DNA of 64,000 bases, from contig CAYMVY010000001.1 in the NCBI GenBank assembly GCA_964394405.1, positions 233,219 through 297,218 of the forward strand, read 5' to 3'. Both the position numbers and the translations under genes were made by a program. The DNA comes from an uncultured Gammaproteobacteria bacterium. GTDB taxonomy: Bacteria; Patescibacteriota; Patescibacteriia; Magasanikbacterales; UBA922. The notes under the pieces were generated by a model. That model was not told the DNA's origin. It saw only the letters and a list, made by a program, of their open reading frames with translations, and did not search any database. This document shows positions 1-64,000 of this stretch, piece by piece; the stretch's first letter is position 1, and each line of letters starts with the position of its first letter.

Positions 1-474
1 GTAGCTCAGATCCAAGAGCAACTCACCGTGCACGGTGGAGAGGGCGTAAAAACGGTCGATCTAGGAAAAAGTAGATTGGCGTACCCAGTGAAGCACATTC
101 GTTATGGGTATTTTGAATTTTTTACTTTCGATCTAGCCCCAGAAAAGGTGCAAAATCTTGAAAAATCAGTTCGTCTATTAGGAAACATCTTACGGGTGGT
201 AATTCAAGTACATAATCCAAAGCAGAAAGCGACAATCGCTCTCGCTCTTGATCCAACCGCATTAAGCGCTCCACAAAGAGGGGAAGATGCTCCACGAGCA
301 CCACGCAGTCACGAGCGAACCCATGAACCACGAAAAGAAAACAAAGATCGTGAAGAGGTGGCTTCAAAAGTGGGAGAAGAAAAAAAGGTAGAAACCGCAC
401 AGCCAAGCCTAAATTTGGAGAACATCGGAGAAAAACTCGATGAGATATTGCAGAAAGATATTGATAAGGTATAA
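1..474 (+). CDS. rpsF: 30S ribosomal protein S6 (5' end outside window)
   Basis: Frame open from position 1. Contains the RLAYPV...YGYFEFF core of S6 and an acidic C-terminal tail. Sits in the conserved rpsF-ssb-rpsR arrangement. Confidence 0.7.
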   Translation, partial: VAQIQEQLTVHGGEGVKTVDLGKSRLAYPVKHIRYGYFEFFTFDLAPEKVQNLEKSVRLLGNILRVVIQVHNPKQKATIALALDPTALSAPQRGEDAPRAPRSHERTHEPRKENKDREEVASKVGEEKKVETAQPSLNLENIGEKLDEILQKDIDKV

Positions 475-544
475 TAGCACTATAATTCATATACTGCGTT
501 TGCCCACTATATAAGGAGGGGTGTGCGCAATAATATATCTCAAT

Positions 545-991
545 ATGGATCTCAATCGAGTAATGATCCTGGGTCGCCTTACGCGTGACCCCGAGGTCAG
601 ATCAACGCCGTCAGGTCAAAGTGTCGCAAACGTCGGCGTAGCAACAAGCCGTGTATGGAAGGATACGAGCGGGACACGCCAAGAGCGTCCGGAGTATCAC
701 AATGTGGTATTGTGGGGTAAGCTCGCAGATATCGCAGGTCAATATCTAGGAAAAGGCCGAAGAGTATATATCGAAGGACGATTGGAAACTCGCGATTGGA
801 CTGGTCAGGATGGGGTAAAACGCTATCGGACTGAAATAATCGCAGAAAATTTGATCATGCTTGATGCTCCACGGTCTGGGCAAAGTCAGGGGGAATCAAC
901 AAGTGGAATGAGGAGTGATGAAGACCGGGCACCAGCGCCTCCGACCTCCATTCCTGATGATGAAATTAAGGTAGAAGATATACCGTTTTAA
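545..991 (+). CDS. ssb: single-stranded DNA-binding protein
   Basis: OB-fold SSB motifs (ILGRLTRDPEVR, HNVVLWGKLA). C-terminal acidic tail DDEIKVEDIPF. AGGAGG Shine-Dalgarno at 514-519. Start ambiguous between GTG 521 and ATG 545. Confidence 0.85.
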   Translation: MDLNRVMILGRLTRDPEVRSTPSGQSVANVGVATSRVWKDTSGTRQERPEYHNVVLWGKLADIAGQYLGKGRRVYIEGRLETRDWTGQDGVKRYRTEIIAENLIMLDAPRSGQSQGESTSGMRSDEDRAPAPPTSIPDDEIKVEDIPF

Positions 992-1006
992 ATTCTTGAT
1001 TAATGT

Positions 1007-1240
1007 ATGAAGCAAATGAAAGATAATAAACAAAAAAAGCAGAAACAGTGTCATTTCTGCATCAATAAGGACAAGCAAATCGACTATAAGGATAATGAAG
1101 GTTTGCGAAGGTTTACGTCTTCATATATGAAGATACAACCTCGTCGAAGAAGTGGATTGTGCGCAAAGCACCAGCGCCATATCGCTCGAGCGATCAAACA
1201 AGCTCGAATCGTAGGACTTCTCGCATTTGTTCCTAAATAA
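1007..1240 (+). CDS. rpsR: 30S ribosomal protein S18
   Basis: CHFC...IDYKD...LRRF..S....I.PRR.SGLC.K.QR....AIK.AR motif typical of S18. Follows ssb. Confidence 0.85.
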
Positions 1241-1253
1241 GAGAATCAAAAAA

Positions 1254-1285
1254 ACATCCCGACTCAGTCGGGGTGTTTTTGTTTT
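1254..1285 (+). terminator. intrinsic terminator after rpsR (ACATCCCGAC-TCAG-GTCGGGGTGT + T-run)
   Basis: 10-bp stem, 4-nt loop, TTTTTGTTTT tail read directly. Same core hairpin recurs at 32133 and 45009. Confidence 0.6.
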
Positions 1286-1408
1286 GATAAAGATACGATA
1301 TGCATGGAAAAATATACAAAATAAATACATTTGTCTGTATTTTGTTCCATGTGTGTTGTATGTTGTGGTATACTTATCAAAAATTGAATATCTGAAACTA
1401 AAAATTCT

Positions 1409-1852
1409 ATGGAAACCTATGAAAAAAAACAAAGATATGAAAGAGAGCGATCAATTGAATCAAAAGAAGATCACGAAGAAGAATTGACCGAAGAAGCTCG
1501 TGCAGCCGCAACTCGTGAGCGAGCAGAGTATCTGGTAAAGGAAGTAAAATCAGGCACACAACAGATGCAAAATATTATGCTCCATATGCAGCAAGTCCTC
1601 AAGGAACTGCACGACCTCGAAACACAGCTCCAACTGCCATATACGACTGACCCCTCTTCAGTGGTACAGGATAAAAAACGCATAGAAAAATTACGATCAA
1701 AAATTGAACAACACAAAGTAGAACTTCGAGAAATGAAAGACGATTTGCTCGCAATACTCAAATCAGAATCCACACAAAATACACATTCCACAGAAACACA
1801 GAAACGAGCTCAGATAATTCTCGAAGAGGTGGTGAAAGAGATTGATTTTTGA
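1409..1852 (+). CDS. hypothetical coiled-coil protein (E/K/R-rich)
   Basis: 147-aa ORF, charged heptad-like composition, no recognisable domain. Confidence 0.45.
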   Translation: METYEKKQRYERERSIESKEDHEEELTEEARAAATRERAEYLVKEVKSGTQQMQNIMLHMQQVLKELHDLETQLQLPYTTDPSSVVQDKKRIEKLRSKIEQHKVELREMKDDLLAILKSESTQNTHSTETQKRAQIILEEVVKEIDF

Positions 1853-1867
1853 ATATAATTTTATCGG

Positions 1868-3640
1868 ATGAGAAGTCATCGCATACAAGCAGGATTTACC
1901 CTGATAGAATCGCTAATAGCGCTCGGTATTTTTGCGATTTTTGTAGTGGGTATTTACGGGAGCATACAGTTGAGTTTTTCATTGGTCTATCATTCACGTG
2001 TGCGAATTATTGGAACAGCTCTTCTGAATGAACAAATCGAGATTATACGCAACGCGCCATTTGATAGTGTGGGGATAATCAATGGGAGTCCTTCAGGAAT
2101 TTTTGAATATGTGACTACGACCAATAGAAATGGGATGATATTTGAAATCACACGAACCATTAGAAATGTGGATGATCCCTATGATGGAACAATCGGGGGA
2201 ACACCGGGGGACACTGCTCCGGCAGATTACAGATTTGTAGAAATTGAAGCAAGGTGTGTCTCCTGCGATCAGACCGAACCACTTGCAATGTACACCTATG
2301 TTGCACCAAAATACCTAGAAGGAAATCTGAATCATGGCGCACTATTTATACAGGTGATAGATGCATACGGCAATCCTGTTCCTGATGCACGAGTACACGT
2401 AGTTGCAACAAGCACCAACCCGACATATGATTTTTTTGACACTACTGACAATAGTGGTTATTTGAGAGTTTATGATCTTGCTACAGGAACAACGAAGTTT
2501 GTGATAGAGGCGACAAAAGAAGGGTATACTACAGCGACGACCTATTCCCCAAGTTCTACTAACCCAAATCCAACAACTCCGCATGTTACGATTATACAAC
2601 AGGCGGTAAGCAATCTTACATTGTCAATCGATCATATATCCACACTTGCAATTGAAACAAAAAATGCGCAATGCACAGCTGTACCCTCAGTTCCGGTGAC
2701 AATCAAAGGGACACGCCTCATTGGTCTGAATCCGAGTGTGTTTCTGGTGAATGAAGGTCGTATAACGAACAGTCTGGGTACCACAGGAGAAATGCAATTA
2801 CCCTGGGATAGCTATGGAATTACGGTTACAGGATATGATTTGATTGGTACGATTCCTGATGTGCTGATGCCCATATTGCCAGGATCGTCTCAGACGAGCC
2901 AATTGATTGTAGGGACAGATACCACTCGATCTCTCGTGGTTACTGTAGTAAATCAGGGTGCACCCATCGCAAGTGCTACAGTCACGGTCACTGGACCGAA
3001 TGGGTTTTCATCAGTCAAGACAACCGGAGTCGGGAGTATTTCTCAAACGGATTGGTCATCAGGACCAAATCATGAAACTTTTGGAGCAGGACAGGGGTAT
3101 AGTGAAGCGACTGGGGTCGATCCATACACTTCACCTGGAGACCTCACACTCGCACTCAATGGAAATTCATATGTATCAAGTGGGGTACTCGAATCCTCGA
3201 CCATTGATACAGGAGAAAACGCTCGGTATGTCGTCTGGTCGTGGAATCCGATGTCTGAGACACCATCAACAACGGTGCGTTTTCAAATTGCTACTAGTCC
3301 ATCGAGTACAGGACAAATATGGAATTTTGTAGGTCCGGATGGGACTGCAAACACCTATTTCAGTACTACTAGTACCAGTATTTCCAGTGTGCATGATGAT
3401 GAGCCGTATATGAGGTATCGGGTGTATCTAAGTACTATTGATCCGTCAGTCACACCAATAGTATCTGATCTGTCATTTGTATATACCAATGCGTGCACTC
3501 CGCCAGGACAAGTGTATATGGGGGGCTTAAGTCAAGGAGAATATACTATCCAAGTCCAAGCAGAAGGATTCCAGGCATATGAGCAAACAGTTGATGTCAC
3601 TGCTGACCACTTTATCACGACCGAGCTAACTGCCCTATGA
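1868..3640 (+). CDS. large type IV prepilin-like protein (prepilin-type N-terminal cleavage/methylation domain; Thr/Ser-rich)
   Basis: N-terminus MRSHRIQAGFTLIESLIALGIFAIFVVGIYG matches the G|FTLIE prepilin leader with Glu at +5 and a hydrophobic helix. 590 aa, Thr/Ser/Gly-rich body. Confidence 0.7.
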   Translation: MRSHRIQAGFTLIESLIALGIFAIFVVGIYGSIQLSFSLVYHSRVRIIGTALLNEQIEIIRNAPFDSVGIINGSPSGIFEYVTTTNRNGMIFEITRTIRNVDDPYDGTIGGTPGDTAPADYRFVEIEARCVSCDQTEPLAMYTYVAPKYLEGNLNHGALFIQVIDAYGNPVPDARVHVVATSTNPTYDFFDTTDNSGYLRVYDLATGTTKFVIEATKEGYTTATTYSPSSTNPNPTTPHVTIIQQAVSNLTLSIDHISTLAIETKNAQCTAVPSVPVTIKGTRLIGLNPSVFLVNEGRITNSLGTTGEMQLPWDSYGITVTGYDLIGTIPDVLMPILPGSSQTSQLIVGTDTTRSLVVTVVNQGAPIASATVTVTGPNGFSSVKTTGVGSISQTDWSSGPNHETFGAGQGYSEATGVDPYTSPGDLTLALNGNSYVSSGVLESSTIDTGENARYVVWSWNPMSETPSTTVRFQIATSPSSTGQIWNFVGPDGTANTYFSTTSTSISSVHDDEPYMRYRVYLSTIDPSVTPIVSDLSFVYTNACTPPGQVYMGGLSQGEYTIQVQAEGFQAYEQTVDVTADHFITTELTAL

Positions 3641-4260
3641 AACAAAAGATTAAAAAATTCATACGGTATCGCGGCACTAGCCTGGTTGAGGTTACGGTGG
3701 TAGTGGGAATAACAGCGATTGTTACTTTGGGGGCAGCATCTTTTATCATTTTAAGTTTTCGCAATCAACGTGTAATTGATGATCAGCTGTTTGGGCAGAA
3801 AGAAGCGCGACGTATTGTTTCTGAAATTGTAAATACCGTGCGCACTGCAGAGCAATCAAGTATCGGTTCTTATCCAATTGCTGAGGCAACTACTTCTTCG
3901 CTTACGGTGTATACGAATATAGACAAAGATTCACTGAGAGAGCGTGTGCGTTATTGGCTTCTTGGGACTGAGTTAAAAAAAGGGGTTCTCAAGCCAAGCG
4001 GAAACCCGCTTTCGTACACAGGTACTGAGCAAGTAACAACGATTGCCCACAATGTTCAAAATAACGCTCAGGGTACAGCCACATTTGAATATTTTGATGA
4101 ATCATATGCTGGCTCAGGAGTAGGAATGAGCTCACCTGTCGCTATTCCTTCTATACGTATGGTGAAGATTGTAATTGAAATTGAAAGAGATGCATCTGTA
4201 AGTCCAGTACCACTAAAAGTAGAATCACTTACACAAATTAGGAATCTCAAAGAGAATTAG
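3637..4260 (+). CDS. type IV pseudopilin / minor pilin
   Basis: N-terminus RYRG|TSLVEVTVVVGITAIVTLGA is a prepilin-like leader with Glu at +5. Overlaps the upstream gene stop, so likely co-operonic. Confidence 0.65.
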   Translation: MKQKIKKFIRYRGTSLVEVTVVVGITAIVTLGAASFIILSFRNQRVIDDQLFGQKEARRIVSEIVNTVRTAEQSSIGSYPIAEATTSSLTVYTNIDKDSLRERVRYWLLGTELKKGVLKPSGNPLSYTGTEQVTTIAHNVQNNAQGTATFEYFDESYAGSGVGMSSPVAIPSIRMVKIVIEIERDASVSPVPLKVESLTQIRNLKEN

Positions 4261-4365
4261 TGATATTGATTTAGATAAGTAACCACAGTACGTTCAGTGA
4301 TTTGATGAAGTAGGGTTATCAAAAGGCTTAATTAGAAAGTTATTCCTCTCTGACGCAGTCAGCAT

Positions 4366-5730
4366 ATGAGTCACACAAAGCACCATAAGCAACCATATCG
4401 CGGAACAACACTCCTTATTGTGATGATCTTTGGAACCATCGCATTTGTCATAATGGTGCTTGGGGTTTTGGGGTACGCACTATTTGAACACAAAATTTCG
4501 ATGGAAATGTATCGAAGAGATGCTGCATTTCATATCGGAGAGGCAGGGATTAATTATTATCGCTGGCACCTAGCGCATAATACAACTGATTTTACTGATG
4601 GCACTGGATTGCCTGGGCCCTATACACATACAATGAGAGATAAGTTCAATACATCTGTGGGTAGCTACTCAATTACCATTTCCTCCCCACTGCCCAATTC
4701 TTCAGTCATTGAGGTTTCTTCAACAGGAACGATAATAACCTCACCGAACGCAAAGCGCGCCCTCAAGGTACGGCTCGGTTTCCCCTCATTCACAGACAGT
4801 GCATTTCTCATGAATGTAGATATGAGCTTCAGCTCAACAACACAGGTTCATGGCGAGGTATTATCGAATGGGGGCATCAAATTCGATGGCACGACTGACT
4901 CATGGGTGAGAAGTGCTCGTACTACCTACACGTATCAGGGGCAGTCCAAACCAGGGATATGGGGGAATGGTGGTCCGCAGTATTACTGGCAATTTCCAGT
5001 ACCTGCAGCTGATTTTGGATCAGTCACTGCTGATCTTGCTGCCCTAAAAACCATTTCACAACAGAGTGGCGGCAAATATTTGAGCTCTTCAGGAAGAGAG
5101 GGGTATCAGATCATTTTTAATAATACACAATATACAGTATATCGAGTGCGAACTCGCGACTGTTATGCAGGGAGCGGGGTGGATTATTGTTATGATATTG
5201 GTAGCAAGACCCTCATTGGGACATATACACTTCCCACCAATGGGGTAATGTTTATCGAAGACAATGCATGGCTCGAAGGAACTGTGGATGGTAGGGTTAC
5301 GATTGGGGTCGGAACATTTCCTGTACAAGGAACATATAAACAAGTGTATATTTCCAATAATCTGCTACAAAAACAAAAATCAAGTGATGATGTGATTGGA
5401 ATTATAGCGCAGGGCAGTATTATTATTCCCTATGAAGCCCCCAGTACTATGGAGGTAAATGCAGCAGCACTCTCACAATATGCACAAATCTATACACCAT
5501 ACTATAGTCCAAGTCAAAATCCAGGAGCGCTGAAAAATTCTCTTACCTTCTTTGGTTCTCAGATTTCGTATACAGGAGGCGGATGGAAATATATCAATGG
5601 ACAGGGGCAAGTAACTTCTGGATATTTATACACCAATCATGTATATGATGGAAATCTGAAGTACTACCCACCTCCAGGATTTCCGACAGGCTCTACGTAT
5701 GAATTGATTAGCTGGGAAGAGGTGCAATAA
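4366..5730 (+). CDS. pilus-associated protein with prepilin-like N-terminal helix (PilX-like, no Glu5)
   Basis: N-terminus PYRGTTLLIVMIFGTIAFVIMVLGVLGYA is a hydrophobic helix after RG. 454 aa. Third gene of the pilin-like trio. Confidence 0.4.
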   Translation: MSHTKHHKQPYRGTTLLIVMIFGTIAFVIMVLGVLGYALFEHKISMEMYRRDAAFHIGEAGINYYRWHLAHNTTDFTDGTGLPGPYTHTMRDKFNTSVGSYSITISSPLPNSSVIEVSSTGTIITSPNAKRALKVRLGFPSFTDSAFLMNVDMSFSSTTQVHGEVLSNGGIKFDGTTDSWVRSARTTYTYQGQSKPGIWGNGGPQYYWQFPVPAADFGSVTADLAALKTISQQSGGKYLSSSGREGYQIIFNNTQYTVYRVRTRDCYAGSGVDYCYDIGSKTLIGTYTLPTNGVMFIEDNAWLEGTVDGRVTIGVGTFPVQGTYKQVYISNNLLQKQKSSDDVIGIIAQGSIIIPYEAPSTMEVNAAALSQYAQIYTPYYSPSQNPGALKNSLTFFGSQISYTGGGWKYINGQGQVTSGYLYTNHVYDGNLKYYPPPGFPTGSTYELISWEEVQ

Positions 5731-5759
5731 AGTTACAAGTAAAAGAGAAAATTGATTTT

Positions 5760-5788
5760 TTACCTTTTACTTTACAATGTGTTATAAT
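5760..5788 (+). promoter_or_regulatory. candidate sigma70 promoter with extended -10 (TGtTATAAT) upstream of galU
   Basis: TATAAT at 5783-5788 preceded by TG at 5780-5781. Weak -35 TTACCT at 17-nt spacing. Confidence 0.35.
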
Positions 5789-5836
5789 ACGTTCAACTTG
5801 TTTTTAAACACAGATTTTTCGTTAGAACATACGCGT

Positions 5837-6676
5837 ATGGTTACTGTAAAAAAAGGAGTAATTACGGTTGCAGGACTTGGCACTCGCTTTCTACCCGCGA
5901 CCAAGGCAATGCCAAAAGAAATGCTTCCTGTTCTTGATAAACCAGTAGTGCAGTACATTGTGGAAGAAATGGTAATGAGCGGAATAACTGAAATAATTTT
6001 TGTGACTAGTTCGCTCAAACGCGCGATAGAAGATCATTTTGATCGCGACCGCGATTTTGAAGCGTATCTCGAACGCCAGGGAAAATTGGATCGGATACAA
6101 TCTCTGATTGATTTGAGCAAGAAAGTCAGATTTTTTTATACCAGACAGGCAGAACCCCTAGGAAATGGGCATGCACTTCTATGCGCAAAAGAATTTATTG
6201 GAGACGAGGCATTTGCTTTCTCTGACGGGGATAGCATTATTGATAGTAAAGTGCCAGTCATACGCCAGCTAATTCAGATTTTTAATAAAAAAAGTTCATC
6301 TATAATCGGGGTACAAAAGATTGAAGACAAAGAGGAAATGTCAAAAAAATACGGAAATGTGTACGGTAAATCACTAGGACAGGGGATTTATCGCGTGAAG
6401 GAATTTCGAGAAAAGCCACCCATTGCAGAAGTTTCACCTTTGGGTCTTATTATTGGGGGTATGCGCTACATCTTTACCAAAGATATTTGGCCCATGCTCG
6501 AAGCACAGCGCTCTGGCAGAGACGGGGAAATTTGGTTATCAGACGCAGCAAACGCACTTGCAAAGAAAAAAAAGTTTTTTGCCTATGAATACGAAGGAGA
6601 ATATTTTGATACGGGAAATCCACTTGCACTACTAAAAACAACAATCCATTTTGCACAAAAAGAAGGGTTGTTGTAA
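5837..6676 (+). CDS. galU: UTP--glucose-1-phosphate uridylyltransferase
   Basis: N-terminus VITVAGLGTRFLPATKAMPKEMLPV is the GalU/nucleotidyltransferase signature. Start placed at the internal Met (MVTVKKG). Confidence 0.8.
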   Translation: MVTVKKGVITVAGLGTRFLPATKAMPKEMLPVLDKPVVQYIVEEMVMSGITEIIFVTSSLKRAIEDHFDRDRDFEAYLERQGKLDRIQSLIDLSKKVRFFYTRQAEPLGNGHALLCAKEFIGDEAFAFSDGDSIIDSKVPVIRQLIQIFNKKSSSIIGVQKIEDKEEMSKKYGNVYGKSLGQGIYRVKEFREKPPIAEVSPLGLIIGGMRYIFTKDIWPMLEAQRSGRDGEIWLSDAANALAKKKKFFAYEYEGEYFDTGNPLALLKTTIHFAQKEGLL

Positions 6677-6692
6677 TTAAGAATGTATATAG

Positions 6693-7664
6693 TTGCTGAT
6701 AACTATGGAACAAACCTTAAAAGAAATAAGTAAATTAATGGTAGCTTTGTCCACTCTTTTTTTTCTTTTTTTTTCACACACATATACGGTTGTTGCAGCA
6801 ACTCCCAAATATCTCTACTGTGACTGTAGAGTGGAGGTGGGCTTTGCTCTTGAAGAGAATCAGGAAGCGACATTGGATGATAATCTTTTCATCAGGTACG
6901 CCCCGCTCATTGATAATGGTGTAACCAATGACACAATTTTTACTTTTCCAGGTGAGTACTCAAATTCAATTAGTGGGAGAGGGTTTATAAATGGAGATAA
7001 GTTCGGGTATTCTTACGCCAAGAATGTGTTTGAAAAAATTAAAGCAGGTGGGGCGATATTATATGATGAAGCTGGGAATTATTTTAAAAATCAACAGTCA
7101 ACTAACAATAATTTCAATCTCTATCCATTCAAACTTAATCCTCAATTTAAACAGGCAGCATTCGTTATAGAAAATGAGACAGAGGCAATGATTGATTTTA
7201 ATACTCAAGATAAAAATGCTTGTAGCGTAGATATTCCTTCGATAGAAGGGTATCCGAGTGGTATTTATAGTAGAGTCAAAGGCGATACATATATTGGATT
7301 TAAAATGGAGTGTGCCGATCGATATGAGTATGATATAAATGAAGTACCAGACCCGCATGAAAAGGAAAATACTGGTCAATCTCCCAGTAGCACCTCACTT
7401 AAAAAATTCGCAGACCAGCTCAACAAACTAGAGGCAAAAACTCTCCCTGCTTTGATCGGGGTTATCATAAAAGGATTGATGGGTATCATTGGGACTGTGG
7501 CACTAGTCATGATGCTCTACGGAGGAATTCTATGGATGACTGCCCGAGGAAATTCTGAGACTACTACCAAGGCGCGCGATACGATTCTGTGGGCAGGACT
7601 CGGGATCGTCGTGATCTTTGCGAGCTATGCGCTGGTAGACTTTATATTTGAGATATTTAGGTAA
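6693..7664 (+). CDS. secreted protein with C-terminal TrbC/VirB2-like pilin module (array member P0)
   Basis: N-terminal hydrophobic signal. C-terminus LYGGILWMTARGNSETTTKARDTILWAGLGIVVIFASYAL matches the array consensus. Confidence 0.55.
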   Translation: MLITMEQTLKEISKLMVALSTLFFLFFSHTYTVVAATPKYLYCDCRVEVGFALEENQEATLDDNLFIRYAPLIDNGVTNDTIFTFPGEYSNSISGRGFINGDKFGYSYAKNVFEKIKAGGAILYDEAGNYFKNQQSTNNNFNLYPFKLNPQFKQAAFVIENETEAMIDFNTQDKNACSVDIPSIEGYPSGIYSRVKGDTYIGFKMECADRYEYDINEVPDPHEKENTGQSPSSTSLKKFADQLNKLEAKTLPALIGVIIKGLMGIIGTVALVMMLYGGILWMTARGNSETTTKARDTILWAGLGIVVIFASYALVDFIFEIFR

Positions 7665-7734
7665 CATATGACTACAGACAGCGGTCAATATTTTTCTCAG
7701 TAGTCTGTCAACAGTAGTCCGTAGTCCAAAAATT

Positions 7735-9111
7735 ATGAAAAAACGAATACTCATCTCTCTAGCAATGGCCATGGTGCTAACCATTTCTGGTTTTGGCTGC
7801 AAAGGATTGAGTGTGCAAGAGAGATCGGCCGTGAAATCCACCACACTCAATTATTGGACAATATATAATAATGTTGAAGAATTGAAAAAATATGCTGCAG
7901 AGTACAAACAAATTCGTCCGCAGGTCACCATAAACATTAGACAAGTGCGGTATGAGGAATTTGATCAATTATTTACCAATGCGTTGGCTGACGATGTAGG
8001 TCCTGATATTGTGTCTATGCATGTACGCTGGCTACACAAAAATCAGGGAAGACTGTCACCTGCTCCACCATCAGTACAGGTACCTCGATTGATTCAGAAG
8101 AATAAATATACCAAGGAACAAGAGGTGGTAATAGATACTATTGCACTCCCACGTGAGCGAGATATTCGAAATGAATATGTAAAAACAGTACATAAAGATG
8201 TTGTAATTGACGGGTCTATCTACGGGCTACCACTCGCGGTCGACTCTCTCGCTCTATTCTACAATCAGACTCTACTAGATCGTGCGGGCATTCCTGAGCC
8301 ACCAGCGACCTGGGAAGAATTCGTTGATGCAGTGCAACAGACGACGAGGTTCAACGCAACACTCGATATTATCCAATCCGGAGTTGCGCTCGGTACTGCA
8401 AATAATATAGATAATTTTTTTGACATTGTTTCATTATTCATGCTCCAGAGTGGGGTCACGCTGACCGAAGAAAATAATGTATTATTTGGTGTAGGAGTAG
8501 ATCGTGCTCCAGACCGCACACATCCTACCATCCGCGCGCTCGATTTCTATACAGGGTTTGCAAGAGCTACTGCAGATAGATATAGCTGGAATGAGCGCAT
8601 GCAGAATGCATTTGATGAATTTGTGCGTGGTAAAAGCGCATTTTTCTTGGGGTTTGCCTATGACTACCCTCGCATCAAGGAGAGAGCGCCTCAGCTCGAT
8701 ATGCGAATTGCAACAATTCCCCAGCTCAATCCGAGTTCTCCCTCAAATGTCGCGAATTATTGGGTAGAGTCAGTGGTAAAGAAATCCAAATATCAAAACG
8801 AAGCATGGGATTTTGTACGGTTTATCACATCAAAAGAAAAGGTAAAAGAATATACTGCAGCAACTTTCAGACCAAGCCCCTATCGAGAGCAGATAACTGA
8901 GCAACAAGAGGATGAACAACTAGGTCCATTTGCAACCCAGGCATTATTTGCAGAAAACTGGTATCGAGGGAAAGAAGGGGATATTGCAGTCGAAACAATG
9001 AAAGATATGGTAACTGAATTTTTGAGACCAGGAAACGATGAGCAGGAGACACTCAAGAAAGATAAAACAACTATTATCAATAGTGCTGCAAAAATTCAGC
9101 AGACATACTGA
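7735..9111 (+). CDS. extracellular solute-binding protein (ABC-type, family 1-like) lipoprotein
   Basis: Signal plus lipobox-like ISGFGC. Size and composition of a sugar-type SBP. No permease genes adjacent. Confidence 0.4.
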   Translation: MKKRILISLAMAMVLTISGFGCKGLSVQERSAVKSTTLNYWTIYNNVEELKKYAAEYKQIRPQVTINIRQVRYEEFDQLFTNALADDVGPDIVSMHVRWLHKNQGRLSPAPPSVQVPRLIQKNKYTKEQEVVIDTIALPRERDIRNEYVKTVHKDVVIDGSIYGLPLAVDSLALFYNQTLLDRAGIPEPPATWEEFVDAVQQTTRFNATLDIIQSGVALGTANNIDNFFDIVSLFMLQSGVTLTEENNVLFGVGVDRAPDRTHPTIRALDFYTGFARATADRYSWNERMQNAFDEFVRGKSAFFLGFAYDYPRIKERAPQLDMRIATIPQLNPSSPSNVANYWVESVVKKSKYQNEAWDFVRFITSKEKVKEYTAATFRPSPYREQITEQQEDEQLGPFATQALFAENWYRGKEGDIAVETMKDMVTEFLRPGNDEQETLKKDKTTIINSAAKIQQTY

Positions 9112-9119
9112 GCATTGCT

Positions 9120-10295
9120 ATGAAAAAAAGGAATACATTTCTTTTGTCCACGCTATACCTAGGTAGCGTCCTTTTGGGAGTGGTGGTCTTTGGGGTGCAA
9201 AGTATTCACGCGAATCATCTGGTAGTTAATCTGGGGGGCTTCAGATGTCCGATTGCACCAAAACAAGAGGAAGACATGGCAATCTTTAAAATAATCATGC
9301 CCGGAGGTAGATTATTTCCTGCCGAGGCAAGCGAAGATGAGCATTTTGATGGAACAAAAGATCAGCCCAAGGACAGCGAAGGGAAATTTTTCTGTGTACC
9401 TGTCCCCAAAGGAACCAAAGAAATTAATTGGATGCAATTACTTCAAGGGAGGGACGCACAGGGGAAACGAGTGATGGTAGACGATTGGAGTGATGAAGAC
9501 GTAAGAGGGCAAAACAGGGACAAGTGTGCTTCTCCCAACAACTGGGATAGCTTTGAATCAGATCATCGACCTGATACAGCATTCTATAAACTCGAAGAAA
9601 GTAGAAATGTTCGCTGTGACGGCGGAGAATACTACGCCCGTATACGATATTATTTCAATGATTTGGATACAGCAAAAGATGAGTTTTTTATCTATTTCAT
9701 GAAGATAGCTGATCCGGGTGATGTGCCACTGAATAATCAGGGATGTCTCAATAAACATGGTGAGAATAAAGAAGCATGTTCTGCTGATGCAGAATGTTTT
9801 TGGTGGCCAGCCATACCTCGGTGTATGGCAAAAGCAGATCGTACCAATCAGTGCTCGAAATTGGATGTGGAGACATGCAAATTAGCGCAACATTGCAAGG
9901 TGAAGAATAATGCATGCACTGATGTACAAATCGATATGGGAGCTGCGGTAGATGAATATATTGCAGCACGGTATCAGAAGCCAGACGGCTACACTGGACC
10001 ACTACCCGATTGCGCGTTTACCGGGTCATGTCGCAGTATAGAGGATTTACTCGAGCTCGGTGTCAAGGTTGCTGATTGGCTTTTTTCAATCATTGCAGGA
10101 CTGGCATTTGTATTTTTTGTCTACGGCGGATTGACTATGGTATTGTCACTTGGGAATGCAGAGAAAGTGGGACAAGGAAAACAAATTTTAGTTGCAGCGA
10201 CACTCGGACTCATTATCACATTCTCAGCATATATACTCGTAGGATTTGTAGTCAAGGCAATTGGGATTAATGCTGGACTCACACCATTTAATTGA
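9120..10295 (+). CDS. Cys-rich secreted protein with C-terminal pilin-like module (P1)
   Basis: Signal peptide, more than 16 Cys in the ectodomain. C-terminus VYGGLTMVLSLGNAEKVGQGKQILVAATLGLIITFSAYIL. Confidence 0.55.
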   Translation: MKKRNTFLLSTLYLGSVLLGVVVFGVQSIHANHLVVNLGGFRCPIAPKQEEDMAIFKIIMPGGRLFPAEASEDEHFDGTKDQPKDSEGKFFCVPVPKGTKEINWMQLLQGRDAQGKRVMVDDWSDEDVRGQNRDKCASPNNWDSFESDHRPDTAFYKLEESRNVRCDGGEYYARIRYYFNDLDTAKDEFFIYFMKIADPGDVPLNNQGCLNKHGENKEACSADAECFWWPAIPRCMAKADRTNQCSKLDVETCKLAQHCKVKNNACTDVQIDMGAAVDEYIAARYQKPDGYTGPLPDCAFTGSCRSIEDLLELGVKVADWLFSIIAGLAFVFFVYGGLTMVLSLGNAEKVGQGKQILVAATLGLIITFSAYILVGFVVKAIGINAGLTPFN

Positions 10296-10304
10296 TAAAA
10301 AAAT

Positions 10305-10937
10305 ATGCGTAGATTGGTAAAATATATACCCCTATTAGTAGCGATTGTCTTTAGTTTTTTTGCAGGACCGAACGTTTTTGCTCAGACTGGATTTAGTTGT
10401 CAGAGTGATCAGGAATGTTATGAGGCAGGATATACGTGCGATGCGACAACACACACTTGTACCCAGACATTATCACAACCGGCATTGGACCAAACCGCAA
10501 ATACAGTATGTTATGTAAAATCGTCAAAAACATGCTCACAATCCGAAGCTACTTGCAATGAGCCGAATCAGAAATTTCCTGACATGCCTCAATGTGAAGT
10601 CTATAAACAGGCACAAGACACATACGAGGCTACGGCAAATGGGACTACCAACTGTCGTAATGGCGAAGACTGTGTAAGTCTCGTGAACCCGCTCTCGACC
10701 ACTGATATTCGGAAAATAGTCGGGAGTACCATTCAGGTGCTTATTGGAATTATTGGGTCAATTACCTTTGTAATTTTCCTCTATGGAGGGGTGCTCTGGC
10801 TCACCTCAGCGGGGAATTCTGAAAAAATACAAAAAGGTTTACAGGCAATGCTCTGGGCTGGGATAGGAATTATTGTGGTTTTTAGTAGCTATGCTATACT
10901 TACGTTGATTTTGGACGCATTGCAGGCGAGTCCTTGA
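10305..10937 (+). CDS. Cys-rich pilin-like protein (P2)
   Basis: Signal MRRLVKYIPLLVAIVFSFFAGPNVFAQ, Cys-rich middle. C-terminus LYGGVLWLTSAGNSEKIQKGLQAMLWAGIGIIVVFSSYAIL. Confidence 0.6.
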   Translation: MRRLVKYIPLLVAIVFSFFAGPNVFAQTGFSCQSDQECYEAGYTCDATTHTCTQTLSQPALDQTANTVCYVKSSKTCSQSEATCNEPNQKFPDMPQCEVYKQAQDTYEATANGTTNCRNGEDCVSLVNPLSTTDIRKIVGSTIQVLIGIIGSITFVIFLYGGVLWLTSAGNSEKIQKGLQAMLWAGIGIIVVFSSYAILTLILDALQASP

Positions 10938-10997
10938 GTAACTAATTAATGAATGTTATGAAAAAAACATATCAAAAATTGAAGGGAGGTGAGGAGT

Positions 10998-11417
10998 GTG
11001 AGTAACATCAAAGCAAAATTATTAAAGCATCGAAATATCCTTTTGGGAATCGCGGCTTTAGTGAGCGTTTTTGCGTTATCTCCCGCACATGTAGCGTTTA
11101 CCCAAGCAGACGTTGATTTCGGTACTGATGTGGTAAAAGAGAATATTAATATCAGTACTACAGATGACGATGCTCGAGTAGTAGTCGTACGACTTATTAA
11201 TCTCGCGCTAACGTTTCTTGGATTAATCGCTGTAGTATTGATCCTCTGGGGAGGCTTCAAATGGATGACAGCTGGAGGAAATGACGAAAATGTAGAAGCA
11301 GCAAAAAAGATTATCATTGCAGCAGTAATCGGTCTTGCGATCATTATTTCTGCATACGCAATCGCAAACTTCTTTATCAATTCAATCCAGACTGCAGTTG
11401 GAGACGAGCCTATCTAG
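10998..11417 (+). CDS. TrbC/VirB2-like pilin paralog (P3)
   Basis: GTG start 6-8 nt after AGGGAGGTGA Shine-Dalgarno. Signal, then RVVVVRLINLALTFLGLIAVVLILWGGFKWMTAGGNDENVEAAKKIIIAAVIGLAIIISAYAIANFF. Confidence 0.65.
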   Translation: MSNIKAKLLKHRNILLGIAALVSVFALSPAHVAFTQADVDFGTDVVKENINISTTDDDARVVVVRLINLALTFLGLIAVVLILWGGFKWMTAGGNDENVEAAKKIIIAAVIGLAIIISAYAIANFFINSIQTAVGDEPI

Positions 11418-11510
11418 TTGCACGTTCCTTTGGCACCATTATTTGGATGGTGTCAGAGTTTTCTCGGCATTATATATGTGTCGAGAAAGCTTTGACCTCT
11501 TAGATTCTAT

Positions 11511-11924
11511 ATGAGTATAAAAAAAGTTTTTGCTACATTATTTACCGTAATACTCTTTGTGTTGTTAGTCGGTTTCCAGTCTGCCTATGGACAGGGCTGT
11601 TCTGATGAGTCTGATATTCTGGGGCTCGACTGCGCTGATGCATCGGGTCTGAGTAGCGAGGATCCACGGGTACTCACGATCAGGATCGTGAATTTTGCCC
11701 TGAGCCTTCTTGGTATTATCGCAGTATTGATCATACTCTATGCAGGATTCACCTGGATGACAGCTGGGGGGAATGATGAGAAAATAGGCACTGCAAAAAA
11801 GACCTTGTTCGCAGCAGTCGCAGGACTGATTATTATTCTGACAGCATATTCAATCATGAGTTTTGTACTTCGATCACTGTGTACCGCGACTGGGTCATGT
11901 GGGACACAGTACGGTATTCTTTAA
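11511..11924 (+). CDS. pilin paralog (P4)
   Basis: Signal, then LYAGFTWMTAGGNDEKIGTAKKTLFAAVAGLIIILTAYSIMSF. Confidence 0.65.
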   Translation: MSIKKVFATLFTVILFVLLVGFQSAYGQGCSDESDILGLDCADASGLSSEDPRVLTIRIVNFALSLLGIIAVLIILYAGFTWMTAGGNDEKIGTAKKTLFAAVAGLIIILTAYSIMSFVLRSLCTATGSCGTQYGIL

Positions 11925-11938
11925 TTAATCCGGGTATT

Positions 11939-12697
11939 ATGAAAAAGTTTCTGTTCATTGTGGGGATTGCAATCGCATTTTCTATCTTTGCACTTGGCAC
12001 CGCAACATTTGCGCAAAATTTTGGTCTTGATGAGACAGCAGGGTCAGCAGGTCTCAAAGGATATGGGAACAGTGTGCCGACCATTGCAGGAAATATTATT
12101 GGAACCCTGCTTTCGATGATCTCGGTTCTCTTTTTTGTATTGGTTCTATATGGGGGAATTGTCTGGATGACGGCTCGGGGCAATTCTGAACTTACCACCA
12201 AAGCTATGGATACGATTATTGCAGCCGTAATTGGTATTATCATTATCATGGGAGCATACGCGCTTACCAACTTTGTATTCAAACTCGGTGGGACAAATAC
12301 AGGGGGAGGCAATGGTGGCGGAGGAAATACCGACAGTCCAACTCTCACCTGGTGCTTAACACCTGAAAATAACTGTATCCAAGGTGGGGGAAGTGCTTGT
12401 CCGGGAACATTGTATGCAACCGAAGCCATTTGTAATGCTGCAAAAGGAAGTTCGGCAGTATGTACAGCACGTGGGGAAACAATTTGTGGCAATTTTTTGA
12501 CCAGTGCCGAGTGTACGCAGTACAATGATAGCGCTCCATTTATGGGAGGAAACTATGGATGTCGATGGAATACTATCGGACCAAATGCACCTAATTGTGT
12601 TGTGTCACAGCAACAGATAGATCAATGTAAGGCTTTGTCTCCAGTACAATGTCAAAATGCAGGTTATGAAATGAGATGTCAATTAGGGGCAGAATGA
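11939..12697 (+). CDS. pilin paralog with extra C-terminal Gly/Cys-rich domain (P5)
   Basis: Start at MKKFLFIV. Pilin module LYGGIVWMTARGNSELTTKAMDTIIAAVIGIIIIMGAYAL is followed by GGGNGGGGN and a roughly 120-aa segment with 16 Cys. Confidence 0.6.
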   Translation: MKKFLFIVGIAIAFSIFALGTATFAQNFGLDETAGSAGLKGYGNSVPTIAGNIIGTLLSMISVLFFVLVLYGGIVWMTARGNSELTTKAMDTIIAAVIGIIIIMGAYALTNFVFKLGGTNTGGGNGGGGNTDSPTLTWCLTPENNCIQGGGSACPGTLYATEAICNAAKGSSAVCTARGETICGNFLTSAECTQYNDSAPFMGGNYGCRWNTIGPNAPNCVVSQQQIDQCKALSPVQCQNAGYEMRCQLGAE

Positions 12698-12736
12698 TAC
12701 AAAGTTTAAAATAATGAATAATAAAGTAAGGCACAC

Positions 12737-13129
12737 ATGCGCACTAAATCAAAAAATAAACTTATTTTTTTGCACGTCACCCTTGTTTCAATAGGATTGT
12801 TCGTAAACAAAGCAACAGTTCATGCAAAAAAAACTATTGATGATGCAGGGTCTGCTCTTGATTCAGTAGTAAATCCAACAGGACTACCCAAAGGTGAAGT
12901 GGCAACCTACGTCGGAAGCGTAGCACAGTGGATATTTGGCGCATTAGGACTCACATTTTTTGTACTAGCGACCTATGCCGGGATCACCTGGTTCATCGCT
13001 CGTGGAGAGGAAGAAAAAATTACCAAAGCAAAACAAACCCTGATAGCTGCAGTCATCGGTCTCATCATTGCAATAAGCGCGTATGCGATTTCAGTGTTTA
13101 TTACCAATACCTCAGGTTTTGGGGGATAA
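12737..13129 (+). CDS. pilin paralog (P6)
   Basis: Signal, then YAGITWFIARGEEEKITKAKQTLIAAVIGLIIAISAYAISVF. Confidence 0.65.
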   Translation: MRTKSKNKLIFLHVTLVSIGLFVNKATVHAKKTIDDAGSALDSVVNPTGLPKGEVATYVGSVAQWIFGALGLTFFVLATYAGITWFIARGEEEKITKAKQTLIAAVIGLIIAISAYAISVFITNTSGFGG

Positions 13130-13145
13130 TAACGAGCAAATACAT

Positions 13146-13535
13146 ATGAAAATTGTACAGGGAATAAAAAAACAACTACTGTGTGCATATCTTTTGGTGA
13201 TTAGTCTCAGTCTATTGCCGGGAGCAGTGCTTGGTCAGGGGAATTTGGGGGATGCAGGGGATAATCTAGCAAATGTACAGAAAGGTATTGGTGGAAATGT
13301 TCCAACAGATGTATCAGTAGTGGTTGGAAATATTATCAAAACCGTACTGAGTCTCGTGGGAATCATATTCCTCATTCTTACGGTCTATGCGGGCTATCTC
13401 TGGATGACTGCGCGAGGAGAAGATGAGCAGGTGAGCAAGGCAAAAGAAATTATCAAGTCATCGATCGCAGGCTTATTTGTGGTGGTAAGTTCATACGCGA
13501 TTACCGTGTTTATCACTTCTCGTTTTAGTAACTAA
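13146..13535 (+). CDS. pilin paralog (P7)
   Basis: Start at MKIVQGIKK, signal, then VYAGYLWMTARGEDEQVSKAKEIIKSSIAGLFVVVSSYAITVF. Confidence 0.65.
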   Translation: MKIVQGIKKQLLCAYLLVISLSLLPGAVLGQGNLGDAGDNLANVQKGIGGNVPTDVSVVVGNIIKTVLSLVGIIFLILTVYAGYLWMTARGEDEQVSKAKEIIKSSIAGLFVVVSSYAITVFITSRFSN

Positions 13536-13541
13536 TTTTTT

Positions 13542-13955
13542 ATGAATTCTGGATCACTCATGAGAAAAGTAGGGGTAATGCTCGGGGTAGCCACACTGGG
13601 GTTGCTTGTAACCACTGCACACGCCCAAAATCTTGGAATCGATGCAGTACACAAAGCAGGCACAGAAGCCGGATTTGAGCGCGCGACAGAAACCAGTTTT
13701 TCAGAAAATGTAGGCCGAGCGATTACGATTCTTTTCTCAATATTGGGTGTACTCTTCACTATTCTCATTGTCTATGCAGGCTATCTCTGGATGACTGCGC
13801 GAGGAAATGATGAGTTTGTGACTAAGGCAAAAAACATACTCTCTACGTCAATTATTGGTCTCATCATCTTACTCATGGCCTATAGCATTACCCGCTTTGT
13901 AGTGCCTCGACTGCTTCAGGGTTCGGTGAATGTCCCTGTTGAAGAACAGCAATAG
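13542..13955 (+). CDS. pilin paralog (P8)
   Basis: VYAGYLWMTARGNDEFVTKAKNILSTSIIGLIILLMAYSITRF. Confidence 0.65.
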   Translation: MNSGSLMRKVGVMLGVATLGLLVTTAHAQNLGIDAVHKAGTEAGFERATETSFSENVGRAITILFSILGVLFTILIVYAGYLWMTARGNDEFVTKAKNILSTSIIGLIILLMAYSITRFVVPRLLQGSVNVPVEEQQ

Positions 13956-13958
13956 TTA

Positions 13959-14384
13959 ATGACCTATATGAACAAGTTACGCATCTTTCTTGTCGCCATA
14001 TTCGCCACCTGCGCTGTTGTGACGGGCGTTTGTCTACTATATGCACGTAGTGTAGAGGCTGCCACCACTTCGGTGCCAGATGTTCTCGGACAACTCAATG
14101 CAGGATCAAAGGCGGCAGGATTTGGGACCGAAGCTGTCGACCCTCGAATTGCTGTTGCGAATGGTGTTAAGCTTTTTCTTTCATTACTTGGGATTATTTT
14201 TGTTTGTCTGGTGGTGTATGCAGGATTTCTCATATTCACTGCTGCGGGGAATGATGAACGGGTGACACAGGCAAAAGGAATCATCATAACTTCAGTCATA
14301 GGACTGGTAATTATTTTCTCTGCATATAGTATCACGAGCTTTGTTACACGCCGGATTCTGGCAGAAACAGTAGGGAGTTATTAA
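13959..14384 (+). CDS. pilin paralog (P9)
   Basis: DPRIAVANGVKLFLSLLGIIFVCLVVYAGFLIFTAAGNDERVTQAKGIIITSVIGLVIIFSAYSITSF. Confidence 0.65.
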   Translation: MTYMNKLRIFLVAIFATCAVVTGVCLLYARSVEAATTSVPDVLGQLNAGSKAAGFGTEAVDPRIAVANGVKLFLSLLGIIFVCLVVYAGFLIFTAAGNDERVTQAKGIIITSVIGLVIIFSAYSITSFVTRRILAETVGSY

Positions 14385-14391
14385 TCAATAT

Positions 14392-14892
14392 ATGCTACAA
14401 AAAATACAATTGATACTTGTTCTCTGCTTTTCTTTACTCCTTCCAATCGTAGTACATACGCAGACTATTCCACCAGGACAATACCAGGGGTCGGACATGG
14501 AAAAACAATTAAGTGCTTTTGGTGGTAAGAGCGGGGCGCAATTGGGAGAACCTACAGATCCTCGAATTATTGTCGCGCGATTGATTAAAACTGTCCTGGG
14601 AGTGATTGGAATTATCGCCGTGGTTCTCGCCCTTTATGCAGGGTTCCTCATGATGACCTCGAGTGGGAATGAAGAAAAAATAGCCGAAGGGAAGAAAATA
14701 CTCATGTATTGCGCTGTTGGAGTTGCAATCATTTTGGGGGCATATAGCATTACCTACTTCATCTATTATGGCATCTATAGCAGCTGGCAAAATCCTATGG
14801 AAATAGGAAATCAGGATACTATATATATGCAACCGAATGACTACGACCTGTATAATCCTGATCCACTAGAGCAGAACACCACGATCCAGTGA
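14392..14892 (+). CDS. pilin paralog (P10)
   Basis: DPRIIVARLIKTVLGVIGIIAVVLALYAGFLMMTSSGNEEKIAEGKKILMYCAVGVAIILGAYSITYF. Confidence 0.65.
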   Translation: MLQKIQLILVLCFSLLLPIVVHTQTIPPGQYQGSDMEKQLSAFGGKSGAQLGEPTDPRIIVARLIKTVLGVIGIIAVVLALYAGFLMMTSSGNEEKIAEGKKILMYCAVGVAIILGAYSITYFIYYGIYSSWQNPMEIGNQDTIYMQPNDYDLYNPDPLEQNTTIQ

Positions 14893-14902
14893 TACGGCAG
14901 GT

Positions 14903-16018
14903 TTATTGAGAAGAAATAAAATTCAAAATTTCAGTACTAGACTGCGCAAAGGCGCGGTCTTTTTTATGGTAATTACCTGAGAGATAGAATTCGAGCAAGG
15001 GGAGAATTTCTGCCGCTGTTTTGGCATGAGATCCGAGATGGTTTTTTTCTAAAAATTCAATATTATATTCCTCCTGTCCGGGTATAGGATTAATGGCAAT
15101 CATAGGAACACGAGACACCATACATTCAGTGGTGGTGAGACCTCCTGGTTTACTGATGACGACTGTAGCAATCCGCATAAGATCAGAGATTTCATCAGTC
15201 CACCCAAGGGGTGTATATGCGATATGTGGAGGGGGTTTAAGTGCCTTTAGACGTTGATATAGTTTTTTATTGTGACCAGATACTGCAAAAATTGCGAGTG
15301 GTTTTTTGAATGAAGAAAAAAGTTCGGTGACTATTTCTGAAATTTCTATCATACCAGATCCTCCTGAAAGAATGAGGACGCGAGGTATATGTGGAGCGAG
15401 CTTATACCGCGATTCAATACTCGCTACATCCTTTTTTTCAAAGAATTGCGGGTCGATAGGTATACCAAAGGTGTGGACCATGGTTGGTTTAATACCAAAA
15501 TGATTCACGAGTTCATGCTTCATGTCTTTCGTACTTACAATATATGAATCGATTCCTTTAACCAGTAAGACCGGGTGGACTCCATAATCAGTGAGTATTT
15601 CAGTAATTGGGATATGTTTTTTTCGTTTCTTCATGGAGTGCAGGAGAATTTCAGAAGGAAGAAAATGTGTGGAAATGATGTGATCAGGCTCAAATGAATA
15701 TACCTTATTGAGAAATTCAAATGAATTAAGCATTTTGAGATAATCTGTCAATGATCGATAAGCTTTGATAAACGTCTGGTTATCGCTCAAATAGAAGAGG
15801 GATGCCCAAACTTTGGGCAAATGTTCTACGAGAAATCCATAGCCACTCACGGTAGCCTTTTTGAGCAGGGGGGTAATATAATCAGCAATATCAATATGGA
15901 GACATTCCAAGTTGGGAAAATCAAGTCGAGCAGCTTGGGTAAGAGCTCTTGCTGCCTGGACATGTCCTGATCCTGTAGCTAGTGAGACAATTAAAATTTT
16001 CTTTGTTTTTTGGGCCAT
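14903..16018 (-). CDS. glycosyltransferase family 28, MGDG-synthase/UgtP-like diacylglycerol glycosyltransferase
   Basis: N-terminus ILIVSLATGSGHVQAARAL and C-terminal ISKPGGLTTTECMVSRVPMIAINPIPGQEEYNIEFL match the UgtP/MGDG synthase family. Confidence 0.75.
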   Translation of the reverse strand: MAQKTKKILIVSLATGSGHVQAARALTQAARLDFPNLECLHIDIADYITPLLKKATVSGYGFLVEHLPKVWASLFYLSDNQTFIKAYRSLTDYLKMLNSFEFLNKVYSFEPDHIISTHFLPSEILLHSMKKRKKHIPITEILTDYGVHPVLLVKGIDSYIVSTKDMKHELVNHFGIKPTMVHTFGIPIDPQFFEKKDVASIESRYKLAPHIPRVLILSGGSGMIEISEIVTELFSSFKKPLAIFAVSGHNKKLYQRLKALKPPPHIAYTPLGWTDEISDLMRIATVVISKPGGLTTTECMVSRVPMIAINPIPGQEEYNIEFLEKNHLGSHAKTAAEILPLLEFYLSGNYHKKDRAFAQSSTEILNFISSQ

Positions 16019-16152
16019 AGGAGAATAACATGAATAGTATACCCAAATTTTATAAACAATAAAACGCCTGTATGGCGTTATCTATATTGAGAAAGATCCC
16101 CTTCAGGGTAGCTAACCTGCTCGACATGCCAATTGGAGAGGAAGAAATATAC

Positions 16153-16227
16153 TGGGGTGGCTAACGGGGATCGAACCCGTGATAAAGGTACCACAAACCT
16201 CTGTGTTACCACTACACCATAGCCACC
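16153..16227 (-). tRNA. tRNA-His (anticodon GTG), with encoded G-1 and 3' CCA
   Basis: Hand-folded cloverleaf: acceptor GTGGCTA/TAGCCAC, D stem GTGT/ACAC, anticodon stem GAGGT/ACCTT with loop TTGTGGT, T stem ACGGG/CCCGT with loop TTCGATC. Extra 5' G opposite C73. Confidence 0.85.
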
Positions 16228-16304
16228 CCACTATATTCCTTAAGTTGTGCAAAGTACGCGTGTATTGGTTGCTGAAATGGATCCCTGTCCAAAGCGGGCC
16301 TGCC

Positions 16305-16353
16305 TCTGGCGGAGAACCCGTGATAAAAGTACCGCAAACCACTACACCAATAT
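16305..16353 (-). pseudogene. partial degenerate copy of tRNA-His (internal D-arm to T-arm segment)
   Basis: gaacccgtgataaaagtaccgcaaacc..actacacca matches tRNA-His positions 16173-16219. About 36/38 aligned nt identical, with a 9-nt deletion. Confidence 0.5.
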
Positions 16354-16436
16354 CCTCACCTAAACTGACCTTGAGTCAAATGTGAAGACGAGTATAGGAC
16401 AAAATTAGGCTTTTGTCAATGACAAGTATAACACAA

Positions 16437-16462
16437 CCCCACCCTTCGCGAAGGGTGGGGTT
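16437..16462. terminator. perfect 12-bp palindromic hairpin CCCCACCCTTCG/CGAAGGGTGGGG downstream of the SPFH gene
   Basis: Perfect inverted repeat read directly, with A/T-rich flanks. Lies downstream of the minus-strand gene ending at 16489. Confidence 0.55.
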
Positions 16463-16488
16463 GGATAATAAACAGAGAAAATCAATTT

Positions 16489-17220
16489 TTAGTTCTTTTT
16501 CTCAAACGATCGAAGAACTTCGAGGGGCACTGCAAAAATAATAGTATTTGATTGATCAGAGCTGACGTCGTTGATCGTGCTTAGTGTGCGGAGATGGAGT
16601 GCTCCAGGTGCATCAGAGAGCATGCGAGCTGCTTTTGCGATATTTTCAGCAGCAGCGATTTCTCCCTCTGCTTTGATAATTACAGACCGTTTTTCACGTT
16701 CAGCTTCGGCTTGTTTTGCGATGACACGCTGCATATCATCAGGAAGAGTAATGTCTTTCAATTCCACAGTCTCCACTTTGATTCCCCACACATCAGTTGC
16801 GACATCAATGATTTCTCGAATTTTTTTTGCAGCCTCCTCACGTCGTGCGAGTAATTCATCAAGCTCGAGTTGTCCCACAACATTTCGCATAGTAGTTTGT
16901 GCAAGTTGGGAAACTGCAAACCAGAAATTTTCTACTTCGAGTACTGCTTTGGCAGCATCAGCAACACGGTAATAGATTACTGCATTAATTTTTGCTGACA
17001 CATTATCCTTGGTGATTGCTTCTTGGTAGGGTACATCGACTGCTTTGGTACGGATATCCACTTTTTGCATACTCTGGATAATAGGAAATACAAGTCTCCA
17101 TCCAGGTTGTACAATCTTTACGTATTTACCGAGTTGAAATTTGACACCCCGCTGATACTGATTTACCTGACGAACACTGATCAGTATGATAAATAAAATA
17201 ACCGGTATAACTCCCCACAT
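16489..17220 (-). CDS. SPFH/Band-7 (stomatin/prohibitin-like) membrane protein
   Basis: N-terminal TM, then QYQRGVKFQLGKY...VDIRTKAVDVP...AVIYYRV and a coiled-coil C-terminus. Start placed at the internal Met MWGVIPV; 17313 is an alternative. Confidence 0.7.
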   Translation of the reverse strand: MWGVIPVILFIILISVRQVNQYQRGVKFQLGKYVKIVQPGWRLVFPIIQSMQKVDIRTKAVDVPYQEAITKDNVSAKINAVIYYRVADAAKAVLEVENFWFAVSQLAQTTMRNVVGQLELDELLARREEAAKKIREIIDVATDVWGIKVETVELKDITLPDDMQRVIAKQAEAEREKRSVIIKAEGEIAAAENIAKAARMLSDAPGALHLRTLSTINDVSSDQSNTIIFAVPLEVLRSFEKKN

Positions 17221-17385
17221 AAGATATGTGTTTAAGAATAAACGGGAAACTATAGATAGTATTGCGTAAAGTATGTCTAAATGCAAGGGTAGCTCTAATA
17301 CAACACAGACCACCCGTCATAAACATTGTATATCTACAAAATTTATGACGTCGAGGTGGCCTGTGTTTGCTCCCAAGACGTCCCA

Positions 17386-17748
17386 CTAAGGCGCAGTGCT
17401 TTTAGAGCGTCCGCGCGGTTTCTTTTTCCAGGTGATTGGCCGAGGCGCCTTTACTTGGAGTTTTGCTGTTTTGTATTTTTCGGTCTGCGAACCACGTGTA
17501 TCGAGCGAATAATACAACAGCACACAATAGAGGCACGGATCGCCAATTTTGCAGATACGACCTTCTTCCGAAGGAATGTGGCATGTGTCACATTCGAATG
17601 GTTCATCTTCGAAGATGTAGGGTTCGGTAGCATTGCATCGAGGGCATCGGACCTTGCCTCGCGCTGTAAGGAACACCTCCTTTTCGCCAACTGTGGGATT
17701 TTCTTGGTGCTCACAGGGAGCACACCAGTACAATTTGGGTTTTTCCAT
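17386..17748 (-). CDS. zinc-ribbon protein with basic C-terminal tail
   Basis: Paired CxxC motifs (CAPC...CPRC, CDTC...CLYC). Lys/Arg-rich tail. Immediately upstream of the SPFH gene on the same strand. Confidence 0.5.
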   Translation of the reverse strand: MEKPKLYWCAPCEHQENPTVGEKEVFLTARGKVRCPRCNATEPYIFEDEPFECDTCHIPSEEGRICKIGDPCLYCVLLYYSLDTRGSQTEKYKTAKLQVKAPRPITWKKKPRGRSKSTAP

Positions 17749-17882
17749 CTGTTGGTTATCCCTCCTTATCAAAAAATTACCGTAGAAGTAGGTTGTTGTC
17801 AATCAAAAATCCATCCCCGGATTGGGGGATGGATTTCATAGGAGGGGTCGAATCTAGCTTAGCTAGAAGAGACTTTAAACTT

Positions 17883-17954
17883 GTGAGCCCAGCAGGAATC
17901 GAACCTGCGTATCCAGCTTAGAAGGCTAGTGTTCTATCCACTGAACTATGGGCT
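17883..17954 (-). tRNA. tRNA-Arg (anticodon TCT)
   Basis: Hand fold: acceptor GAGCCCA/TGGGCTC, anticodon stem CTAGC/GCTGG with loop CTTCTAA, T loop TTCGATT. No encoded CCA. Confidence 0.8.
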
Positions 17955-17993
17955 CTTAATGCTTGAAGAGTGTAATCTGAAACTGTTCATTTG

Positions 17994-18992
17994 TCAATCA
18001 TCTTTTCGTTTCTTTCCATGAAATTTTTTGTGTATATTAAGCAATTCCTTATCAGTGATGTGTGTATAGATTTGGGTTGTCGTGATTGAAGCGTGCCCGA
18101 GCATAGATTGGACGCTGCGGATATCGGCGCCATTTTGAAGTAAATCAGTGGCATAGGAGTGTCGGAGGGTGTGCGGAGTGACAGCTTTGGTGATCCCAGC
18201 TTCACGCGCATGTTTTTGTACAATACGCTGGACCGAGCGCGTTGTCAGCGGTTCATCATGACCATCTTTTGACTTATTTTTCACAATTTCGTGTTTTTTG
18301 GTCCGTTTATCGTGAGAAACAAAAAGATAGGGATGAATATCATTTCTGAGATCTAGATATTTCTTGAGCCAGTATTTTGCCTGCTCTGATATAAAAACAA
18401 CCCGAGTCTTCCGTCCCTTACCAGTAACCCTAAACTCGTCTCGTTTGAGGTTTACATCATCTTTCTTGAGTTTTACCAGCTCAGATACGCGAAGACCAGT
18501 AGAAAAGAGTAATTCGAGAATAGATTTGTCTCGATAGGCGATCAAGAGGGTCGGTCCAGCTGAAATTTGTTCTGCTTCAAGCTTCTTTACATTGATATTC
18601 TTGAGAGGTGCCTCGAGAATTCGATTCAAATCACTCCCATCAAGAAATGATACCTCGCGATCAGGCATCTTCATGAGCTCTATTTTTTCTGCTGGGAGCG
18701 TTTGTACATCTCTTTTGGCTAGATATTTCAGGAATGTTCGGAGTGCAATCAGGTGGTAATTCTGTGTATTCTTTTTGAGTGGCTCGCCGTGCACATCAAT
18801 GAGACGATTGAGCCATAGTCGGAACTGCCGGATATCTTCGTAGGTTATATCAGCAGGTTTTTTGTTCTCTCCAAACCACTCTACAAAACGTTTGAGATAA
18901 AAATCGTAGTTTTTGGTAGTTTTATCACTCCGATTCTTTTCAATTTCGAGGTGTTCGAGAAAATCAGTTTTGTATTGTGACAAAGTTTGCAT
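17994..18992 (-). CDS. tyrosine site-specific recombinase, XerC/XerD family
   Basis: C-terminal HTLRHSYATDLLQNGADIRSVQSMLGHASITTTQIYTHI catalytic region. N-terminal SAM-like core-binding domain. 332 aa. Confidence 0.8.
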   Translation of the reverse strand: MQTLSQYKTDFLEHLEIEKNRSDKTTKNYDFYLKRFVEWFGENKKPADITYEDIRQFRLWLNRLIDVHGEPLKKNTQNYHLIALRTFLKYLAKRDVQTLPAEKIELMKMPDREVSFLDGSDLNRILEAPLKNINVKKLEAEQISAGPTLLIAYRDKSILELLFSTGLRVSELVKLKKDDVNLKRDEFRVTGKGRKTRVVFISEQAKYWLKKYLDLRNDIHPYLFVSHDKRTKKHEIVKNKSKDGHDEPLTTRSVQRIVQKHAREAGITKAVTPHTLRHSYATDLLQNGADIRSVQSMLGHASITTTQIYTHITDKELLNIHKKFHGKKRKDD

Positions 18993-19071
18993 ATAAGATA
19001 TTTTTTGTGTCGCACAACATAGTATACCGGAAAATTTTTTATTTTTCTAGTAAAAACGTTAAAAAACGGGG

Positions 19072-19100
19072 TTGACAAAACGTGTTTTTTATGGTATAGT
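19072..19100 (+). promoter_or_regulatory. consensus sigma70-like promoter (TTGACA-17-TATAGT)
   Basis: TTGACA 19072-19077, 17-nt spacer, TATAGT 19095-19100. Confidence 0.5.
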
Positions 19101-19147
19101 ATATAACGTTGCAACATACAATATACAAAAAACAAATAAACAAACAT

Positions 19148-19276
19148 ATGCAACATAAATATATGGCCACAGACGCCGTAAAGTCTGAGTTTTCTTTAGT
19201 ATATTACTATCTAGCAGCAGGGATAATGATTGCAACCGCAGTATTTATCTTTGTTCCTCGTCTTACATTAAGGTGA
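19148..19276 (+). CDS. candidate small membrane protein (42 aa, one TM helix)
   Basis: ATG-to-TGA ORF MQHKYMATDAVKSEFSLVYYYLAAGIMIATAVFIFVPRLTLR. Lies between a consensus promoter and the intrinsic terminator at 19286-19310. No clear Shine-Dalgarno. Confidence 0.3.
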   Translation: MQHKYMATDAVKSEFSLVYYYLAAGIMIATAVFIFVPRLTLR

Positions 19277-19285
19277 AAAGTGGAA

Positions 19286-19310
19286 ACAGCCCACCCGGGC
19301 TGTTTTCGTT
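19286..19310 (+). terminator. intrinsic terminator (CAGCCC-ACCC-GGGCTG + TTTTCGTT)
   Basis: Hairpin plus T-run immediately after the small ORF. Confidence 0.5.
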
Positions 19311-19332
19311 ACTCAAATTTTAAAATACCACT

Positions 19333-20250
19333 ATGAATAAAAAAGTATATATGATACTTGCACTAGCCTTCACACTTACATTTTCAGGAATACCTGGACG
19401 TGTGAGCGCGCAGGTTGATCCTGCAATAATAACTACATCTCAAGGGGATGAAGCCAGCTCCACAACCAGTGGAGAGGCTGTAAAACCTACGAGATGGGGG
19501 CTCTTTTTTCTTGGCGTGAGGGAGCGCATTGCGCTTCTGACAACATTTGATCCGGTTGCCAAGGCAGAAAAAGCTCTCAAGTTTGCTAATGAACGAGCCA
19601 ATCTTGCAGAAAGGCTTGCAGATAAGACAGATGACCCCAAAGTTGAGGAGCGTCTGGATAAGATGCTCAAGCGAGCAAGTGAACTCGAAGAACGGGCTGA
19701 CCGTGTAAAAGATACACTCCTCGAAAATCCAGATGCACGGGCAAAATTATTACTTAAAAATTTGTTGAATTTTAAGGAACATAAGGAAGAGGTGTTTTCA
19801 AAAATTGAAGAAAAAGCAACCCCCGAGCAACTTGAGCGTATAAAAAACATGCGTGAACAAGCAGAGGAAAAAAATCAGGCACTCATGAACGCGCTTGAGA
19901 ATAGCAATATTCCTGAAGAAGTCCGAGAACATCTGGAAAAGGTTAAAGATCGAATTAAAGAACAGCAACAAAAAGTTGAGGAATTTAAGGAAGAGCAAAA
20001 AGAATTACTCGATCGGATACAGGCAGGAGATGAGTCTGCAAAAGAAGAATTGGAAACCCTTCGTCGTGAGCGTGCGGATGAGATGAGACAAAGGGCGAGT
20101 GAAAGGAATGTAAGCACCTCGACTGAGCGAAATATTCGACCACTCGAAAAACGTAGGGAGATGTTGCGAGAAAATGCAGAGAGACGTCAAGAAATACGGC
20201 AGACGCAAAAAAGACCACTACTACCACTACAAGAAAGGCCACAAAATTAA
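19333..20250 (+). CDS. secreted alpha-helical E/K/R-rich protein
   Basis: Signal peptide MNKKVYMILALAFTLTFSGIPGRVSAQ. Highly charged repetitive helical body. Terminator GGACCGattgaaaaCCGGTC+T7 at 20258-20287. Confidence 0.5.
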   Translation: MNKKVYMILALAFTLTFSGIPGRVSAQVDPAIITTSQGDEASSTTSGEAVKPTRWGLFFLGVRERIALLTTFDPVAKAEKALKFANERANLAERLADKTDDPKVEERLDKMLKRASELEERADRVKDTLLENPDARAKLLLKNLLNFKEHKEEVFSKIEEKATPEQLERIKNMREQAEEKNQALMNALENSNIPEEVREHLEKVKDRIKEQQQKVEEFKEEQKELLDRIQAGDESAKEELETLRRERADEMRQRASERNVSTSTERNIRPLEKRREMLRENAERRQEIRQTQKRPLLPLQERPQN

Positions 20251-20303
20251 TATAGAAAAGGACCGATTGAAAACCGGTCTTTTTTTCGCTATGCTTATGT
20301 CCT

Positions 20304-20780
20304 ATGAAACCAGAACTCTACCTCATACTTCCCAATATTCGCTCCTGCCACAATGTCGGGGCTATGTTTCGCACCGCTGATGCGTGTGGTTTTACTAAAA
20401 TCTATCTCGTAGGGTATACACCTGTCCCACCACGCCCTGAAATCGATAAAGTGGCTCTAGGGGCTGAAAAAACAGTGCCATGGGAACATAAGAAGAGTCT
20501 GGTACGCTTACTCTCAAGCTTAAAAAAACAAGGGTATACCCTTGTGGCATTGGAAAAAACTGAGGAAAGTGTCGAGCTCAGCTCTTTGGCCGCAAAATCA
20601 CTGGGATCTAGAGTGGCCCTAATTGTAGGAAATGAAGTCGATGGGATTGATACGAAGAGTCTTCGGAAGAGCGATATTATCACGCATATTCCTATGCGAG
20701 GTATGAAGGAAAGTCTAAATGTGTCTGTAGCTGCTGGAATTGGGATGTATCATGTAGCCCGTACAGTATACAATAGTTAA
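20304..20780 (+). CDS. SpoU/TrmH-family RNA 2'-O-methyltransferase
   Basis: 158 aa. SPOUT motifs (LVALEKTE...IVGNEVDGI...THIPMRGMKESLNVSVAAGI). Confidence 0.7.
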   Translation: MKPELYLILPNIRSCHNVGAMFRTADACGFTKIYLVGYTPVPPRPEIDKVALGAEKTVPWEHKKSLVRLLSSLKKQGYTLVALEKTEESVELSSLAAKSLGSRVALIVGNEVDGIDTKSLRKSDIITHIPMRGMKESLNVSVAAGIGMYHVARTVYNS

Positions 20781-20794
20781 TTATCGAGGTGTAC

Positions 20795-21703
20795 TCACAT
20801 GTCCATGAATGCTTTTGCTAATTTTTCGTACAGTATTGCAAAAATTGGATCGTCACTGATGGGGGATAAACCAACCTCAGAATTCATTTCAATAATTTTA
20901 GGACCATCTGTGGTATAGCCAAAATCAATACTATAAAAACGATGTCCACATTCAGAGAACTCTAAATCAATATTACGCGCAATGGTGAATAATTCTTGCG
21001 GTAAGCGTTTGAGGTCAACCATGTGTAAAGTACCTCCTTGGGCAACATTGGCGAGTAAGCTCCCTTTCGGAGGAGTCCTCACGTACGAAAACAACACTTC
21101 TCCATCAAAAATTGCCAATCGCAGATCATGTATCCCATCGACAATATCTTGAATACCACCCGAAGTATCCAAAAATTCTGAAACCACACCGGGGAATAAG
21201 AGTGAGGTGGAAGATTGGGTGAAATATTGTTTTTCTTTTATTTTTACACCAATACCTTCGGCACCTAAATAAGGCTTGAATACTGTATAAGGAGTAGTAA
21301 TCTGGTCTAATATTGCGTGCAATTCATCGATGGTAGTGACAAAGAATGTCTTGGGGCAATATTCAGAAAATTTTTGATAAGTAAGCCATTTGTTGTCACA
21401 AGTTTCTTTTATTTTTCGGCAATTAAGTACAGGAATATCGTCATTTGTCTCAAGTCTACCTTTATTAAAGATGACATCAGCGACTATCGGCCCTGTTTCT
21501 ATAAGACCTGTTTCAGTAATGATCCATGATTGGGAAAAATGTCCGTTTCCTAAGTAACTTTTTTGATCCCTGGTAACATATAGTTGTCCGCCCTGTTTGT
21601 TGAGGGCCTGGGATAGTTCCAAATAGCAGGTTAAATATTCGGGTGTAAAAACAGGGGTGCCTTGTTCATGTTTCGTGTCAGTAAATACGGCAATTTTTTT
21701 CAT
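20795..21703 (-). CDS. ATP-grasp ligase (RimK/YheC-like), paralog A
   Basis: ATP-grasp C-terminal signature RFYSIDFGYTTDGPKIIEMNSEVGL. Tandem paralog of 21805-22719. Confidence 0.6.
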   Translation of the reverse strand: MKKIAVFTDTKHEQGTPVFTPEYLTCYLELSQALNKQGGQLYVTRDQKSYLGNGHFSQSWIITETGLIETGPIVADVIFNKGRLETNDDIPVLNCRKIKETCDNKWLTYQKFSEYCPKTFFVTTIDELHAILDQITTPYTVFKPYLGAEGIGVKIKEKQYFTQSSTSLLFPGVVSEFLDTSGGIQDIVDGIHDLRLAIFDGEVLFSYVRTPPKGSLLANVAQGGTLHMVDLKRLPQELFTIARNIDLEFSECGHRFYSIDFGYTTDGPKIIEMNSEVGLSPISDDPIFAILYEKLAKAFMDM

Positions 21704-21804
21704 ACGGGGTTGTGTGAAGGATGAGGTGATGCCGCTATATTTTTGAAATATAGTGTATTCTGTTAGTGCGGTATGAGTTATGGATTAATTCAATGAGTGT
21801 GTAT

Positions 21805-22719
21805 CTATAATTCCATAAATACATGTGCCAATTTTTCTTTTAACGTTTTAAAAATAGGATGATCCTTGTTGGGTAGTAAGCCAAGCATACCATTTGTTTC
21901 AATAATTTTAGGACCATCTGTGGTATAGCCAAAATCAATACTATAAAAACGATGTCCACAATCACGAAAATCAGCATCAACAGAATTCACAATATCGATT
22001 AATTCGCGAGGTAGTTTAGAGAGTTCAACCATTCTAAAGGTGCCACCTTTTGCTACATTGGCGAGCAGACTCCCTTTCGGAGGAGTTCTCACATACGAAT
22101 AGAGCACTTCTCCATCAAACACCGCCAGTCTCAGATCATGTATTCCTTCGACAATACCAGGAATTCCGACAGACATATCTAGAAATTCTGAAACCACAGC
22201 GGGGAATCGAAGGTCAACGGAGTCTTGAGTGAAGTATTTTTTTTCTTCTATCTTGACCCCATCGCCACCGCCATCCAAATAGGGCTTAAAAACAGCTCGA
22301 TCTGTTGAAATTTTTGGGAGTATGGCATGTAATTGAACTGTATTTTCAACATAAAAAGTTTGGGGGCAATATTTAGAAAGACGTTCATACATGACCCATT
22401 TATTGTCAAAATGGTGAGTGATTGTTTCATTGTTAAAAATGGGTATGGTCCTATCAGTGGTAAATATTCCCTTATCGTAGAGCACGGCAACAGTGACTGG
22501 CCCAGTCTCTACCAGTTTATCATTTTCAATAACCCATGATTTCGAAAACGAGCCATTGCCTAGATACGTTTCTTGACCACGCACAATATACAATTGTCCA
22601 CCCAGACGGGATACCTCGGCCGTTAATTCGCTATATGCAGTCCAATAATCAGGTGTTGCAAGCGGTGGGTCCATGGCCCCAGGCAATTTAAAAAATACCG
22701 CAATTTTTTTCATACTCAT
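21805..22719 (-). CDS. ATP-grasp ligase, paralog B
   Basis: Same architecture, RFYSIDFGYTTDGPKIIETNGMLGL. Shares a 64-nt identical tract with paralog A. Confidence 0.6.
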   Translation of the reverse strand: MSMKKIAVFFKLPGAMDPPLATPDYWTAYSELTAEVSRLGGQLYIVRGQETYLGNGSFSKSWVIENDKLVETGPVTVAVLYDKGIFTTDRTIPIFNNETITHHFDNKWVMYERLSKYCPQTFYVENTVQLHAILPKISTDRAVFKPYLDGGGDGVKIEEKKYFTQDSVDLRFPAVVSEFLDMSVGIPGIVEGIHDLRLAVFDGEVLYSYVRTPPKGSLLANVAKGGTFRMVELSKLPRELIDIVNSVDADFRDCGHRFYSIDFGYTTDGPKIIETNGMLGLLPNKDHPIFKTLKEKLAHVFMEL

Positions 22720-22831
22720 ATATTACATTACCGCTCTAAAAGGGATGAACAAGTCAGTCTATCCTAGCATTTTTTTGCAAAAAATCAACTGGTATCGTAT
22801 AGTTGAGTAAAATCAGCTTAATCGCTAATCT

Positions 22832-23500
22832 ATGAATACTGTAGTATTTGATATCGAAACCATTCCAGTACATTTTGATGAACTAGACAGTGAACAGAAA
22901 AATTATTTGCTAAAATTCGCCGAAAATGGGGAAGATGAAGAAAAAATAAAGCAACAAATGGCGCTGTGGGCCCCGACGAATAGGATTGTCGCAATTGGTA
23001 TGCTCTCAGTCGAGAGCGGGAAAGGAGCAGTCTATTTCCAAGCACCAAGACAGAGTGTTGACCCTTATGAAAAAGACGGGATCAAATATGAGTCTGGCAC
23101 AGAAAAAGAAATTCTCGAAAAATTTTGGAAAGCTATTTCTTTTTCTCATAAATTCGTGACATTTAATGGTCGAGGTTTTGATTGTCCGGTGCTTATGCTC
23201 AGATCAGCAATGCTTGGAGTAAAGCCAACCAAAAATTTGGCACCCTACCGCTATAGTACGGATGCACACGTAGATCTGCTTGAGCAATTGACCTTCTATA
23301 ATGCCTATCGAAAATTTAATCTCGATTTTTATTGCAAAGCATTTGGGATTGAGTCACCTAAAGCAAATGGGGTGACTGGCCATGATGTGTTACCTATGTT
23401 TGAGTCGGGGAAATATACAGAAATCGCAGAGTATTGCGCCGGGGATCTGCATGCAACAAAGGAATTGTATATACGGTGGAAAGATAACTTATCGTTCTAG
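22832..23500 (+). CDS. RNase H-like 3'-5' exonuclease (PolB-exonuclease-like, YprB-type)
   Basis: FDIETIP Exo I motif (D-x-E) near the N-terminus, FNGRGFDCPVL Exo II-like, YCAGDLHAT Exo III-like. Confidence 0.55.
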   Translation: MNTVVFDIETIPVHFDELDSEQKNYLLKFAENGEDEEKIKQQMALWAPTNRIVAIGMLSVESGKGAVYFQAPRQSVDPYEKDGIKYESGTEKEILEKFWKAISFSHKFVTFNGRGFDCPVLMLRSAMLGVKPTKNLAPYRYSTDAHVDLLEQLTFYNAYRKFNLDFYCKAFGIESPKANGVTGHDVLPMFESGKYTEIAEYCAGDLHATKELYIRWKDNLSF

Positions 23501-23624
23501 AACTCAAAACTAAAAACTCAAAAGTTAAAACAATAACTTAAATCTCAAAATTTATTTTGTGTCTGAGAGATTTTAGTTCTTTAGTTACAGCTTTGAGTTT
23601 TGAATTTTACGTTTTGAGTTTACC
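23501..23624. repeat. intergenic AAAACTCAAA-type imperfect palindromic repeat element (copy A)
   Basis: Left arm of AACTCAAAAC/AAAAACTCAAAAG units, right arm of CTTTGAGTTTT/CGTTTTGAGTTT units. Confidence 0.6.
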
Positions 23625-23645
23625 TCAATTTTGTCGTATACTTAG

Positions 23646-24356
23646 GTGACTATGCAACCCATCATCCAACACACTCTCTCAATTTACGAAACGATTCTTA
23701 ATCGAATTCCTCCTTTGGTACCGCGAAATATAAAGCAAAGTTTTGAAGTAGAATTGGATCGTCTTCATAGAACAAGAGATATTTCTCTTGATGAAGTGGA
23801 ACAGTCGATGGTAGAGCATGGTAGGAAGCTGTGGCCGTATATCAAAGCATTCGAAGAAATGGTCGCTGTCCATGAAAAAGCGATGGGTAATAAATTTCTT
23901 TTGCAGAAAGCTTCTCCAGGTCTAAGGAAAAAATACGCACTCGTGTGCGAACTCGGCGGAGAGTTTGGGCCCATGTGTTATGGCGCATCACTTGAGCATT
24001 TTGATCATGATGAAAGGCGCGAGTTGAATGAACTTCTTGTAGAATTGAAGCGCGATATACGTACGTTTGCGATGCAGGCAGTCCTGACCCATGATCGAAA
24101 GACGTATGAAGAGAAAATAGAATATTATGGGGGCATGGTTGAGGAAATCAATGCTATTATTGAATCACTACGAACTTTTGCTAGAAATCACGCAGAAAAT
24201 CACAGTAATTTGGCACGCGATGTGGAAAGCAAGATTACAGCGATCGAGCAGAGTTTGGTATTTCTAGGACCACCGATACATATTGAAGAAATCAGGAAAA
24301 CACCAGAATACTATCAAGGCAGACGAGAAGAGAGGAAAGTGCGATGGGGAATATAA
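23646..24356 (+). CDS. hypothetical protein
   Basis: 236-aa ORF, no recognisable motif. Confidence 0.4.
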   Translation: MTMQPIIQHTLSIYETILNRIPPLVPRNIKQSFEVELDRLHRTRDISLDEVEQSMVEHGRKLWPYIKAFEEMVAVHEKAMGNKFLLQKASPGLRKKYALVCELGGEFGPMCYGASLEHFDHDERRELNELLVELKRDIRTFAMQAVLTHDRKTYEEKIEYYGGMVEEINAIIESLRTFARNHAENHSNLARDVESKITAIEQSLVFLGPPIHIEEIRKTPEYYQGRREERKVRWGI

Positions 24357-24387
24357 ATAAAACCCTGTACTAGAAAGGTACAGGGTT

Positions 24388-25191
24388 TTATTTCCAGTTG
24401 AGACTGGTCGGAAGCTCAGAAGGTTTCAACACTGAAGTCTCGAAGTATTTATTTGAAAAAAGTATTGGAAATTGTTTTTGTAGATCTTCTTTGGGTTTTT
24501 CTGATACGAGAATTGCTTGCTCAGCAAAAATTTCAAAATCATCGCCGAGCAATAGAAACATGTCATGGGAAAACTCGGGGAGTGTATGCAGTATTTCATT
24601 GGGCTCATGTGACGTTATTTTATATCTCGGAATGAAAGGTTTGCCACCAACCTGGATTTTGTAACATGCGAGACCTATCGATGAGTGGTAGCCATAGATA
24701 TTTCGGTCATAACCATGGCTGACATGCGAGCAACCAAGAGAAATACTGTGAGAGTAAAAATAAGAGTCTGCGACAAAGCTCACACTAATGGGTATTTTTT
24801 CAGGAATTTCATGAGGAAAAACCTTGTATGCTGAAGCTAAGAAATCATTAGAAGGGGTAATACTAAAAATTATTCCGCCGAGATATTCATCATGTTTATA
24901 CAGCGAGACTACCTGATATCTTTTGCCAGATTTTTCTCCTTCAGCTATTCGTGCACGAACAGGGAATACTGTACCCCGCTCTTTTGAAAGAATGTTTTTT
25001 TCGTATAAGGGGATAAATCTATCGAGATAGTCAGAAGTTACATCCTCGATAATAAATCGGTATCCATATTGGGATAATAGCTGATCTGCCTTTTTAATAC
25101 GTGATGTTGTCTGTTTTCCAAACGCAGAAAATGGGTCATTATTCTGGAGATGGATTCTCCAGCTAATATATCGAGGAAAGGAAATATCCAT
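24388..25191 (-). CDS. hypothetical protein (first gene downstream of the ATP-grasp/PfkB genes)
   Basis: 267-aa ORF co-directional with and 10 nt from the ATP-grasp gene. No confident domain. Confidence 0.4.
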   Translation of the reverse strand: MDISFPRYISWRIHLQNNDPFSAFGKQTTSRIKKADQLLSQYGYRFIIEDVTSDYLDRFIPLYEKNILSKERGTVFPVRARIAEGEKSGKRYQVVSLYKHDEYLGGIIFSITPSNDFLASAYKVFPHEIPEKIPISVSFVADSYFYSHSISLGCSHVSHGYDRNIYGYHSSIGLACYKIQVGGKPFIPRYKITSHEPNEILHTLPEFSHDMFLLLGDDFEIFAEQAILVSEKPKEDLQKQFPILFSNKYFETSVLKPSELPTSLNWK

Positions 25192-25201
25192 ATAGGTATG
25201 T

Positions 25202-26485
25202 TTATCCCACTTCTATCTCAACCATCTGTTCCAGTCGTCGTATATCTGCGAGTAATTCTGATTTTTCTATATTAAACAGTAAGATGTTAAATACACTCGT
25301 ACCCCCATTTTTGGCATACGTACACATATCTCCAATCTTTTTATTCACACTAATCTCTTTAAATGATTGAAGCTCTTGTGCACGTTTGATACCTGTCAGT
25401 TTCGTGAGGTGCCCTTCTTTCTTTGCAAAAAATTTCATGTATGCGGTATACCCTTTTACCTTTCGTTTGATACGAACTTCTTCTGGAATGCGAATGAGAA
25501 TATCATTCATCGTGTGATTGATTCCATATGAGTGCTCGTAAATATGGTGGCGGTATCCTCCTGCCCGAGCAGCTACTTCTATGATTTTCCAACCTTTTTC
25601 TGTTTTCATGAGCTCGATGTGCACCACCGTACTCCGGAGCGCCAGGGCATGTACCGCTTGTCGCGCCACATCTCGAGCCGCAAGAACACTTTCGGTATTG
25701 AGATTGGTGGGAGACATCTGGATATATCCAAAGAAGTCATCAAAACCAATGGTGCGACCAGTCTGAATATGGACGAGAGGGGCGAATTGGACTTTACCCC
25801 GGGCTGATACATATCCATCAATCGAATACATATCTCCTTCCATGAATTGTTCTACCAGAACTTGGGGGGTCCAATTTCCTCCAGTTTCTTGGTATAGAGT
25901 ATTAATTTTTTTAAAAACTTTTTTCAGACTCGCCTCCAACTCTTCTTTGTGAAAACAGATAGTTACCAATCGGCTTGCTGCAAGACCAGTAGGTTTCACC
26001 ACTAGAGGGAAACCTACTTTTTGTTCAATTTTTTGGAGTGAGGCTTCGGTAGTATCGGTAACGACAGTATATGCCGGGGTAATTTTTTTATTATAGGTAA
26101 ATAGACGTCTACGCATACTCAATTTATCCGATGCCCATCGTAATGACTCACTAGTTGGTGTGCGAAGATAGGGAACAAAGGGGATAATACGCGCAAACAT
26201 CTCTATATAGTCCTCACCTCTACACGAAATTGCAAGTAGTTCATCTTCATATGGCAGAAGAGTTTCCTGGATTGAGCTTTCAGATAATGTGTTGCACGAT
26301 AATACCAGATCAATGTTTTTGATAATATCATCAGTCGGAATATTTCTTTTTTCTTTGAGGTCAATTAATAATGCAATACGAAATTTTCGTCTGCTTTGTT
26401 TTTCGTACGCTCGAATTGCTGTAATCATGTAGGGAAGAATTTTCCCTACGTAGAGGATAATATTCTGTCTATTTTTTACAGACAT
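25202..26485 (-). CDS. ATP-grasp domain carboxylate-amine ligase
   Basis: FPLVVKPTGLAASRLV...EQFMEGDMYSIDGYV...IIEVAARAGG pattern of ATP-grasp enzymes. Confidence 0.6.
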   Translation of the reverse strand: MSVKNRQNIILYVGKILPYMITAIRAYEKQSRRKFRIALLIDLKEKRNIPTDDIIKNIDLVLSCNTLSESSIQETLLPYEDELLAISCRGEDYIEMFARIIPFVPYLRTPTSESLRWASDKLSMRRRLFTYNKKITPAYTVVTDTTEASLQKIEQKVGFPLVVKPTGLAASRLVTICFHKEELEASLKKVFKKINTLYQETGGNWTPQVLVEQFMEGDMYSIDGYVSARGKVQFAPLVHIQTGRTIGFDDFFGYIQMSPTNLNTESVLAARDVARQAVHALALRSTVVHIELMKTEKGWKIIEVAARAGGYRHHIYEHSYGINHTMNDILIRIPEEVRIKRKVKGYTAYMKFFAKKEGHLTKLTGIKRAQELQSFKEISVNKKIGDMCTYAKNGGTSVFNILLFNIEKSELLADIRRLEQMVEIEVG

Positions 26486-26549
26486 ACCATGAATAAATAA
26501 TCAAAAAATGTTCGCTATTTGTACCACACAATAGCGTTTTTGTCAAGGA

Positions 26550-27521
26550 TTAGGGAAGAAGTTTTGGCTCAATTGAGCTATATTTTTTGAGAAGTTGTTG
26601 GATTTGTTTTGTAGTAAGGAGACCTCGCTGTCCTCCAAAATAGTGGATTACTCCTGCTGCATTTGCAGTACCCCAGCGCATAGCGTCGAGAATACTGTAC
26701 CCTTTGAGTCTCGCACCCATAAATCCGCTTGCGTAGGCATCTCCAGCACCAGTGCGTGAACGCGCTGGGACAGGAAAACAAGGCATCATGTAGACTCCGT
26801 TTCCCTCAGATACATAGGAACCTTTGCGACCATCGGTAAGTACGACGAGCTTCACTCCTTTTTTATGCAGAGAATGTATAAGCTCGGGGATTGATGTTTG
26901 TTTCTGTGTTAATTTTTGCGCTTCTTCCTTGTTTACAAATAAGATATCAATAAACGGGAGTATTTCACGTGTTTTTTTGATTCCCTCATTATATTGATAT
27001 GATCCAGGATTACAGACAAGAATTGTTGAAGGATGTTTTTGTTTATATATGAGTATTTTGTTTTGAACATACTCAAATGTTTTTCCAAGTGAGCTGTAGT
27101 AGAGTATACGTGTCTTTGGTAATGCAGGGAGTTTGTACGTGCGTGGCGCATGATATGAGAGAATAGTTCGTTCACTCTTATAATTCAGTACTACTGCATA
27201 ACGCGTCTCTTTTCCTTTACATATACGAACATACCGAGTATCGACCCCCATTTTTTTTAAATCATCTGCTATAAGCAATCCATTGATATCATCTCCCACC
27301 TCGGTCACAATCGCGCTTCGTAGGCCTAATTTCTGGGCTCCCACGGCCACATTGGCAGCATTACCTCCAATCGATTGATGCGCCCCGGTAATTGGAATTT
27401 TTTCGGAATAGTTAAAACACAGCTGACATTCATTGGTTTTGACATCGCAATTGAGTGTAGCTTCATCAATTTCGAGAAACATGTCGATCGTCGAATCTCC
27501 AATCGTCACAATATCGTACAT
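26550..27521 (-). CDS. PfkB-family carbohydrate/nucleoside kinase (ribokinase-like)
   Basis: GGNAANVAVG N-terminal motif and C-terminal TGAGDAYASGFM anion-hole motif. Confidence 0.75.
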   Translation of the reverse strand: MYDIVTIGDSTIDMFLEIDEATLNCDVKTNECQLCFNYSEKIPITGAHQSIGGNAANVAVGAQKLGLRSAIVTEVGDDINGLLIADDLKKMGVDTRYVRICKGKETRYAVVLNYKSERTILSYHAPRTYKLPALPKTRILYYSSLGKTFEYVQNKILIYKQKHPSTILVCNPGSYQYNEGIKKTREILPFIDILFVNKEEAQKLTQKQTSIPELIHSLHKKGVKLVVLTDGRKGSYVSEGNGVYMMPCFPVPARSRTGAGDAYASGFMGARLKGYSILDAMRWGTANAAGVIHYFGGQRGLLTTKQIQQLLKKYSSIEPKLLP

Positions 27522-27527
27522 ATGAAA

Positions 27528-27845
27528 TTATTTCAGTTTTTTTATGTGTTCGAGGCGATTCGGGTCATGCTTGTGGAGTCCAGTCAGAATTTCAATAAAT
27601 TCAATCAGTGAATTGAGTCCAAAAGCGGCAAAGGCAATAACAAAGATGAGGTTCTGTATATAGAGAGCGTACGTGAGGAGGCATGCAGATCCAAGGACAA
27701 AGACTAGGTCCTGCCTCCGTTCAGCTTCAAGAAATACTCCATAGGAGAGAAGAATGATGCCGAGTCCTGCTACGACGTAAATAACTATCTGTAGTGTGGA
27801 TGAAGGTAGTGTGGGGAACCAAGACTCGAGAAGCATAGGTTTCAA
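27528..27845 (-). CDS. small integral membrane protein (3 TM)
   Basis: 105-aa hydrophobic ORF in the operon gap. Confidence 0.35.
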   Translation of the reverse strand: MKPMLLESWFPTLPSSTLQIVIYVVAGLGIILLSYGVFLEAERRQDLVFVLGSACLLTYALYIQNLIFVIAFAAFGLNSLIEFIEILTGLHKHDPNRLEHIKKLK

Positions 27846-27966
27846 ATTTAAAACTCAAAAGTAAAAACTCAAAATTTTTAAATACAATTTTAAGTATAGC
27901 ATACGATATACGACACATGGAATACGATACAAAATTTTGAGTCGTATTATGTCTATCGTGAGTCGT
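27846..27966. repeat. repeat element copy B
   Basis: AAAACTCAAAAGTAAAAACTCAAAA ... AAAATTTTGAGTCGT. Confidence 0.5.
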
Positions 27967-27972
27967 GTCAGT

Positions 27973-28941
27973 TTAACCCTCCCACTTATTAATATACTCA
28001 ATTGCAGAGAGTGCTGCGGTGACTCCTTGTCCTGCGGCAATGACGATTTGTTTATAAGGAACCGTAGTCACATCTCCTGCAGCGAATATACCAGGAACTG
28101 AGGTGGCACATTTGAGGTCTACGATGATTTCTCCCAGAGGTGTACGATCAACAATAGTCGCGAAACTCGAATTTGGAATATTTCCAATATGTACCATTGC
28201 TCCATTAATTGAAATTTGTTTTGTCTCGTTGGTATTGAGATCAAGATAGCTGAGACCCTCGACAACGTCTTTTCCGAGTATTTCTGTTGTTTGTGCTGAA
28301 TAAATAATTTCAACATTTGGTGCTTTTTTGACTTTATCAATCAAAATATTTTCTCCCTTAGGAAATCCGCCTTTGGTCTCTTTGGTATTGGGAAATTTGG
28401 TAATAAAATACACTTTGGTTGCAAGCTCAGCCATCATAAGCGCTGACTCGAGCCCTGCATTCCCAGCCCCAATTGTTGCAGTAATCTTTCCCTTGTATAG
28501 AGGACCATCACACACCGTACAATAGGTAACCCCTTTTCCTCGGAGTTCTTTTTCTCCAGGAATACCAAGTTCACGAGGGTGAATACCACTTCCGATAAGT
28601 ACCGTCTTGGTATAGTATATTTTTTCCTGTTTTGAGTAGTTTTCAGTTTTTACAATAAAATAGTTTTTTTCTTTGGTAATCTCGGTAACCGCAAATCCGA
28701 TGTCCGCTTGTACTCCGTAGGACGCTGCATGTTTGTAGAATTGATCTGCTAATGCAAAACCTGTGGTATGAATAATGCCGGGCCAATTATCTACATCGCC
28801 AGAGAGCGCAACTTCACCACCAATATCTTTTGCAACAATAACAAATTTTAGATTTCTCCTGGCAGCATAGACCGCAGCAGCACATCCAGCAGCAGCAGCT
28901 CCGATAATCACGAGATCGAGCAGATTATTTTTTTGGGCCAT
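27973..28941 (-). CDS. trxB: thioredoxin-disulfide reductase
   Basis: FAD motif DLVIIGAAAAGCAAAVYAARR, redox-active CTVCDG, NADPH site GAGNAG. Confidence 0.85.
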   Translation of the reverse strand: MAQKNNLLDLVIIGAAAAGCAAAVYAARRNLKFVIVAKDIGGEVALSGDVDNWPGIIHTTGFALADQFYKHAASYGVQADIGFAVTEITKEKNYFIVKTENYSKQEKIYYTKTVLIGSGIHPRELGIPGEKELRGKGVTYCTVCDGPLYKGKITATIGAGNAGLESALMMAELATKVYFITKFPNTKETKGGFPKGENILIDKVKKAPNVEIIYSAQTTEILGKDVVEGLSYLDLNTNETKQISINGAMVHIGNIPNSSFATIVDRTPLGEIIVDLKCATSVPGIFAAGDVTTVPYKQIVIAAGQGVTAALSAIEYINKWEG

Positions 28942-28952
28942 ATAGTAGTTTT

Positions 28953-29603
28953 CTAGTTATCTAGTTTTTCTAGTTGATTTTTGATGTATAAAATTTGTTC
29001 ACTCGGTGTATGTTTTCGTTTGAATACCAAGCTTCCTGGACAGATCGCATGTACCCCGCTTCGCACAATCGCTTCAAGTGTGTCTTCATGCACTCCGCCA
29101 TCAAGTTCCGTATATATTTCGGGATATTTTTTTCTACACTCAGAAATTTTTTCAAGAACACTCGGGATGAGTTTCTGTCCTTGGAATCCAGGATTGACGC
29201 CCATGAAAAGAATGCCATCTATATTTTGTTCTACACCCTGTATATCTTCAAGTGAAGTGTCTGGGTTAAGTGCGATAAAAATTTGTCGAGTGTACGTACG
29301 TGCATGGGCAATCGTCTCGACTACATTATCTACTGATTCAGCGTGTATAATAAAACGAGTGACAGATGGTATGTTACTCCATTCAGCTATAACCTCGAGA
29401 GGGGAAGCGACCATGAGATGTAGTTCAAACGTGTAGCCCTCTATGTGTGTGACTGTGGCAGTTTCTGCCCAGGTAGTATTTGGTACAAATGTACCGTCTG
29501 CAATATCCAATTGAACATGTGTTACCGCGTGATCAAGTAGATTGAGCTGTGTAAGAAATTCCTGCTCGGATTTGACGAGAACTGAAGGAATGATATCAAT
29601 CAT
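28953..29603 (-). CDS. rpe: ribulose-phosphate 3-epimerase
   Basis: IIPSVL...HLMV...GFQGQKLIP, typical Rpe TIM-barrel motifs. 4-nt overlap with rpiB. Confidence 0.75.
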   Translation of the reverse strand: MIDIIPSVLVKSEQEFLTQLNLLDHAVTHVQLDIADGTFVPNTTWAETATVTHIEGYTFELHLMVASPLEVIAEWSNIPSVTRFIIHAESVDNVVETIAHARTYTRQIFIALNPDTSLEDIQGVEQNIDGILFMGVNPGFQGQKLIPSVLEKISECRKKYPEIYTELDGGVHEDTLEAIVRSGVHAICPGSLVFKRKHTPSEQILYIKNQLEKLDN

Positions 29604-30073
29604 ATTCCTTTTTCAAAATTTTCAATTTTTTCAAGTCTCTGAACATGGCGTTCTTGGCCTGGGAAATCTGTCTCAAGCCAGCGCTTTACAATTGCCATAG
29701 CAAAGTCTTCGGATAAGTGATCAGAAGCGAGGCATAAAATATTGGTATTATCATCAGTTACCATAGATTCTGCAGCAGCAATATTGTATCCAATACCTGC
29801 GCGGACACCTTTGACCTTATTTGCTGCCATACACACGCCCACTCCATTGCGACAAATGAGGATTCCACGCGCATTTTCTGCAACTACCCGAGTAGCTAGA
29901 GGAAAAGCATAGTCTGGATAATCATCATCCTCAACATGGTCCATAGGGCCAAGATCAGTAACAGGACGGGAGAGTTCATTTTCAATAAAACGAACCAAAC
30001 GCTTTTTGAGTGCGTATCCACCGTGGTCTCCCGAAATATAGAGTGCCCCAGAATACATAGAAATAAAAGTCAA
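29600..30073 (-). CDS. rpiB: ribose-5-phosphate isomerase B
   Basis: GILICRNGVGVCMAANKVKGVRA, the RpiB/LacAB signature. Confidence 0.8.
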   Translation of the reverse strand: MTFISMYSGALYISGDHGGYALKKRLVRFIENELSRPVTDLGPMDHVEDDDYPDYAFPLATRVVAENARGILICRNGVGVCMAANKVKGVRAGIGYNIAAAESMVTDDNTNILCLASDHLSEDFAMAIVKRWLETDFPGQERHVQRLEKIENFEKGI

Positions 30074-30112
30074 AATTCAAAGCTTAAAACTCAAAACCAT
30101 TTGAGTTGAATT
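30064..30112. repeat. repeat element copy C (short)
   Basis: AAAAGTCAAAATTCAAAGCTTAAAACTCAAAACC-ATTTGAGTTGAA. Confidence 0.45.
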
Positions 30113-30178
30113 GTAGTTAGTTAGTATAAGAAAGTATACCGCCTTTGGATACTTAGGTAAAGAGACTGTCCACATAAT

Positions 30179-30207
30179 TTGACGGTTACACAAGTTGTCG
30201 CTATGAT
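30179..30207 (+). promoter_or_regulatory. candidate promoter TTGACG-17-TATGAT for the CBS gene
   Basis: Read directly: TTGACG 30179-30184, TATGAT 30202-30207. Confidence 0.4.
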
Positions 30208-30273
30208 AGAAATATAGTGAAAATTCTTCTGTCTTCTTCCATATTTTTTTCTTTACTTTTAATCACCCTCTTT

Positions 30274-30723
30274 ATGAAAGTCAAAGAATTGATGGATACA
30301 AATGTGGTGTCTGTAACTCCTGGCACCACATATGAAGATGTGGCGCGACTACTCTATGCGCACCAGGTAAGTGGTGCGCCAGTTTTGGATGAAAAAGAAC
30401 GTGTAGTGGGATTTGTCTCAGAAAAAGATATCGTCAGAATTTTATACCCTTGGTATAAGAGCTTCTATGAAAGTCCAGAAAGTTATACAGACATGGAGGC
30501 GCGGGAATCAAAGGCGGGTGATATCAGACATACCAAAGTCGAAGTGTTCATGAAGAGGGATATTCTGACAGTCACACCCAATGATCCGATTATGAAGGCA
30601 GGAGCACTCATGCTCGCGCATGATGTGAATCGACTTCCTGTGGTGGAAAATGGAAAAGTAGTAGGAATAGTGAGCCGGGACAGTATTTATAAGGCAGTAC
30701 TTAAAAAGAATTTTGGGCTGTAG
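30274..30723 (+). CDS. CBS-domain pair protein
   Basis: Two CBS repeats (MDTNVVSVTPGTTYEDVARLL...VSGAPVLDE; ILTVTPNDPIMKAGALMLAHDVNRLPVVENGKVVGIVS). Start at the internal Met preferred. Confidence 0.65.
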   Translation: MKVKELMDTNVVSVTPGTTYEDVARLLYAHQVSGAPVLDEKERVVGFVSEKDIVRILYPWYKSFYESPESYTDMEARESKAGDIRHTKVEVFMKRDILTVTPNDPIMKAGALMLAHDVNRLPVVENGKVVGIVSRDSIYKAVLKKNFGL

Positions 30724-30735
30724 ATTGAAAAAATA

Positions 30736-30768
30736 CAAAAAAGAGTGGTTTTCTTCCACTCTTTTTTG
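30736..30768 (+). terminator. intrinsic terminator AAGAGTGG-ttttctt-CCACTCTT + T-run
   Basis: Hairpin plus TTTTTTG after the CBS gene. Confidence 0.55.
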
Positions 30769-30885
30769 TATTTAATGGCTGTATTGACACAAAAATAATG
30801 ATATGATATGTTGTGCGACCGTCTTACAGAGAGATCTGTGAGAAGCGGTGAGAAAGGCAAGGGCAACCAATCGTGGAGGACAGAC

Positions 30886-31848
30886 ATGGCTCTGACAATC
30901 AGTTTTAGCGGAATCGAGGGGAGGAAGCAATTCGATGAAACGCAGAATCGAGCGCTCCTGTTCCGCATCTTCGAAGAAGCAGGGTTCTCTGGCGAGTTCG
31001 AGATGCGTCTGCATCGGCAGGTCTCGGCGAGCGGCGGCGGGCATCATCAGGGACTTCAAGGGGTGCAGTTCAACCAGAAGGGTGATCGCACTCTCAAGGT
31101 CTGCGTTCAAGTCGGGGACAGTAGTACCCGGCATGAGCTGCACCTGCCGGTCTCGAGGGAGAAGCTCCAGGAGATGATCCGGAGGCTCAAGGGAGCTCAG
31201 GGGCGTCTCGTCGAGCGCGAGAAGGCAGTGGTGTCGCGTACGAACGGGAAGTCGCGGGAAAGCGTGCTCGATCCGAAGGCTCCAGTGAATGGGACCAAGC
31301 AGAAGCATGATGAAGAAGCTACACTCACGACTATGGGTCAACCTGTGGCTGTGATGGACGAACTGTCGGCGGATGAGCTCAACATGTGTCGCCACATCGT
31401 CGAGGAGGAGGGTGCGAAGATCGAGGAGATCGATCAGAGGCTCAGGGAGACGGAAGATCAGATCTCCAGTCATGAGCATGAGCACATGCGACTCATCCAT
31501 GACCTCAGGGAATCTGCTCTGACAGCAGAAGATCTCGAGCACGAGATTCTCCGACTCGAAGAGAAGCTCAACTCCGCGAAGGAGAAGCTTCTCAGGGTGC
31601 GCGGGAATCAGATCGAGATGGAGCTCGCGGACGCAGAGCATGTCTCTGCGCTCGAAGAACTGCGACGACTGGTCTCTGACCTCAATCAGAAGAGGTCCAA
31701 GGCAGAGGCGAACCGTACCAACGCGGCTGAGGAGGTGTCCAAGGCAGAGGCGCGGGCCGAAGCAGGCCTCCGGGCGCTGCTGCGGATGCTCAGTCCGGAC
31801 CGTCTGGTCCGGATCGTCGCCACACTGGGCGATGGGGCATCCAAGTAG
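30886..31848 (+). CDS. GC-rich coiled-coil protein (compositional outlier, possible horizontally acquired gene)
   Basis: GGAGGA Shine-Dalgarno 6 nt before ATG 30886. 321-aa charged helical protein. Region is visibly GC-rich relative to its neighbours. The antisense ORF 30772-31902 has junk-like L/R-rich composition. Confidence 0.55.
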   Translation: MALTISFSGIEGRKQFDETQNRALLFRIFEEAGFSGEFEMRLHRQVSASGGGHHQGLQGVQFNQKGDRTLKVCVQVGDSSTRHELHLPVSREKLQEMIRRLKGAQGRLVEREKAVVSRTNGKSRESVLDPKAPVNGTKQKHDEEATLTTMGQPVAVMDELSADELNMCRHIVEEEGAKIEEIDQRLRETEDQISSHEHEHMRLIHDLRESALTAEDLEHEILRLEEKLNSAKEKLLRVRGNQIEMELADAEHVSALEELRRLVSDLNQKRSKAEANRTNAAEEVSKAEARAEAGLRALLRMLSPDRLVRIVATLGDGASK

Positions 31849-31938
31849 TGGAGAGGGATTTGGACGGGGGGTGGCACGCGCTGCCTCCCGTCCAAAAAGC
31901 ATACCAATATATTGGTATTTTTTATTTTTAGAACTATT

Positions 31939-31967
31939 TTGACTTTTTGGTTAGATACTTGTATATT
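31939..31967 (+). promoter_or_regulatory. promoter TTGACT-17-TATATT for the ileS leader
   Basis: Read directly. Confidence 0.45.
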
Positions 31968-31974
31968 TAGAACA

Positions 31975-32185
31975 CAATTGTATCAGCGTATTTTCTGCAA
32001 TCAACAGAAATTCTCTATATGAGAAGCGCTAGAGGAAGAAATCCGCGAATAGTGGAAAGTAGAACCTCTCGGGTATGCCCGTAATAGCTGCAAATAAGTG
32101 CTACCAATCGTAGAAGCAGGATGGTACCGTCCCGACTCAGTCGGGATTCCTGCAGATAGGGTAGCTTTTTGTTTTTTTAGTCTCC
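31975..32185 (+). promoter_or_regulatory. candidate T-box-like leader/attenuator upstream of ileS
   Basis: AGGATGGTACCGTC (32118-32131) resembles the T-box AGGGTGGNACCGCG. Nested terminator GCAGGA..CCCGAC-TCAG-GTCGGG..TCCTGC, then CTTTTTGTTTTTTT. About 280-nt leader before ileS ATG 32255. Confidence 0.35.
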
Positions 32186-32254
32186 AATCTTTACTTTTAG
32201 ACTTTTGCCGTGCCTGCCGGCAGGCAGGACTTTACGACTTTTGACTATTTTTAT

Positions 32255-35140
32255 ATGCCGTATAATGCACAAGAACAAGAGCTTGAAATATTGAAACATT
32301 GGGATACAACCGATGCGTTTCGAAAATCTGTAGAAAATCGACCGCTTGATAGACAGTATGTTTTTTATGATGGTCCTCCCTTTGCAACAGGTTTACCTCA
32401 TTACGGACATTTTGGACCTAGTGTGATGAAAGATGCCGTACCTCGCTACTGGACGATGCGGGGGCGACGCGTTGAGCGTGTATGGGGATGGGATTGTCAT
32501 GGGCTTCCGATTGAAAATATTGTTGAAAAAGAACTGGGGATCAAAAGTAAAAAAGAAATTGAAGAAATGGGTGTTGCGGAATTTAACGAAAAATGTCGCG
32601 GAAAAGTTTTGAGCTATGTAGGTGAATGGGAAAAAACGATTCATCGTCTTGGTCGCTGGGTAGATATGAAAAATGCCTATCGCACCATGGATAATAATTA
32701 CATGGAGTCAGTGTGGACCGTATTCAAACAACTTTGGGACAAAGATCTGATTTATCATGGATACAAACCCATGCATATCTGCCCTCGATGTGAGACAACT
32801 TTGTCACAGCAGGAAGTCACTGAAGGATATAAAGATATCAAAGATATTTCGGTAACGGCGAAGTTTAAAGTGAAAAATGCTAAAGAAAAATTAGGAATTG
32901 ATGGTGATGTATTTATTCTTGCATGGACGACAACTCCATGGACATTGCCAGGAAATGTATTACTCGCAGTGGGAAGTGAAATCGAATATTCACTCGTTAA
33001 AAGCGGGGAGGAATATTATATTCTTGCATCAGAATTAGTCGAAGTTAATTGTGAAGAAAAAGAATATGAAGTGGTAAAAAAACTTTCAGCTGATGAATTA
33101 GTCGGTCTCGAGTATGAACCACTATTTCCATACTTTGCAGATAGTAAAAATTCTTTCCGAGTTGTCACTGCGGATTTTGTGACTACTGAAGATGGGACTG
33201 GTGTAGTGCATCTCGCACCTGCATTTGGTACTGATGATTATGAGGTGTTCAAAAAAGAACATGTACCGTTTATTCAACATGTAAAAATGGATGGGACGTT
33301 TATTGATAAAGTGATAGATTTTGCGGGTATGCATGTGAAGCCGGCAGCAGATCATATGGCAACTGATGTGGAAATAGTGAAATGGCTGGCGCACAATGGA
33401 AAATTATTTTCAAAGAAAAAATATGAACACAGCTATCCACATTGTTGGCGTTGTGATACTCCACTCATTAATTATGCGACGAGTAGTTGGTTTGTAAATG
33501 TTACGAAGATCAAAGCAAAAGCATTGAAACAAGCAGAAAAAATCAATTGGTCTCCTGAGCATATTAAGGAAGGAAGATTTGGAAAATGGCTTGAAGGAGC
33601 TCGTGATTGGTCAATCTCACGACAGCGTTTTTGGGCTACGGTAATCCCTGTCTGGCAGAGTGCTGATGGCGATTCAATATGTATTGGCTCTATGAAAGAG
33701 CTTGAAGAATTATCTGGAAAAAAAGTGGATGATTTGCACAAGCATATTGTCGACACCATTACATTTGAAAAAGATGGTAAGACCTATACGCGGGTGCCTG
33801 ACGTACTCGACACCTGGTTTGATTCAGGTTCGATGCCCTATGCAGAAGTACATTATCCATTTGAAAATAAAGAAAAATTCGAAGCAAGTTTCCCCGCAGA
33901 ATTTATTGCGGAATCTCAGGACCAAACTCGCGCGTGGTTTTATTATTTGCATGTACTTGCTGTAAGTTTGTTTGGAAAACCAGCGTATAAAAATGTGATT
34001 GTCAACGGAATTGTGCTTGCAGAAGACGGGAAAAAGATGAGTAAGAAATTACAGAATTATCCAGATCCTAATACACTTCTTGAAAAATATGGAGCAGATG
34101 CACTTCGTTACTATTTGTTAACATCTCCAGTCATGATGGCAGAGAATCTGAACTTCTCAGAAGCAGGAGTGCGAGAAATGTATAATAAACTCGTGAATAC
34201 ATTGTGGAATGTATGTGAGTTTTATGAACTCTTTGCAGAGAAAGGTAAAAGCAAAAACGTAAAAGTAAAAAGAGAGAATATTTTAGATCGCTGGATTATA
34301 ACAAAGTTGAATATATTGGTTAAAGAAGTCACTGAGGGGATGGAAGCGTACAAACTTGCTGAGGCGAGTCGTCCGATTGTGGAATTTGTGACTGAATTAT
34401 CGCAGTGGTACGTACGACGTAGTCGCGATCGTTTCAAAGGTGATGATGCGAGTGATAAAGAAGCTGCGCTTCAGACACTTCAGACTGTGCTTCTAACTCT
34501 TTCAAAAGTCATGGCACCATTCACTCCATTTATTGCAGAAACACTGTATCAGAAAGTAGGAGGAGAGATGGAGAGTGTGCACCTCGAAGATTTTCCCGTG
34601 TATAATAAAAAAGAAGTTGATGGGGGTGTACTTGAAGAAATGACACATGTACGAAAAGTGGTGGAAATGGGTCTTGCACTTCGTGCGTCAGCTGGGATAA
34701 AAGTACGCCAGATATTATCAAAACTATATTTCAGTGGCGTCACACTTTCAGATGCGGCCAAGGAAATCGTCGCAGATGAAATGAACGTAAAAAAAGTTGT
34801 AGAAGAAATGCCCGGAACATCTGAGTTCATTACTCTGAAAGAAGACGGAAGCGTAACAGTTGGTCTAGATACTCAAATGACAGATGAATTGAAAAAAGAA
34901 GGATTGGTTCGAGAAATCATTCGCGCAGTGAATCAGATGAGAAAAGAGCAGGGGCTTACGGTGGAGGATATGGTTACACTGTATTGGCATACCGAAGATA
35001 CACAATTACAGTCAGTGTTTGAAAATTATGGAAAAGAAATTGCAACTGGAGTATTAGCCTATGAAATGGTAGAAAAGAACAATGAGGGTAAGTTAGAAAT
35101 TGAAGGAGTTACATTATCATTAACTATTGAAAAGAAATAA
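32255..35140 (+). CDS. ileS: isoleucyl-tRNA synthetase (type with KMSKK, no C-terminal Zn finger)
   Basis: HIGH-type PHYGH motif, KMSKKLQNYPDP, CP1 editing domain. 961 aa from Met 32255. Confidence 0.9.
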   Translation: MPYNAQEQELEILKHWDTTDAFRKSVENRPLDRQYVFYDGPPFATGLPHYGHFGPSVMKDAVPRYWTMRGRRVERVWGWDCHGLPIENIVEKELGIKSKKEIEEMGVAEFNEKCRGKVLSYVGEWEKTIHRLGRWVDMKNAYRTMDNNYMESVWTVFKQLWDKDLIYHGYKPMHICPRCETTLSQQEVTEGYKDIKDISVTAKFKVKNAKEKLGIDGDVFILAWTTTPWTLPGNVLLAVGSEIEYSLVKSGEEYYILASELVEVNCEEKEYEVVKKLSADELVGLEYEPLFPYFADSKNSFRVVTADFVTTEDGTGVVHLAPAFGTDDYEVFKKEHVPFIQHVKMDGTFIDKVIDFAGMHVKPAADHMATDVEIVKWLAHNGKLFSKKKYEHSYPHCWRCDTPLINYATSSWFVNVTKIKAKALKQAEKINWSPEHIKEGRFGKWLEGARDWSISRQRFWATVIPVWQSADGDSICIGSMKELEELSGKKVDDLHKHIVDTITFEKDGKTYTRVPDVLDTWFDSGSMPYAEVHYPFENKEKFEASFPAEFIAESQDQTRAWFYYLHVLAVSLFGKPAYKNVIVNGIVLAEDGKKMSKKLQNYPDPNTLLEKYGADALRYYLLTSPVMMAENLNFSEAGVREMYNKLVNTLWNVCEFYELFAEKGKSKNVKVKRENILDRWIITKLNILVKEVTEGMEAYKLAEASRPIVEFVTELSQWYVRRSRDRFKGDDASDKEAALQTLQTVLLTLSKVMAPFTPFIAETLYQKVGGEMESVHLEDFPVYNKKEVDGGVLEEMTHVRKVVEMGLALRASAGIKVRQILSKLYFSGVTLSDAAKEIVADEMNVKKVVEEMPGTSEFITLKEDGSVTVGLDTQMTDELKKEGLVREIIRAVNQMRKEQGLTVEDMVTLYWHTEDTQLQSVFENYGKEIATGVLAYEMVEKNNEGKLEIEGVTLSLTIEKK

Positions 35141-36652
35141 TTGTCTATGAAATACACCGTACAAACCAATATCAACGAGTTACAGTCATGCGATGTAGTA
35201 CTATTTCCAGTCTTCGAAGATCAGAAAGTAGAATCTGAGCTCAAAACATTTGGGATGTTTGATAATAAAAGAAAAAAAATCGTGGATATAATTGAACTCG
35301 AAGAATTCAAAGGAAAAAAATTGGAAAAATTGGTATTGCATACTGAAGAGAAAAATCATCCACGCATCATGCTTGTGGGTTTAGGAAAAGATAAGGAATG
35401 TTCGGTAAAAAAAATACGTGAATGTGTGGGTGCGGCGTTTGTTGTAGTACAGAATAAAAAATGGAAAAAAGTTTCCGTAGTGCTTACAAGTGCTCTCAAA
35501 AAGAAAGAAACAATCGAAGAGTTAGGTTCTCTCTTGGTGCGTGCGGCTGAAATTTCTACGTATGCATATGACGAACATAAGACTGACAAAGATGCTCGTA
35601 GTGTAGTTCTCGAAGAAGTTCAGTTCATTGGGCTTGCAAATGCAAGTGAGAAAAAAACGTTTGAAAAAGGCGTTGCGCATGGAAGAATACTTGCTGGGGG
35701 TGTGAATTTTGCGCGTCACCTAGGGAACACCCCGCCAAGTACCATGACACCGACCTATCTTGCTGAAGCTGCAGTTGAAATGGCAAAAAAGAGTAAGATC
35801 AAAGCTACGATACTTGGAAAAACAGAAATCAAAAAATTAAAAATGGGATGTTTGTTGGGCGTAGCGCAAGGATCTGAACATGAACCAAAATTTATTATCG
35901 TAGAATATTGGGGAGCTGCTAAAACTCAGAAACCTACAGTATTGGTTGGCAAAGGAATTACGTTTGATTCTGGTGGATTATCAATCAAACCAGCAAACTG
36001 GATGTCTGAAATGAAATATGACATGCTTGGAGGAGCTGCGGTACTTGGTGCGATCAAAGCTGCAGCAGAACTTAAACTGAAAAAAAATATTGTGGGACTG
36101 ATTCCTGCAGCAGAAAATATGCCGAGCGGGAGTGCATTCCGACCTGATGATATTCTCGTTGCGATGAACGGAAAAACGGTTGAAATTCTAAATACTGATG
36201 CAGAAGGACGACTCATTCTCGCTGATGCTCTGTGCTACGCAAAGAAATATGAACCAGCTGAAGTGATTGATCTTGCTACTCTTACGGGTGCATGTATGGG
36301 TGCTCTCGGAGTAGAGCGTTCAGGAATATTTACCCCAGATGATAAGATGTGTGAAAAGTTGATTGAGGCGGGGAATGGAGTGGGTGAGCAATTATGGAGA
36401 TTACCACTCGGTGAAGAATATAGTGAAGCTATGAAGAGTGAGATTGCGGATATCAAAAATTTGGGTGGTGTAGGAAATCCTGCGTTTGGTGGGGCCTCAA
36501 CTGCTGCTGCATTCCTCCAATTCTTCGTCGATTACAAATGGGCGCATATCGATCTTGCGAGTGCTATATTCATGGGTAAAGCCAAGCCATGGCTACGCCC
36601 TGGTGCCAATGGGTTTGGTGTTGAGACCCTTGTTGCATATTTGTCTCGGTAA
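35141..36652 (+). CDS. pepA: leucyl aminopeptidase (M17)
   Basis: NTDAEGRLILADAL M17 signature. Immediately follows the ileS stop. Confidence 0.85.
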   Translation: MSMKYTVQTNINELQSCDVVLFPVFEDQKVESELKTFGMFDNKRKKIVDIIELEEFKGKKLEKLVLHTEEKNHPRIMLVGLGKDKECSVKKIRECVGAAFVVVQNKKWKKVSVVLTSALKKKETIEELGSLLVRAAEISTYAYDEHKTDKDARSVVLEEVQFIGLANASEKKTFEKGVAHGRILAGGVNFARHLGNTPPSTMTPTYLAEAAVEMAKKSKIKATILGKTEIKKLKMGCLLGVAQGSEHEPKFIIVEYWGAAKTQKPTVLVGKGITFDSGGLSIKPANWMSEMKYDMLGGAAVLGAIKAAAELKLKKNIVGLIPAAENMPSGSAFRPDDILVAMNGKTVEILNTDAEGRLILADALCYAKKYEPAEVIDLATLTGACMGALGVERSGIFTPDDKMCEKLIEAGNGVGEQLWRLPLGEEYSEAMKSEIADIKNLGGVGNPAFGGASTAAAFLQFFVDYKWAHIDLASAIFMGKAKPWLRPGANGFGVETLVAYLSR

Positions 36653-36654
36653 GT

Positions 36655-37233
36655 ATGATCGCACATATTCAAGGAACTATTATTGGAAGTACCAAACAAA
36701 GTGTGATTGTGGCAACACAATCAGGGCTTGGATATGAAGTCGTACTTCCGACATATAAACTCCTTGAATTAAATACTGGAGTCCCGGTGTCATTCTTTTT
36801 GTATCATAAAGTAAGTGAGAGTAGTCAGGAACTATTTGGGTTCACGAGTATTCTTGAACGAGAATTCTTTATACTTCTTATGACGGTGTCAGGTATTGGG
36901 CCAAAGAGTGCTATGAATATCATGTCTCTCGGTTCGATTGAAGACATTCGCGATGCAATTGCAAGAGGAGATGTGGGTTACCTTACCTCTATCCAAGGCA
37001 TGGGAAAGAAAACAGCAGAGAGGCTTGTCGTTGAGCTCAAAAGTAAAATTGAATTGGGTACGAGAGTGGCTGTTCGTTCCAAACCAGAGGATGGAGTACT
37101 CGATGATGTGGTTGAAGGACTGATTTCTATGGGGTATACTAAGGATGAATCGAGAAGTATGCTTCAGAATATTGAGGGTGAAGGAAAAAATGCTGCTGAA
37201 ATTCTGAAAGAAGTGTTATCCAAAAAACGTTAA
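36655..37233 (+). CDS. ruvA: Holliday junction DNA helicase RuvA
   Basis: MIAHIQG...GLGYEV N-terminal OB domain, HhH region LMTVSGIGPKSAMNI, C-terminal RuvB-interaction domain. Confidence 0.8.
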   Translation: MIAHIQGTIIGSTKQSVIVATQSGLGYEVVLPTYKLLELNTGVPVSFFLYHKVSESSQELFGFTSILEREFFILLMTVSGIGPKSAMNIMSLGSIEDIRDAIARGDVGYLTSIQGMGKKTAERLVVELKSKIELGTRVAVRSKPEDGVLDDVVEGLISMGYTKDESRSMLQNIEGEGKNAAEILKEVLSKKR

Positions 37234-37253
37234 TTATTTTTTTAGATACCTAT

Positions 37254-37814
37254 ATGGGAGAAAGACCATCGTCACCGGATAAATTAAAAGCAGCAGGTAT
37301 TCATAGTGAAGTCCAAGGTTGGGCAGAGCAGATAGATGAGGAATCTGCAGCTGAGAAAGTGAAACTTCAGCTTGAAAAGAAGGGGGCTCTCAGCAAGAAA
37401 AGCCTCTGGGAACTCGTAGAACCGCTCGATGAACTCGTAAAGCAGGGTGGTTGGCTTGATGATAAGTCAAAAGAAAAAACACTTGAACGATTGGCTACAG
37501 CACATAATAAATTTTCAAAAGAAGGGAATACAGATCCTGACACACTCGCACTTCTGGAAAAGATTGAAGAATTAATCGATACAGTGCCTCAGATTCAAAC
37601 TGAAGTAGATATTCCACAAATGAGAGCAAAGCAAGGAAGAGAAGATATGGCGAGGCAAGCAGGTGTTCGTTCAAAAATTGAAAAGATGGATCAGGAAACA
37701 GAGATGAAGCTAGAAGTAGCAGAAACTGATTGGAATGCAGTAAAGAATAGTATCCCTGTCCCTCAAAAACCAAAGAAGAAAGGATTTTTTGGAAGATTAT
37801 TTGGTGGAGCATAA
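37254..37814 (+). CDS. hypothetical charged protein
   Basis: 186-aa ORF, no motif. Confidence 0.4.
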   Translation: MGERPSSPDKLKAAGIHSEVQGWAEQIDEESAAEKVKLQLEKKGALSKKSLWELVEPLDELVKQGGWLDDKSKEKTLERLATAHNKFSKEGNTDPDTLALLEKIEELIDTVPQIQTEVDIPQMRAKQGREDMARQAGVRSKIEKMDQETEMKLEVAETDWNAVKNSIPVPQKPKKKGFFGRLFGGA

Positions 37815-37834
37815 AGAAAAAATATTTCAGAAAC

Positions 37835-37863
37835 AAAAAACCACCCATATTGGGTGGTTTTAG
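37835..37863. terminator. bidirectional terminator AAAAACCACCCA-tat-TGGGTGGTTTT between convergent genes
   Basis: Perfect stem with A-run and T-run flanks. Confidence 0.6.
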
Positions 37864-37875
37864 TTTGTTTATTTT

Positions 37876-40410
37876 CTACACCTCCTCATCTTCTTTTCCT
37901 GCTTCAAGCAGTGCAAGGCTCGCTACTTTGTCACCTTCTTGCTTGAATCGCATGATACGTACTCCCTGAGTTGCTCGTCCAAGAGTAGAGATGGTTTTGA
38001 TCGGAGTCCGGATTACCTGGCCTTTGACTGAAATAATCATAAGATCTTGTGTCTCCGTATTATTTACCACTCGCGCACTCATGATGCGTCCGGTTTTATC
38101 AGTGATTGCCATAGTCTTGATACCACTTCCCCCACGACCTTGCACTTTGTATTCAGTGATACTCGTACGTTTACCCAATCCTTTTTCAGAAATGACGAGA
38201 AGCTCAAGCACTTTTTTCTTTACCAAGTCGCTTGAAACCACATCCATACCAACGACCACATCATTTGATTTGAGCTTAATCGCGCGGACTCCACTTGCGG
38301 TTCTGCCCATTGCGCGAACTTCTTTTTCCTGGAATCGAATTGCCTGCCCCTGGCTCGTAACAACTAATACATCATTGCTCCCTGTTGATGGTCTGACCCA
38401 CTCAAGTAGGTCGTCTTCTTTGAGTTTGAGAGCAATAAGACCTGATCGGCGGACATTTTTGAAATCATCGAGTCTGGTTTTTTTGATAGTCCCTTTGTTC
38501 GTCAACATAATCAAGTATTCATACTTGGTCATGTCACTCATAGAGAGAATAGTAGATACTTTCTCATTGGGCGCAAGCTGGAGGAAATTGACCAATGCCT
38601 GACCTTTTGCAGTACGAGATCCCTGGGGGATATCATAGGCCATGAGCTGGAACAATCGGCCTCTCGTAGTAAAGAAGAGGATACTGTCATGTGTGTTGGT
38701 GGAGATAATATGTTCCACCACATCTTCTTCCTTGGTGGTAAGCCCCATCACACCTTTTCCACCACGACTCTGTTGTCGGAAGGTGTCTGGGGGAAGGCGT
38801 TTGATATATCCATCAGCTGTTGAAATAATCAGGGTGGGTTCATTGGGAACGAGATCCTCAATTGAAAATTCTTTGACCCCGTGGGCAATAATTTTGGTTC
38901 GTCGATCTTCTGCAAATCGCTCACGGATTTCAGTGACTTCAGCTTTAATAATATTCAATATTTTGGTTGTACTTTTTAAAATAGATTCAAGTTCGGCAAT
39001 AAGTTTCATTTTTTCCTTAAGTTCATCTTCAATTTTTTGTCTCTCAAGGTTGGCGAGCTGCTGGAGGCGCATTTCAAGAATCGCAACCGTCTGTCTTTCA
39101 GTAAAATCAAACTTCTTCATGAGGTTTACTTTTGCCTCGTCTTTATCCTTTGATTTGCGGATAGTTGTAATAATCAAATCAATTTTATCCAGTGCTTTTT
39201 TCAAACCCTCGAGAATATGTGCGCGATCTTTTGCTTTTTCGAGATCAAACTCAGTTCGTCTTCGAATAACAACTTGGCGGTGCTTGATAAATTCTTCAAG
39301 CACTGATTTCAAATTCAATACACGTGGCTGAATACCATCGACGAGCGCCAACATGTTGACATGGAATGTTGTTTGGAGTTCAGTCATCTTGAATAGCTGA
39401 TTCAAGACTTTTTTTGGATATGAATCTTTTTTGAGTTCCACTACAATTCTGACTCCATCTTTGTTTGATTCATCGCGTAAGTCTTTGATACCATCAAGTT
39501 TTTTTTCTTGCACCAGCGTGGCAATTTTTTCAATCAAGGTTGCTTTGTTCACTTGATAGGGGACTTCACTCACAATGATATTGAATCGATCTCCTGAGAG
39601 TTCGACAATCTCAGTTTTGGCTCGCATGACAATTCCACCACGTCCAGTCGCATATGCGGCGAGAATATCGTTTTTACTATAAATAATTCCACCAGTTGGA
39701 AAATCAGGACCTTTGATATGTCCCACTAATTCTTCAATCGTAATTGTAGGGTTTTCGATTAAGGCCGAGATACCATCACACAGTTCTCCCAGATTATGAG
39801 GGGGAATATTTGTTGCCATACCAACAGCAATTCCCATGCTTCCGTTCAAGAGCAGATTCGGAAATTTACTTGGAAGGACTCGAGGTTCTTTGTGGCTTCC
39901 GTCATAGGTAGGAGTAAAGTCTACGGTATTTTTATCAATATCGAGAAGCATTTCTTCTGCAAGCGCTCGAAGTTTTACCTCGGTATAACGCATAGCAGCA
40001 GCGCTATCACCATCCATAGACCCAAAGTTTCCTTGCCCGTGCACGAGCATATGACGCATATTGAATTCCTGGGCCATACGTACCAAAGAATCGTAGATGG
40101 CTGAATCTCCGTGAGGATGATATTTACCCATCACGTCTCCAACCACGTGTGCTGATTTTTTGAACTTCGCGCTATGCTTCAAACCAATTCCCCACATGGC
40201 ATAGAGAATACGGCGGTGCACTGGTTTGAAACCATCGCGAACGTCAGGTAGTGCACGAGAAACGATAACACTCATCGCATAATCCAGGTACGAAGTGCGC
40301 ATCTCCTCGACCAAATTAATCGGTTCGATTTTTCCATCAGTGAGACTGGGTTGTACAGGCTTTAATTCTCTACTAGCTTCTGGCGTTTCTTTGGTGTCTT
40401 TTTTGATCAT
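37876..40410 (-). CDS. gyrA: DNA gyrase subunit A
   Basis: [28 protein letters not shown] active-site region, C-terminal beta-pinwheel repeats, acidic tail EDEEV. 844 aa. Confidence 0.85.
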
Positions 40411-40419
40411 AGAAATTAA

Positions 40420-40902
40420 TTATTCTTGTGTAGTGGTTGCCCCAGGAGTGCTCGTCACTGCACTCGATGAGGTGAAGAAGGGGAGAATTGCATGAGCAAC
40501 CATTGCCTTCAGTTCATCAGGAGTCTTTAAATCATCTTTCAGATCATCCTCCATTTTACTAAACGTGGCGACTAACATTGATAAATCCTTGCCCCCGCTG
40601 TCAGTAAAGGAAGACGTGGGGTTGATAGTGCTTTTATTTTTTTGTATCAAGTCAGATATATATACTACCCAGAATCCAAATATGCATAGAGTGCACGCGA
40701 CTACGCCTACAAACATCCATCGTCTGCTATTTTTGGGCGACTGGTATACATGTTGCGTTTTCTTTGCAGACTGTCCTACCACTTGCGTCTCTCGGTGAGA
40801 GAGTGAGGATAGTTCTTTTTTCCGAATTTCCTCAATAATAAGGGTCGGTATTTCTTTTACCGCCTGCGAAATTTCAGAAGATGTAGTGTTTTTTCTTGGC
40901 AT
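40420..40902 (-). CDS. hypothetical bitopic membrane protein
   Basis: Single TM (WMFVGVVACTLCIFGFWVVYI). Start uncertain. Confidence 0.35.
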   Translation of the reverse strand: MPRKNTTSSEISQAVKEIPTLIIEEIRKKELSSLSHRETQVVGQSAKKTQHVYQSPKNSRRWMFVGVVACTLCIFGFWVVYISDLIQKNKSTINPTSSFTDSGGKDLSMLVATFSKMEDDLKDDLKTPDELKAMVAHAILPFFTSSSAVTSTPGATTTQE

Positions 40903-40958
40903 ACCCTGCATGAGAATAACAAAATTGAATATCGTAACTTTCAATTTTATTATTTTTT

Positions 40959-41573
40959 CTATTCTTTGCCCAAAAGTATTACCCTCGTCTCTTCTTCAGG
41001 AAGGTCTCTTTTTTTAATAATAACTTTCTTTTCTTCTTTGGGTACCTGGAGTCCGAGCGCACGGATGAATGCATCAGGGGTACTAGCATCTGGATCATTG
41101 TCAGACTTGAAGGCAATGGGCACTACAATCCGGGGTTCAATACTGTTTATGGTTTTTATTGCAGCTTCAGTTTCAAACGCTGCTTTGGTGCCAACTGGGA
41201 TAAAGATAATATCAACTCCAGACAGAATCTCGAGCTGTGCTGCAGTAAGGGGCTCCTTGATCAGCCCCAAGTGAGCCATACTGATTCCCTCAATATCAAT
41301 TCGGAACATGATTGAATCTTCGGTATGGCCGGCAACACCGGTGACGAGCACTCCTTTTGAATCAATCTCACCTGGAGTGTCGAGTACAAATGGATTCTGG
41401 GAAAGGGTAAAGAGGTCTTTATTTCCACGAGTGAGTAATACTACATCAGCAGTAAGGCTACGAGGAGAGGATCCCTGAGCTGCTTTATAGGGGTCAATAA
41501 GTGCGACTACATCTGATTCGAGATATTTTGTCTGAAGCTTTATCGTGGTGCCTCCAAGCCAGGAAATATGCAT
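40959..41573 (-). CDS. metal-dependent hydrolase, MBL-fold/UPF0173-like
   Basis: MHISWLGGTTIKL...VLLTRGNKD pattern of the YtkL-like family. No canonical HxHxDH motif visible. Confidence 0.4.
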   Translation of the reverse strand: MHISWLGGTTIKLQTKYLESDVVALIDPYKAAQGSSPRSLTADVVLLTRGNKDLFTLSQNPFVLDTPGEIDSKGVLVTGVAGHTEDSIMFRIDIEGISMAHLGLIKEPLTAAQLEILSGVDIIFIPVGTKAAFETEAAIKTINSIEPRIVVPIAFKSDNDPDASTPDAFIRALGLQVPKEEKKVIIKKRDLPEEETRVILLGKE

Positions 41574-41647
41574 AGAACAAGGGTAAATTCATTACAAATA
41601 TGAGAGTAGTATACCGACTTTTGGGGAGATAAGCAAGAGGAGGGTGT

Positions 41648-41745
41648 AGTCAAAAGTCGAAAGTCATAAAGTCCAAAAGTCAAAGTTCAACCTGTATTTT
41701 TGTATTTACTTTCGACTTTGTGACTTTATAGACTTTCTGACTCCT
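41648..41745. repeat. repeat element copy D (AAAGTC-unit variant)
   Basis: GTCAAAAGTCGAAAGTCATAAAGTCCAAAAGTCAAAG ... ACTTTCGACTTTGTGACTTTATAGACTTTCTGAC. Confidence 0.5.
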
Positions 41746-41751
41746 AACCTC

Positions 41752-41780
41752 TTGCCAAAATCAAAACCCTGTGCTACACT
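41752..41780 (+). promoter_or_regulatory. promoter TTGCCA-17-TACACT for rpsA
   Basis: Read directly. Confidence 0.4.
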
Positions 41781-41851
41781 AAGCCCACTTTATTTACCCA
41801 GGCAAAAGCCAGGGGCCAGTCTTATAACAAAGCTGGTTAATGTGTATGTAT

Positions 41852-43012
41852 ATGGCACAAACACAGAATTTTGAAGAATTATTAAAGGATTACTTTGCTC
41901 AAATCCCGCAAGTTGGGGATTTGGTAAAAGGCCGCGTTATTTCAATCGATCGAGGAGAGGTACGAGTTGACATCAATGGAATTATCATTGGTGTAGTTCG
42001 TGGTGAAGAGCTATTTAGCGAATCGAAAGAGTTTGCACATATCAAAATCGGGGATGAGGTAGAAGCGACCGTTGTCGAAGATGAGAATGAGAACGGAGAA
42101 ATGGAGCTTTCATTCCGAGTTGCCGGACATCGCCTCGTGTGGGAGCGTATGGCAAAATATGTAAAGGAAGGTACTGTAATCAAGGCAAAGATTATCCAGG
42201 CAAACAAAGGTGGTCTTATGCTTCAGGCAGACGCACTCACTGGATTCATGCCAGTTTCTCAGCTCAATCCTGATAACTACCCACGTGTACAGGGTGGAGA
42301 CAAAAATAGAATTCTTGAACACTTAAAAAAGTTTGTGGGAACTACCATCAAAGTAAAAGTACTTGATGCAAATCCTGATGACGAAAAACTTATCTTCTCT
42401 GAAAAAGAAGTATGGGAAGAAGAACAGAAAAACATCCTCGACTCATATAAGGTAGGAGACAAAATCGACGGTGAAGTATCAGCGCTTACTCCATTCGGGG
42501 CATTCGTCAAATTTGGTGAAGGTCTCGAGGGTCTTGTCCATATTTCAGAAATCGTGTGGCAGAGAATTGATCATCCAAAAGATATTTTGAAAGTGGGTGA
42601 CAAAGTAAAAGCACAGATTATTGACCTCAACAAATCAAAAATCTATCTCTCGCTCAAGCGTCTCGTAGACGATCCATGGAAATCAGTAAAAGAGAAATAT
42701 ACGATTGGGCAGATTGTAAAAGGAGAGGTACACAAAGTTGAATCATTTGGTCTCATGGTCAAGCTCGATAATGAAATTCATGGGCTTGCGCACATCTCTG
42801 ATCTTTCAGAGAAGCGTGTAGCAGATCCAAAAGAACTATTGGTCAAGTTTGAAATCGGAAAACCATACAACTTTGAAATCATCTCTATCGAACCAACTGA
42901 GCACCGCCTCGGACTCCGACTCGAAGGAGTGAAGAAGCGAGAAGCGAAGAAAGAGGATGAAAAAGTTGAAGAGAAAAAGGAAGAAAAACCAAGCGAAGAA
43001 AAAACAGCGTAA
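41852..43012 (+). CDS. rpsA: 30S ribosomal protein S1 (four S1 repeats)
   Basis: Repeated S1 OB motifs (GDLVKGRVISI, VIKAKIIQANKGGLML, DKIDGEVSALTPFGAFVKF, QIVKGEVHKVESFGLMVKL). Terminator CCCCACA..TGTGGGG at about 43040-43072. Confidence 0.8.
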   Translation: MAQTQNFEELLKDYFAQIPQVGDLVKGRVISIDRGEVRVDINGIIIGVVRGEELFSESKEFAHIKIGDEVEATVVEDENENGEMELSFRVAGHRLVWERMAKYVKEGTVIKAKIIQANKGGLMLQADALTGFMPVSQLNPDNYPRVQGGDKNRILEHLKKFVGTTIKVKVLDANPDDEKLIFSEKEVWEEEQKNILDSYKVGDKIDGEVSALTPFGAFVKFGEGLEGLVHISEIVWQRIDHPKDILKVGDKVKAQIIDLNKSKIYLSLKRLVDDPWKSVKEKYTIGQIVKGEVHKVESFGLMVKLDNEIHGLAHISDLSEKRVADPKELLVKFEIGKPYNFEIISIEPTEHRLGLRLEGVKKREAKKEDEKVEEKKEEKPSEEKTA

Positions 43013-43139
43013 CTGTGTATCGTAAGGGTACATAGTGAACAACCCCACATTACCCGTGTGGGGTTTTGTTTTACCATTGACAACCACGCTATTTTTGCTT
43101 ATACTCACTCTATTATCTTCTTATTGAAAAAACTGTACT

Positions 43140-44984
43140 ATGAAGCAATTATTGAAGAATTTTTTTATCGTTTTTGTCACATTATTTGCAATCGCGGCAG
43201 TAGTGTCCATGATCAATGTCTCAGGCACTCAGCCCGAGTCTGCGAGCATCTCAAAATTAGTAACTGAAATCAAAGCTGATCAGGTATCTTCGGTTGAAGT
43301 ACGTGGTGACACCCTTTTGGTCAAGCTGAAAGACGAGGCGGCAAAGCCACTTGAAGTAAAACGTGAACTTGGTACGTCATTTGGTGAACTCATGACCTCG
43401 TATGGGGTGACCTCAGAAGAATTAAACAAGATTTCAGTTGAGATCAAGGAAGAATCAGGGTGGAGATTCTGGGTCGGTATTATAGCTCCGTGGATTATTC
43501 CTCTCGGATTATTCTTGGTCTTAATTTTTTTCTTTACTCGTCAGGTACAGGGCGCCAATAGTCGCGCAATGGGATTTGGCGAAAGTAAGGCAAAAGAGGC
43601 AAAACCTGATGATAGTAACCGAAAAACATTTGCGGATGTAGCTGGTGCAAAAGAGGCAAAAGAAGAGTTGGCAGAGGTCGTAGATTTTCTAAAAGAACCA
43701 AAAAAATTTACTGACATGGGCGCAAAAATTCCACGTGGGGTATTGCTCATGGGGTCTCCAGGAACAGGAAAAACATTGCTTGCGAAGGCGGTTGCAGGAG
43801 AAGCAGGCGTACCATTCTTTCATATCTCAGGATCTGAATTCGTAGAGATGTTTGTGGGCGTGGGAGCATCACGAGTTCGTGACTTATTTAATAAAGCAAA
43901 AAAATCAGCCCCAGCGATTGTATTCATCGATGAAATTGATGCAGTAGGACGAAAACGAGGAGCAGGGCTTGGAGGTAGTCATGATGAACGTGAACAAACC
44001 CTCAATCAAATTCTGGTTGAGATGGATGGATTTGATCCCAACCTGGGGGTCATTGTAATGGCTGCTACTAATCGACCGGATGTACTTGATCCAGCACTCC
44101 TTCGACCAGGACGCTTTGATCGCCGTGTGGTGATTGATCTGCCAGATATCAATGATCGAGAAGAAATTTTGACCGTGCATGCAAAAAATAAGAAATTGTC
44201 TCCATCAGTCTCTCTCAAAAAGATAGGTGAACGTACCCCTGGATTTTCGGGAGCTGATCTGGAAAATTTATTGAACGAGGCTGCGATCCTGGCCGTGCGA
44301 CGGGGCAAACAAATTATTGATGAAATTGAGATTTTGGAAAGTATTGAAAAAGTGATTTTGGGACCAGAAAAAAAATCTCGACTCATGACACAAAAAGATC
44401 GAGAAATGACTGCATACCATGAAGCAGGACATGCAATTGTCGGGCATTTCCTACCCAATTGTGATCCGGTACGCAAAGTGTCGATCATTGGCCGCGGAAT
44501 GGCAGGAGGATACACCCTCAGTATGCCAGACAGTGATGTGCGCTATCGTACACGTGCAAAATTCAAAGACGAGTTGGCAATGATGCTCGGAGGGTATGTG
44601 ACTGAGCGTATGATCTATGGGGCAGACCAGCTTTCAACGGGCCCATCGAGTGACCTCAAAAAAGCAACGTCGACTGCGCGCGCAATGGTTCTCCGCTACG
44701 GAATGAGTGACAAACTCGGTCCTCGTCAGTATGGAGAAAACGAAGAGCTTATTTTCTTGGCGCAAGAAATCCATGATAAGAAAAATTATAGTGAAAAAAC
44801 TGCTGAGGTGATTGACGCTGAAATCAGTCGAGTGCTTGATGATGCGCTGAAGAGTGCTGAGCACGTAATTACGACGCATCGAAAACAGATGGATGACTTG
44901 GTAAAAGTATTGCTTGAAAAAGAAACTGTTGAACAAGAAGAGTTTAAGGCTATCATGGGGGAGACGAGTGCGGCAGCGAGTTAA
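43140..44984 (+). CDS. ftsH: ATP-dependent zinc metalloprotease FtsH
   Basis: Two N-terminal TM, Walker [19 protein letters not shown] zinc site. Confidence 0.9.
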
Positions 44985-45004
44985 AGTAAATTAATGTCTT
45001 ACAC

Positions 45005-45036
45005 AAAAACATCCCGACTCAATCGGGATGTTTTTG
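45005..45036 (+). terminator. intrinsic terminator ACATCCCGA-ctcaa-TCGGGATGT + T-run after ftsH
   Basis: Perfect 9-bp stem. Same family as 1254-1285. Confidence 0.6.
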
Positions 45037-45043
45037 TGTATCT

Positions 45044-45144
45044 CAAAACGTAAAACTCAAAGCTCAAAACTGAAGCTAAAAACTCAAAAGTTTTAAGATT
45101 TAAGTTATCGTTTTGCGTTTTGACATTTGAGTTTTGAGTTACGC
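45044..45144. repeat. repeat element copy E
   Basis: CAAAACGTAAAACTCAAAGCTCAAAACTGAAGCTAAAAACTCAAAAG ... CGTTTTGCGTTTTGACATTTGAGTTTTGAGTTACG. Confidence 0.6.
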
Positions 45145-45219
45145 ATTAAGCATATTTATTCCGTGTACAGAGTATCTTATGGTATACTATTACCACTACT
45201 ATCATCTAACCGTATTTGT

Positions 45220-46221
45220 ATGCAGGAGCCGACCCTTCGCGATGTATTTAGTGCAAGTTGGAAATTGACCAAGCGCCACAAAGGACTATGGATTTTGGGA
45301 TTATTTGCCCTCGTATTTGGTCAGCTGGGGATTCTTGACGTGGTCACTGGTGTTGTCAAAGGAACTGCACTCCAGGGAGCCTCGGGAATATCGTCGCAAC
45401 TCATCTATATTTTTAGCCCCTCAACATTTGCAGAGATAGGGAGTGCGCTTAATTTTTCATTTGACTCATGGGCAGCATTTGCCTGGCTATTGGTAATGAT
45501 TTTTGCGCTCGGAGTAGCTGTTATCGTCGTGGGGGCGATTGCACAAGGAGGAATTGTGCATGCAGCTACACTTTCAATCGAACATGGGTTGAAATCAGTA
45601 GAAAAATTTCATGAATCATGGCATGCAGGAGCGCGCCATGCATCATCAATTCTGGTGTTAAATATTGTAAAAAAATGCCTATTATTTGCGTTATCACTCA
45701 TGGTGGCCGCATCTGCATTTGCTGCGCTGGTGTATGGAAGCACAATCTCAATTTTGGTTTTTATCTTGGTTTTTGTACTTGCAATAATGCTCGGAATGAC
45801 GCTCTCAATGCTCACACTCTTTACTGTCGGATATCTAGTGGTTGAGAATAAATCTCTCTTTCAGGCAATACGACTAGGGTGGAAATTGTTGATAAAACAT
45901 TGGGTAGTATCTTTTGAAGTAGGATTAATTTTGTTGCTGTTTAATGTAGTAGTTTTTGTACTTCTGCTGGTCGGTGTATACGTATTGGTGGTCCCAAGTC
46001 TGGCACTTAATGCATACGGAGCATTAATTGGAAGCACTGCACTGTCTCAGTTTGCCATATCAATGGGGGTAATACTATTCGTGTCACTATCAGCAATTAT
46101 TGGCTCCATTTTTACTGTATTTGTGACCACTGCATGGACCTATCTTTTTGCAATTATGCATCACTGGGGATTCAGAAGCAGAATCCATGCATTCATTACT
46201 CGATTCCACTCCCATAAGTAG
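45220..46221 (+). CDS. polytopic membrane protein (about 8 TM), unknown function
   Basis: Very hydrophobic 333-aa ORF immediately upstream of pilB. Start at the internal Met after TATACT. Confidence 0.45.
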   Translation: MQEPTLRDVFSASWKLTKRHKGLWILGLFALVFGQLGILDVVTGVVKGTALQGASGISSQLIYIFSPSTFAEIGSALNFSFDSWAAFAWLLVMIFALGVAVIVVGAIAQGGIVHAATLSIEHGLKSVEKFHESWHAGARHASSILVLNIVKKCLLFALSLMVAASAFAALVYGSTISILVFILVFVLAIMLGMTLSMLTLFTVGYLVVENKSLFQAIRLGWKLLIKHWVVSFEVGLILLLFNVVVFVLLLVGVYVLVVPSLALNAYGALIGSTALSQFAISMGVILFVSLSAIIGSIFTVFVTTAWTYLFAIMHHWGFRSRIHAFITRFHSHK

Positions 46222-46224
46222 CGT

Positions 46225-47964
46225 ATGTCTGATTTCCCTTCAATTAATGACCTCACCCAGAATTCTTCAGGAGTCAGCCCACGAAATATATCAGAAGCCG
46301 GAGAAAAACAAACGAAAACTTTGGGCAAGAAGATGGGGGAGATCAAAGAAAAAGAGCTCGAAATAAAAGCAGCTCGTTTTGCTGCGAGTATTGGGGTACC
46401 ACATATTGATCTGTCCAAATTTCCGGTCACCAATGAAGCTCTAAAGCAGATAACCCGGGAAGAAGTTGAAACCTACGGGGTAGTGTGTTTTTTTGCTAAT
46501 TCAGATGAAGTAAGAATTGGTGCTCTTGATCCCACAAAACCAGATGTTGAGCGAATACTAAAAACAGTCGAAGCGCGAAAGCATGCAACAGGTGCGGTAT
46601 ATGTGATTTCTGAAGTGAGTCTGAAACATATGCTTGAACTCTACGACAAACTTCCCACCATAAAACCCCTAACCAAAGATGTCGAGATAACGGCTGAAAA
46701 TTTGTCACAAGTTCAGGCATCAGTAAACGATTTTAAATCTGTGGCTCAGCTACTCTCACAGGCGACCACGACTGACATGCTTACCGTAATACTCGGAGCT
46801 GCACTCAAGGTCAATGCATCAGATGTACACATTGAAGCAGAACAGGAAAAAATAATAGTAAGATATCGACTCGACGGAATTTTGCACGATGTGTCAGATA
46901 TCTCAAAAGAGGCATACCATAAATTATTATCACGTATAAAATTGTTTTCCTCGCTTAAGATAAATATTACCTCAAAACCACAAGATGGCCGGTTTACCAT
47001 TAAGGGTCCTAGTGGAGATATTGATGTGCGTGTTTCCACAATCCCCACAGTGTTTGGAGAGAGTGTAGTAATGCGTCTCCTAATTCAAGGAACGCAGGGA
47101 ATTAGTCTAGAGGAGCTTGGGTTTAGTGCGGATACACTTGCAGTCTTGAAAGAACAAATCAAGCGTCCTACAGGTATGATTATTACGACTGGTCCGACCG
47201 GATCGGGTAAGTCGACTACACTCTATGCAATACTCCAGATTATCAATGAGCCAGGGGTAAAAATTATAACTCTCGAAGATCCTGTAGAATATCGAGTCGA
47301 AGGAATTAATCAAAGTCAGGTAGATCATAGCAAAGGGTACACATTTGCCTCAGGACTCCGCTCAATTCTTCGCCAAGATCCGGATATTGTAATGGTGGGA
47401 GAAATTCGTGATGAAGAAACAGCTGAAATTGCCGTCCAGGCAGCACTCACGGGTCACCTCATGCTTTCAACACTTCATACCAATTCTGCAGCAGGTTCGA
47501 TCTCTCGTCTATTATCCATGGGGGTCGCTCCGTACCTACTATCCCCGGCGCTTAATTGTGTTATGGGTCAGCGTCTTGTGCGTCGAGTGTGCCCCACGTG
47601 TAGAACAAAGGTAACTATTGATGAATTGGATGAGTCGCTCCGCGAGCGTGTACGAGCAGTGATTGGACAGATGAATACAGAAGATGTGGAGCGAGCTCAG
47701 GGTGGGGATCAAACATTCTTTATTGCTTCTCTCGAAGGGTGCAGTGAGTGCAATGGGATTGGATACAAAGGGAGAGTCGGAATTTGTGAAATGTTTATTG
47801 TGCATGAGGAGATCAAACAATTAATTCTTGCAGGCTCAGTCGGCGAGGGAGATATTGAGAAGATCGCGCGTCAGCGCGGTATGCGGACGATGGTCGAGGA
47901 TGGAGTCCTGAAAGCGATTGAGGGAGTTACCACACTTGAAGAAGTATTTAGAGTAATTGAGTAA
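46225..47964 (+). CDS. pilB: type IV pilus / type II secretion assembly ATPase (PilB/GspE family)
   Basis: N-terminal GSPII_E_N-like region, Walker A TGPTGSGKSTT, Asp and His boxes, C-terminal tetracysteine CPTC...CSEC. Confidence 0.85.
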   Translation: MSDFPSINDLTQNSSGVSPRNISEAGEKQTKTLGKKMGEIKEKELEIKAARFAASIGVPHIDLSKFPVTNEALKQITREEVETYGVVCFFANSDEVRIGALDPTKPDVERILKTVEARKHATGAVYVISEVSLKHMLELYDKLPTIKPLTKDVEITAENLSQVQASVNDFKSVAQLLSQATTTDMLTVILGAALKVNASDVHIEAEQEKIIVRYRLDGILHDVSDISKEAYHKLLSRIKLFSSLKINITSKPQDGRFTIKGPSGDIDVRVSTIPTVFGESVVMRLLIQGTQGISLEELGFSADTLAVLKEQIKRPTGMIITTGPTGSGKSTTLYAILQIINEPGVKIITLEDPVEYRVEGINQSQVDHSKGYTFASGLRSILRQDPDIVMVGEIRDEETAEIAVQAALTGHLMLSTLHTNSAAGSISRLLSMGVAPYLLSPALNCVMGQRLVRRVCPTCRTKVTIDELDESLRERVRAVIGQMNTEDVERAQGGDQTFFIASLEGCSECNGIGYKGRVGICEMFIVHEEIKQLILAGSVGEGDIEKIARQRGMRTMVEDGVLKAIEGVTTLEEVFRVIE

Positions 47965-48038
47965 TCATGCATTTTTGTGTATACTATCAGTTGAACTATT
48001 AATTTTGTATTTTCTTTTTACTTTGATAAGTCCTGTCT

Positions 48039-49178
48039 ATGCCACTTGATGCTACTCCACTCCAATCCGAACAGCCCGTTCGTTTTTACAAATTTATTGC
48101 GCTTACTTTTTTATTTATTACGCTTGCTCTTGTGGGGACGATTATTTTCATGTCCTCAAAACGAGCATCAATCACCATTATCACCAAATCAGAACCACTT
48201 GAGGTGACTGAGACAGTCACGCTTGATGAGAAAGATCCCAAAGCTCCAGTACCTGGATTTGCCACCACAACCATTGTCGAGTATTCAAAGGTTTTTTCTC
48301 CTGAAGGGACGCGAACCGAAGATGCATCAGCAGTGGGCGAGGTTATTCTGGTGAATGAGAGTGATATACCACAATCTCTCATAGCAACTACGCGGGTATT
48401 ATCAAAAGAAGGAGTATTATTCCGTCTTACTAATGGAGTGACTGTTCCAGCAGCTGGGTCAATCAAAGCTGAAGTATATGCTGATGTAAAAGGAGTATCA
48501 GGAAATATTGCGCCTACAACATTCAGTATCCCAGGACTGAGCGCAGACAAGCAAAAAGTAATTTATGCAAAAAGTGAAAATCCTATGAGCGGCGGAGTGC
48601 GAACATTCGGAGTGGTTGCAGTTGCTGATGTGACAAAAGCAGAAAAAATAATGCTCGAAGAGATGAAAGCAAAAGGGTCTAAAACACTTGAGTCAGCGGC
48701 AGATGAGGGGATGACTGGAGTATTTGATGTAGTCCAATATACCTTCGAACCCATTGCAGAAGTCGGAAAAGAGGTTGATTCTTTTACACTCAAAGGCAAG
48801 GCAACGGTAGTTGGTGTCTGGTATGATGCAGCAAAAGCAAAAACATATGCAGAAGAAGTATTGAAGAAACGAGTAGTGGATAATAGTGAAATTCTTTCAT
48901 CAATGGAGCCTGAGCCGAGTATTACACTTGGGGAATATGATTTGCTTGGGAGTACTGCACAACTCACGATTACGCATCGTGGACTCGTAAATATTGATGA
49001 AAACAGTGCTGAATTGCAAAAAGTTAATTTTTTTGGAAAATCAGAGGATGAGGTCAAGCGCTATGTCATGTCTTTGAAGCATGTAGAAGGGGTGGAGATG
49101 GTGTTCAAACCACTCTGGAACCGGAGTGTACCTCGTGTTGCTGATAATGTAGAAGTTATCATTCGGGAAGTTGAGTAG
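48039..49178 (+). CDS. hypothetical bitopic membrane protein downstream of pilB
   Basis: N-terminal TM FIALTFLFITLALVGTIIF, then a 340-aa extracytoplasmic domain. Confidence 0.4.
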   Translation: MPLDATPLQSEQPVRFYKFIALTFLFITLALVGTIIFMSSKRASITIITKSEPLEVTETVTLDEKDPKAPVPGFATTTIVEYSKVFSPEGTRTEDASAVGEVILVNESDIPQSLIATTRVLSKEGVLFRLTNGVTVPAAGSIKAEVYADVKGVSGNIAPTTFSIPGLSADKQKVIYAKSENPMSGGVRTFGVVAVADVTKAEKIMLEEMKAKGSKTLESAADEGMTGVFDVVQYTFEPIAEVGKEVDSFTLKGKATVVGVWYDAAKAKTYAEEVLKKRVVDNSEILSSMEPEPSITLGEYDLLGSTAQLTITHRGLVNIDENSAELQKVNFFGKSEDEVKRYVMSLKHVEGVEMVFKPLWNRSVPRVADNVEVIIREVE

Positions 49179-49180
49179 TC

Positions 49181-49209
49181 TTGACCGCAAATCGTATTTT
49201 CAGTATAGT
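49181..49209 (+). promoter_or_regulatory. promoter TTGACC-17-TATAGT for the thrS leader
   Basis: Read directly, immediately after the stop of the upstream gene. Confidence 0.5.
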
Positions 49210-49215
49210 TTCTCT

Positions 49216-49395
49216 ACTAAAGCGCAATTACGAGAACCTGCCCAGCTCCGACGTTACGTCGGAGCATGGTACCACTCTCGGAGCTTTATACAAATTTGAA
49301 AAAGGTAAATAACGGGTGGAACCGTCCTGACATAACAGTCTAGACCCCGGCGCTATCGAGAGTGAAGTCTCAGGTGCTGGGGTTTTTGTTTAAGT
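49216..49395 (+). promoter_or_regulatory. candidate T-box-like leader upstream of thrS
   Basis: AACGGGTGGAACCGTCC (49311-49327) matches the T-box core GGGTGGNACCG. Terminator CCCCGGCGC..GTGCTGGGG + TTTTTGTTT at 49343-49391. ACC threonine codon present in the upstream hairpin region. Confidence 0.4.
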
Positions 49396-49468
49396 AAAAG
49401 TGCAAAAGGAAAAAGTCAAAAGAAAATTCTCAATCTTTTTACTTTTACCTTTTTACTTTTTACTTGTG
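49395..49468. repeat. repeat element copy F (AAAAGT-unit variant)
   Basis: GTAAAAGTGCAAAAGGAAAAAGTCAAAAG ... TTTTTACTTTTACCTTTTTACTTTTTACTTG. Confidence 0.45.
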
Positions 49469-49473
49469 AATGT

Positions 49474-51219
49474 ATGGAAAAAGAACAACTTGAACATCTA
49501 CGCCATTCCGCTGCACATCTACTTGCTGCAGCAGTGGAAGAATTATACCCACATGCAAAGCGAACGATTGGTCCGGCTATTGAGGATGGGTTTTATTATG
49601 ATTTCGACTTTGGGGTTGAAAAAATTAATGATGAAGATTTGAAGAAAATTGAGAAGCGAATGGGTGAAATCGTCAAACATTGGAAAGAGTTTGAACACCG
49701 AGAAGTGACTGCTGACGAAGCAAAAGAGTTTTTCAAAGACAATGAATATAAGAAAGAATTGATTGAGGAATTCGCAGGCGAGGGCGCAACACTTACGTTC
49801 TATACTGCAGGAAAATTTACTGACTTATGTCGTGGTGGACATAGTGAGAATCCTTCAAAAGAACTCCGCAATTTCAAATTGTTGAGTGTGGCAGGAGCAT
49901 ACTGGAGAGGGGATGAAAAAAATAAAATGTTGACTCGAATTTATGGCACTGCATTTCCTACCAAGGATGAATTGCAGAAATATCTGGAAATGCGAGAAGA
50001 AGCAAAGAAGCGAGATCATCGAAAAATCGGTAAAGACCAGGAATTATTCCTGATTGATGATCGAGTAGGAAAAGGTCTTGTGATGTGGCTCCCAAATGGA
50101 ACCATAATTCGAAATGAGATTGAAAAATTTGCGACTGAAATGGAAGAAGCATATGACTATCAGAGAGTAGTCACCCCGCATATGGCAAAGGAGGATCTGT
50201 ACCTCACTTCAGGACACCTGCCATACTATAAAGAAGGAATGTACCCTGCAATGGTCATGGATGATGGCACCTACTATCTCCGCGCCATGAATTGCCCCCA
50301 TCACCATATCATCTATGGATCAAGTCCTCGCAGTTATCGTGAACTTCCACTTCGACTTGCTGAATATGGCACGGTGTATCGCAATGAATTGTCAGGAACC
50401 CTTGCAGGCCTGCTTCGCGTACGCGGACTTACCATGAATGACGCGCATATCTACTGTACCAAAGAGCAGATCAAAGATGAGTTCAAACGAGTGATGGAAT
50501 TAACCATGAATTATTTCAAGACGTTTGGACTTGAAAATTACTGGTTCCGCCTTTCAAAATGGAGTCCGGAACACAAAGACAAATATATTGATCAACCAGA
50601 AAATTGGGAAATGGCTGAGGCTGTGCTCCGCGATGTATTGACTGAGATGCATGTAACATTTGTGGAGGCTGAAGACGAGGCTGCCTTCTACGGACCAAAA
50701 GTGGATGTACAGTTCAAATCAGTAATAGGTCGCGAGGAAACCATGTCGACCATACAACTCGACTTCCTTGCACGCGAGAGATTCAAATTGAACTATATTG
50801 ATGAAGAAGGAAAAGAAAATAACCAAGTATTTGTCATTCATCGGGCACCTCTGTCGACCCACGAGAGGTTCACTGCATTCCTCATTGAGCATTATGCCGG
50901 AATCTGGCCTACCTGGCTCTCTCCGGTCGCTGTAGCGCTCGTACCAGTGTCTGAGAAGCATGTCGTGGGAGCTGAATCACTTGCGAGAGAATTTCGGGCA
51001 GAGGGAATCAGAGTATCTATTGATAGAGCTGACGAAACAGTAGGGAAGAAAATCAGAAAAGCTGCTCAGAGCAAGGTTCCGTATATGCTGGTCATTGGTG
51101 ACAAAGAACTCGAAGGTGGGGATTTCATGGTCCGTATGCGAGGGGTTGAAGAACAGGTGAGTATTTCAAAGAGTGAGTTTGTCGCGAAGGTGAAGGCTGA
51201 AATTAGAGAGAGGAAGTAA
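49474..51219 (+). CDS. thrS: threonyl-tRNA synthetase (no N-terminal TGS domain)
   Basis: HxxxH editing-domain motif HSAAHLL, class II motifs, zinc site RAMNCPHH, C-terminal anticodon-binding domain. Confidence 0.85.
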   Translation: MEKEQLEHLRHSAAHLLAAAVEELYPHAKRTIGPAIEDGFYYDFDFGVEKINDEDLKKIEKRMGEIVKHWKEFEHREVTADEAKEFFKDNEYKKELIEEFAGEGATLTFYTAGKFTDLCRGGHSENPSKELRNFKLLSVAGAYWRGDEKNKMLTRIYGTAFPTKDELQKYLEMREEAKKRDHRKIGKDQELFLIDDRVGKGLVMWLPNGTIIRNEIEKFATEMEEAYDYQRVVTPHMAKEDLYLTSGHLPYYKEGMYPAMVMDDGTYYLRAMNCPHHHIIYGSSPRSYRELPLRLAEYGTVYRNELSGTLAGLLRVRGLTMNDAHIYCTKEQIKDEFKRVMELTMNYFKTFGLENYWFRLSKWSPEHKDKYIDQPENWEMAEAVLRDVLTEMHVTFVEAEDEAAFYGPKVDVQFKSVIGREETMSTIQLDFLARERFKLNYIDEEGKENNQVFVIHRAPLSTHERFTAFLIEHYAGIWPTWLSPVAVALVPVSEKHVVGAESLAREFRAEGIRVSIDRADETVGKKIRKAAQSKVPYMLVIGDKELEGGDFMVRMRGVEEQVSISKSEFVAKVKAEIRERK

Positions 51220-51236
51220 TAAGACATTTAGAGAAT

Positions 51237-51270
51237 AATAAACAGCCTATCTCTAGGCTGTTTATTATTA
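51237..51270. terminator. bidirectional terminator AACAGCCTA-tctc-TAGGCTGTT between thrS and the convergent transporter
   Basis: Perfect 9-bp stem with AT-rich flanks. Confidence 0.55.
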
Positions 51271-51285
51271 GTAAGATTGTTTGTT

Positions 51286-52245
51286 TTATCCTCGCATCAC
51301 CAGATACCCTACATATCCGACATAGATAAGTACAAACATAAGTCCTTGCCAGCGGTTGAGACGATGCTTGGTGCCAATAAACATAAAGAAGAAGAGAAGA
51401 AGTGTTGCGCCAATATTCACAAGGACATCGATTTGCCCTGCAGGTGATATAGGAAGAGGTAGGATAGATGAGGTGAGTCCAAGTATCCAGAGAATATTGA
51501 AAATATTTGATCCCACGATATTTCCGACTGCGAGATCATCTTGTCCGTGACGAACTGCAATAATTGAGGTTACGAGCTCGGGCAACGAAGTGCCTACTGC
51601 TACAATCGTGAGACCGATAAGTGCCTCGGACATGCCTGCTAATTGCGCAAGTACAATCGCATTGTCGACCAATAATTTTCCACCAAGCACTAGACCAGTG
51701 AGCCCTCCTAAAATAAGGAGAATGGAGATAGGTGTGGAATACAGTTTTACCTCGTCTTTATCTGCATCACCACTCACTTTTGCAATACCGAATGTGTAAT
51801 ACAGGAAGATTGCAAAAATCCCCATGAGCGCAAAACCATCGGTGCGGGTAAGTGCATTGGCGATACCTCCATCGAGAATGCGGTCATGCGACATAGCAAA
51901 TACAAGTAGTACTGCAAGGAGTGCTAATGGAATTTCTTTCCATACGGTATTTTTCTGTACCCGTATAGTGCGTATCATGGCACAGATTCCAAGAATGAGA
52001 AGAATGTTCGCGATATTGCTTCCGATAACGTTTCCAATCGCAATATCAGTCGAGCCTTTGAATGCTGAGAAGAGATTCACCGCAAGCTCGGGGGCAGAAG
52101 TACCAAAGGCAACAATCGTGAGCCCTATGACAATGGGAGCAACTTTGAGACGTTTGGCAATAGACGACGCTCCTCGAACGAGTGATTCACCACCAACAAT
52201 GAGAATACCGAGGCCGACAAGTACGAGAAAAATAGAGAGAATCAT
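51286..52245 (-). CDS. Na+/Ca2+ exchanger family (CaCA/YrbG-like) membrane protein
   Basis: Two alpha-repeat motifs GNVIGSNIANILLILG and GNIVGSNIFNILWILG. 10 TM. Confidence 0.75.
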   Translation of the reverse strand: MILSIFLVLVGLGILIVGGESLVRGASSIAKRLKVAPIVIGLTIVAFGTSAPELAVNLFSAFKGSTDIAIGNVIGSNIANILLILGICAMIRTIRVQKNTVWKEIPLALLAVLLVFAMSHDRILDGGIANALTRTDGFALMGIFAIFLYYTFGIAKVSGDADKDEVKLYSTPISILLILGGLTGLVLGGKLLVDNAIVLAQLAGMSEALIGLTIVAVGTSLPELVTSIIAVRHGQDDLAVGNIVGSNIFNILWILGLTSSILPLPISPAGQIDVLVNIGATLLLFFFMFIGTKHRLNRWQGLMFVLIYVGYVGYLVMRG

Positions 52246-52307
52246 ACCATGTATGTATTAGAATATTGCACTAGTATAGAGATAAAATTGATTTTTTACA
52301 AGATAGT

Positions 52308-52351
52308 GGTTAGAACAAAAAACCATGCTTCATCAGCATGGTTTTTTGTTT
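52308..52351. repeat. direct repeat 1 (hairpin-containing) flanking the GC-rich cassette
   Basis: GGTTAGAACAAAAAACCATGCTtcatcAGCATGGTTTTTTGTTT. 22+13 nt identical to 53069-53114. Confidence 0.7.
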
Positions 52352-52423
52352 GTTCGTAGGGTTGACAAAATGGATATTTTGTAGTAGCGTGCGTCTAACG
52401 CATGGGACTATAAGGAGGTATAT

Positions 52424-52939
52424 ATGCGTACGTCTGTTCAGAAACGAACGATCGCTCTCTCAATCGCTACGACTGTCGCGGTGATGATGGGGGTGCTCTT
52501 GGGCAACTTCATCCTGTGGAGTCTGGTCGCTAAAGGCGACCCGAAGTACCTGTTGCGCGATTCGTTCAATCCGATTCTCGCACTGGGCTTCTTCTCCTGC
52601 GGAATGTTCTTCTTCGACCGAGTGATCGGCAAGGGGAATCCTACGCGTTCAGCACTTGGTGCGCTGTGTGCCATCATACTGATGGGGATCTGGCTGACCG
52701 TCACTATGCAGGTAGTGTCACATGAGCTGAACGAAGTGGTCGGGGCAGTCGCTATGATCACTGGGCTGTTCACGGTGGTCAACTTCGCCTTCGTGTACTA
52801 CCTCGGGAAAATATACGGGGAAGAATATCGGCGACAGGTCAAGGATCAGCAGGACGAGCGCGTGCGACGAGCGAAGCTCCAGAAAGAGGGGGCTAAGCCG
52901 CAGTCATCGGCCATGATCTTCGAGGATGGTCGCGGCTGA
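52424..52939 (+). CDS. GC-rich 4-TM membrane protein (compositional outlier)
   Basis: AGGAGG Shine-Dalgarno 6 nt upstream. 171 aa. Coding DNA visibly GC-rich versus its flanks. Bracketed by direct repeats. Confidence 0.55.
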   Translation: MRTSVQKRTIALSIATTVAVMMGVLLGNFILWSLVAKGDPKYLLRDSFNPILALGFFSCGMFFFDRVIGKGNPTRSALGALCAIILMGIWLTVTMQVVSHELNEVVGAVAMITGLFTVVNFAFVYYLGKIYGEEYRRQVKDQQDERVRRAKLQKEGAKPQSSAMIFEDGRG

Positions 52940-53068
52940 CATTTGGACGAGCTTAATGTCTAGAAAAATGTAGCTCGGAACCAGAAGCAGAATTCGCCGG
53001 CGGAAGTCGGTAGTGCGCCCCACACTCAAAAAGGGGCATGCTAAACATGTTTGTAAATTTTGCAAATA

Positions 53069-53114
53069 GGTTAGAACAAAAAACCATGCTGATGAAGAAT
53101 GGTTTTTTGTTTAT
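53069..53114. repeat. direct repeat 2 flanking the GC-rich cassette
   Basis: GGTTAGAACAAAAAACCATGCTgatgaagaATGGTTTTTTGTTT. Its loop is the reverse complement of the repeat-1 loop. Confidence 0.7.
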
Positions 53115-53122
53115 ACAAATTT

Positions 53123-54442
53123 TTATGCAAGGCTAAGCACACACAACCCCTCAATATGTGGTGTTCGTGGAAAGAAATTGTAGAGTCGAGAAAAAGAAAT
53201 ATTGTAGGTAGGATGAAGAAGCGAAATATCTCGTGCTTGAGTAGAAAGATCACATGACAAATAAATAATAGTCTTTGGTTTTGCTTCAAGAATTTTTTCC
53301 ACTACCCGATGATGGAGTCCTACACGAGGCGGGTCGAGAATGACGATCGAGTCTGGTGTGATGAGTGAGAGAATATCTTCAGTTGGTTTGCAGATTGCTG
53401 TCGCATTTTTTATCTTATTCAATTCAATATTCTCTGTCGCATATTGAATTGCTTCAGTATTATTATCCACGAGCGTTAATTCTTTTGCACGTGCGTGAAC
53501 TGGTAGTCCGATTGACCCGACTCCAGAATAGAGATCGAGTAGATTAGATTTTTTTGGAATATATTCGTAGATGTCATCAAGAGCACGCTCAAACACTGGC
53601 AAATGTACTTGGAAAAAACTAAGCAGACCAACTTTGAATTCAATATCTCGGAGTGTGATGATAATATAGTCCTGTCCCTTGGTATAGAGCGTATCAGTAG
53701 GGACAGAAGCAGGGGATTTGTGGGTAGAGTAGTAGAGTTGGAACCCAATCATCTGGTCATTGAGTTCTGGATAATCCGGAAATTTCAATCGGTCTTTGAT
53801 AAATAATGCAGCAATAGTTTTTCCATTGCCATCACTCCGGACCATGAGACTCTTCAGGCTTCGCATAGGAATCTGGTGCTTCCTGACCCAGGCAAGAATG
53901 TATGCAGAAGTTTCATTGATTGCACTGTCCGCAAGCTCAGAGCCTTCTACGGCAAATCGGACTTTCTTGCCACGCTCAAAAAACCCAAGACACGTGCGTC
54001 CAGTCTTATCGACAGCAAAACTAAATTCCATCTTGTTTCGATAGCTGTAATATTTTTCTGGATCAAATACGAGTTCTGGAGAAATGTCGGCAAAAGCTTC
54101 TTTGCCAATACGTTTGTATACTTCAATCGCGATCTCTTTTTTCCATTCATTTTCTTTTTCATAGCTCATGATCTGCCACGGACTAGTCGAGAGAAAATGC
54201 GCGTCTTTTGGCTCCACTCGAAAGGGAGAAGGGGTGATGATTTTGGTCGCAACTGCTTCGATATATTCTTTCTTCTTTTTCAATATTTCAATTTCAACCG
54301 TCTCACCAGGAAGTGCATTCCAGACAAAATAGACCTTGCTTGCCGGCCGTACCCCGAGCGGAGTCGAGGGGGAAGGCTGGCCGTCTACTCGAGCAAATCC
54401 TTGTCCGCCGAAGATGAGTTTTTCAATCGTAATTTGTTGCAT
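53123..54442 (-). CDS. SAM-dependent RNA (uracil-C5)-methyltransferase, TrmA/RlmD family with N-terminal TRAM domain
   Basis: TRAM-like N-terminus (KLIFGGQGFARVDG), SAM-binding LLDLYSGVGSIG, catalytic DPPRVGLH. Confidence 0.7.
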   Translation of the reverse strand: MQQITIEKLIFGGQGFARVDGQPSPSTPLGVRPASKVYFVWNALPGETVEIEILKKKKEYIEAVATKIITPSPFRVEPKDAHFLSTSPWQIMSYEKENEWKKEIAIEVYKRIGKEAFADISPELVFDPEKYYSYRNKMEFSFAVDKTGRTCLGFFERGKKVRFAVEGSELADSAINETSAYILAWVRKHQIPMRSLKSLMVRSDGNGKTIAALFIKDRLKFPDYPELNDQMIGFQLYYSTHKSPASVPTDTLYTKGQDYIIITLRDIEFKVGLLSFFQVHLPVFERALDDIYEYIPKKSNLLDLYSGVGSIGLPVHARAKELTLVDNNTEAIQYATENIELNKIKNATAICKPTEDILSLITPDSIVILDPPRVGLHHRVVEKILEAKPKTIIYLSCDLSTQARDISLLHPTYNISFSRLYNFFPRTPHIEGLCVLSLA

Positions 54443-54453
54443 ATTTTTTTGTA

Positions 54454-54506
54454 CGTCATCCCCGTGAAAACGGGGATCTTAGATTCCCGCTTCCGCGGGA
54501 ATGACG
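54454..54506. other. compact structured element: outer stem CGTCAT/ATGACG enclosing two 6-bp hairpins (GNRA GAAA loop; TTCC loop)
   Basis: CGTCAT CCCCGT-GAAA-ACGGGG ATCTTAGAT TCCCGC-TTCC-GCGGGA ATGACG read directly. Lies in the 78-nt gap between nth and the methyltransferase gene. Confidence 0.45.
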
Positions 54507-54520
54507 CAGAGGGGCTAAAG

Positions 54521-55159
54521 TTAATACAATTCTTTCTTTTTTAATATCTGCACAATCGGGCAGTCTACATGTTTACACCGTGCAGGACAATATTTCCGTC
54601 CATATTCAATCATCCGATTCGTCAACTGAAACCACTCACTCTTCGGAAACAATTTTTTCAAATCTTTCTCAATTTTTTCAGGAGTGCTTTGTTTCGTTAG
54701 CTTGAAAACTTTTGATAATCGCTGTACATGCGTATCGACTGCAATCCCTTCAACAATATTATGCGCATTTCCGAGGACTACAATCGCAGTTTTACGTCCG
54801 ACTCCAGGGAAAGACATCATTTCCTCAACTGTTTTTGGTAGCTTTCCTTTGAAATCCAGATGAAGCTTCCGGGCAGTTGCGAGTATGTGTTTTGCCTTGG
54901 TTTTGTAATAATTTATAGACGAAACATCCTTGGTAAAAACCGCATCTTTTGCTTCGATGTAATGCGTGAGCTTTGGATATTTTTTAAACAGTGCTTTTGT
55001 AACCACATTCACCTGTTTATCAGTTGTTTGAGCTGATAACATGACTGCAAATAGTAATTCAACATGATTCCCAAACTCTAATATAGTTTTTGACTCAGGG
55101 AAAAGCTTTTTGAGTTCTCGCAAAACTATATTCGCGCGCTGGCGGTATAGGGGGTCCAT
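54521..55159 (-). CDS. nth: endonuclease III
   Basis: HhH-GPD motif plus 4Fe-4S cluster loop CPARCKHVDCP at the C-terminus. Confidence 0.85.
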   Translation of the reverse strand: MDPLYRQRANIVLRELKKLFPESKTILEFGNHVELLFAVMLSAQTTDKQVNVVTKALFKKYPKLTHYIEAKDAVFTKDVSSINYYKTKAKHILATARKLHLDFKGKLPKTVEEMMSFPGVGRKTAIVVLGNAHNIVEGIAVDTHVQRLSKVFKLTKQSTPEKIEKDLKKLFPKSEWFQLTNRMIEYGRKYCPARCKHVDCPIVQILKKKELY

Positions 55160-55215
55160 AGTTGATTTATCATAACAGTTCTCCTATACTACAGACAGAA
55201 ATCTTAAAAAGCAAG

Positions 55216-55941
55216 TCTATGGCTATCGAATACAATAAGGAGTATATCCATCATAGTAACCCAGGAAGCGCATCGTTGATCCGGGAAATTGTGTTTGGAA
55301 TGGAAGATGGAATGGTCTCGACTTTGGGTTCAGTCACGGGTATTGCTGCTGCAACCCAGGATCCGTTTACGACCGTACTTGCAGGACTGGTTATCATCTC
55401 GGTTGAATCAATTTCCATGGGAGTAGGATCATATTTATCCAATAAGTCAGAACGCGAAATTGATGAGCGTAAGATTTTTGAGGAACGCGAGGAAATCAAG
55501 AATCATCCGGAAGAAGAACGAGAAGAGCTTCGCGACATGTATGTGCACGATGGTTGGCCCAAGGATTTGGCAGAGAAAATGGCAGATGCTGCAAAAGCAA
55601 ATCCTGAGATTATGTTGAAAGAAATGGCATTTCGAGAACTCGAGGTTATTCCCGAGGGTTTGGGAAGTCCGATTCGTAACGGATTTGCAATGCTTATATC
55701 ATATATTATTGGTGGTGCCATACCATTAACACCATACCTAGTATTGCCTGTTGAAAAGGCAATTCCACTTTCAATCATAATTACTCTCATAGGACTGTTT
55801 ACTTTGGGAGTGGTGACTACTCGATTCACGAAACGTAGTTGGTGGAAAGCAGGACTTGAGATGCTTGCACTTGCGAGCGCAGCGGCCGCAATTGGGTATT
55901 TTGTAGGACAAGCGGTGGACACGTGGTGGTTGAAAAAATAA
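55216..55941 (+). CDS. VIT1/CCC1-family membrane protein (putative Fe/Mn transporter)
   Basis: VFGMEDGMVSTLGSVTGIAAA motif, acidic middle loop, C-terminal TM bundle. Start at the internal Met preferred. Confidence 0.6.
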   Translation, partial: SMAIEYNKEYIHHSNPGSASLIREIVFGMEDGMVSTLGSVTGIAAATQDPFTTVLAGLVIISVESISMGVGSYLSNKSEREIDERKIFEEREEIKNHPEEEREELRDMYVHDGWPKDLAEKMADAAKANPEIMLKEMAFRELEVIPEGLGSPIRNGFAMLISYIIGGAIPLTPYLVLPVEKAIPLSIIITLIGLFTLGVVTTRFTKRSWWKAGLEMLALASAAAAIGYFVGQAVDTWWLKK

Positions 55942-56011
55942 CAGCGTCAGAGGGCGTATATACAAGAGAGCCCGGTCACTCGAGAAGGAGGCCGGGCTTT
56001 TTGGTGCAGTG

Positions 56012-56287
56012 TCACCAGTGGTGGTGTTTGCGGGATGGGGCGATGAGAAAAGAGGCGATGAGACATCCAAATCCCACGAAGAAGGTATGGTCGGTCTCGG
56101 TGTTCGTCCGCAGTTCGTTCGCGCTGTCTTGGTCAATGGCAGTCGCAATGATCACGATCCCAGCGATGAGAAGCAAGACTGCCAGCACGGTAGCAAGAGT
56201 GGGGAGTTTTGACACTGAAAACATGCAGAATCCCTCCAACATAAAGGTCTGTAGAAGTTTATACCGCACTGCCACTACCATTGTCAA
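56012..56287 (-). CDS. candidate small 2-TM protein in a GC-elevated patch
   Basis: Hydrophobic 70-91-aa ORF (LPTLATVLAVLLLIAGIVIIATAI...FFVGFGCLIASFLIA). Overlaps a junk-looking plus-strand ORF. Confidence 0.3.
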   Translation of the reverse strand: MTMVVAVRYKLLQTFMLEGFCMFSVSKLPTLATVLAVLLLIAGIVIIATAIDQDSANELRTNTETDHTFFVGFGCLIASFLIAPSRKHHHW

Positions 56288-56290
56288 TGA

Positions 56291-57139
56291 TTACGCTATT
56301 GAGAAGATATTTTTTTGTTTTGTTATCATTCCTTCTTTGGTGAGTCTAAGTAACACCTCATGTATATGTGATTCATCGTATTCTTCAAGATAGAGATCAG
56401 AGAGCGATTCAAGTGTGGTGTGCCCTTTTGAAATGTCGCGGAGGATCATGCCACGCAATTTTCTATTTGACCCTTCAAATTTACTTTGTTTCGAATAATG
56501 TTTACTTCGTCTGCTTGGATTTTTGTTTGTCTCTTTCAGCCACGTACCATAATCCATAAGCGCATTGTACCAGTCGCGTGGATTTTTTTTATCGAGAGCT
56601 GCCTCTACATAGGGCAATAATTCTTTGTCAGTCACTTCAGTTTTATCACCAAAAAATTCATGTATAAATACACTTCGTATATTTGTTTCAATAAAGACAC
56701 TTGGGTAATTATAGGCGTATGCTGCGATTGATCCAGCAGTGTGGGGACCAATCCAGGGGAGACCCACTAATTTTTCTGGAGTTTTGGGTAATTTTCCTTT
56801 GTATTCAGAAATAATAATTTCAGCAAGTTTTTTCAATCCCATTGCGCGACGATTGTACCCCAGTCCCTGCCACACGGCGAGAATATCCTTAAAAGGAGCT
56901 TTTGCTAATGCTTCAAAATTAGGAAATGTTTTGATAAATAATGTAAATTTCTCTACCACTCTCGGAGCCTGTGTTTGTTGCAACATGATTTCAGAAACTA
57001 CTATTTTGTACGGCGTAATTCCTTTTCTCCAGGGGAAGTCACGCTTATTTTTGTGGTAGTAAGTGTAGATTTTATTTTGAAATTGTTGAATCTGTTTTTT
57101 GGATAGGGGAGATTTCATATTACGTAACTCAAAACTCAA
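56291..57139 (-). CDS. HhH-GPD DNA glycosylase, MutY/EndoIII-like, lacking Fe-S cysteines
   Basis: DFPWRKGITPYKIVVSEIMLQQTQAPRV...WQGLGYNRRA matches the MutY N-terminal core. No Cys cluster in the C-terminal half. Confidence 0.55.
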   Translation of the reverse strand: MSFELRNMKSPLSKKQIQQFQNKIYTYYHKNKRDFPWRKGITPYKIVVSEIMLQQTQAPRVVEKFTLFIKTFPNFEALAKAPFKDILAVWQGLGYNRRAMGLKKLAEIIISEYKGKLPKTPEKLVGLPWIGPHTAGSIAAYAYNYPSVFIETNIRSVFIHEFFGDKTEVTDKELLPYVEAALDKKNPRDWYNALMDYGTWLKETNKNPSRRSKHYSKQSKFEGSNRKLRGMILRDISKGHTTLESLSDLYLEEYDESHIHEVLLRLTKEGMITKQKNIFSIA

Positions 57140-57250
57140 ATGTCAAAACTTAAAACTGTAACTAAAAACTTAAAACCAATACTCTATCTAAATTAAGTTT
57201 TAAAATTTACGTTATAGTTTTGAACTTTGAGTTTTACGTTTTGAGTTTTA
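57121..57250. repeat. repeat element copy G
   Basis: CGTAACTCAAAACTCAAATGTCAAAACTTAAAACTGTAAC ... GTTTTGAACTTTGAGTTTTACGTTTTGAGTTTTAG. Positions 57123-57149 are the reverse complement of 45117-45143. Confidence 0.6.
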
Positions 57251-58033
57251 GATATCTATTTCAATCCCTACCGGACAATGGTCTGATCCATACACCTGAT
57301 CCAGAATAAACGCACTTGTTACTTTTTTCTGAAGAGATTTACTCACCAATACATAATCAATACGCCACCCCACGTTTCGTACACGTGCTCCAGCCATCGG
57401 ACTCCACCAGCTATACTGCACTTTTTCTGGATGAAGGGTACGGAAGGTATCAACGAGACCATTCTTGAGAAATGTAGTCATGTCCTCACGTTCTTCTGCG
57501 GTAAATCCATGAGTTTTGTGATTGCTATCTGGGCGTGCGAGATCAATTTCATTATGTGCCACATTATAATCACCAACAACAATCACGGGTTTTTTCTTTT
57601 CCAGTTTTTGTACTTTTTTCAAAACCATTGCATTGAATTCTTGCTTGAACGGAATACGGGACAAGTCAGGTTTCGCATTCGGAAAATAGATATTGATAAA
57701 ATAAAACTTGGGGAATTCAAGGGTGTGTACTCGACCTTCAAAATCAAATTCTTTTTTTCCAAGACCAACTTCATGTGAAAGCACTTTCAAAGATCCATTT
57801 TTTTGCTCGTTCACCAGTGTCATAGTACCCGAATATCCAGGACGTTCAGCTGAATTCCAATATTCAGTATAGTTGGGAAAATCAAATGTTTCTTTTTCAC
57901 GCGCATCATCTGAAATTTTTACTTCTTGAATTCCCAAGATATCAGGTTTTTGTTTGGCGAGAAATGTTGCGAATCCTTTTTTTACTGCTGCGCGGATACC
58001 GTTAACGTTCCATGAGATGATAGATATAGACAT
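57248..58033 (-). CDS. xth: exodeoxyribonuclease III
   Basis: ISWNVNGIRA...LGIQEVK...WRIDYVLVS...GSDHCPV motifs. Confidence 0.85.
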   Translation of the reverse strand: MSISIISWNVNGIRAAVKKGFATFLAKQKPDILGIQEVKISDDAREKETFDFPNYTEYWNSAERPGYSGTMTLVNEQKNGSLKVLSHEVGLGKKEFDFEGRVHTLEFPKFYFINIYFPNAKPDLSRIPFKQEFNAMVLKKVQKLEKKKPVIVVGDYNVAHNEIDLARPDSNHKTHGFTAEEREDMTTFLKNGLVDTFRTLHPEKVQYSWWSPMAGARVRNVGWRIDYVLVSKSLQKKVTSAFILDQVYGSDHCPVGIEIDI

Positions 58034-58126
58034 AGATAATTGTTTAGTTCAAGGGTTATTCTAGCAAGTAGAGTAAATTTTAACAACAAAAAAACAGGGT
58101 TGTGCGTCCCTGTCTTTCGTCTCGCT

Positions 58127-58405
58127 TTAGCGATCGTTTCGGCGTGGTGGGCGATCCTCGAGTGGTCGAGCCTCGTTAACTTTGAGACGTCGTCCTTCGA
58201 ATTCTTTGCCATCCCACATTTCGATTGCAGATGCGGCACCGGCTTCATCAGCCATTTCCACAAATCCGAATCCTCGTGAGCGACCGGTAAACTTATCGGT
58301 CATGATCTTTACTGAACTTACTGCACCAGCCTGCTCGAAAGCAGCGCGTACAGAATCTTCAGTACTTGAGTATGGCAGTCCGCCAACGTAGAGCTGTTTT
58401 GACAT
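58127..58405 (-). CDS. RRM-domain RNA-binding protein
   Basis: RNP2 LYVGGL and RNP1 RGFGFVEM. Confidence 0.8.
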   Translation of the reverse strand: MSKQLYVGGLPYSSTEDSVRAAFEQAGAVSSVKIMTDKFTGRSRGFGFVEMADEAGAASAIEMWDGKEFEGRRLKVNEARPLEDRPPRRNDR

Positions 58406-58594
58406 AATTTACAATTTGCTTGCTTTCCTCTGAATGAGGAAATAAATATTACATTGTAAGGTTCATGTTCTCGTCGATTGATCCCCAAGCTCTTAGTCGA
58501 GCGGCGCCGCACAAGCGCATTAGTCGGTACCGTTATTAGACGAAAGTTCGATAAAACCTACACAAGAGAACTATAGCATGTACAAAGAAAGAAA

Positions 58595-59329
58595 TCAAGC
58601 CTCGTCCCTCATATGCATGTAGTGGGTCCGTTCTTTTTTGGGGAAGTGTTCTATGGCGTAGCGGAGGGCAGTTCGGGGCATCTGAGGGGCGTGGGAATGG
58701 AGAAATTCGACAAGTGTTCCGCGGTCTCGTTTTCCAACTTCCCGGAGCATCCAGCCAACAGCTTTGTGTATGAGGTCATGAGTGTCGGTGAGTAGCATTC
58801 GGGAGAGTTTCAGTGTGTCTGCAAATTGATTTTTTCTAATAAAAGCCCAGGTAGCGACGATCGCAATACGACGTTCCCAGAGGTTTTCTGATTGTGCGAG
58901 TTTGTATAGTATGGTTTTTTCTATCGGGTGATCGAGGAGATATTCACCGACAATATCTCTAGCCGACGCGTCAACGAGATCCCAATTGTTAATCCGTTTT
59001 GTTTTGGAAAGATAGTAGGTATATATTTTTTTACGGGTCAGTGGATTCCCGCGGTTGAATTGGTATACCAGAATAATGAGCGCTGTCAGTCGGTATTCAT
59101 GGATTTTGCTTGCAAGTAAAAAGGTGAGGTCATCTTCCGGGGTATCAATATACATCCGAGCAATAGAGCGCTGTACCGGAACAGTGACTCCGATAAATTC
59201 ATCCCCGTGCCCATATTGTCCTTTTTCAGTTTTAAAAAACCGTTTGAGGAATACGGCTTTTTCTCGGTTACCTGCTTTTTGAAGAGCTTTTTCAATCCGT
59301 TTATACATTGTGTGTCCGATCGTAGACAT
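58595..59329 (-). CDS. DNA alkylation repair protein (AlkD/AlkC-like HEAT repeat)
   Basis: REKAVFLKRFFKTEKGQYGHGDEFIGVTVP...WDLVD pattern of the AlkD family. Start uncertain (59308 or 59329). Confidence 0.55.
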   Translation of the reverse strand: MSTIGHTMYKRIEKALQKAGNREKAVFLKRFFKTEKGQYGHGDEFIGVTVPVQRSIARMYIDTPEDDLTFLLASKIHEYRLTALIILVYQFNRGNPLTRKKIYTYYLSKTKRINNWDLVDASARDIVGEYLLDHPIEKTILYKLAQSENLWERRIAIVATWAFIRKNQFADTLKLSRMLLTDTHDLIHKAVGWMLREVGKRDRGTLVEFLHSHAPQMPRTALRYAIEHFPKKERTHYMHMRDEA

Positions 59330-59876
59330 AGGTCGGCATTGCGATTTTTTTGGTGACAAATCCACTGTGTTGTATCTGTTCATAGAGCGCCTGACTTTCA
59401 TCTAGTTCTGCACTGGGTAATTGTCGTATGGTATCAAATACATGTTCACGAATAAAAAATGTTCCATGCACTGGCGAGCGGTGGAGATGTGTATCACCGA
59501 TATAGGGACTACCTATGATTGTAGGTTTCCCGAGGATCATATCGAGCCGAGGATTAGAGGCGAAAAAATCATGGTGAACCTGAAGATGGGTCGGAGAAAA
59601 ATAATCATTGCTTTCTAAAAAAGTGATAATGTCGCCCCGCGCTGCGCTAATTCCCCAGGCTCTGGCTTCACCTAGGTTCTTGAATGGTTTTTTGAGGTAT
59701 CGAATTCGCCGGTCCTGATTGAGTAGTGGTTGGATAGTCGATGCGACATTATTCGGTGAATCAGTATCGAGAACAATTGCTTCCCAGTATGGATGCGTCT
59801 GAAGGATAAGCGAAGAAAGCGCATGGGCAATTCCACGCGTACGATGATGTGTGGGAATGATAACTGAAATAAGCAT
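59301..59876 (-). CDS. glycosyltransferase family 2 (short, GtrB/DPM-synthase-like)
   Basis: MLISVIIPTHHRTRGIAHALSSLILQT...VLDTDS Rossmann-like GT-A N-terminus with a DxD-like motif. Confidence 0.65.
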   Translation of the reverse strand: MLISVIIPTHHRTRGIAHALSSLILQTHPYWEAIVLDTDSPNNVASTIQPLLNQDRRIRYLKKPFKNLGEARAWGISAARGDIITFLESNDYFSPTHLQVHHDFFASNPRLDMILGKPTIIGSPYIGDTHLHRSPVHGTFFIREHVFDTIRQLPSAELDESQALYEQIQHSGFVTKKIAMPTYVYDRTHNV

Positions 59877-59887
59877 ACCATGAAGAA

Positions 59888-60121
59888 CTATAATTCTTTG
59901 ATTTCATCAAGATCTTTATCTGGGACATAGAGGAGTGCAAATCCAAACATCACACCAAGTACTGCGGTTACAATGTGTTGTCCACCAAAGACAAGAGTAT
60001 CAATATAATCAAGCGCATACCAAATACCTCGCCATATAAATACCATGCCGAGGACAATAGCAAAGTTTTTTGAAAAATATCTCAAGAGATGGACACGTCG
60101 TCTAGTTTTTTTCTTTTTTGG
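59888..60121 (-). CDS. small 2-TM membrane protein
   Basis: MPKKKKTRRR basic N-terminus, then two hydrophobic helices. Between the GT2 and GT-C genes. Confidence 0.4.
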   Translation of the reverse strand, partial: PKKKKTRRRVHLLRYFSKNFAIVLGMVFIWRGIWYALDYIDTLVFGGQHIVTAVLGVMFGFALLYVPDKDLDEIKEL

Positions 60122-60209
60122 CATACAAAAAGATTGAATATAGTATACCAAATTATTACCAAATGGTCGAAATGACCGGGCATATTATTCAAAAAATTCG
60201 GTGCGCAAG

Positions 60210-61928
60210 TTAAAATTTCTCAAGTAGTTTGATTTTTTCTTCATAACTAATATCTTGGCGCCAGTCAAAATAGTTAGTTGCTTCTTCAAGTCGTCCCAGT
60301 TTATACAGGTTGAACGCCATGAGATAGCGTAGTTCTGGGTCTAGTGGCGCGATTTTGAGATACGACACAAGTCGGGTAACACTTTCTTCATGTCTGCCTT
60401 GTTTGGATAACGCCCGGACATATAATTTGTGACTTTCCGGAAGTGTAGGTTTGAGAGCGATTGATCGGATAAAAAATTGCTCTGCTTGTCGAAAATTTCC
60501 GGATGCCATTTCTAATTTTCCTAATAAATTGAGCACTCGCGGGTGGTCAGGGTAAATATCAAAAGCCTTAAGTGCCTCTATTTGTGCATTATTGTACAAC
60601 TTATTTCTAAAATACCAGTCAGCCATAAAAAGATGGCCTGAGATACTATGGGGCGCGGACTCAATCATTGACGTATAAAGTGTTTTTTCGTTGCGCCACA
60701 CACGATTTCGTACAATAGTAGTTGCACCATAAATAGATAGGATTACGAGAAGGGATATGACGGCTATTTTCTTTTTGAATTGATATATACGAAATAATAT
60801 GTGGCCAAATATCAAACTTAATCCTAATGATGGGAGATACATCCAGTGTTCTTCAACAATCTCTCCTGAATCTTTGAAAATAAATCTCGAAAAAGGAAAA
60901 TAACAAAGTAAAAATATTGTTGTCCCATACCATAGGGGGGTATTTTTGGTTTTTTTAAAAAAGATGATACCAATACAGAGGCTGAGGAGGGTAAGTCCGG
61001 CTAAGGACTCCCAAGAAAGAAATAGATTTGAAACATATGGAAGGTGGTTATAGGTATAGGTTGCTGATAAATTGAGGGGTATGAACGTTTTACTAATGTA
61101 TATGAACGCAATGGTAAATGCAGTAAAAATATGTGTCCAAAATTCAGCATCCTGTAGAGGGTTAGAGGTAAAGTATACGTCACTCTTACCGAAGGCGTAT
61201 TCTTTTAAGATAAGAAATCGGAGTGATAGATATAGAATACTGATTGTTATGTATGGCACTATGGTGACGAGTAAAGATCGGATTGAAGAGATTGTTGGCT
61301 TGAAACCTCGTTGTAAAATGTCTAGTCCGAAGAAAAAAAATGGTATAAATATAGCCTGTTCTTTGGTAAGTGTTGCAAGAAAAAAGAGACCGCCACTGAT
61401 CCATAGATTTTTTTTGAAATTATGCGTACTTTCCCGGGTTTTTAAGAAGAAAATCCATGAGGATAGTGCTAATATTGTATACAAAATTTCATCTCGAGAT
61501 TTAATAAATGCTACTGCACTAGTATGAATAGGTAAAAAAGCAAAAATAAGAGAAGAAAAATATGCGAGGGTTGTATTTTTGGTGAGTTTTTTTGTAAATG
61601 TATAGACAAGAAATGTAGCCACTCCATTGAGAAGAATATTGGTTAGGTGAAAACTAATGGGTTTTTCTCCGAAGAATATGAAGTTAAGAGCAAAAGAAAA
61701 AGTGGTTAGTGGTCTCCATACTCCACTAGTTGGGTTGTCGGGATGAAAAGGGTCTTTCCATACCTGCAGCAGGTATGAAGGATCTCTAAGCTCTTGTCGT
61801 GGTACAAAGAAAAAATCATCATACACAAATTCAGCGGAGATTGTATTGCTGTACAATGTAATACTAATAAAAAGACAAGAAAAAAATACGAGTATGTTAT
61901 GCGCTCGAGAAAGAAATGTAGCATGCAT
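60210..61928 (-). CDS. polytopic membrane glycosyltransferase (GT-C fold, PMT/ArnT-like) with C-terminal TPR repeats
   Basis: About 11 TM N-terminal region with a conserved acidic loop early on, then 4-5 TPR-like repeats. Confidence 0.5.
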   Translation of the reverse strand: MHATFLSRAHNILVFFSCLFISITLYSNTISAEFVYDDFFFVPRQELRDPSYLLQVWKDPFHPDNPTSGVWRPLTTFSFALNFIFFGEKPISFHLTNILLNGVATFLVYTFTKKLTKNTTLAYFSSLIFAFLPIHTSAVAFIKSRDEILYTILALSSWIFFLKTRESTHNFKKNLWISGGLFFLATLTKEQAIFIPFFFFGLDILQRGFKPTISSIRSLLVTIVPYITISILYLSLRFLILKEYAFGKSDVYFTSNPLQDAEFWTHIFTAFTIAFIYISKTFIPLNLSATYTYNHLPYVSNLFLSWESLAGLTLLSLCIGIIFFKKTKNTPLWYGTTIFLLCYFPFSRFIFKDSGEIVEEHWMYLPSLGLSLIFGHILFRIYQFKKKIAVISLLVILSIYGATTIVRNRVWRNEKTLYTSMIESAPHSISGHLFMADWYFRNKLYNNAQIEALKAFDIYPDHPRVLNLLGKLEMASGNFRQAEQFFIRSIALKPTLPESHKLYVRALSKQGRHEESVTRLVSYLKIAPLDPELRYLMAFNLYKLGRLEEATNYFDWRQDISYEEKIKLLEKF

Positions 61929-61937
61929 AATTCTGTA

Positions 61938-62564
61938 CTATTTCTTGGGCATTCTGATGTATGGTTTGATCGGCCAGAGTAATAAACTACCGATTACGGA
62001 AACCATGACAATAATCATAATCAATGTCGGGAACCCCTGACTCGATGCGACATATCCTCCAATAACCGCAAGAAGCGCACTTGAGAGATCGGTCGTGGTG
62101 AAGTATACCCCCCACTCAGTGCCTTCTTTTGACTTATCGATATGTCTGGTAAATATTGCCATATAAGTCGGGAACGTAAAGGCGGTTCCAATACCGAGTA
62201 TTAATTGAACAATATATAGTTGTAGTGGAGTATGTACAAAGAGGTAGCACAGTGGAATGAGTGCAACCACTATGCTTGATATAAATAAAATTACAAAATC
62301 ATCTTTTTCTCCACGTATCCGATCGATAAATTCAGCAATCGGAATTTGCATAATGCTCTTGGTGAGTAGAAAGGCTCCCATAGCAATTCCTGCCACTACT
62401 TCAGTATTATCGGTAATGATAAAATCTTCAATAAATAATGCGAATATAGGGGCCAATAATCCGGCTGCACCTCTGAGAACTGTGTCAGAAAGTATTAAAA
62501 AACGCACTGCTGGATTGATATCAAGTAGGAAATAATTTTTTAATTTTTGGGCGCGTCGAGACAT
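61938..62564 (-). CDS. half-size MFS-like transporter (6 TM)
   Basis: 208-aa ORF with MFS-like TM repeats. May be a truncated or split gene. Confidence 0.35.
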   Translation of the reverse strand: MSRRAQKLKNYFLLDINPAVRFLILSDTVLRGAAGLLAPIFALFIEDFIITDNTEVVAGIAMGAFLLTKSIMQIPIAEFIDRIRGEKDDFVILFISSIVVALIPLCYLFVHTPLQLYIVQLILGIGTAFTFPTYMAIFTRHIDKSKEGTEWGVYFTTTDLSSALLAVIGGYVASSQGFPTLIMIIVMVSVIGSLLLWPIKPYIRMPKK

Positions 62565-62591
62565 AGTATGCGCACTAGGGGGAGTGTGGTT

Positions 62592-63605
62592 TTATTGTGA
62601 ATAATCAAATTCAAATGTGGTTTTTGCAATACGCTGTATAGTATTCGACATAGCAGTGTAGTCACTACCTTCAGTCATGATGCAGATGACATAGGGATTA
62701 TTGGGTGCGTATACAATCCCACAATCATGGAGAATGCGTGAAGCAACAGATCCGTCTTCTGCGTATCTCGTAGCTTCTCCGAATTTGTGTGCGATCGGTA
62801 TACCCTCAGGTATTGCTTTACCTATACCCTCACTAAAGGTGGTGCGGGATAAGTATTCTAGTAGGGTATTTGAGTATTCGAGGTTCAAATATGATGCATT
62901 GTACAAAAAGCGCAATATATTTGAATAAATTCGGACATTCACATACCGCTCAGGCGATGTGGGATCATTCGTTGATTCCTCAATACCGAGGTCGTGAAGA
63001 ATATCAGAGCGAAATATAGGGTCAATACGACTGTCGAGTACTGCAACAGGATTATTGTCAGAGTCGATAATCATTCCCTCGATCAATTGTTGGATAGTGT
63101 ACTCAGTACCTGGAGTTAGAATTTTTTTGTGTGATGGAAAAAATTCATTCTTATTTCGATCTTCTTTTGGCAGGGTCAATTTTTGATTGAGTACGTCGGG
63201 GGCAATTTCTGCGAATTTGAAATATATGATTGATAGGGGGAGCTTGAGGAGACTGGCGCCATAGAAATCAGCGGTATCGTCAACTCCAAACCATCTGCGT
63301 GTATTAAGATCGCGGTAGAAAACACTGGCACGGGTAATATTTTTTTGTTCTTTCTCCTCCTCGATGATTTTGCGTACTTGTATATCAATATTCCTGATGC
63401 GGGAGATATTCTGGTCGATCTCCCCACAATCAAGAGTAGGGTTGATAAAGGGATAGTCGGTACAATTATCAGAGATAGAGACGTCTGAAGGTTCGTTTAC
63501 GTGGTGAAACAGAATATACCCTATGCCTAGACCGGAGATGAGGGTGAGGAAGCTGACTGCAAGAGCAAAGCGGTATGTCTTGAAGTAAGTGGAAAAATTG
63601 CCCAT
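62592..63605 (-). CDS. class A beta-lactamase-like serine hydrolase
   Basis: N-terminal TM/signal, SxxK (GASLLKLP), SDN loop (IDSDNNP), KTG-like HKFG. Confidence 0.5.
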   Translation of the reverse strand: MGNFSTYFKTYRFALAVSFLTLISGLGIGYILFHHVNEPSDVSISDNCTDYPFINPTLDCGEIDQNISRIRNIDIQVRKIIEEEKEQKNITRASVFYRDLNTRRWFGVDDTADFYGASLLKLPLSIIYFKFAEIAPDVLNQKLTLPKEDRNKNEFFPSHKKILTPGTEYTIQQLIEGMIIDSDNNPVAVLDSRIDPIFRSDILHDLGIEESTNDPTSPERYVNVRIYSNILRFLYNASYLNLEYSNTLLEYLSRTTFSEGIGKAIPEGIPIAHKFGEATRYAEDGSVASRILHDCGIVYAPNNPYVICIMTEGSDYTAMSNTIQRIAKTTFEFDYSQ

Positions 63606-63674
63606 ATGCAGAATAGTATACCACCGGACACAACTTATTCAAGGTAGCTGTGAGTCTATCCAGGAGTGTGTGAA

Positions 63675-63707
63675 ATAAAAAAAGCCCTCCGAAGAGGGCT
63701 TTTTTTA
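63675..63707. terminator. bidirectional terminator AAGCCCTC-cgaa-GAGGGCTT flanked by A7/T7
   Basis: Perfect 8-bp stem downstream of cspA. Confidence 0.65.
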
Positions 63708-63717
63708 TTCTCACGTA

Positions 63718-63915
63718 TTAAACGCGAGAAACGTTTACTGCAGCTGGACCTTTTTCACCATCAACTACTTCAAAAGTGACGGTATCGCCAACTTTTAATT
63801 CGTCGTATGAAACACCAACCAATGACTTTGAATGAAAGAAGAGATCTTTTGACTCACCTTCGCGAGCAATAAATCCGAATCCTTTATCAGTAAGAGTCTT
63901 GATAGTACCTGTCAT
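63718..63915 (-). CDS. cspA: cold-shock protein
   Basis: GTIKTLTDKGFGFIAREGESKDLFFH RNP motifs. 65 aa. Confidence 0.9.
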   Translation of the reverse strand: MTGTIKTLTDKGFGFIAREGESKDLFFHSKSLVGVSYDELKVGDTVTFEVVDGEKGPAAVNVSRV

Positions 63916-64000
63916 AATATTGTTTTTATGAGCTTAGTTAGACCGAGAAACTCGACTACGTTTTTCGTATGTGGTTAGACATAATGAGGACTATACACTA

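Follow-up and report, generated by a model that had tools for sequence, protein, structure and literature searches.

A probable T-box leader with an ultrashort Stem I and an intrinsic terminator upstream of ileS in a member of the Patescibacteria

The window analyzed here, a 64,000-nt stretch of DNA from a member of the Patescibacteria (candidate phyla radiation, CPR), carries an isoleucyl-tRNA synthetase gene (ileS) preceded by a promoter and a structured leader. The product of ileS contains the Pfam domains tRNA-synt_1, Anticodon_1, and DUF5915, and among PDB entries it is closest to IleRS2 and cytoplasmic IleRS. The outer elements of the locus are as follows.

31939-31967, + strand: sigma-70-type promoter from a consensus scan, TTGACT (31939-44), 17 nt, TATATT (31962-67)
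32179-32254, + strand: non-conserved spacer from the terminator to the start codon
32255-35140, + strand: ileS, type-2 (eukaryote-like) isoleucyl-tRNA synthetase, 961 aa

The promoter agrees with the consensus at 10 of 12 positions in that scan, and its hexamers and 17-nt spacing are both kept in the closest relative, L001 from contig CAYUTO010000003.1, whose IleRS is 87% identical and whose leader is ~90% conserved. Other CPR ileS leaders are likewise preceded by TTGACA-like promoters. An initial annotation of this DNA had proposed both the promoter and a leader of ~280 nt, and both are borne out, the leader ending at the ileS ATG at 32255. Transcription of ileS probably starts at ~31974-76; an AT hairpin and T-run of the upstream gene stop at ~31932. 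Relative to L001, a GC-rich ORF of 346 aa (30808-31848) is inserted between a CBS-domain gene and the ileS promoter. At the downstream end, the spacer is not alignable with L001, has an ordinary fold (z = -1.1), and contains no Shine-Dalgarno sequence anywhere in 32179-32254. It does carry a palindrome, UGCCUGCCGGCAGGCA (32211-26), which we considered as a repeat or structural element and rejected because it occurs as a single copy in the window and the fold there is ordinary.

The 5' half of the leader is laid out as a decoding domain, with an ultrashort Stem I followed by Stem II and a Stem IIA/B element.

31985-32030, + strand: Stem I of the ultrashort type, from the minimum free energy (MFE) fold, covariation, and Rfam alignment
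31985-88/32027-30, + strand: Stem I base helix, AGCG/CGCU
31992-97/32005-10, + strand: specifier hairpin with the 7-nt loop CAAUCAA (31998-32004)
32000-32002, + strand: specifier codon AUC (Ile) in the terminal loop of Stem I, followed by the conserved purine A32003
32011-25, + strand: extra, lineage-specific hairpin in Stem I
32031-32069, + strand: Stem II, with a proximal helix (32031-35/32065-69) and a distal helix (32042-46/32052-56)
32036-41 and 32057-64, + strand: Stem II S-turn strands AAGAAA and AAGUAGAA
32070-32088, + strand: element comprising Stem IIA (32070-73/32078-81) and the F-box-like CCCGUAAUAGC
G32077-C32088 and C32078-G32087, + strand: short IIB pseudoknot

The hairpin of Stem I in the window has at most 6 bp, and the long Stem I with a distal elbow-binding platform of interdigitated T-loops is absent from this leader. 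A three-way junction stands in place of the K-turn (GA motif) found at the Stem I base of many relatives. Across the 37 CPR leaders matched by a covariance model (R1, described below), compensatory changes occur in all 3 Stem I base pairs and all 4 hairpin pairs, and AUC-A lies in a hairpin loop in all 33 of the 37 whose aligned 5' end covers Stem I. The AUC specifier is invariant in the 10-sequence seed of the model, and in the window AUC-A in the Stem I loop agrees with the IleRS gene downstream. The initial annotation had placed the specifier in GAAGAAAUCCGCG, and this was wrong. That sequence is the Stem II S-turn; its AUC (32041-43) is real, but lies within a conserved Stem II motif, GAAGAAAU.

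In the rest of the decoding half, the window has an S-turn in Stem II and the F-box CCCGUAA in Stem IIA/B. Stem II shows compensatory changes in all 9 pairs, with 92-98% of cells paired (37 sequences), and its near-invariant strands GAAGAAA and AGUAGA are both put on Stem II by the Rfam alignment. The Stem IIA helix is conserved among the leaders. All 10 seed sequences keep both IIB pairs, and L061 does so through one double compensatory change. A pseudoknot of the same kind, 3 bp long, is present in the ileS leader of Mycobacterium tuberculosis (PMC11297988).

The elements expected to sense the tRNA 3' end follow directly downstream.

32096-32115, + strand: discriminator latch, formed by the purine string AAGUG (32096-100), Stem III, and AA (32114-15)
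32101-13, + strand: Stem III, CUAC-CAAUC-GUAG (helix 32101-04/32110-13)
32116-32153, + strand: T-box hairpin (antiterminator homologue) made of A1, bulge, A2, and the loop UCA
32116-21/32148-53, + strand: A1
32122-28, + strand: T-box bulge UGGUACC, 7 nt
32129-36/32140-47, + strand: A2, with the terminal wobble G32129-U32147

The T-box-like sequence AGGAUGGUACCGUC named in the initial annotation is indeed present at 32118-32131. The hairpin consists of A1, a 7-nt bulge of the form UGGN ACC, and A2, the UGGUACC being near-invariant among the leaders, and the Rfam alignment puts 32116-53 on the T-box/antiterminator. In L078 the ileS leader has UGGA instead of UGGU, which would predict U73 in its tRNA-Ile. 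All 10 pairs of the hairpin covary (37 sequences), and 4 of the 6 A1 pairs in the window differ from those of L001 at both positions. By itself this hairpin folds at -19.7 kcal/mol. Stem III has only 4 bp (-2.3 kcal/mol); in nascent RNA extending to 32154 it forms alongside the T-box hairpin. From the UGGU of the bulge an A73 is predicted, the usual base at that position in bacterial tRNA-Ile; neither the window nor the scanned loci contained a tRNA-Ile gene. Upstream and downstream of Stem III, the window has the RRRxG and AA purines of the latch, together with the terminal G-U wobble of A2, all matching the sensor described for T-box discriminators (PMC7583486). The closing pair of A2 is G-U in only 3 of the 10 seed sequences. 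Stem III and its purines are reported to be indispensable to binding of the tRNA 3' end (PMC7583486), and Stem III reportedly stacks on the antiterminator (bioRxiv 10.1101/2023.02.28.530422).

Searches with Rfam point to a T-box yet cannot establish one because the scores are below threshold. At the gathering threshold the whole window yields two tRNAs only and no T-box, and the same threshold gives nothing in 16 related CPR leaders. In a permissive search of 31850-32350 (501 nt), the T-box model RF00230 is the best family, at 23.8 bits (E = 0.0025) against a gathering score of 93 bits; at the scale of the whole window the match has E = 0.32. The initial annotation had named a scan with this model as a check, and the outcome is mixed: the T-box is the top family, and the full-length alignment (31953-32154) runs through the domains in their proper order, but the score falls well short of the gathering value. 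Among the relatives the highest score, 30.9 bits, belongs to L044, in whose alignment 78 distal Stem I positions and Stem III are deleted. Standard Rfam-based annotation is blind to CPR ileS T-box leaders. These scores bear on one alternative, that an unrelated structured 5' UTR happens to contain GGAUGGUACC. The degenerate motif RGNTGGNACCG occurs 2 times in the window against 0.4 expected, and the short motif by itself is not beyond chance because 7 of 100 shuffles also reach 2. The end-to-end Rfam alignment argues against coincidence, as does the comparative evidence.

For this comparison, 80 genome and 80 metagenome ileS loci were retrieved on the basis of their IleRS, a retrieval that also puts the organism near Magasanikbacteria within the Patescibacteria. 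A scan for the motif [AG]GNUGGNACC upstream of ileS found it in 16 of the 80 CPR genome loci, and these leaders have in common a hairpin loop NNAUCAN, the strands GAAGAAA and AGUAGA, CGGG...CCCGUAA, AAUNAAG, and a T-box hairpin followed by a U-run. The covariance model R1, built on 10 core sequences, matched 22/80 genome and 15/80 metagenome loci with E-values from 1e-9 to 1e-31, those of its seed members being high by construction. Positive loci include Magasanikbacteria, Moraniibacteriota, Peregrinibacteria, and Saccharibacteria, and Spirochaete ileS loci gave no R1 match. Of the cells in the seed, which was aligned with lineage-specific inserts removed, 97% are paired, and compensatory changes occur at 24 of its 30 pairs, although the seed counts for A1 and A2 lean towards structure because these helices were picked by complementarity. 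Over all 37 leaders, 95.6% of cells are paired and 28 of the 30 modelled pairs show compensatory changes, whereas slid controls, with the partner moved by 1-3 columns, are 31-54% paired. In leaders with a long Stem III (L032, L034, L061, L075, L079, L140, and L144 among them), R1 misaligns the 3' domain because the match stops before the true T-box. Alignment of the raw leaders with MAFFT and RNAalifold recovered Stem I, Stem II, and IIA, and misaligned the antiterminator. Even between the window and L001, compensatory changes are seen in A1, A2, and distal Stem II.

The leader has a multi-domain T-box architecture, conserved and covarying across these CPR genomes, and this comparison of orthologous leaders, which the initial annotation had named as a check, is what decides for a T-box. 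Since the full set of domains recurs in 37 orthologous leaders, a chance resemblance is effectively refuted.

Downstream of the T-box hairpin, two further elements complete the leader.

32155-32165, + strand: 3' strand of the terminator base helix, GAUAGGGUAGC, from the MFE fold and duplex energy
32166-32178, + strand: U-tract UUUUUGUUUUUUU of the intrinsic terminator

The initial annotation had taken the helices GCAGGA/UCCUGC and GUCCCGAC/GUCGGGAU for a nested terminator. Both are present, as is the U-run, but the helices are those of the antiterminator (A1, bulge, A2), and the inner loop reported as UCAG is in fact UCA, one G having been counted twice. Alone, A1 and A2 are not an intrinsic terminator because they end 12 nt before the U-run. 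In the MFE structure an outer helix (32100-05/32160-65 and 32107-09/32155-57) carries the stem to the U-run and gives a three-tier hairpin adjoining it. Within Stem III, the strand 32155-65 pairs with the 5' strand and the loop, and just upstream of them with the G that ends the purine string. A pattern scan for a consensus terminator found none at the leader, missing this one because its stem is three-tiered.

Energies separate two possible ways of building this terminator. The terminator fold has -29.7 kcal/mol, compared with -23.5 kcal/mol when Stem III is formed and the 3' strand is free. The duplex of the Stem III region with 32155-65 reaches -12.4 kcal/mol (z = -2.8 against shuffles), while that of the A1/A2 3' strands with the downstream 32154-66 reaches only -4.7 kcal/mol (z = +0.2). 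In the MFE and constrained folds, 6/6 A1 pairs are kept and 7/7 bulge nucleotides stay unpaired. Nucleotides 32100-09 thus have two mutually exclusive pairings. The initial annotation had said that the lack of a mutually exclusive antiterminator pairing would refute it. In its canonical form this objection formally holds, since no swap of A1/A2 strands can be drawn; instead, it is Stem III and the terminator base helix that exclude each other.

We sorted 36 parsed CPR leaders by the partner of the last helix before the U-run, which gave three platform classes.

Enclosing platform, 21/36 leaders: the strand before the U-run has its partner in the Stem III or linker region
Canonical platform, 10/36 leaders: the A1/A2 3' strands serve as the terminator 5' strand
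Independent platform, 5/36 leaders: a free-standing terminator hairpin without any overlap

All 36 parsed leaders have a U-run after the platform. The switching rule is not uniform among them because the terminators of 5 leaders are non-overlapping. Among the 21 enclosing leaders, A1, A2, and the bulge are intact in the MFE of 16, and 9 have no Stem III hairpin at all, the linker itself being captured. In the window and nine relatives, 4-11 nt of the Stem III formed in the nascent fold re-pair with the strand before the U-run. The enclosing helices of different lineages are made of unrelated sequences. The expectation that T-box hairpins would be more stable in enclosing than in canonical platforms was unsupported (p = 0.18).

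The existence of canonical platforms raises the question of whether the window leader also switches as in Firmicutes, with the A2/A1 3' strands leaving the antiterminator to form the terminator downstream. Relatives such as L032, L034, L076, and L140 have this layout, and even in L001 the A1/A2 3' strand pairs with the strand before the U-run above chance (z = -2.0). In the window, the terminator does not use the A2/A1 3' strands as its 5' strand: the corresponding duplex is no better than shuffled sequence, the folds leave A1/A2 intact, and the T-box hairpin at -19.7 kcal/mol compares with -7.4 +/- 4.2 kcal/mol for antiterminators in TBDB (TBDB preprint). We regard a canonical swap in this leader as unlikely.

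A second possibility is translational control, in which a ribosome-binding site would be sequestered or exposed as in the ultrashort ileS T-boxes of Actinobacteria. Every ultrashort-Stem-I T-box described so far is said to be translational, and in L002, L005, and L007 the U-run is only 15-25 nt before the ATG. However, the platform in the window stops 76 nt before the ATG, with a non-conserved spacer lacking a Shine-Dalgarno sequence in between; Saccharibacteria relatives have their Shine-Dalgarno sequence after the U-run, and a helix followed by a U-run is present in every parsed leader. Translational control is very improbable here.

The leader might also be a decayed T-box, surviving as a constitutive attenuator or RNA-stability element that is deaf to tRNA. 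In favor of a relic, the window has lost the K-turn, its T-box hairpin is hyper-stable, and canonical competition cannot be drawn. Yet AUC-A, UGGUACC, both S-turn strands, the F-box, and the RRRxG...AA purines are all kept, and compensatory changes preserve the helices even between the window and L001. This retention, with the compensatory changes, indicates purifying selection on the tRNA-binding features, and we give the relic reading very little credence.

We therefore favor the reading of the ileS leader (~31975-32178) as a T-box that senses uncharged tRNA-Ile and controls transcriptional read-through, and we put its probability at roughly 80%. The initial annotation had suggested tRNA-Ile-sensing transcription attenuation before ileS, and this is supported by covariation in 37 leaders, the RF00230 alignment, and the type-2 IleRS encoded downstream. 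Binding of tRNA by the leader and the direction of regulation are our interpretation of these sequence features. We hypothesize that the GAU anticodon of uncharged tRNA-Ile pairs with AUC, with the Stem II S-turn and Stem IIA/B with its F-box backing up decoding, while its ACCA-3' end would pair with UGGU. Stem III and its purines might then latch onto the tRNA heteroduplex, as in solved T-box complexes, and a latched Stem III would resist displacement by 32155-65. The U-tract would be left without an adjacent hairpin, and RNA polymerase would read into ileS. If uncharged tRNA is lacking, 32155-65 would invade Stem III and pair with 32100-09, extending the T-box hairpin to a three-tier stem abutting the U-tract, and transcription would terminate. 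Charged tRNA would be unable to latch, so that the base helix would form and transcription would stop. The very stable A1/bulge/A2 hairpin would be present in both states. For the Stem III swap itself, as the step that performs the switch, we see about an even chance.

A motif match at 49314 led to a second T-box-like leader in the same window, upstream of thrS (49474-51219). Its Stem I is short and contains the conserved AUGGUACCA (Thr codon ACC, then A), a Stem II is absent, the T-box reads CGGG-UGGAACC, and the terminator is canonical and overlapping. The bulge UGGA would predict U73 in tRNA-Thr. The MFE has a z-score of -4.1, and 5 of 8 relatives retain this leader. Rfam returned no T-box match to the thrS leader even at E <= 10.

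If the proposed reading is correct, the ileS leader places T-box regulation in the candidate phyla radiation, and together with the thrS leader it would imply T-box regulons native to Patescibacteria. No paper linking T-boxes with CPR, Patescibacteria, Saccharibacteria, or Parcubacteria was found in the literature searched, which was an incomplete collection. Native CPR regulons would fit a Terrabacteria-wide, ileS-first origin of the mechanism. The T-box-regulated gene common to Chloroflexi, Actinobacteria, and Firmicutes is ileS, and the leader could also serve as a character in the debate on the position of CPR relative to these three groups. At ~190 nt in the window and ~140 nt in relatives, such leaders may be compact natural tRNA-sensing modules.

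Comparison with known T-boxes suggests a combination of two types. Transcriptional T-boxes are reported generally to require a long Stem I with an elbow-binding platform (PMC7583486). Those with an ultrashort Stem I, a class that places the Specifier Sequence in the loop capping a short helix, are reported to be translational (bioRxiv 10.1101/2023.02.28.530422), and every member of the class is said to regulate ileS (bioRxiv 10.1101/2023.02.28.530422; TBDB preprint). The window leader would contradict this working rule of long Stem I for transcriptional and ultrashort Stem I for translational T-boxes. Judged from its sequence, it would qualify as a member of the ultrashort class, because the loop of its short Stem I presents the specifier and the gene apparently regulated is ileS, but it does not have a translational platform over the Shine-Dalgarno sequence. 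At somewhat less than even odds, CPR genomes may hold an undescribed T-box class that couples an ultrashort Stem I with transcription attenuation, and most of its members would switch in another way, with a constitutive T-box hairpin and termination decided by capture of Stem III and the purine latch, which uncharged tRNA would otherwise hold.

The closest structural counterparts are the ultrashort ileS T-boxes of Actinobacteria (Mycobacterium tuberculosis, M. smegmatis, and Nocardia farcinica). Like them, the window leader lies upstream of ileS, presents AUC in the loop that caps a short Stem I lacking an elbow-binding platform, and continues with a Stem II S-turn, a Stem IIA/B with a short pseudoknot and F-box, Stem III, the T-box bulge, and an A1/A2 discriminator. 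It differs in its Stem I, a three-way junction with an extra hairpin rather than a K-turn, and in its host, a member of the Patescibacteria rather than the Actinobacteria. Its platform differs as well: the actinobacterial leaders use a translational antisequestrator/sequestrator over the Shine-Dalgarno sequence, whereas the window has a hairpin and U-tract 76 nt upstream of the ATG.

In that respect the leader resembles the transcriptional T-boxes of Firmicutes (RF00230; tyrS and glyQS in B. subtilis), which attenuate transcription with an intrinsic terminator, although a tRNA-directed role in the window is our inference. Also shared with them are AGGNUGGNACCG with a 7-nt bulge, the Stem II and IIA/B domains, the RRRxG-Stem III-AA latch, and the A2 G-U wobble. 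Unlike the Firmicutes T-boxes, the window leader has no long Stem I, AG bulge, distal loop, or platform, and its terminator encloses an intact T-box hairpin by way of the Stem III region instead of drawing on the A1/A2 3' strands.

A second T-box-like leader lies in the window upstream of thrS, the gene for threonyl-tRNA synthetase:

49181-49392, T-box-like leader of thrS
49474-51219, thrS

Transcription of this leader is served by a TTGACC/TATAGT promoter, and its short Stem I carries the conserved AUGGUACCA, in which an ACC threonine codon is followed by A. Both Stem II and the F-box are missing, and the T-box sequence reads CGGG-UGGAACC-A2-CCCG. Together with a U-run, CCCCGGCGC...GGUGCUGGGG makes up a canonical terminator that overlaps the 3' strand of A1. 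The leader folds with an MFE z-score of -4.1 and is kept in five of eight thrS leaders of relatives (L161-L164 and L167), where the terminators covary. The Rfam T-box model RF00230 gave no match to it, even at E <= 10. Elsewhere in the window, a sub-threshold Rfam match resembling Thr_leader occurs on both strands at 24300-24421 and is probably a bidirectional terminator, and another at 63675-63947 (-) resembles the cspA thermoregulator (29.5 bits versus 78).

The region upstream of the ileS promoter contains a GC-rich ORF followed by two hairpins:

30808-31848 (+), ORF of 346 aa, in a GC island at about 30850-31895
31864-95, GC hairpin downstream of the ORF
31901-32, AT hairpin with T-run downstream of the ORF

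GC content across the ORF region is 55-68%, compared with about 41%. A Pfam search of the product returned no match; its C-terminus is coiled-coil-like. L001, the closest relative, lacks the ORF, and there the CBS-domain gene is followed directly by the ileS leader; the region is thus an insertion of ~1.1 kb, probably acquired horizontally. Like L001, many of the TPA MAG records among the loci (L003-L005, L007 and others) are titled 'uncultured Gammaproteobacteria bacterium', and their IleRS genes and leaders group with Patescibacteria; these titles look mislabelled.

In the non-conserved spacer past the ileS terminator, a perfect 16-nt palindrome, UGCCUGCCGGCAGGCA, occupies 32211-32226. It is single-copy in the window and was found in only one of 160 loci, with a near-identical 16-mer (CCUGCCGGUAGGCAGG) at 2757-2772 of L012, whose unrelated CPR ileS leader carries it inside its insertion in Stem II.

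Within Stem III of the ileS leader, the tetranucleotide ACCA (32103-32106) is identical to the A73-CCA end of tRNA and complementary to the bulge UGGU; CACCA occurs in Stem III or the linker of three relatives (L002, L093 and L082). This could be a cis mimic or coincidence. Stem III is itself absent from five CPR ileS T-boxes (L005, L007, L085, L090 and L091), in which the terminator hairpin adjoins A1 without overlap and has no complementarity with the linker. Variation extends to the bulge, which reads UGGUAAC in L151 (292), UGGUUUC in L114 (229) and UGGAACC in L078 (2902), a Saccharibacteria MAG, the last predicting a U73 tRNA-Ile in that MAG. Position relative to the gene also varies, with the ileS-type T-box lying 0.7-1.4 kb upstream of ileS in L028, L077, L076, L072 and L009. 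One or two unrelated ORFs intervene (one looks HD-domain-like, one membrane-protein-like and one four-helix-bundle-like), and in these five loci the T-box may control small operons.

Follow-up and report, generated by a model that had tools for sequence, protein, structure and literature searches.

Within the 64,000-nt window (the whole stretch of DNA analysed here), a forward-strand gene at 49474–51219 encodes a 581-aa protein in which Pfam recognises the tRNA_SAD, tRNA-synt_2b and HGTP_anticodon domains; this agrees with an initial annotation, made from the sequence alone, that had named the gene thrS, encoding threonyl-tRNA synthetase (ThrRS). Its closest ThrRS homologues are 72–95% identical, and those that carry a name belong to Patescibacteria/Magasanikbacteria. 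The leader discussed here (49181–49473) lies directly 5′ of thrS on the same strand, a position it also occupies in 11 relatives, and all of its features are on the forward strand. It opens with the sigma-70-type promoter that had been proposed immediately after the upstream stop: TTGACC (49181–49186) and TATAGT (49204–49209), separated by a 17-nt spacer, score 10/12 in a consensus scan and begin 3 nt past the stop codon of the ORF at 48039–49178, so placed that transcription would start near 49216. TTGAC and TATAGT are invariant and identically placed in L001, L081 and L082 (L numbers designate individual leaders), and are also present in L203–L207, L209 and L211. The leader as a whole folds with z = −6.1.

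A T-box core, AACGGGTGGAACCGTCC, occupies 49311–49327 and is, as first reported, an exact match to GGGTGGNACCG; the exact 11-nt T-box sequence GGGUGGNACCG is found at 49314–49324. Taken alone, the 11-nt motif is no rarer than chance, with 2 matches at up to one mismatch where 1.35 are expected; at least 2 also occur in 41 of 100 shuffles. The longer core TGGNACCGTCCNGAC occurs exactly twice in 128 kb (both strands of the window) and in none of 100 shuffles; both occurrences lie in aminoacyl-tRNA synthetase (aaRS) leaders, those of thrS and ileS, in keeping with the earlier suggestion that two such genes here carry the same class of motif. We found GGUGGAACC in 29 thrS leaders. UGGA is common to all thrS leaders, in contrast to UGGU in the ileS leader, as would be expected if the position follows the discriminator base of the tRNA. 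A search of metagenomes with the degenerate core GGNTGGNACCGTCCNGAC returned at least 120 stretches; those listed are chance matches in high-GC coding DNA, with no relatives among them.

The core is part of an antiterminator at 49313–49349, supported by minimum free energy (MFE) folding, covariation and a covariance model (R1) described below. Helix A1 consists of CGGG (49313–49316) paired with CCCG (49346–49349), just 4 bp in the window; the 7-nt bulge UGGAACC (49317–49323) follows, and helix A2 pairs GUC with GAC and GAC with GUC (49324–49345) around the loop AUAACA. In isolation, 49309–49351 folds as A1, bulge and A2 with −11.0 kcal/mol, this architecture making up 87% of the ensemble. Immediately downstream, the intrinsic terminator that had been noted as CCCCGGCGC and GTGCTGGGG with the inner hairpin GAGA-GTGAAG-TCTC, followed by TTTTTGTTT, is present at 49345–49391 (−25.5 kcal/mol, z = −5.2): its stem pairs 49345–49354 with 49373–49382, and the U-tract UUUUUGUUU covers 49383–49391. 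The T-box sequence can also pair with the 5′ strand of the terminator, which the initial annotation had suggested testing: the 3′ strand of the antiterminator is the 5′ strand of the terminator, nucleotides 49345–49349 are common to both, and the two folds are mutually exclusive. When both strands are available for folding, the terminator (−25.5 versus −11.0 kcal/mol) prevails.

Between the terminator and the start codon lies a long AT-rich hairpin of heptamer repeats (49391–49466; −22.3 kcal/mol, z = −3.8, with the repeats delimited as TRF arrays), an A-rich arm followed by a U-rich arm, and one of a family of such hairpins across the window. It is about 90% identical in L082 and absent in L001, L081 and L211, and is no part of the T-box.

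The antiterminator is retained with the same architecture in 12 of 12 leaders of the clade. A hairpin with a U-tract likewise follows in all 12, at −18.6 to −36.2 kcal/mol and with unrelated stem and loop sequences; in 11 of them a strand is common to terminator and antiterminator, the remaining leader being L211, in which the overlap with A1 is 1 nt. In an alignment of 27 thrS leaders drawn from Patescibacteria, Chloroflexota and Clostridia, with one accepted by Rfam among them, 88.8% of antiterminator cells are paired as against 67.8% after shuffling (0 of 500 shuffles reach the observed value), although the 3′ anchor of this alignment (A3) was picked by pairing, so these counts lean toward structure. 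Detection required at least 4 bp in A1 and at least 3 bp in A2, and L004 was placed by hand. Double changes occur at 9 of 10 pairs, and registers slid along the alignment are only 24–55% paired.

Upstream of the core, a short Stem I spans 49218–49288. Its base helix pairs UAAAGC (49218–49223) with GCUUUA (49283–49288), as seen both in the MFE fold and in compensatory replacements among relatives (GUAUAC/GUAUAC in L033; UGAAGC/GCUUCA in L209). The 5′ internal loop GCAAUUA (49224–49230) follows, in the place of the bulged strand of the K-turn in canonical T-boxes; it contains no GA dinucleotide and varies among relatives (GUUUGUA, GUAAUCA, GUUUGCA, ACUCCUGGC and AGGC). The lower helix pairs CGAGA(A) (49231–49236) with (C)UCUCG (49275–49280), and compensatory changes here include CAAAAU/AUUUUG, ACAGCG/CGCUUU, ACAACG/CGUUUU and GAAACA/UGUUUU. 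Above it, the 5′ side of the specifier loop (49237–49244) reads CCU, then the GCC (49240–49242) of a GCC/GGU helix, then CA, which is part of a conserved 2 × 2 internal loop; CC(U/A)GCCCAG in this region is invariant in nine leaders. Stem I ends distally in a plain hairpin of nine base pairs capped by UUA, GCTCCGACG-TTA-CGTCGGAGC (49245–49265), found as the initial annotation had described it and standing in for the platform that contacts the tRNA elbow. The returning strand carries AU, the GGU that pairs with GCC, ACC (49271–49273) and the purine A49274, all within 49266–49274, and AUGGUAC(C/U)A is invariant in nine leaders. The remainder (49275–49288) is made up of the lower-helix 3′ strand CUCUCG, GA (49281–49282) and the base-helix 3′ strand, assigned by alignment and covariation.

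For the base and lower helices together, 88.3% of cells are paired in eight distinct relatives compared with 66.6% after shuffling (0 of 500), 11 of 15 pairs show compensatory change and slid registers reach 32–40%. The lower helix was aligned by its conserved flanks only, so that part of the alignment (A4) is not fitted to structure, while the 5′ strand of the base helix was picked by pairing and its share of the count therefore leans toward structure.

The predicted specifier is ACC at 49271–49273 with A49274; it lies in the 3′ strand of the internal loop, just above the lower helix, which is the canonical topology. In all 11 leaders with a long Stem I, a Thr codon followed by A occupies the 3′ side of this loop (ACC in ten, ACU in L033); in L207, ACU and A lie in the terminal loop of an ultrashort Stem I, and other CPR thrS leaders have CUACCAA loops. 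The context of ACC, A, helix and GAGC is the same in the Rfam-validated leader L008. A different Thr codon, the ACC within GAGAACCUG on the 5′ side (49236–49238), had originally been singled out; it reads UCC in L033, is not conserved and was rejected as the specifier.

Several domains that characterise T-boxes are missing from the window leader. The distal platform (an AG bulge and distal loop forming interdigitated T-loops) is not found; the plain 9-bp hairpin takes its place. The distal segment varies within the clade, from about 10 nt in L211 through 17 nt in L082 and L209 and 20 nt in the window to 29–41 nt in L001 and L081. L203–L206 have a segment of 60–61 nt with AGAGAAAGC and GAUUGAAAGCUUUCU, and L033, with 62 nt, carries the motif in a more diverged form; relatives at 73–75% ThrRS identity retain the platform. 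No canonical K-turn is evident at the sequence level, since the GA needed on the bulged strand is replaced by UA (by CA or GC in relatives); the opposite, non-bulged strand reads UCUCG-GA-GCUUUA, and its GA (49281–49282) supplies that side of a K-turn-like motif. Stem I is joined to A1 by only 24 single-stranded nucleotides, the A-rich linker UACAAAUUUGAAAAAGGUAAAUAA (49289–49312), in which we found no local hairpin and thus no Stem III, nor a Stem II with S-turn or a Stem IIA/B pseudoknot. The linker does retain AAAGG.U/AAAUAA, the purine flanks of the RRRxG-Stem III-AA motif. A hairpin at the Stem III position is present in L206 and L082 and absent in L203–L205, L207, L033, L001, L081, L209 and L211.

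These absences bear on how the leader fares in covariance-model searches. RF00230, with a gathering threshold of 93 bits, gives nothing on the thrS leader at the gathering score, and a gathering-score scan of the whole window gave only two tRNAs. At E ≤ 10, Rfam on 801 nt returned no RF00230 match, the AT-rich hairpin alone drawing low-complexity noise from miRNA and snoRNA families, and at E ≤ 1 RF00230 matched none of the clade relatives. Among the leaders examined, only L008, from Chloroflexota, reaches the gathering score (93.7 bits); other CPR thrS leaders score 28–40 bits and the ileS leader of the window 23.8 bits (E = 0.002), which sustains the claim that it too is T-box-like. The initial annotation had named an RF00230 scan as a check on the thrS leader and the lack of a covariance-model hit as one half of what would refute the call, the other half being a motif equally frequent in coding regions; the match did not appear, yet the T-box assignment holds on the comparative evidence of folds, covariation and an independent model, because RF00230 needs domains that this RNA lacks.

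That independent model, R1, was built from 18 leaders of other lineages only, L008 included. Its match to the thrS leader of the window scores 16.6 bits (E = 0.003), and all clade relatives that were searched are matched at the leader position (15.6–29.3 bits), placing the leader in homology with those that Rfam accepts. The best match in the window is the ileS leader (23.4 bits, E = 9e-6) and the thrS leader ranks fourth; the matches ranked 2 and 3 (4486–4519 and 16007–16057) lack the T-box core and look spurious, so this short model has little discriminating power.

Together, these observations make it highly likely, as far as sequence comparison can tell, that the leader is a transcription-attenuating T-box riboswitch for tRNA-Thr in front of the thrS of a CPR bacterium, and very probably an unusually reduced variant that escapes the standard Rfam model. 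We infer tRNA binding, sensing of charging and transcriptional read-out from this architecture. Transcription would begin at the TTGACC/TATAGT promoter, and the nascent leader would first fold the short Stem I, whose internal loop would display ACC and its stacking purine; ACC (49271–49273) would then pair with the GGU anticodon of tRNA-Thr. The T-box region would next either form the weak antiterminator or cede 49345–49349 to the stronger terminator with its UUUUUGUUU tract. An uncharged tRNA-Thr could pair its free 3′-NCCA end with UGGA in the bulge and so stabilise the antiterminator, letting RNA polymerase read through into thrS; a charged tRNA-Thr could not pair with the bulge, and the terminator would form and stop transcription at about 49391. 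With the platform, Stem II and IIA/B, the Stem III hairpin and a canonical K-turn all absent, the tRNA would be held only by codon–anticodon pairing, the NCCA–bulge pairing and the purine strings. ARAGORN found no tRNA-Thr gene in the window (only His and Arg tRNAs) or at the thrS loci of L001–L082 and L203–L208.

So reduced an RNA might instead be a decayed T-box that has lost tRNA sensing and persists as an attenuator, either constitutive or controlled in another way such as by a protein or by NTP levels. It lacks domains described as essential (PMC7583486), its A1 has 4 bp, the terminator of L211 barely overlaps the antiterminator, and L208 and L210 have lost the leader altogether. Decay is nonetheless improbable given which elements have been kept: relative to L001, L081 and L082, the 3′ (specifier) side of Stem I is 96–100% identical and the T-box/antiterminator, with the bulge, A1 and A2, 92–95%, whereas third codon positions of thrS are only 50–65% identical. 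The best-conserved sequences are those predicted to contact the tRNA, and these are under clear purifying selection. Where the specifier has changed it remains a Thr codon (ACC to ACU), and the Stem III purine flanks have outlasted their hairpin; none of these conserved elements would be needed by a mere terminator.

Two further readings dispense with a T-box and are both very improbable. An operator bound by ThrRS through mimicry of tRNA-Thr, in the style of E. coli thrS, would suit the identity of the gene, and AUGGUAC (49266–49272) superficially resembles the anticodon loop of tRNA-Thr(GGU), N-U-GGU-A-N. This element, however, is not a hairpin loop with paired flanks, its GGU being engaged with the invariant GCC at 49240–49242, and its distance of about 200 nt to the start codon does not fit an E. 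coli-type operator. What is conserved is a codon rather than an anticodon arm, the switch opposes terminator and antiterminator rather than occluding a ribosome site, and the same core precedes ileS, which a ThrRS operator leaves unexplained. The leader could also be an independent sRNA of about 175 nt from promoter to terminator, or a leader-peptide attenuator, in either case without tRNA sensing: a promoter of its own and a strong terminator delimit it, and an AUG at 49266 opens a frame of 26 codons. That frame is not conserved (in L033 it stops after four codons), holds only two Thr codons and has no ribosome-binding site; no credible match to an Rfam sRNA family was found, and wherever relatives have the element it is immediately 5′ of thrS and in the same orientation. 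Termination of a T-box leader would in any case yield a short RNA, which makes the sRNA reading compatible with the riboswitch.

Set beside class I transcriptional T-boxes (RF00230; for example, B. subtilis tyrS and thrS), the riboswitch proposed here is alike in being an aaRS leader with a specifier and purine on the 3′ side of the Stem I loop, above a helix that ends in GAGC, and in its T-box GGGUGGNACCG, the 7-nt bulge UGGNACC between A1 and A2, and a terminator with U-tract that shares the 3′ strand of A1. It differs in having no platform, Stem II or IIA/B pseudoknot, Stem III hairpin or bulged-strand GA, in a specifier loop without S-turn in which 3 nt stand opposite 4–5 nt, and in an A2 whose first pair is G-C and whose sequence is GUCC instead of GCG; RF00230 gives it no score. 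Stem II and IIA/B are absent from the glyQS class and thus not universal. T-boxes of the glyQS type are also transcriptional and, having no Stem II, connect Stem I to the discriminator through a single-stranded linker, but they keep a full Stem I platform, K-turn and Stem III. Here the platform and Stem III have gone as well, and the codon is ACC. The independence of glyQS T-boxes from Stem II has been ascribed to strong GGC:GCC pairing (PMC7583486). The ultrashort-Stem I T-boxes of actinobacterial ileS (class II, translational) share a Stem I without elbow platform, whereas the window leader has an internal-loop specifier, no Stem II and terminator control. Other Patescibacteria thrS leaders (loop CUACCAA) and the ileS leader of the window (CAAUCAA) follow an ultrashort design with a terminal-loop specifier. 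The E. coli thrS operator serves the same gene and the same system of threonine and tRNA-Thr charging, but its RNA and mechanism are wholly different: here there is no anticodon-arm mimic, and control is by terminator and antiterminator.

[quoted passage not shown] The clade formed by the window leader, L001, L081, L082, L209 and L211 may carry a naturally minimal yet functional T-box, possibly aided by a lineage-specific protein; we offer this tentatively and consider it somewhat doubtful. If it were true, the view that these domains are indispensable would not hold generally, and with the platform kept in relatives at 73–75% ThrRS identity the clade would record a step-wise loss of domains. 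Such leaders amount to a natural experiment on the minimal T-box, in which the sequences predicted to contact the tRNA are under purifying selection and ‘essential’ domains are missing.

T-boxes appear common before thrS in Patescibacteria. Among the papers searched we found none linking T-boxes with CPR or Patescibacteria, and surveys based on RF00230, TBDB (PMC7778990) among them, would under-count CPR T-boxes. These bacteria depend on a host, have tiny genomes and few known regulators, and the leader identifies one concrete regulatory circuit in them; in this genome, tRNA charging would control the expression of aaRS genes, at least thrS and ileS.

The T-box-like leader that the initial annotation placed at 49181-49473, before thrS and in addition to that of ileS, contains all of the elements described there, each in its given position. 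Its promoter, TTGACC-17-TATAGT at 49181-49209, scored 10/12 in a consensus scan and follows an upstream ORF ending at 49178; the T-box core AACGGGTGGAACCGTCC (49311-49327, with an exact GGGTGGNACCG), the hairpin GCTCCGACG-TTA-CGTCGGAGC (49245-49265) and the terminator CCCCGGCGC..GTGCTGGGG with TTTTTGTTT (49345-49391) are likewise present, ahead of thrS on the forward strand (49474-51219; Pfam tRNA_SAD, tRNA-synt_2b and HGTP_anticodon). The 11-nt motif alone is not significant within 64 kb; a longer core, TGGNACCGTCCNGAC, has exactly two copies, one in each of these two aaRS leaders (thrS and ileS), and appears in none of 100 shuffles. Against shuffles, the whole leader folds with a z of -6.1 and the terminator alone with -5.2 (-25.5 kcal/mol). 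Folded in isolation, 49309-49351 adopts a T-box antiterminator as its MFE structure (-11.0 kcal/mol, 87% of the ensemble), with A1 pairing CGGG (49313-16) with CCCG (49346-49), a 7-nt bulge, UGGAACC, and an A2 of GUC/GAC plus GAC/GUC, all on the forward strand. The T-box motif can indeed pair with the terminator 5' strand, a check that the initial annotation had proposed, because that strand includes 49345-49349, common to both structures, and the terminator wins when folding allows both.

The Rfam scan proposed in the initial annotation was negative: the T-box model RF00230 found no match at gathering score in the window, nor at E<=10 within 48900-49700. Taken alone, this failure would count against a T-box; we therefore examined relatives, found by genome scan and ThrRS homologue look-ups. 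The wider clade comprises 12 leaders: those of the window and of thrS loci L001, L081, L082, L211 and L209 (79-95% ThrRS identity), L203-L207 (72-75%) and L033, a Magasanikbacteria MAG. The sequence GGUGGAACC recurs in approximately 17 more thrS leaders from other Patescibacteria, Chloroflexota and Clostridia. RF00230 scores thus form a graded series from canonical T-boxes to the window leader: L008, from Chloroflexota, passes at 93.7 bits, three other CPR leaders reach 28-40 bits, and the thrS leaders of the window clade return no score. A covariance model of the discriminator core, R1, built from 18 leaders of other lineages with the window clade left out, was scanned over the entire window with filters off. 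Its best match was the ileS leader (32106-32155, 23.4 bits, E 9e-6). Next came two matches that delete the T-box core and fall in or beside unrelated genes, and fourth was the thrS leader (49301-49353, 16.6 bits, E 0.003). R1 also matched every clade relative at the leader position (15.6-29.3 bits); because the model is short and weak, these matches are supporting, not decisive.

Covariation argues for the antiterminator. In 27 aligned thrS leaders with loops cut out, A1 and A2 were 88.8% paired against 67.8% when shuffled (0/500) and 24-55% in slid registers, a count biased towards structure by a 3' anchor picked on inner base-pair pairing; outer pairs played no part in that choice. Two-sided changes occur in nine of the ten pairs (examples are CGGG/CCCG, UUUGGG/CCCAAA, ACAAGG/CCUUGU and UUGAGG/CCUCAA), and the first A2 pair is found as G-C, A-U or U-A. 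All 12 clade leaders have the same antiterminator fold (-8.9 to -13.9 kcal/mol) and a terminator with a U-tract (-18.6 to -36.2 kcal/mol); from one subclade to another, the terminator stems and loops are unrelated in sequence. The terminator of L211 (approximately 880-990; a relative with 88% ThrRS identity), GGCACUUCG..CGGAGUGCC followed by U6, shares only one nucleotide with the A1 3' strand, so the two folds are scarcely exclusive; this locus is a single Logan contig, and assembly error is possible.

Stem I, folded alone (z -5.3), follows a 5' layout shared by nine leaders, plus L209 and L211 read directly: base helix, variable loop, lower helix, CC[U/A]GCCCAG, distal element, AUGGUAC[C/U]A, lower-helix 3' strand, GA and base-helix 3' strand. 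The lower helix, aligned by invariant flanks only and hence not structure-fitted, shows compensatory sets (CGAGA/UCUCG, CAAAAU/AUUUUG, ACAGCG/CGCUUU, ACAACG/CGUUUU, GAAACA/UGUUUU), as does the base helix (UAAAGC/GCUUUA, GUAUAC/GUAUAC, UGAAGC/GCUUCA). Across both, 88.3% of cells were paired against 66.6% when shuffled (0/500) and 32-40% in slid registers, with compensatory change in 11 of the 15 pairs. ACC at 49271-73, followed by A and immediately 5' of the lower-helix 3' strand, occupies the canonical specifier position; L033 has ACU and A at this site, and the ACC-A-helix-GAGC context agrees with Rfam-aligned L008 (GAAAACC-A-CCCG-CGAGC). The specifier had originally been sought in the ACC at 49236-38, which is not the specifier, since it lies on the 5' side and is UCC in L033. 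The specifier side at 49267-49273 reads UGGUACC, containing the palindrome GGUACC (anticodon-like GGU beside codon ACC); its fit to the bulge pattern UGGNACC is taken to be a coincidence of GGU-GCC pairing beside the ACC codon.

What is unusual about the thrS leader is the absence of the platform, Stem II, Stem III and K-turn, which explains the RF00230 failure. The distal Stem I of L203-L206 spans 60-61 nt with AGAGAAAGC..GAUUGAAAGCUUUCU, resembling the AG bulge and distal loop seen in L038 and L068, two canonical leaders from Clostridia, and L033 has a more divergent version in 62 nt; the window clade instead has short variable hairpins, with distal segments of 20 nt in the window, approximately 10 in L211 (shrunk to CGG-CAU-CCG), 17 in L082 and L209, and 29-41 in L001 and L081. 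Between Stem I and A1 of the window leader lie 24 A-rich single-stranded nucleotides with no Stem II, IIA/B or Stem III hairpin. Of the 'RRRxG-Stem III-AA' motif, the purine flanks are kept (AAAGG.U/AAAUAA), and a hairpin persists at the Stem III place in L206 and L082. The K-turn GA is kept on the 3' strand; on the bulged strand it is absent at the sequence level, with UA, CA or GC there. According to a review of T-boxes characterised so far (PMC7583486), binding of the tRNA 3' end cannot do without Stem III, Stem II is essential where the platform is absent, and nearly all have a K-turn.

One rival reading is a decayed T-box serving as a plain attenuator. Compared with L001, L081 and L082, the window leader is 96-100% identical on the specifier side of Stem I, 92-95% in the T-box/antiterminator and 65-75% in the distal hairpin, against 50-65% at thrS third codon positions. 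The predicted tRNA-contacting parts are therefore under purifying selection, which argues against a relic and leaves decay improbable. An operator bound by ThrRS is very unlikely, as AUGGUAC does not form a hairpin loop and ileS is preceded by the same core; we give equally little credence to a separate sRNA gene or to leader-peptide attenuation, the 26-codon frame of which is not conserved. The best explanation, which we hold with considerable confidence, is tRNA-Thr-dependent transcription antitermination, in which the leader would bind tRNA-Thr and sense its charging. Neither the window nor any retrieved thrS locus contains a tRNA-Thr gene, the source of the discriminator base that UGGA would be expected to match.

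The thrS leader would work like a class I T-box, with which it shares the core features that define the family, namely the aaRS leader position, T-box sequence, bulged antiterminator, competing terminator and cognate specifier plus purine; it differs in four accessory features and in falling below the Rfam threshold; we therefore class it as a reduced T-box variant. Although T-boxes are well known, specialists would be surprised by a selected one that lacks platform, Stem II, Stem III and K-turn, and it would make the minimal-T-box question directly testable. None of the papers searched links T-boxes with CPR or Patescibacteria, although the variant may still be described elsewhere; TBDB (PMC7778990) was seeded with Rfam's model and a class II model limited to Actinobacteria.

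The other T-box-like leader (31953-32182, forward strand), 5' of ileS (32255-35140), differs in design. It has an ultrashort Stem I hairpin, UUUCUG-CAAUCAA-CAGAAA (31992-32010), whose 7-nt terminal loop carries the Ile codon AUC (32000-02) and A; its antiterminator has A1 GCAGGA/UUCCUGC, bulge UGGUACC and A2 GUCCCGAC/GUCGGGAU, and RF00230 scores it at 23.8 bits (E 0.002). The topology is odd: the sole U-tract-linked helix, GCUACC (32100) with GGUAGC (32162), surrounds the antiterminator without competing for its 3' strand, and its 5' strand is common to a Stem III-like hairpin, CUAC-CAAUC-GUAG. Most other Patescibacteria thrS leaders (L017, L036, L045, L046, L057, L064, L069, L018, L028, L004 and L207, whose loop is GAUACUAA) also have an ultrashort Stem I, with terminal loop C-U-ACC-A-A; they resemble the actinobacterial ileS design but come with a terminator, and none reaches the Rfam gathering score (best 39.5 bits).

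The source of the window is a member of the Patescibacteria (CPR), with a ThrRS that shares 72% identity with proteins of Candidatus Magasanikbacteria and as much as 95% with MAG proteins. Records L001, L002, L005, L018, L032 and L064, titled 'uncultured Gammaproteobacteria bacterium', have Patescibacteria-like thrS loci (closest ThrRS, CPR-type leaders) and are probably automatic mislabels. The window ThrRS (581 aa, as in clade homologues) starts straight at the editing (tRNA_SAD) region, with no N-terminal TGS domain by Pfam. The L082 product is called at 611 aa, from a start 84 nt 5' of the ATG that is conserved, at locus position 2085 (L082:2001-2085), probably a mis-call because the frame runs through the leader's AT-rich hairpin. 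In many other-lineage loci, a tRNA-Val(GAC) gene lies directly 5' of thrS or its T-box (L002:2545-2619, L008:2483-2557 and several more).

Long AT-rich hairpins, A-rich tandem heptamers (AACTCAA, AGTCAAA or AAAAGTN) followed by their complement, occur at 23501-23621, 41648-41742, 45042-45140, 49391-49466 and 57126-57250 (minus strand), with single arrays at 27850-27874 and 30065-30097. Folding energies of the hairpins range from -22 to -35 kcal/mol (z -3.2 to -5.8), and at least four of the five array pairs lie directly 5' of a same-strand ORF start; that at 41648-41742 ends approximately 100 nt ahead of an S1 gene. The thrS copy, which separates the T-box terminator from the ATG, has a counterpart of approximately 90% identity in L082 and none in L001, L081 or L211; L203-L205 carry like-designed hairpins of unrelated sequence at the equivalent place.

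Follow-up and report, generated by a model that had tools for sequence, protein, structure and literature searches.

The locus considered here lies in a 64 kb stretch of a Candidatus Magasanikbacteria genome (64,000 nt, referred to throughout as the window), in a neighborhood of ThrRS, exchanger, RNA methyltransferase, Nth, VIT, and MutY-like genes whose synteny is kept in relatives. Its left neighbor is a resident Na/Ca exchanger gene (51286–52245, minus strand; Pfam Na_Ca_ex, 1.2e-65), with a promoter called by the promoter scan at 52273–52301 on the same strand (TTGTAA, 17 nt, TATACT), and its right neighbor is a resident gene for a TRAM plus uracil-5 RNA methyltransferase (53123–54442, minus strand), identified by Pfam and by synteny in nine relatives. 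Between them, on the plus strand, is a single gene, orf171 (52424–52939), which encodes 171 residues with four hydrophobic segments (8–38, 51–69, 75–100, and 104–127) and a charged C-terminal tail, and which is bracketed by two copies of a 44-nt hairpin repeat. A preliminary description of this DNA, made from its letters alone, had proposed one plus-strand gene for a 171-residue protein with four transmembrane (TM) segments between two opposite-strand neighbors, and the open reading frame, the four segments, and the strands of the exchanger and methyltransferase genes are all borne out.

A Shine-Dalgarno site, AAGGAGG (52412–52418, plus strand), is located 5 nt ahead of the orf171 ATG, in agreement with the strong ribosome-binding site reported earlier. 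Further upstream we read a putative promoter (52362–52390, plus strand) composed of a perfect –35 box, TTGACA (52362–52367), a 17-nt spacer, and a weak –10 box, TAGCGT (52385–52390). The TTGACA box that had been pointed out is thus present, but it was not called by the promoter scan of the window because the best –10 sequence at 17-nt spacing fits at only three of six positions. The 3′ untranslated part of the insert (52940–53068, plus strand) is moderately structured (–41 kcal/mol, z –3.4), contains no terminator of its own, and gave no Rfam match; across the whole window, Rfam in gathering mode returned two tRNAs and nothing more. Matches of the cassette to OrzO-P, rliE, and the Thr leader in the Rfam E-value mode were rejected, as they are sub-threshold and driven by the terminator hairpin.

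The two copies of the repeat (52308–52351 and 53069–53112), found by a repeat search of the window, are each 44 nt long and are 86% identical as direct repeats. Both had been recognized before, although the second was taken to end at 53114 rather than at 53112. Copy 1 contains a perfect 16-bp palindromic hairpin (52314–52350) with an A-tract, a T-tract, and the loop TCATC, while the hairpin of copy 2 (53075–53111) has its loop flipped to GATGA and one G.A mismatch in the stem; the tracts are A6 on the 5′ side and T6 on the 3′ side. The 37-nt hairpin parts of the two copies are 97% complementary to each other, and the loop is therefore inverted between them. The 6 nt to the left of each hairpin, GGTTAG, have the same, direct orientation at both. 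The earlier account of reverse-complement loops within identical flanks holds for the loops and for GGTTAG but not for the stem, in which there is one further difference (AGCATGG versus AGAATGG). In a gapped local alignment the direct repeat stretches weakly to 52294–52351 and 53058–53112; this possible extension of the duplication (52294–52307, where TTTTACAAGATAGT is aligned with TTTTGCAAATA at 53058–53068) reaches the –35 region of the exchanger promoter and is not significant on its own. Exact matches to the 16-mer stem arm are confined within the 64 kb to the two repeat copies, and at up to three mismatches 10 matches were found where 1.4 are expected.

Both hairpins fold well on both strands, with energies of –22.2 and –22.0 kcal/mol for copy 1, –17.8 and –13.9 kcal/mol for copy 2, and z-scores between –5 and –7.5. 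Copy 1 sits between the divergent promoters of the exchanger gene and orf171, and copy 2 occupies the ancestral terminator position about 10 nt past the methyltransferase stop, where orf171 and the methyltransferase gene now converge on it. Judged by its shape and its placement at gene ends, the hairpin is a predicted bidirectional intrinsic (rho-independent) terminator. A simple terminator scan of the window called neither copy because, in the extended stem, the U-tract is base-paired to the A-tract. Insulation by duplicated terminator-like repeats, as the preliminary description put it, would be a fair functional description of the unit.

The composition and the translation signal of orf171 are foreign to this genome. 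The window contains 60 genes, three of which are GC-rich, and the other 57 served as the native reference for the GC comparison. The GC content of orf171 is 0.558, compared to 0.419 for the native genes (sd 0.023, maximum 0.490; z +6.0), and its GC3 is 0.709, compared to 0.363 (sd 0.037, maximum 0.450; z +9.3). The deviation suggested previously is hence well beyond the gene-to-gene variance, and outside orf171 a 516-nt stretch with a GC content of at least 0.558 occurs only in the second GC-rich gene, at about 30.8–31.9 kb. The codon usage (RSCU) of orf171 correlates with that of other GC-rich cassette genes (r 0.41–0.59) and not with that of host genes (r –0.06 to 0.23), while the host genes correlate among themselves with r 0.43–0.76. 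A strong Shine-Dalgarno site precedes three of three GC-rich genes and none of the 57 native genes (Fisher p = 2.9e-5). Within the insert, the GC content is host-like both in the leader (0.417) and in the 3′ untranslated part (0.450), so that the open reading frame alone is clearly foreign in composition. At 56% the GC content of orf171 is, in absolute terms, only moderately high.

Searches returned no homologue of orf171. A word-indexed search of 5.8 billion clusters and a full phmmer search of 1.84 billion representative proteins each retrieved nothing but the protein itself, a scan of the viral contigs of IMG/VR gave no relatives, and no family was assigned from Pfam, PHROGs, PADLOC, or NCBIfam; a match to DUF1275 was rejected (E = 0.0096, 16 bits versus a cutoff of 25). 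With no detectable homologue the donor cannot be named, and since neither a donor nor a homologue was found, the argument for transfer is drawn entirely from composition and distribution. A single-sequence AlphaFold model contains four helices, with a weak pLDDT of 64. As for the role of the protein, the HK97 moron product gp15 is a small inner-membrane superinfection-exclusion protein, and it is by this analogy that we would guess at an accessory function in the envelope, such as phage exclusion.

The source is a metagenome and the bracketing repeats are near assembler k-mer sizes, and one could therefore imagine an assembly chimera, in which a fragment of a GC-richer organism was joined to the host sequence through the short repeat. 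We regard this as extremely unlikely. In an independent assembly of SRR12404947, from Logan, a stretch of 10,561 nt with both junctions is identical to this sequence, a foreign fragment would need to have the AT-rich hairpin of the host at each of its ends, and an analogous cassette is present at the same site in two independent assemblies of different samples (97.5% identical, see below). Exact-protein look-ups of both neighbors led back to the same Logan contig only, and hence no cassette-free strain of the same species was found; a metagenome scan with the methyltransferase gave one distant locus and no other.

The distribution of orf171 was determined by comparison with nine relatives, and the gene is absent from all of them, including the most distant. 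In four related Magasanikbacteria genomes (L003, L006, L007, and L009) the site between methyltransferase and exchanger is empty, and consists of the methyltransferase stop, about 10 nt, one hairpin, and the exchanger promoter. The outer flanks of the two repeat copies in the window fit the two sides of this empty site. The promoter sequence of the exchanger gene is conserved, as it trails the single hairpin in L003, L004, L006, L007, and L009, and it formed the right-hand limit of the ancestral site. Directly past the methyltransferase stop the hairpin is found in eight relatives, and past the exchanger stop in five. Compared with seven relatives, it is copy 1 that has the loop in its ancestral orientation. 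The repeats are resident rather than foreign: they are the methyltransferase gene's own predicted terminator, duplicated upon insertion. The preliminary description had named two outcomes to look for in relatives, an empty site with one repeat, which speaks for insertion, and the same gene without repeats, which speaks for an ancestral gene; the former is what the four genomes have, and the latter was seen in none of the nine. Its central proposal, an inserted foreign cassette, is favored alike by composition, codon usage, and the empty sites.

The same hairpin also takes part in the gain and loss of other genes at this locus. At the same site and in the same orientation, L004 has another orphan gene, 217 aa in length, which differs from orf171 but is likewise GC-rich and preceded by a Shine-Dalgarno site, and this gene is confirmed in L021, an independent JGI contig from a second metagenome (97.5% identical). 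The cassette in these two has one hairpin only, which is flipped relative to seven cassette-free genomes, and TTGACAAAA is located 15 nt past it. Near the methyltransferase stop of L004 there is also a 9-nt match, TGACGAAGC, possibly left over from a second hairpin, with a chance probability of about 0.05 by a rough estimate. In relatives the exchanger gene is bracketed on both sides by the same hairpin, giving two copies per locus, and in L002, L005, and L008 the exchanger gene has been precisely lost; what is left is a single hybrid hairpin with an H2-type right flank (84% identity). A loop variant private to L003, GACGA, is present in both hairpins of that genome, suggesting that hairpin copies have exchanged sequence. 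The site is thus a hotspot at which different orphan cassettes lie next to the hairpin, and hairpin-bracketed units are unstable.

This instability bears on the possibility that orf171, together with two terminators, was present in the common ancestor and was deleted in the relatives by recombination between the hairpins. The precise hairpin-to-hairpin deletion of the exchanger unit in three genomes demonstrates that empty sites can arise secondarily, and those of the relatives could in principle be of this kind. However, the absence of orf171 from all nine relatives, the most distant included, would call for many independent losses, and the foreign composition, codon usage, and Shine-Dalgarno signal, together with the lack of any homologue in the searches, are not what is expected of an ancestral gene. 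We therefore consider an ancestral orf171 very unlikely.

We propose that the orf171 unit is a moron-like, self-contained transcription unit that was horizontally acquired and captured at a palindromic terminator, and we give this reading a probability of roughly 0.7. Specifically, the short spacer that separates the exchanger promoter from the methyltransferase gene would ancestrally have contained one palindromic bidirectional intrinsic terminator, and insertion of the acquired segment (about 52352 to 53068) into this spacer would have produced a duplication of 44 to about 58 nt, made up of the terminator and no less than 6 nt of its flank on the exchanger side. Copy 2 would still terminate the methyltransferase transcript and now that of orf171 as well, while copy 1 would still shield the exchanger promoter and would also shield the orf171 promoter from antisense transcription. 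Capture may have taken place by break-and-fill-in or by illegitimate recombination at the fragile palindrome, either through staggered breakage around an extruded hairpin, which would give a long target-site duplication, or through homology-facilitated illegitimate recombination after DNA uptake. The two direct copies would now permit precise loss of the unit by recombination, as with the exchanger unit of the relatives. The absence of orf171 in the nine relatives, the one-hairpin empty site, and the duplication with its borders are direct observations. Some points weigh against this reading: the putative promoter from which orf171 would be expressed has a weak –10 box, and neither it nor the terminators are called by consensus scans; and a target duplication of 44–58 nt is far longer than the usual scars of transposition. 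Moreover, a plain duplication leaves the inverted loop unexplained and a second event is therefore needed; we suggest that intrastrand template switching later inverted one of the two loops.

The inverted loop could instead have arisen during capture itself, if the extruded palindrome was cut, as in cruciform resolution, to two hairpin-capped ends that were opened off-center and filled in to give a full palindrome on each side of the captured fragment. In our strand-tracing, done by hand, this route should leave one copy, and one only, with its loop inverted, as observed; furthermore, the border of the duplication on the methyltransferase side is the base of the stem, and the hairpin of the L004/L021 cassette is flipped as well. 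It cannot, however, yield the direct GGTTAG flank (chance of about 1 in 4096 for a 6-mer) or the weaker extension of the repeat. Template switching in palindromes is known to invert loops, giving minute hairpin inversions, and is a simpler and independent explanation, so we judge the resolution route to be quite improbable.

A further alternative is that the palindrome is a recombination site, comparable to an integron attC or to a hairpin of the REP/IS200 type, at which circles with one hairpin integrate and excise by means of a dedicated enzyme or of RecA acting on 40–60 nt of homology. The two different orphan cassettes adjoining the hairpin at one site and in one orientation, the hairpin-bracketed exchanger unit that is precisely present or absent among relatives, and the private GACGA loop of L003 would all fit such a scheme, as would a Y1/RAYT-like transposase gene in the same variable region of L007 and L008 (NCBIfam score 63.9 versus a cutoff of 80). 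On the other hand, the window has no Y1 gene, the copies in L007 and L008 have no flanking hairpin, and a Pfam scan of 29 genes from the 28–64 kb part of the window gave no integrase, transposase, or tyrosine recombinase. Nor is the hairpin a dispersed family, this site accounting for its only two copies in the 64 kb, and the L004/L021 cassette has one hairpin. An attC site is an imperfect palindrome with extrahelical bases and R and L boxes (RYYYAAC and GTTRRRY), whereas the hairpin here is a perfect A/T-tract terminator without bulges in copy 1, and by eye these boxes do not fit it. The first capture is also unexplained, since a circle can integrate by homology only if it already contains the hairpin and flank of the locus. 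Overall, a recombination site of this kind seems unlikely to us, and two related readings were rejected. Terminal inverted repeats are lacking at the two ends of the insert, which speaks against a transposon, and if the hairpins are instead taken as 37-nt inverted repeats, the sequences next to them on the outside, GGTTAG to the left and TATACA to the right, do not match as a target duplication would. A REP/RAYT system, with which the locus shares extragenic palindromic hairpins at gene ends and the RAYT-like gene of two relatives, was dismissed because of the copy number and the absence of the Y1 gene.

Returning to capture of a moron-like unit, it is of interest to compare the orf171 locus with known systems. 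Phage morons such as HK97 gene 15 are described as single extra genes in one genome that are missing at the same position in relatives (PMC3594210), which is the situation of orf171, missing at its position in nine relatives with an exact empty site in four, and its composition is likewise unlike that of the surrounding genes. Where a moron has its own promoter and terminator, the orf171 unit has a perfect –35 box, a weak –10 box, and a duplicated host hairpin as its putative terminator. Unlike a moron, it resides in a chromosome among syntenic housekeeping genes and not in a phage or prophage, and it has no match in PHROGs. The minimal mobile elements of Neisseria (Saunders and Snyder, 2002, as cited in PMC1538595) are reported to move by transformation and homologous recombination in the flanking genes, without a scar. 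As with these, one pair of conserved genes holds orf171, the 217-aa gene, or nothing, and the cassette has no mobility gene; in contrast, the orf171 insert is bracketed by a target duplication of 44–58 nt, which plain recombination in the flanks would not make. With integron cassettes the locus shares single-gene units tied to a hairpin-forming palindrome and alternative cassettes at one site, but there is no cassette array, no integrase was found among the 29 scanned genes, and both the orf171 and 217-aa cassettes have their own promoter-like box and Shine-Dalgarno site.

In essence, the locus is a clear yet fairly ordinary case of horizontal gene gain and reveals no new molecular machine. 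What sets it apart is an unusually clean before and after, in that both the empty site and the scar, a duplicated terminator with one flipped loop, are known, and that three independent features mark orf171 as foreign: its GC content, its codon usage, and its Shine-Dalgarno site, which the genome's own genes lack. Together with the two additional GC-rich genes in the 64 kb and the cassette of the sister species, it suggests that single orphan genes come and go at the terminators of a streamlined CPR genome, that a palindromic terminator can be a place of insertion as well as a substrate for deletion, and that these organisms are fed by a gene pool invisible among 15 billion database proteins. 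It also offers a testable model of how insulated single-gene units may enter small genomes while leaving their neighbors undisturbed. A broader and rather unlikely version is that GC-rich orphan genes led by Shine-Dalgarno sites are captured from an unsampled pool, repeatedly and specifically at palindromic terminators, in a palindrome-dependent manner, by cruciform or hairpin breakage or by single-strand hairpin recombination, with duplication of the terminator and with cassettes that can be excised; if true, CPR bacteria would have an integron-like cassette system that works without a recombinase.

Two minor observations concern orf320. A weak tblastn match of the Y1 protein within it was dismissed as noise (E = 0.001 in a tiny database). 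In addition, ATTTGGACG is common to orf171 and orf320 and lies directly past both stop codons.

We conclude that the plus-strand gene orf171 (52424-52939; 171 aa) belongs to a foreign unit that was inserted between two resident genes, and that the resident terminator was duplicated around the insert. The gene is the sole ORF between two hairpin repeats, copy 1 (52308-52351) on the side of a Na/Ca exchanger gene (51286-52245) and copy 2 (53069-53112) on the side of a TRAM/uracil-5 RNA methyltransferase gene (53123-54442), and both neighbours are on the minus strand, as a preliminary description of the locus had stated. Its GC-rich codon composition also holds. Compared with a reference set of 57 native window genes (GC 0.419, sd 0.023, maximum 0.490; GC3 0.363, sd 0.037, maximum 0.450), orf171 has a GC of 0.558 and a GC3 of 0.709 (z +6.0 and +9.3), beyond the normal gene-to-gene variance, and the order GC3 > GC1 > GC2 is as expected for a genuine coding frame with a GC-richer evolutionary background. 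The strong ribosome-binding site and TTGACA box reported earlier are found as AAGGAGG, 5 nt before the ATG, and as a putative -35 box at 52362-52367 (+); the promoter is regarded as putative because the best -10 element at a 17-nt spacing is only TAGCGT. Hydropathy gives the four membrane segments already described, with a charged C-terminal tail, and a low-confidence AlphaFold model (pLDDT 64) has four helices. An N-in/C-in topology, with a charged cytoplasmic helix following TM4, is the most likely one under the positive-inside rule. A word-indexed search, a full phmmer search of 1.84 billion representatives and a search of viral contigs returned the protein itself only, and no family was found in Pfam, PHROGs, PADLOC or NCBIfam. 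By analogy with the membrane-protein morons of phages, our guess is that the product may be an envelope accessory, for example one that excludes phage or foreign DNA.

Nine related genomes were found by means of the methyltransferase protein (80-92% identity), and synteny around the insertion site is conserved in them. Those with correct labels are Candidatus Magasanikbacteria (CPR lineage); several public MAG records (L004-L010) that are syntenic and 80-90% identical in protein carry the title 'uncultured Gammaproteobacteria bacterium', and these titles look wrong. None of the nine encodes orf171. The predicted empty site, with one repeat copy and no gene, is present in four (L003, L006, L007, and L009), where the methyltransferase stop is followed by ~10 nt, a single hairpin, the exchanger promoter (TTGTAA, 17 nt, TATACT) and the exchanger. 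Of the two outer flanks, that of copy 2 corresponds to the methyltransferase side of this empty site and that of copy 1 to the exchanger side. The duplication therefore took in the hairpin and at least 6 nt, with ~717 nt inserted between its two copies. The empty site, the absence of orf171 from all nine relatives and its composition thus support the inserted foreign cassette of the preliminary description. Over 10,561 nt that include both junctions, an independent Logan assembly of SRR12404947 does not differ from the window, which argues against a chimera.

A repeat search of the window recovers the 44-nt direct repeat (86% identity) with the limits previously assigned, except that copy 2 ends at 53112 and not at 53114. 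The stems of the two copies are one palindrome, and the 37-nt hairpin parts (52314-52350 and 53075-53111) are 97% complementary between copies in the same search. The 5-nt loops are indeed reverse complements (TCATC in copy 1, GATGA in copy 2), copy 2 has one more base change (AGCATGG to AGAATGG) that leaves a G.A mismatch in its stem, and the 6 nt to the left of each hairpin, GGTTAG, are in direct orientation in both. In a gapped alignment the direct similarity reaches weakly over 52294-52351 and 53058-53112, and this extension would overlap the exchanger promoter at its -35 box. No further copy of the 16-mer arm is present in the window, and the remaining terminator-like hairpins of the window have sequences unlike the two copies. 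The folding energies are -22.2 and -22.0 kcal/mol for the two strands of copy 1 and -17.8 and -13.9 kcal/mol for those of copy 2 (z-scores -5 to -7.5 for both copies on both strands), and the stem of each copy is preceded by an A-tract and followed by a T-tract, as in a bidirectional intrinsic terminator. A consensus terminator scan called neither copy because the T-tract pairs with the A-tract in an extended stem. A distinct hairpin core (TCCCGACTCAGTCGGGA) occurs at 1250-1280, 44999-45041, and 32130-32160, two of these sites being terminator-like and one lying within the IleRS leader, a recurrence that points to copying or convergence of hairpin sequences in this genome.

The cassette carries no mobility gene, nor did a scan of 29 genes from the 28-64 kb part of the window find one; these genes have housekeeping functions. 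We favour illegitimate capture at the palindrome, for which two routes to the duplication are proposed. If the extruded hairpin were cut in a staggered way at its base and the ends filled in, the target duplication would be as long as the palindrome plus a few bases. Alternatively, homology-facilitated illegitimate recombination following DNA uptake would be anchored on the hairpin-promoter-exchanger side, with the opposite side joined illegitimately; the two hairpin copies would then derive from two strains, which would also account for the differences between them. A PilB-type ATPase encoded at 46225-47964 is compatible with a pilus-based uptake system. The loop orientation of the seven genomes that lack any cassette here is that of copy 1, and copy 2 is the flipped one. 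Resolution of a cruciform predicts one flipped copy but cannot yield a duplicated unique flank, and with illegitimate capture the inversion would most simply be a later intrastrand template switch in the perfect palindrome. Site-specific capture of an integron-like or RAYT-like kind has neither an enzyme nor a dispersed repeat family in its support, and it cannot explain the first capture because an integrating circle would already need the hairpin and flank of the locus itself. Identity of the orf171 unit as an integron cassette (no integrase among the 29 scanned genes, and a perfect stem that lacks attC bulges) or as a REP/RAYT element (no Y1 gene and only two hairpin copies in the window) is likewise rejected.

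The same site holds a second, different cassette in L004 and in the independent JGI contig L021 (97.5% identical), where an insert of ~950 nt lies between the methyltransferase stop and the hairpin, and it is therefore a hotspot for GC-rich orphan cassettes. This insert has a 217-aa gene (GC 0.535, GC3 0.63) in the orientation of orf171, led by AAGGAGAG, with TTGACAAAA 15 nt after the hairpin and a GC-rich terminator of its own; the protein has no homologues beyond itself. Only one hairpin is present, its loop also inverted, and duplication of the hairpin is not obligatory for insertion at this site.

Five relatives (L003, L004, L006, L007, and L009) have a second copy of the hairpin directly after the exchanger stop codon, with the common stem, G.U wobble included (the pairs lie at 11289-11326 and 12368-12406 in L003 and at 11039-11069 and 12111-12147 in L009), and therefore their native exchanger unit is hairpin-bracketed like orf171. 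The 3' terminator of the window exchanger is a different hairpin (51233-51270). A loop variant private to L003, GACGA, is present in both of its copies and points to exchange between them. The exchanger is absent and one hairpin is kept in L002, L005, and L008; in L002 and L008 the left flank of this hairpin is the methyltransferase end, and its right flank matches that of the second hairpin in L004 and L009 (84% identity). Such a hybrid is the product expected of recombination between two hairpin copies and, in the reverse direction, the arrangement would be that of a hairpin-duplicating insertion. Whichever direction holds, this lineage acquires or sheds hairpin-bracketed units with precision, and the orf171 unit, too, should be removable by such an event. 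A Y1 (IS200-like/REP-associated tyrosine) transposase gene (Pfam Y1_Tnp, 31 bits; NCBIfam REP_Tyr_transpos, 63.9 bits, under the cutoff of 80) is found in two relatives (L007, 4401-4991, and L008, 7051-7638, both minus strand), in a variable region that has the exchanger/TrmB genes on one side and ThrRS on the other, and is absent from the window. In L003 a GC-rich (0.514) radical-SAM/B12-binding gene (12488-13888, minus strand) is inserted between the exchanger and ThrRS, accompanied by an SH3-domain cysteine-rich protein and a small ORF, and is another strain-specific island at a terminator. A gene of the bAvd/23S-rRNA-IVP family has been inserted between rpiB and rpe in L017 only (3014-3385, minus strand); bAvd is an accessory protein of diversity-generating retroelements.

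We propose that orf171 would now be transcribed from its own -35/-10 elements, translated from its strong Shine-Dalgarno site and terminated at copy 2, which, like the ancestral hairpin, would also end the convergent methyltransferase transcript. Copy 1, between the divergent exchanger and orf171 promoters, would block read-through both ways, so that the exchanger would retain its ancestral insulation. Function of both hairpins would explain why both copies were kept nearly intact and the weaker flank similarity decayed. The unit resembles a phage moron, which by definition is an additional gene that deviates in GC and brings transcription signals of its own (PMC3594210), those of orf171 being putative, but it is not in a phage. 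As cited in PMC1538595, the minimal mobile element of Neisseria (Saunders & Snyder 2002) has different cassettes at one site flanked by conserved genes and lacks a mobility gene; the orf171 site is like it in these respects but carries a duplication scar, which would not arise from plain flank recombination. We assign the unit to a broad class that is already known, the strain-specific gene islets acquired by horizontal transfer. The insertion is a clean case from nature whose mechanism can be tested and, on present evidence, not a new kind of system. Five points go beyond the preliminary description: the empty site, recognition of the repeat as a terminator of the host itself, the second cassette at the site, the exchanger unit that is hairpin-bracketed and recurrently lost, and the Shine-Dalgarno contrast with native genes.

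This contrast extends to two further genes of orf171-like composition, a 320-aa ORF (30886-31848) and a 70-aa ORF (56012-56224). At 60 gene starts in the window, a site (GGAGG or AGGAG within 20 nt before the start codon, at -20 to -4) precedes all three GC-rich genes and 0/57 native genes (Fisher p = 2.9e-5), and the ribosome-binding site is a third, independent mark of the GC-rich genes. Host translation initiation appears to be largely without Shine-Dalgarno sites, the cassettes supplying strong ones; no 16S rRNA gene lies within the window. In RSCU the GC-rich genes correlate with each other and with the relatives' GC-rich genes (r 0.41-0.63, the short 70-aa gene excepted) and are uncorrelated with host genes (r -0.27 to 0.36), as against r 0.43-0.76 between host genes. 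The 320-aa ORF (plus strand; GC 0.59, GC3 0.71), a coiled-coil-like orphan, lies in a cassette (30724-31936) with GGAGG, a TTGACA box and a GC-rich terminator of its own, between a CBS-domain gene and the IleRS leader. In four relatives (L015, L017, L018, and L019) the CBS stop is followed directly by the IleRS promoter, and therefore this cassette is also an insertion. It begins with an AT-rich terminator hairpin (30730-30774) absent from relatives, after which 12 nt (GGCTGTA|TTGAC, 30777-30788) repeat part of the ancestral junction. The T-box-like leader upstream of IleRS (31953-32154, plus strand; 23.8 bits against an Rfam gathering threshold of 93, E = 0.002), whose GGTACCG region is conserved in relatives, is probably a divergent CPR T-box. 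The 70-aa ORF (minus strand; cassette 55942-56290) is GC-rich, encodes two TM segments, is led by a Shine-Dalgarno site, has a TTGACA box and a GC-rich terminator, and sits between MutY-like and VIT genes. Its orthologues in L002 (8289-8498), L003 (8310-8522), and L004 (8180-8392) are 40-68% identical versus 83-94% for the neighbours and are still GC-rich (GC3 0.61-0.72); a different small GC-rich gene occupies the site in L006 and L010, and none does in L008 and L009. The product resembles a surface protein that evolves fast or has been replaced repeatedly.
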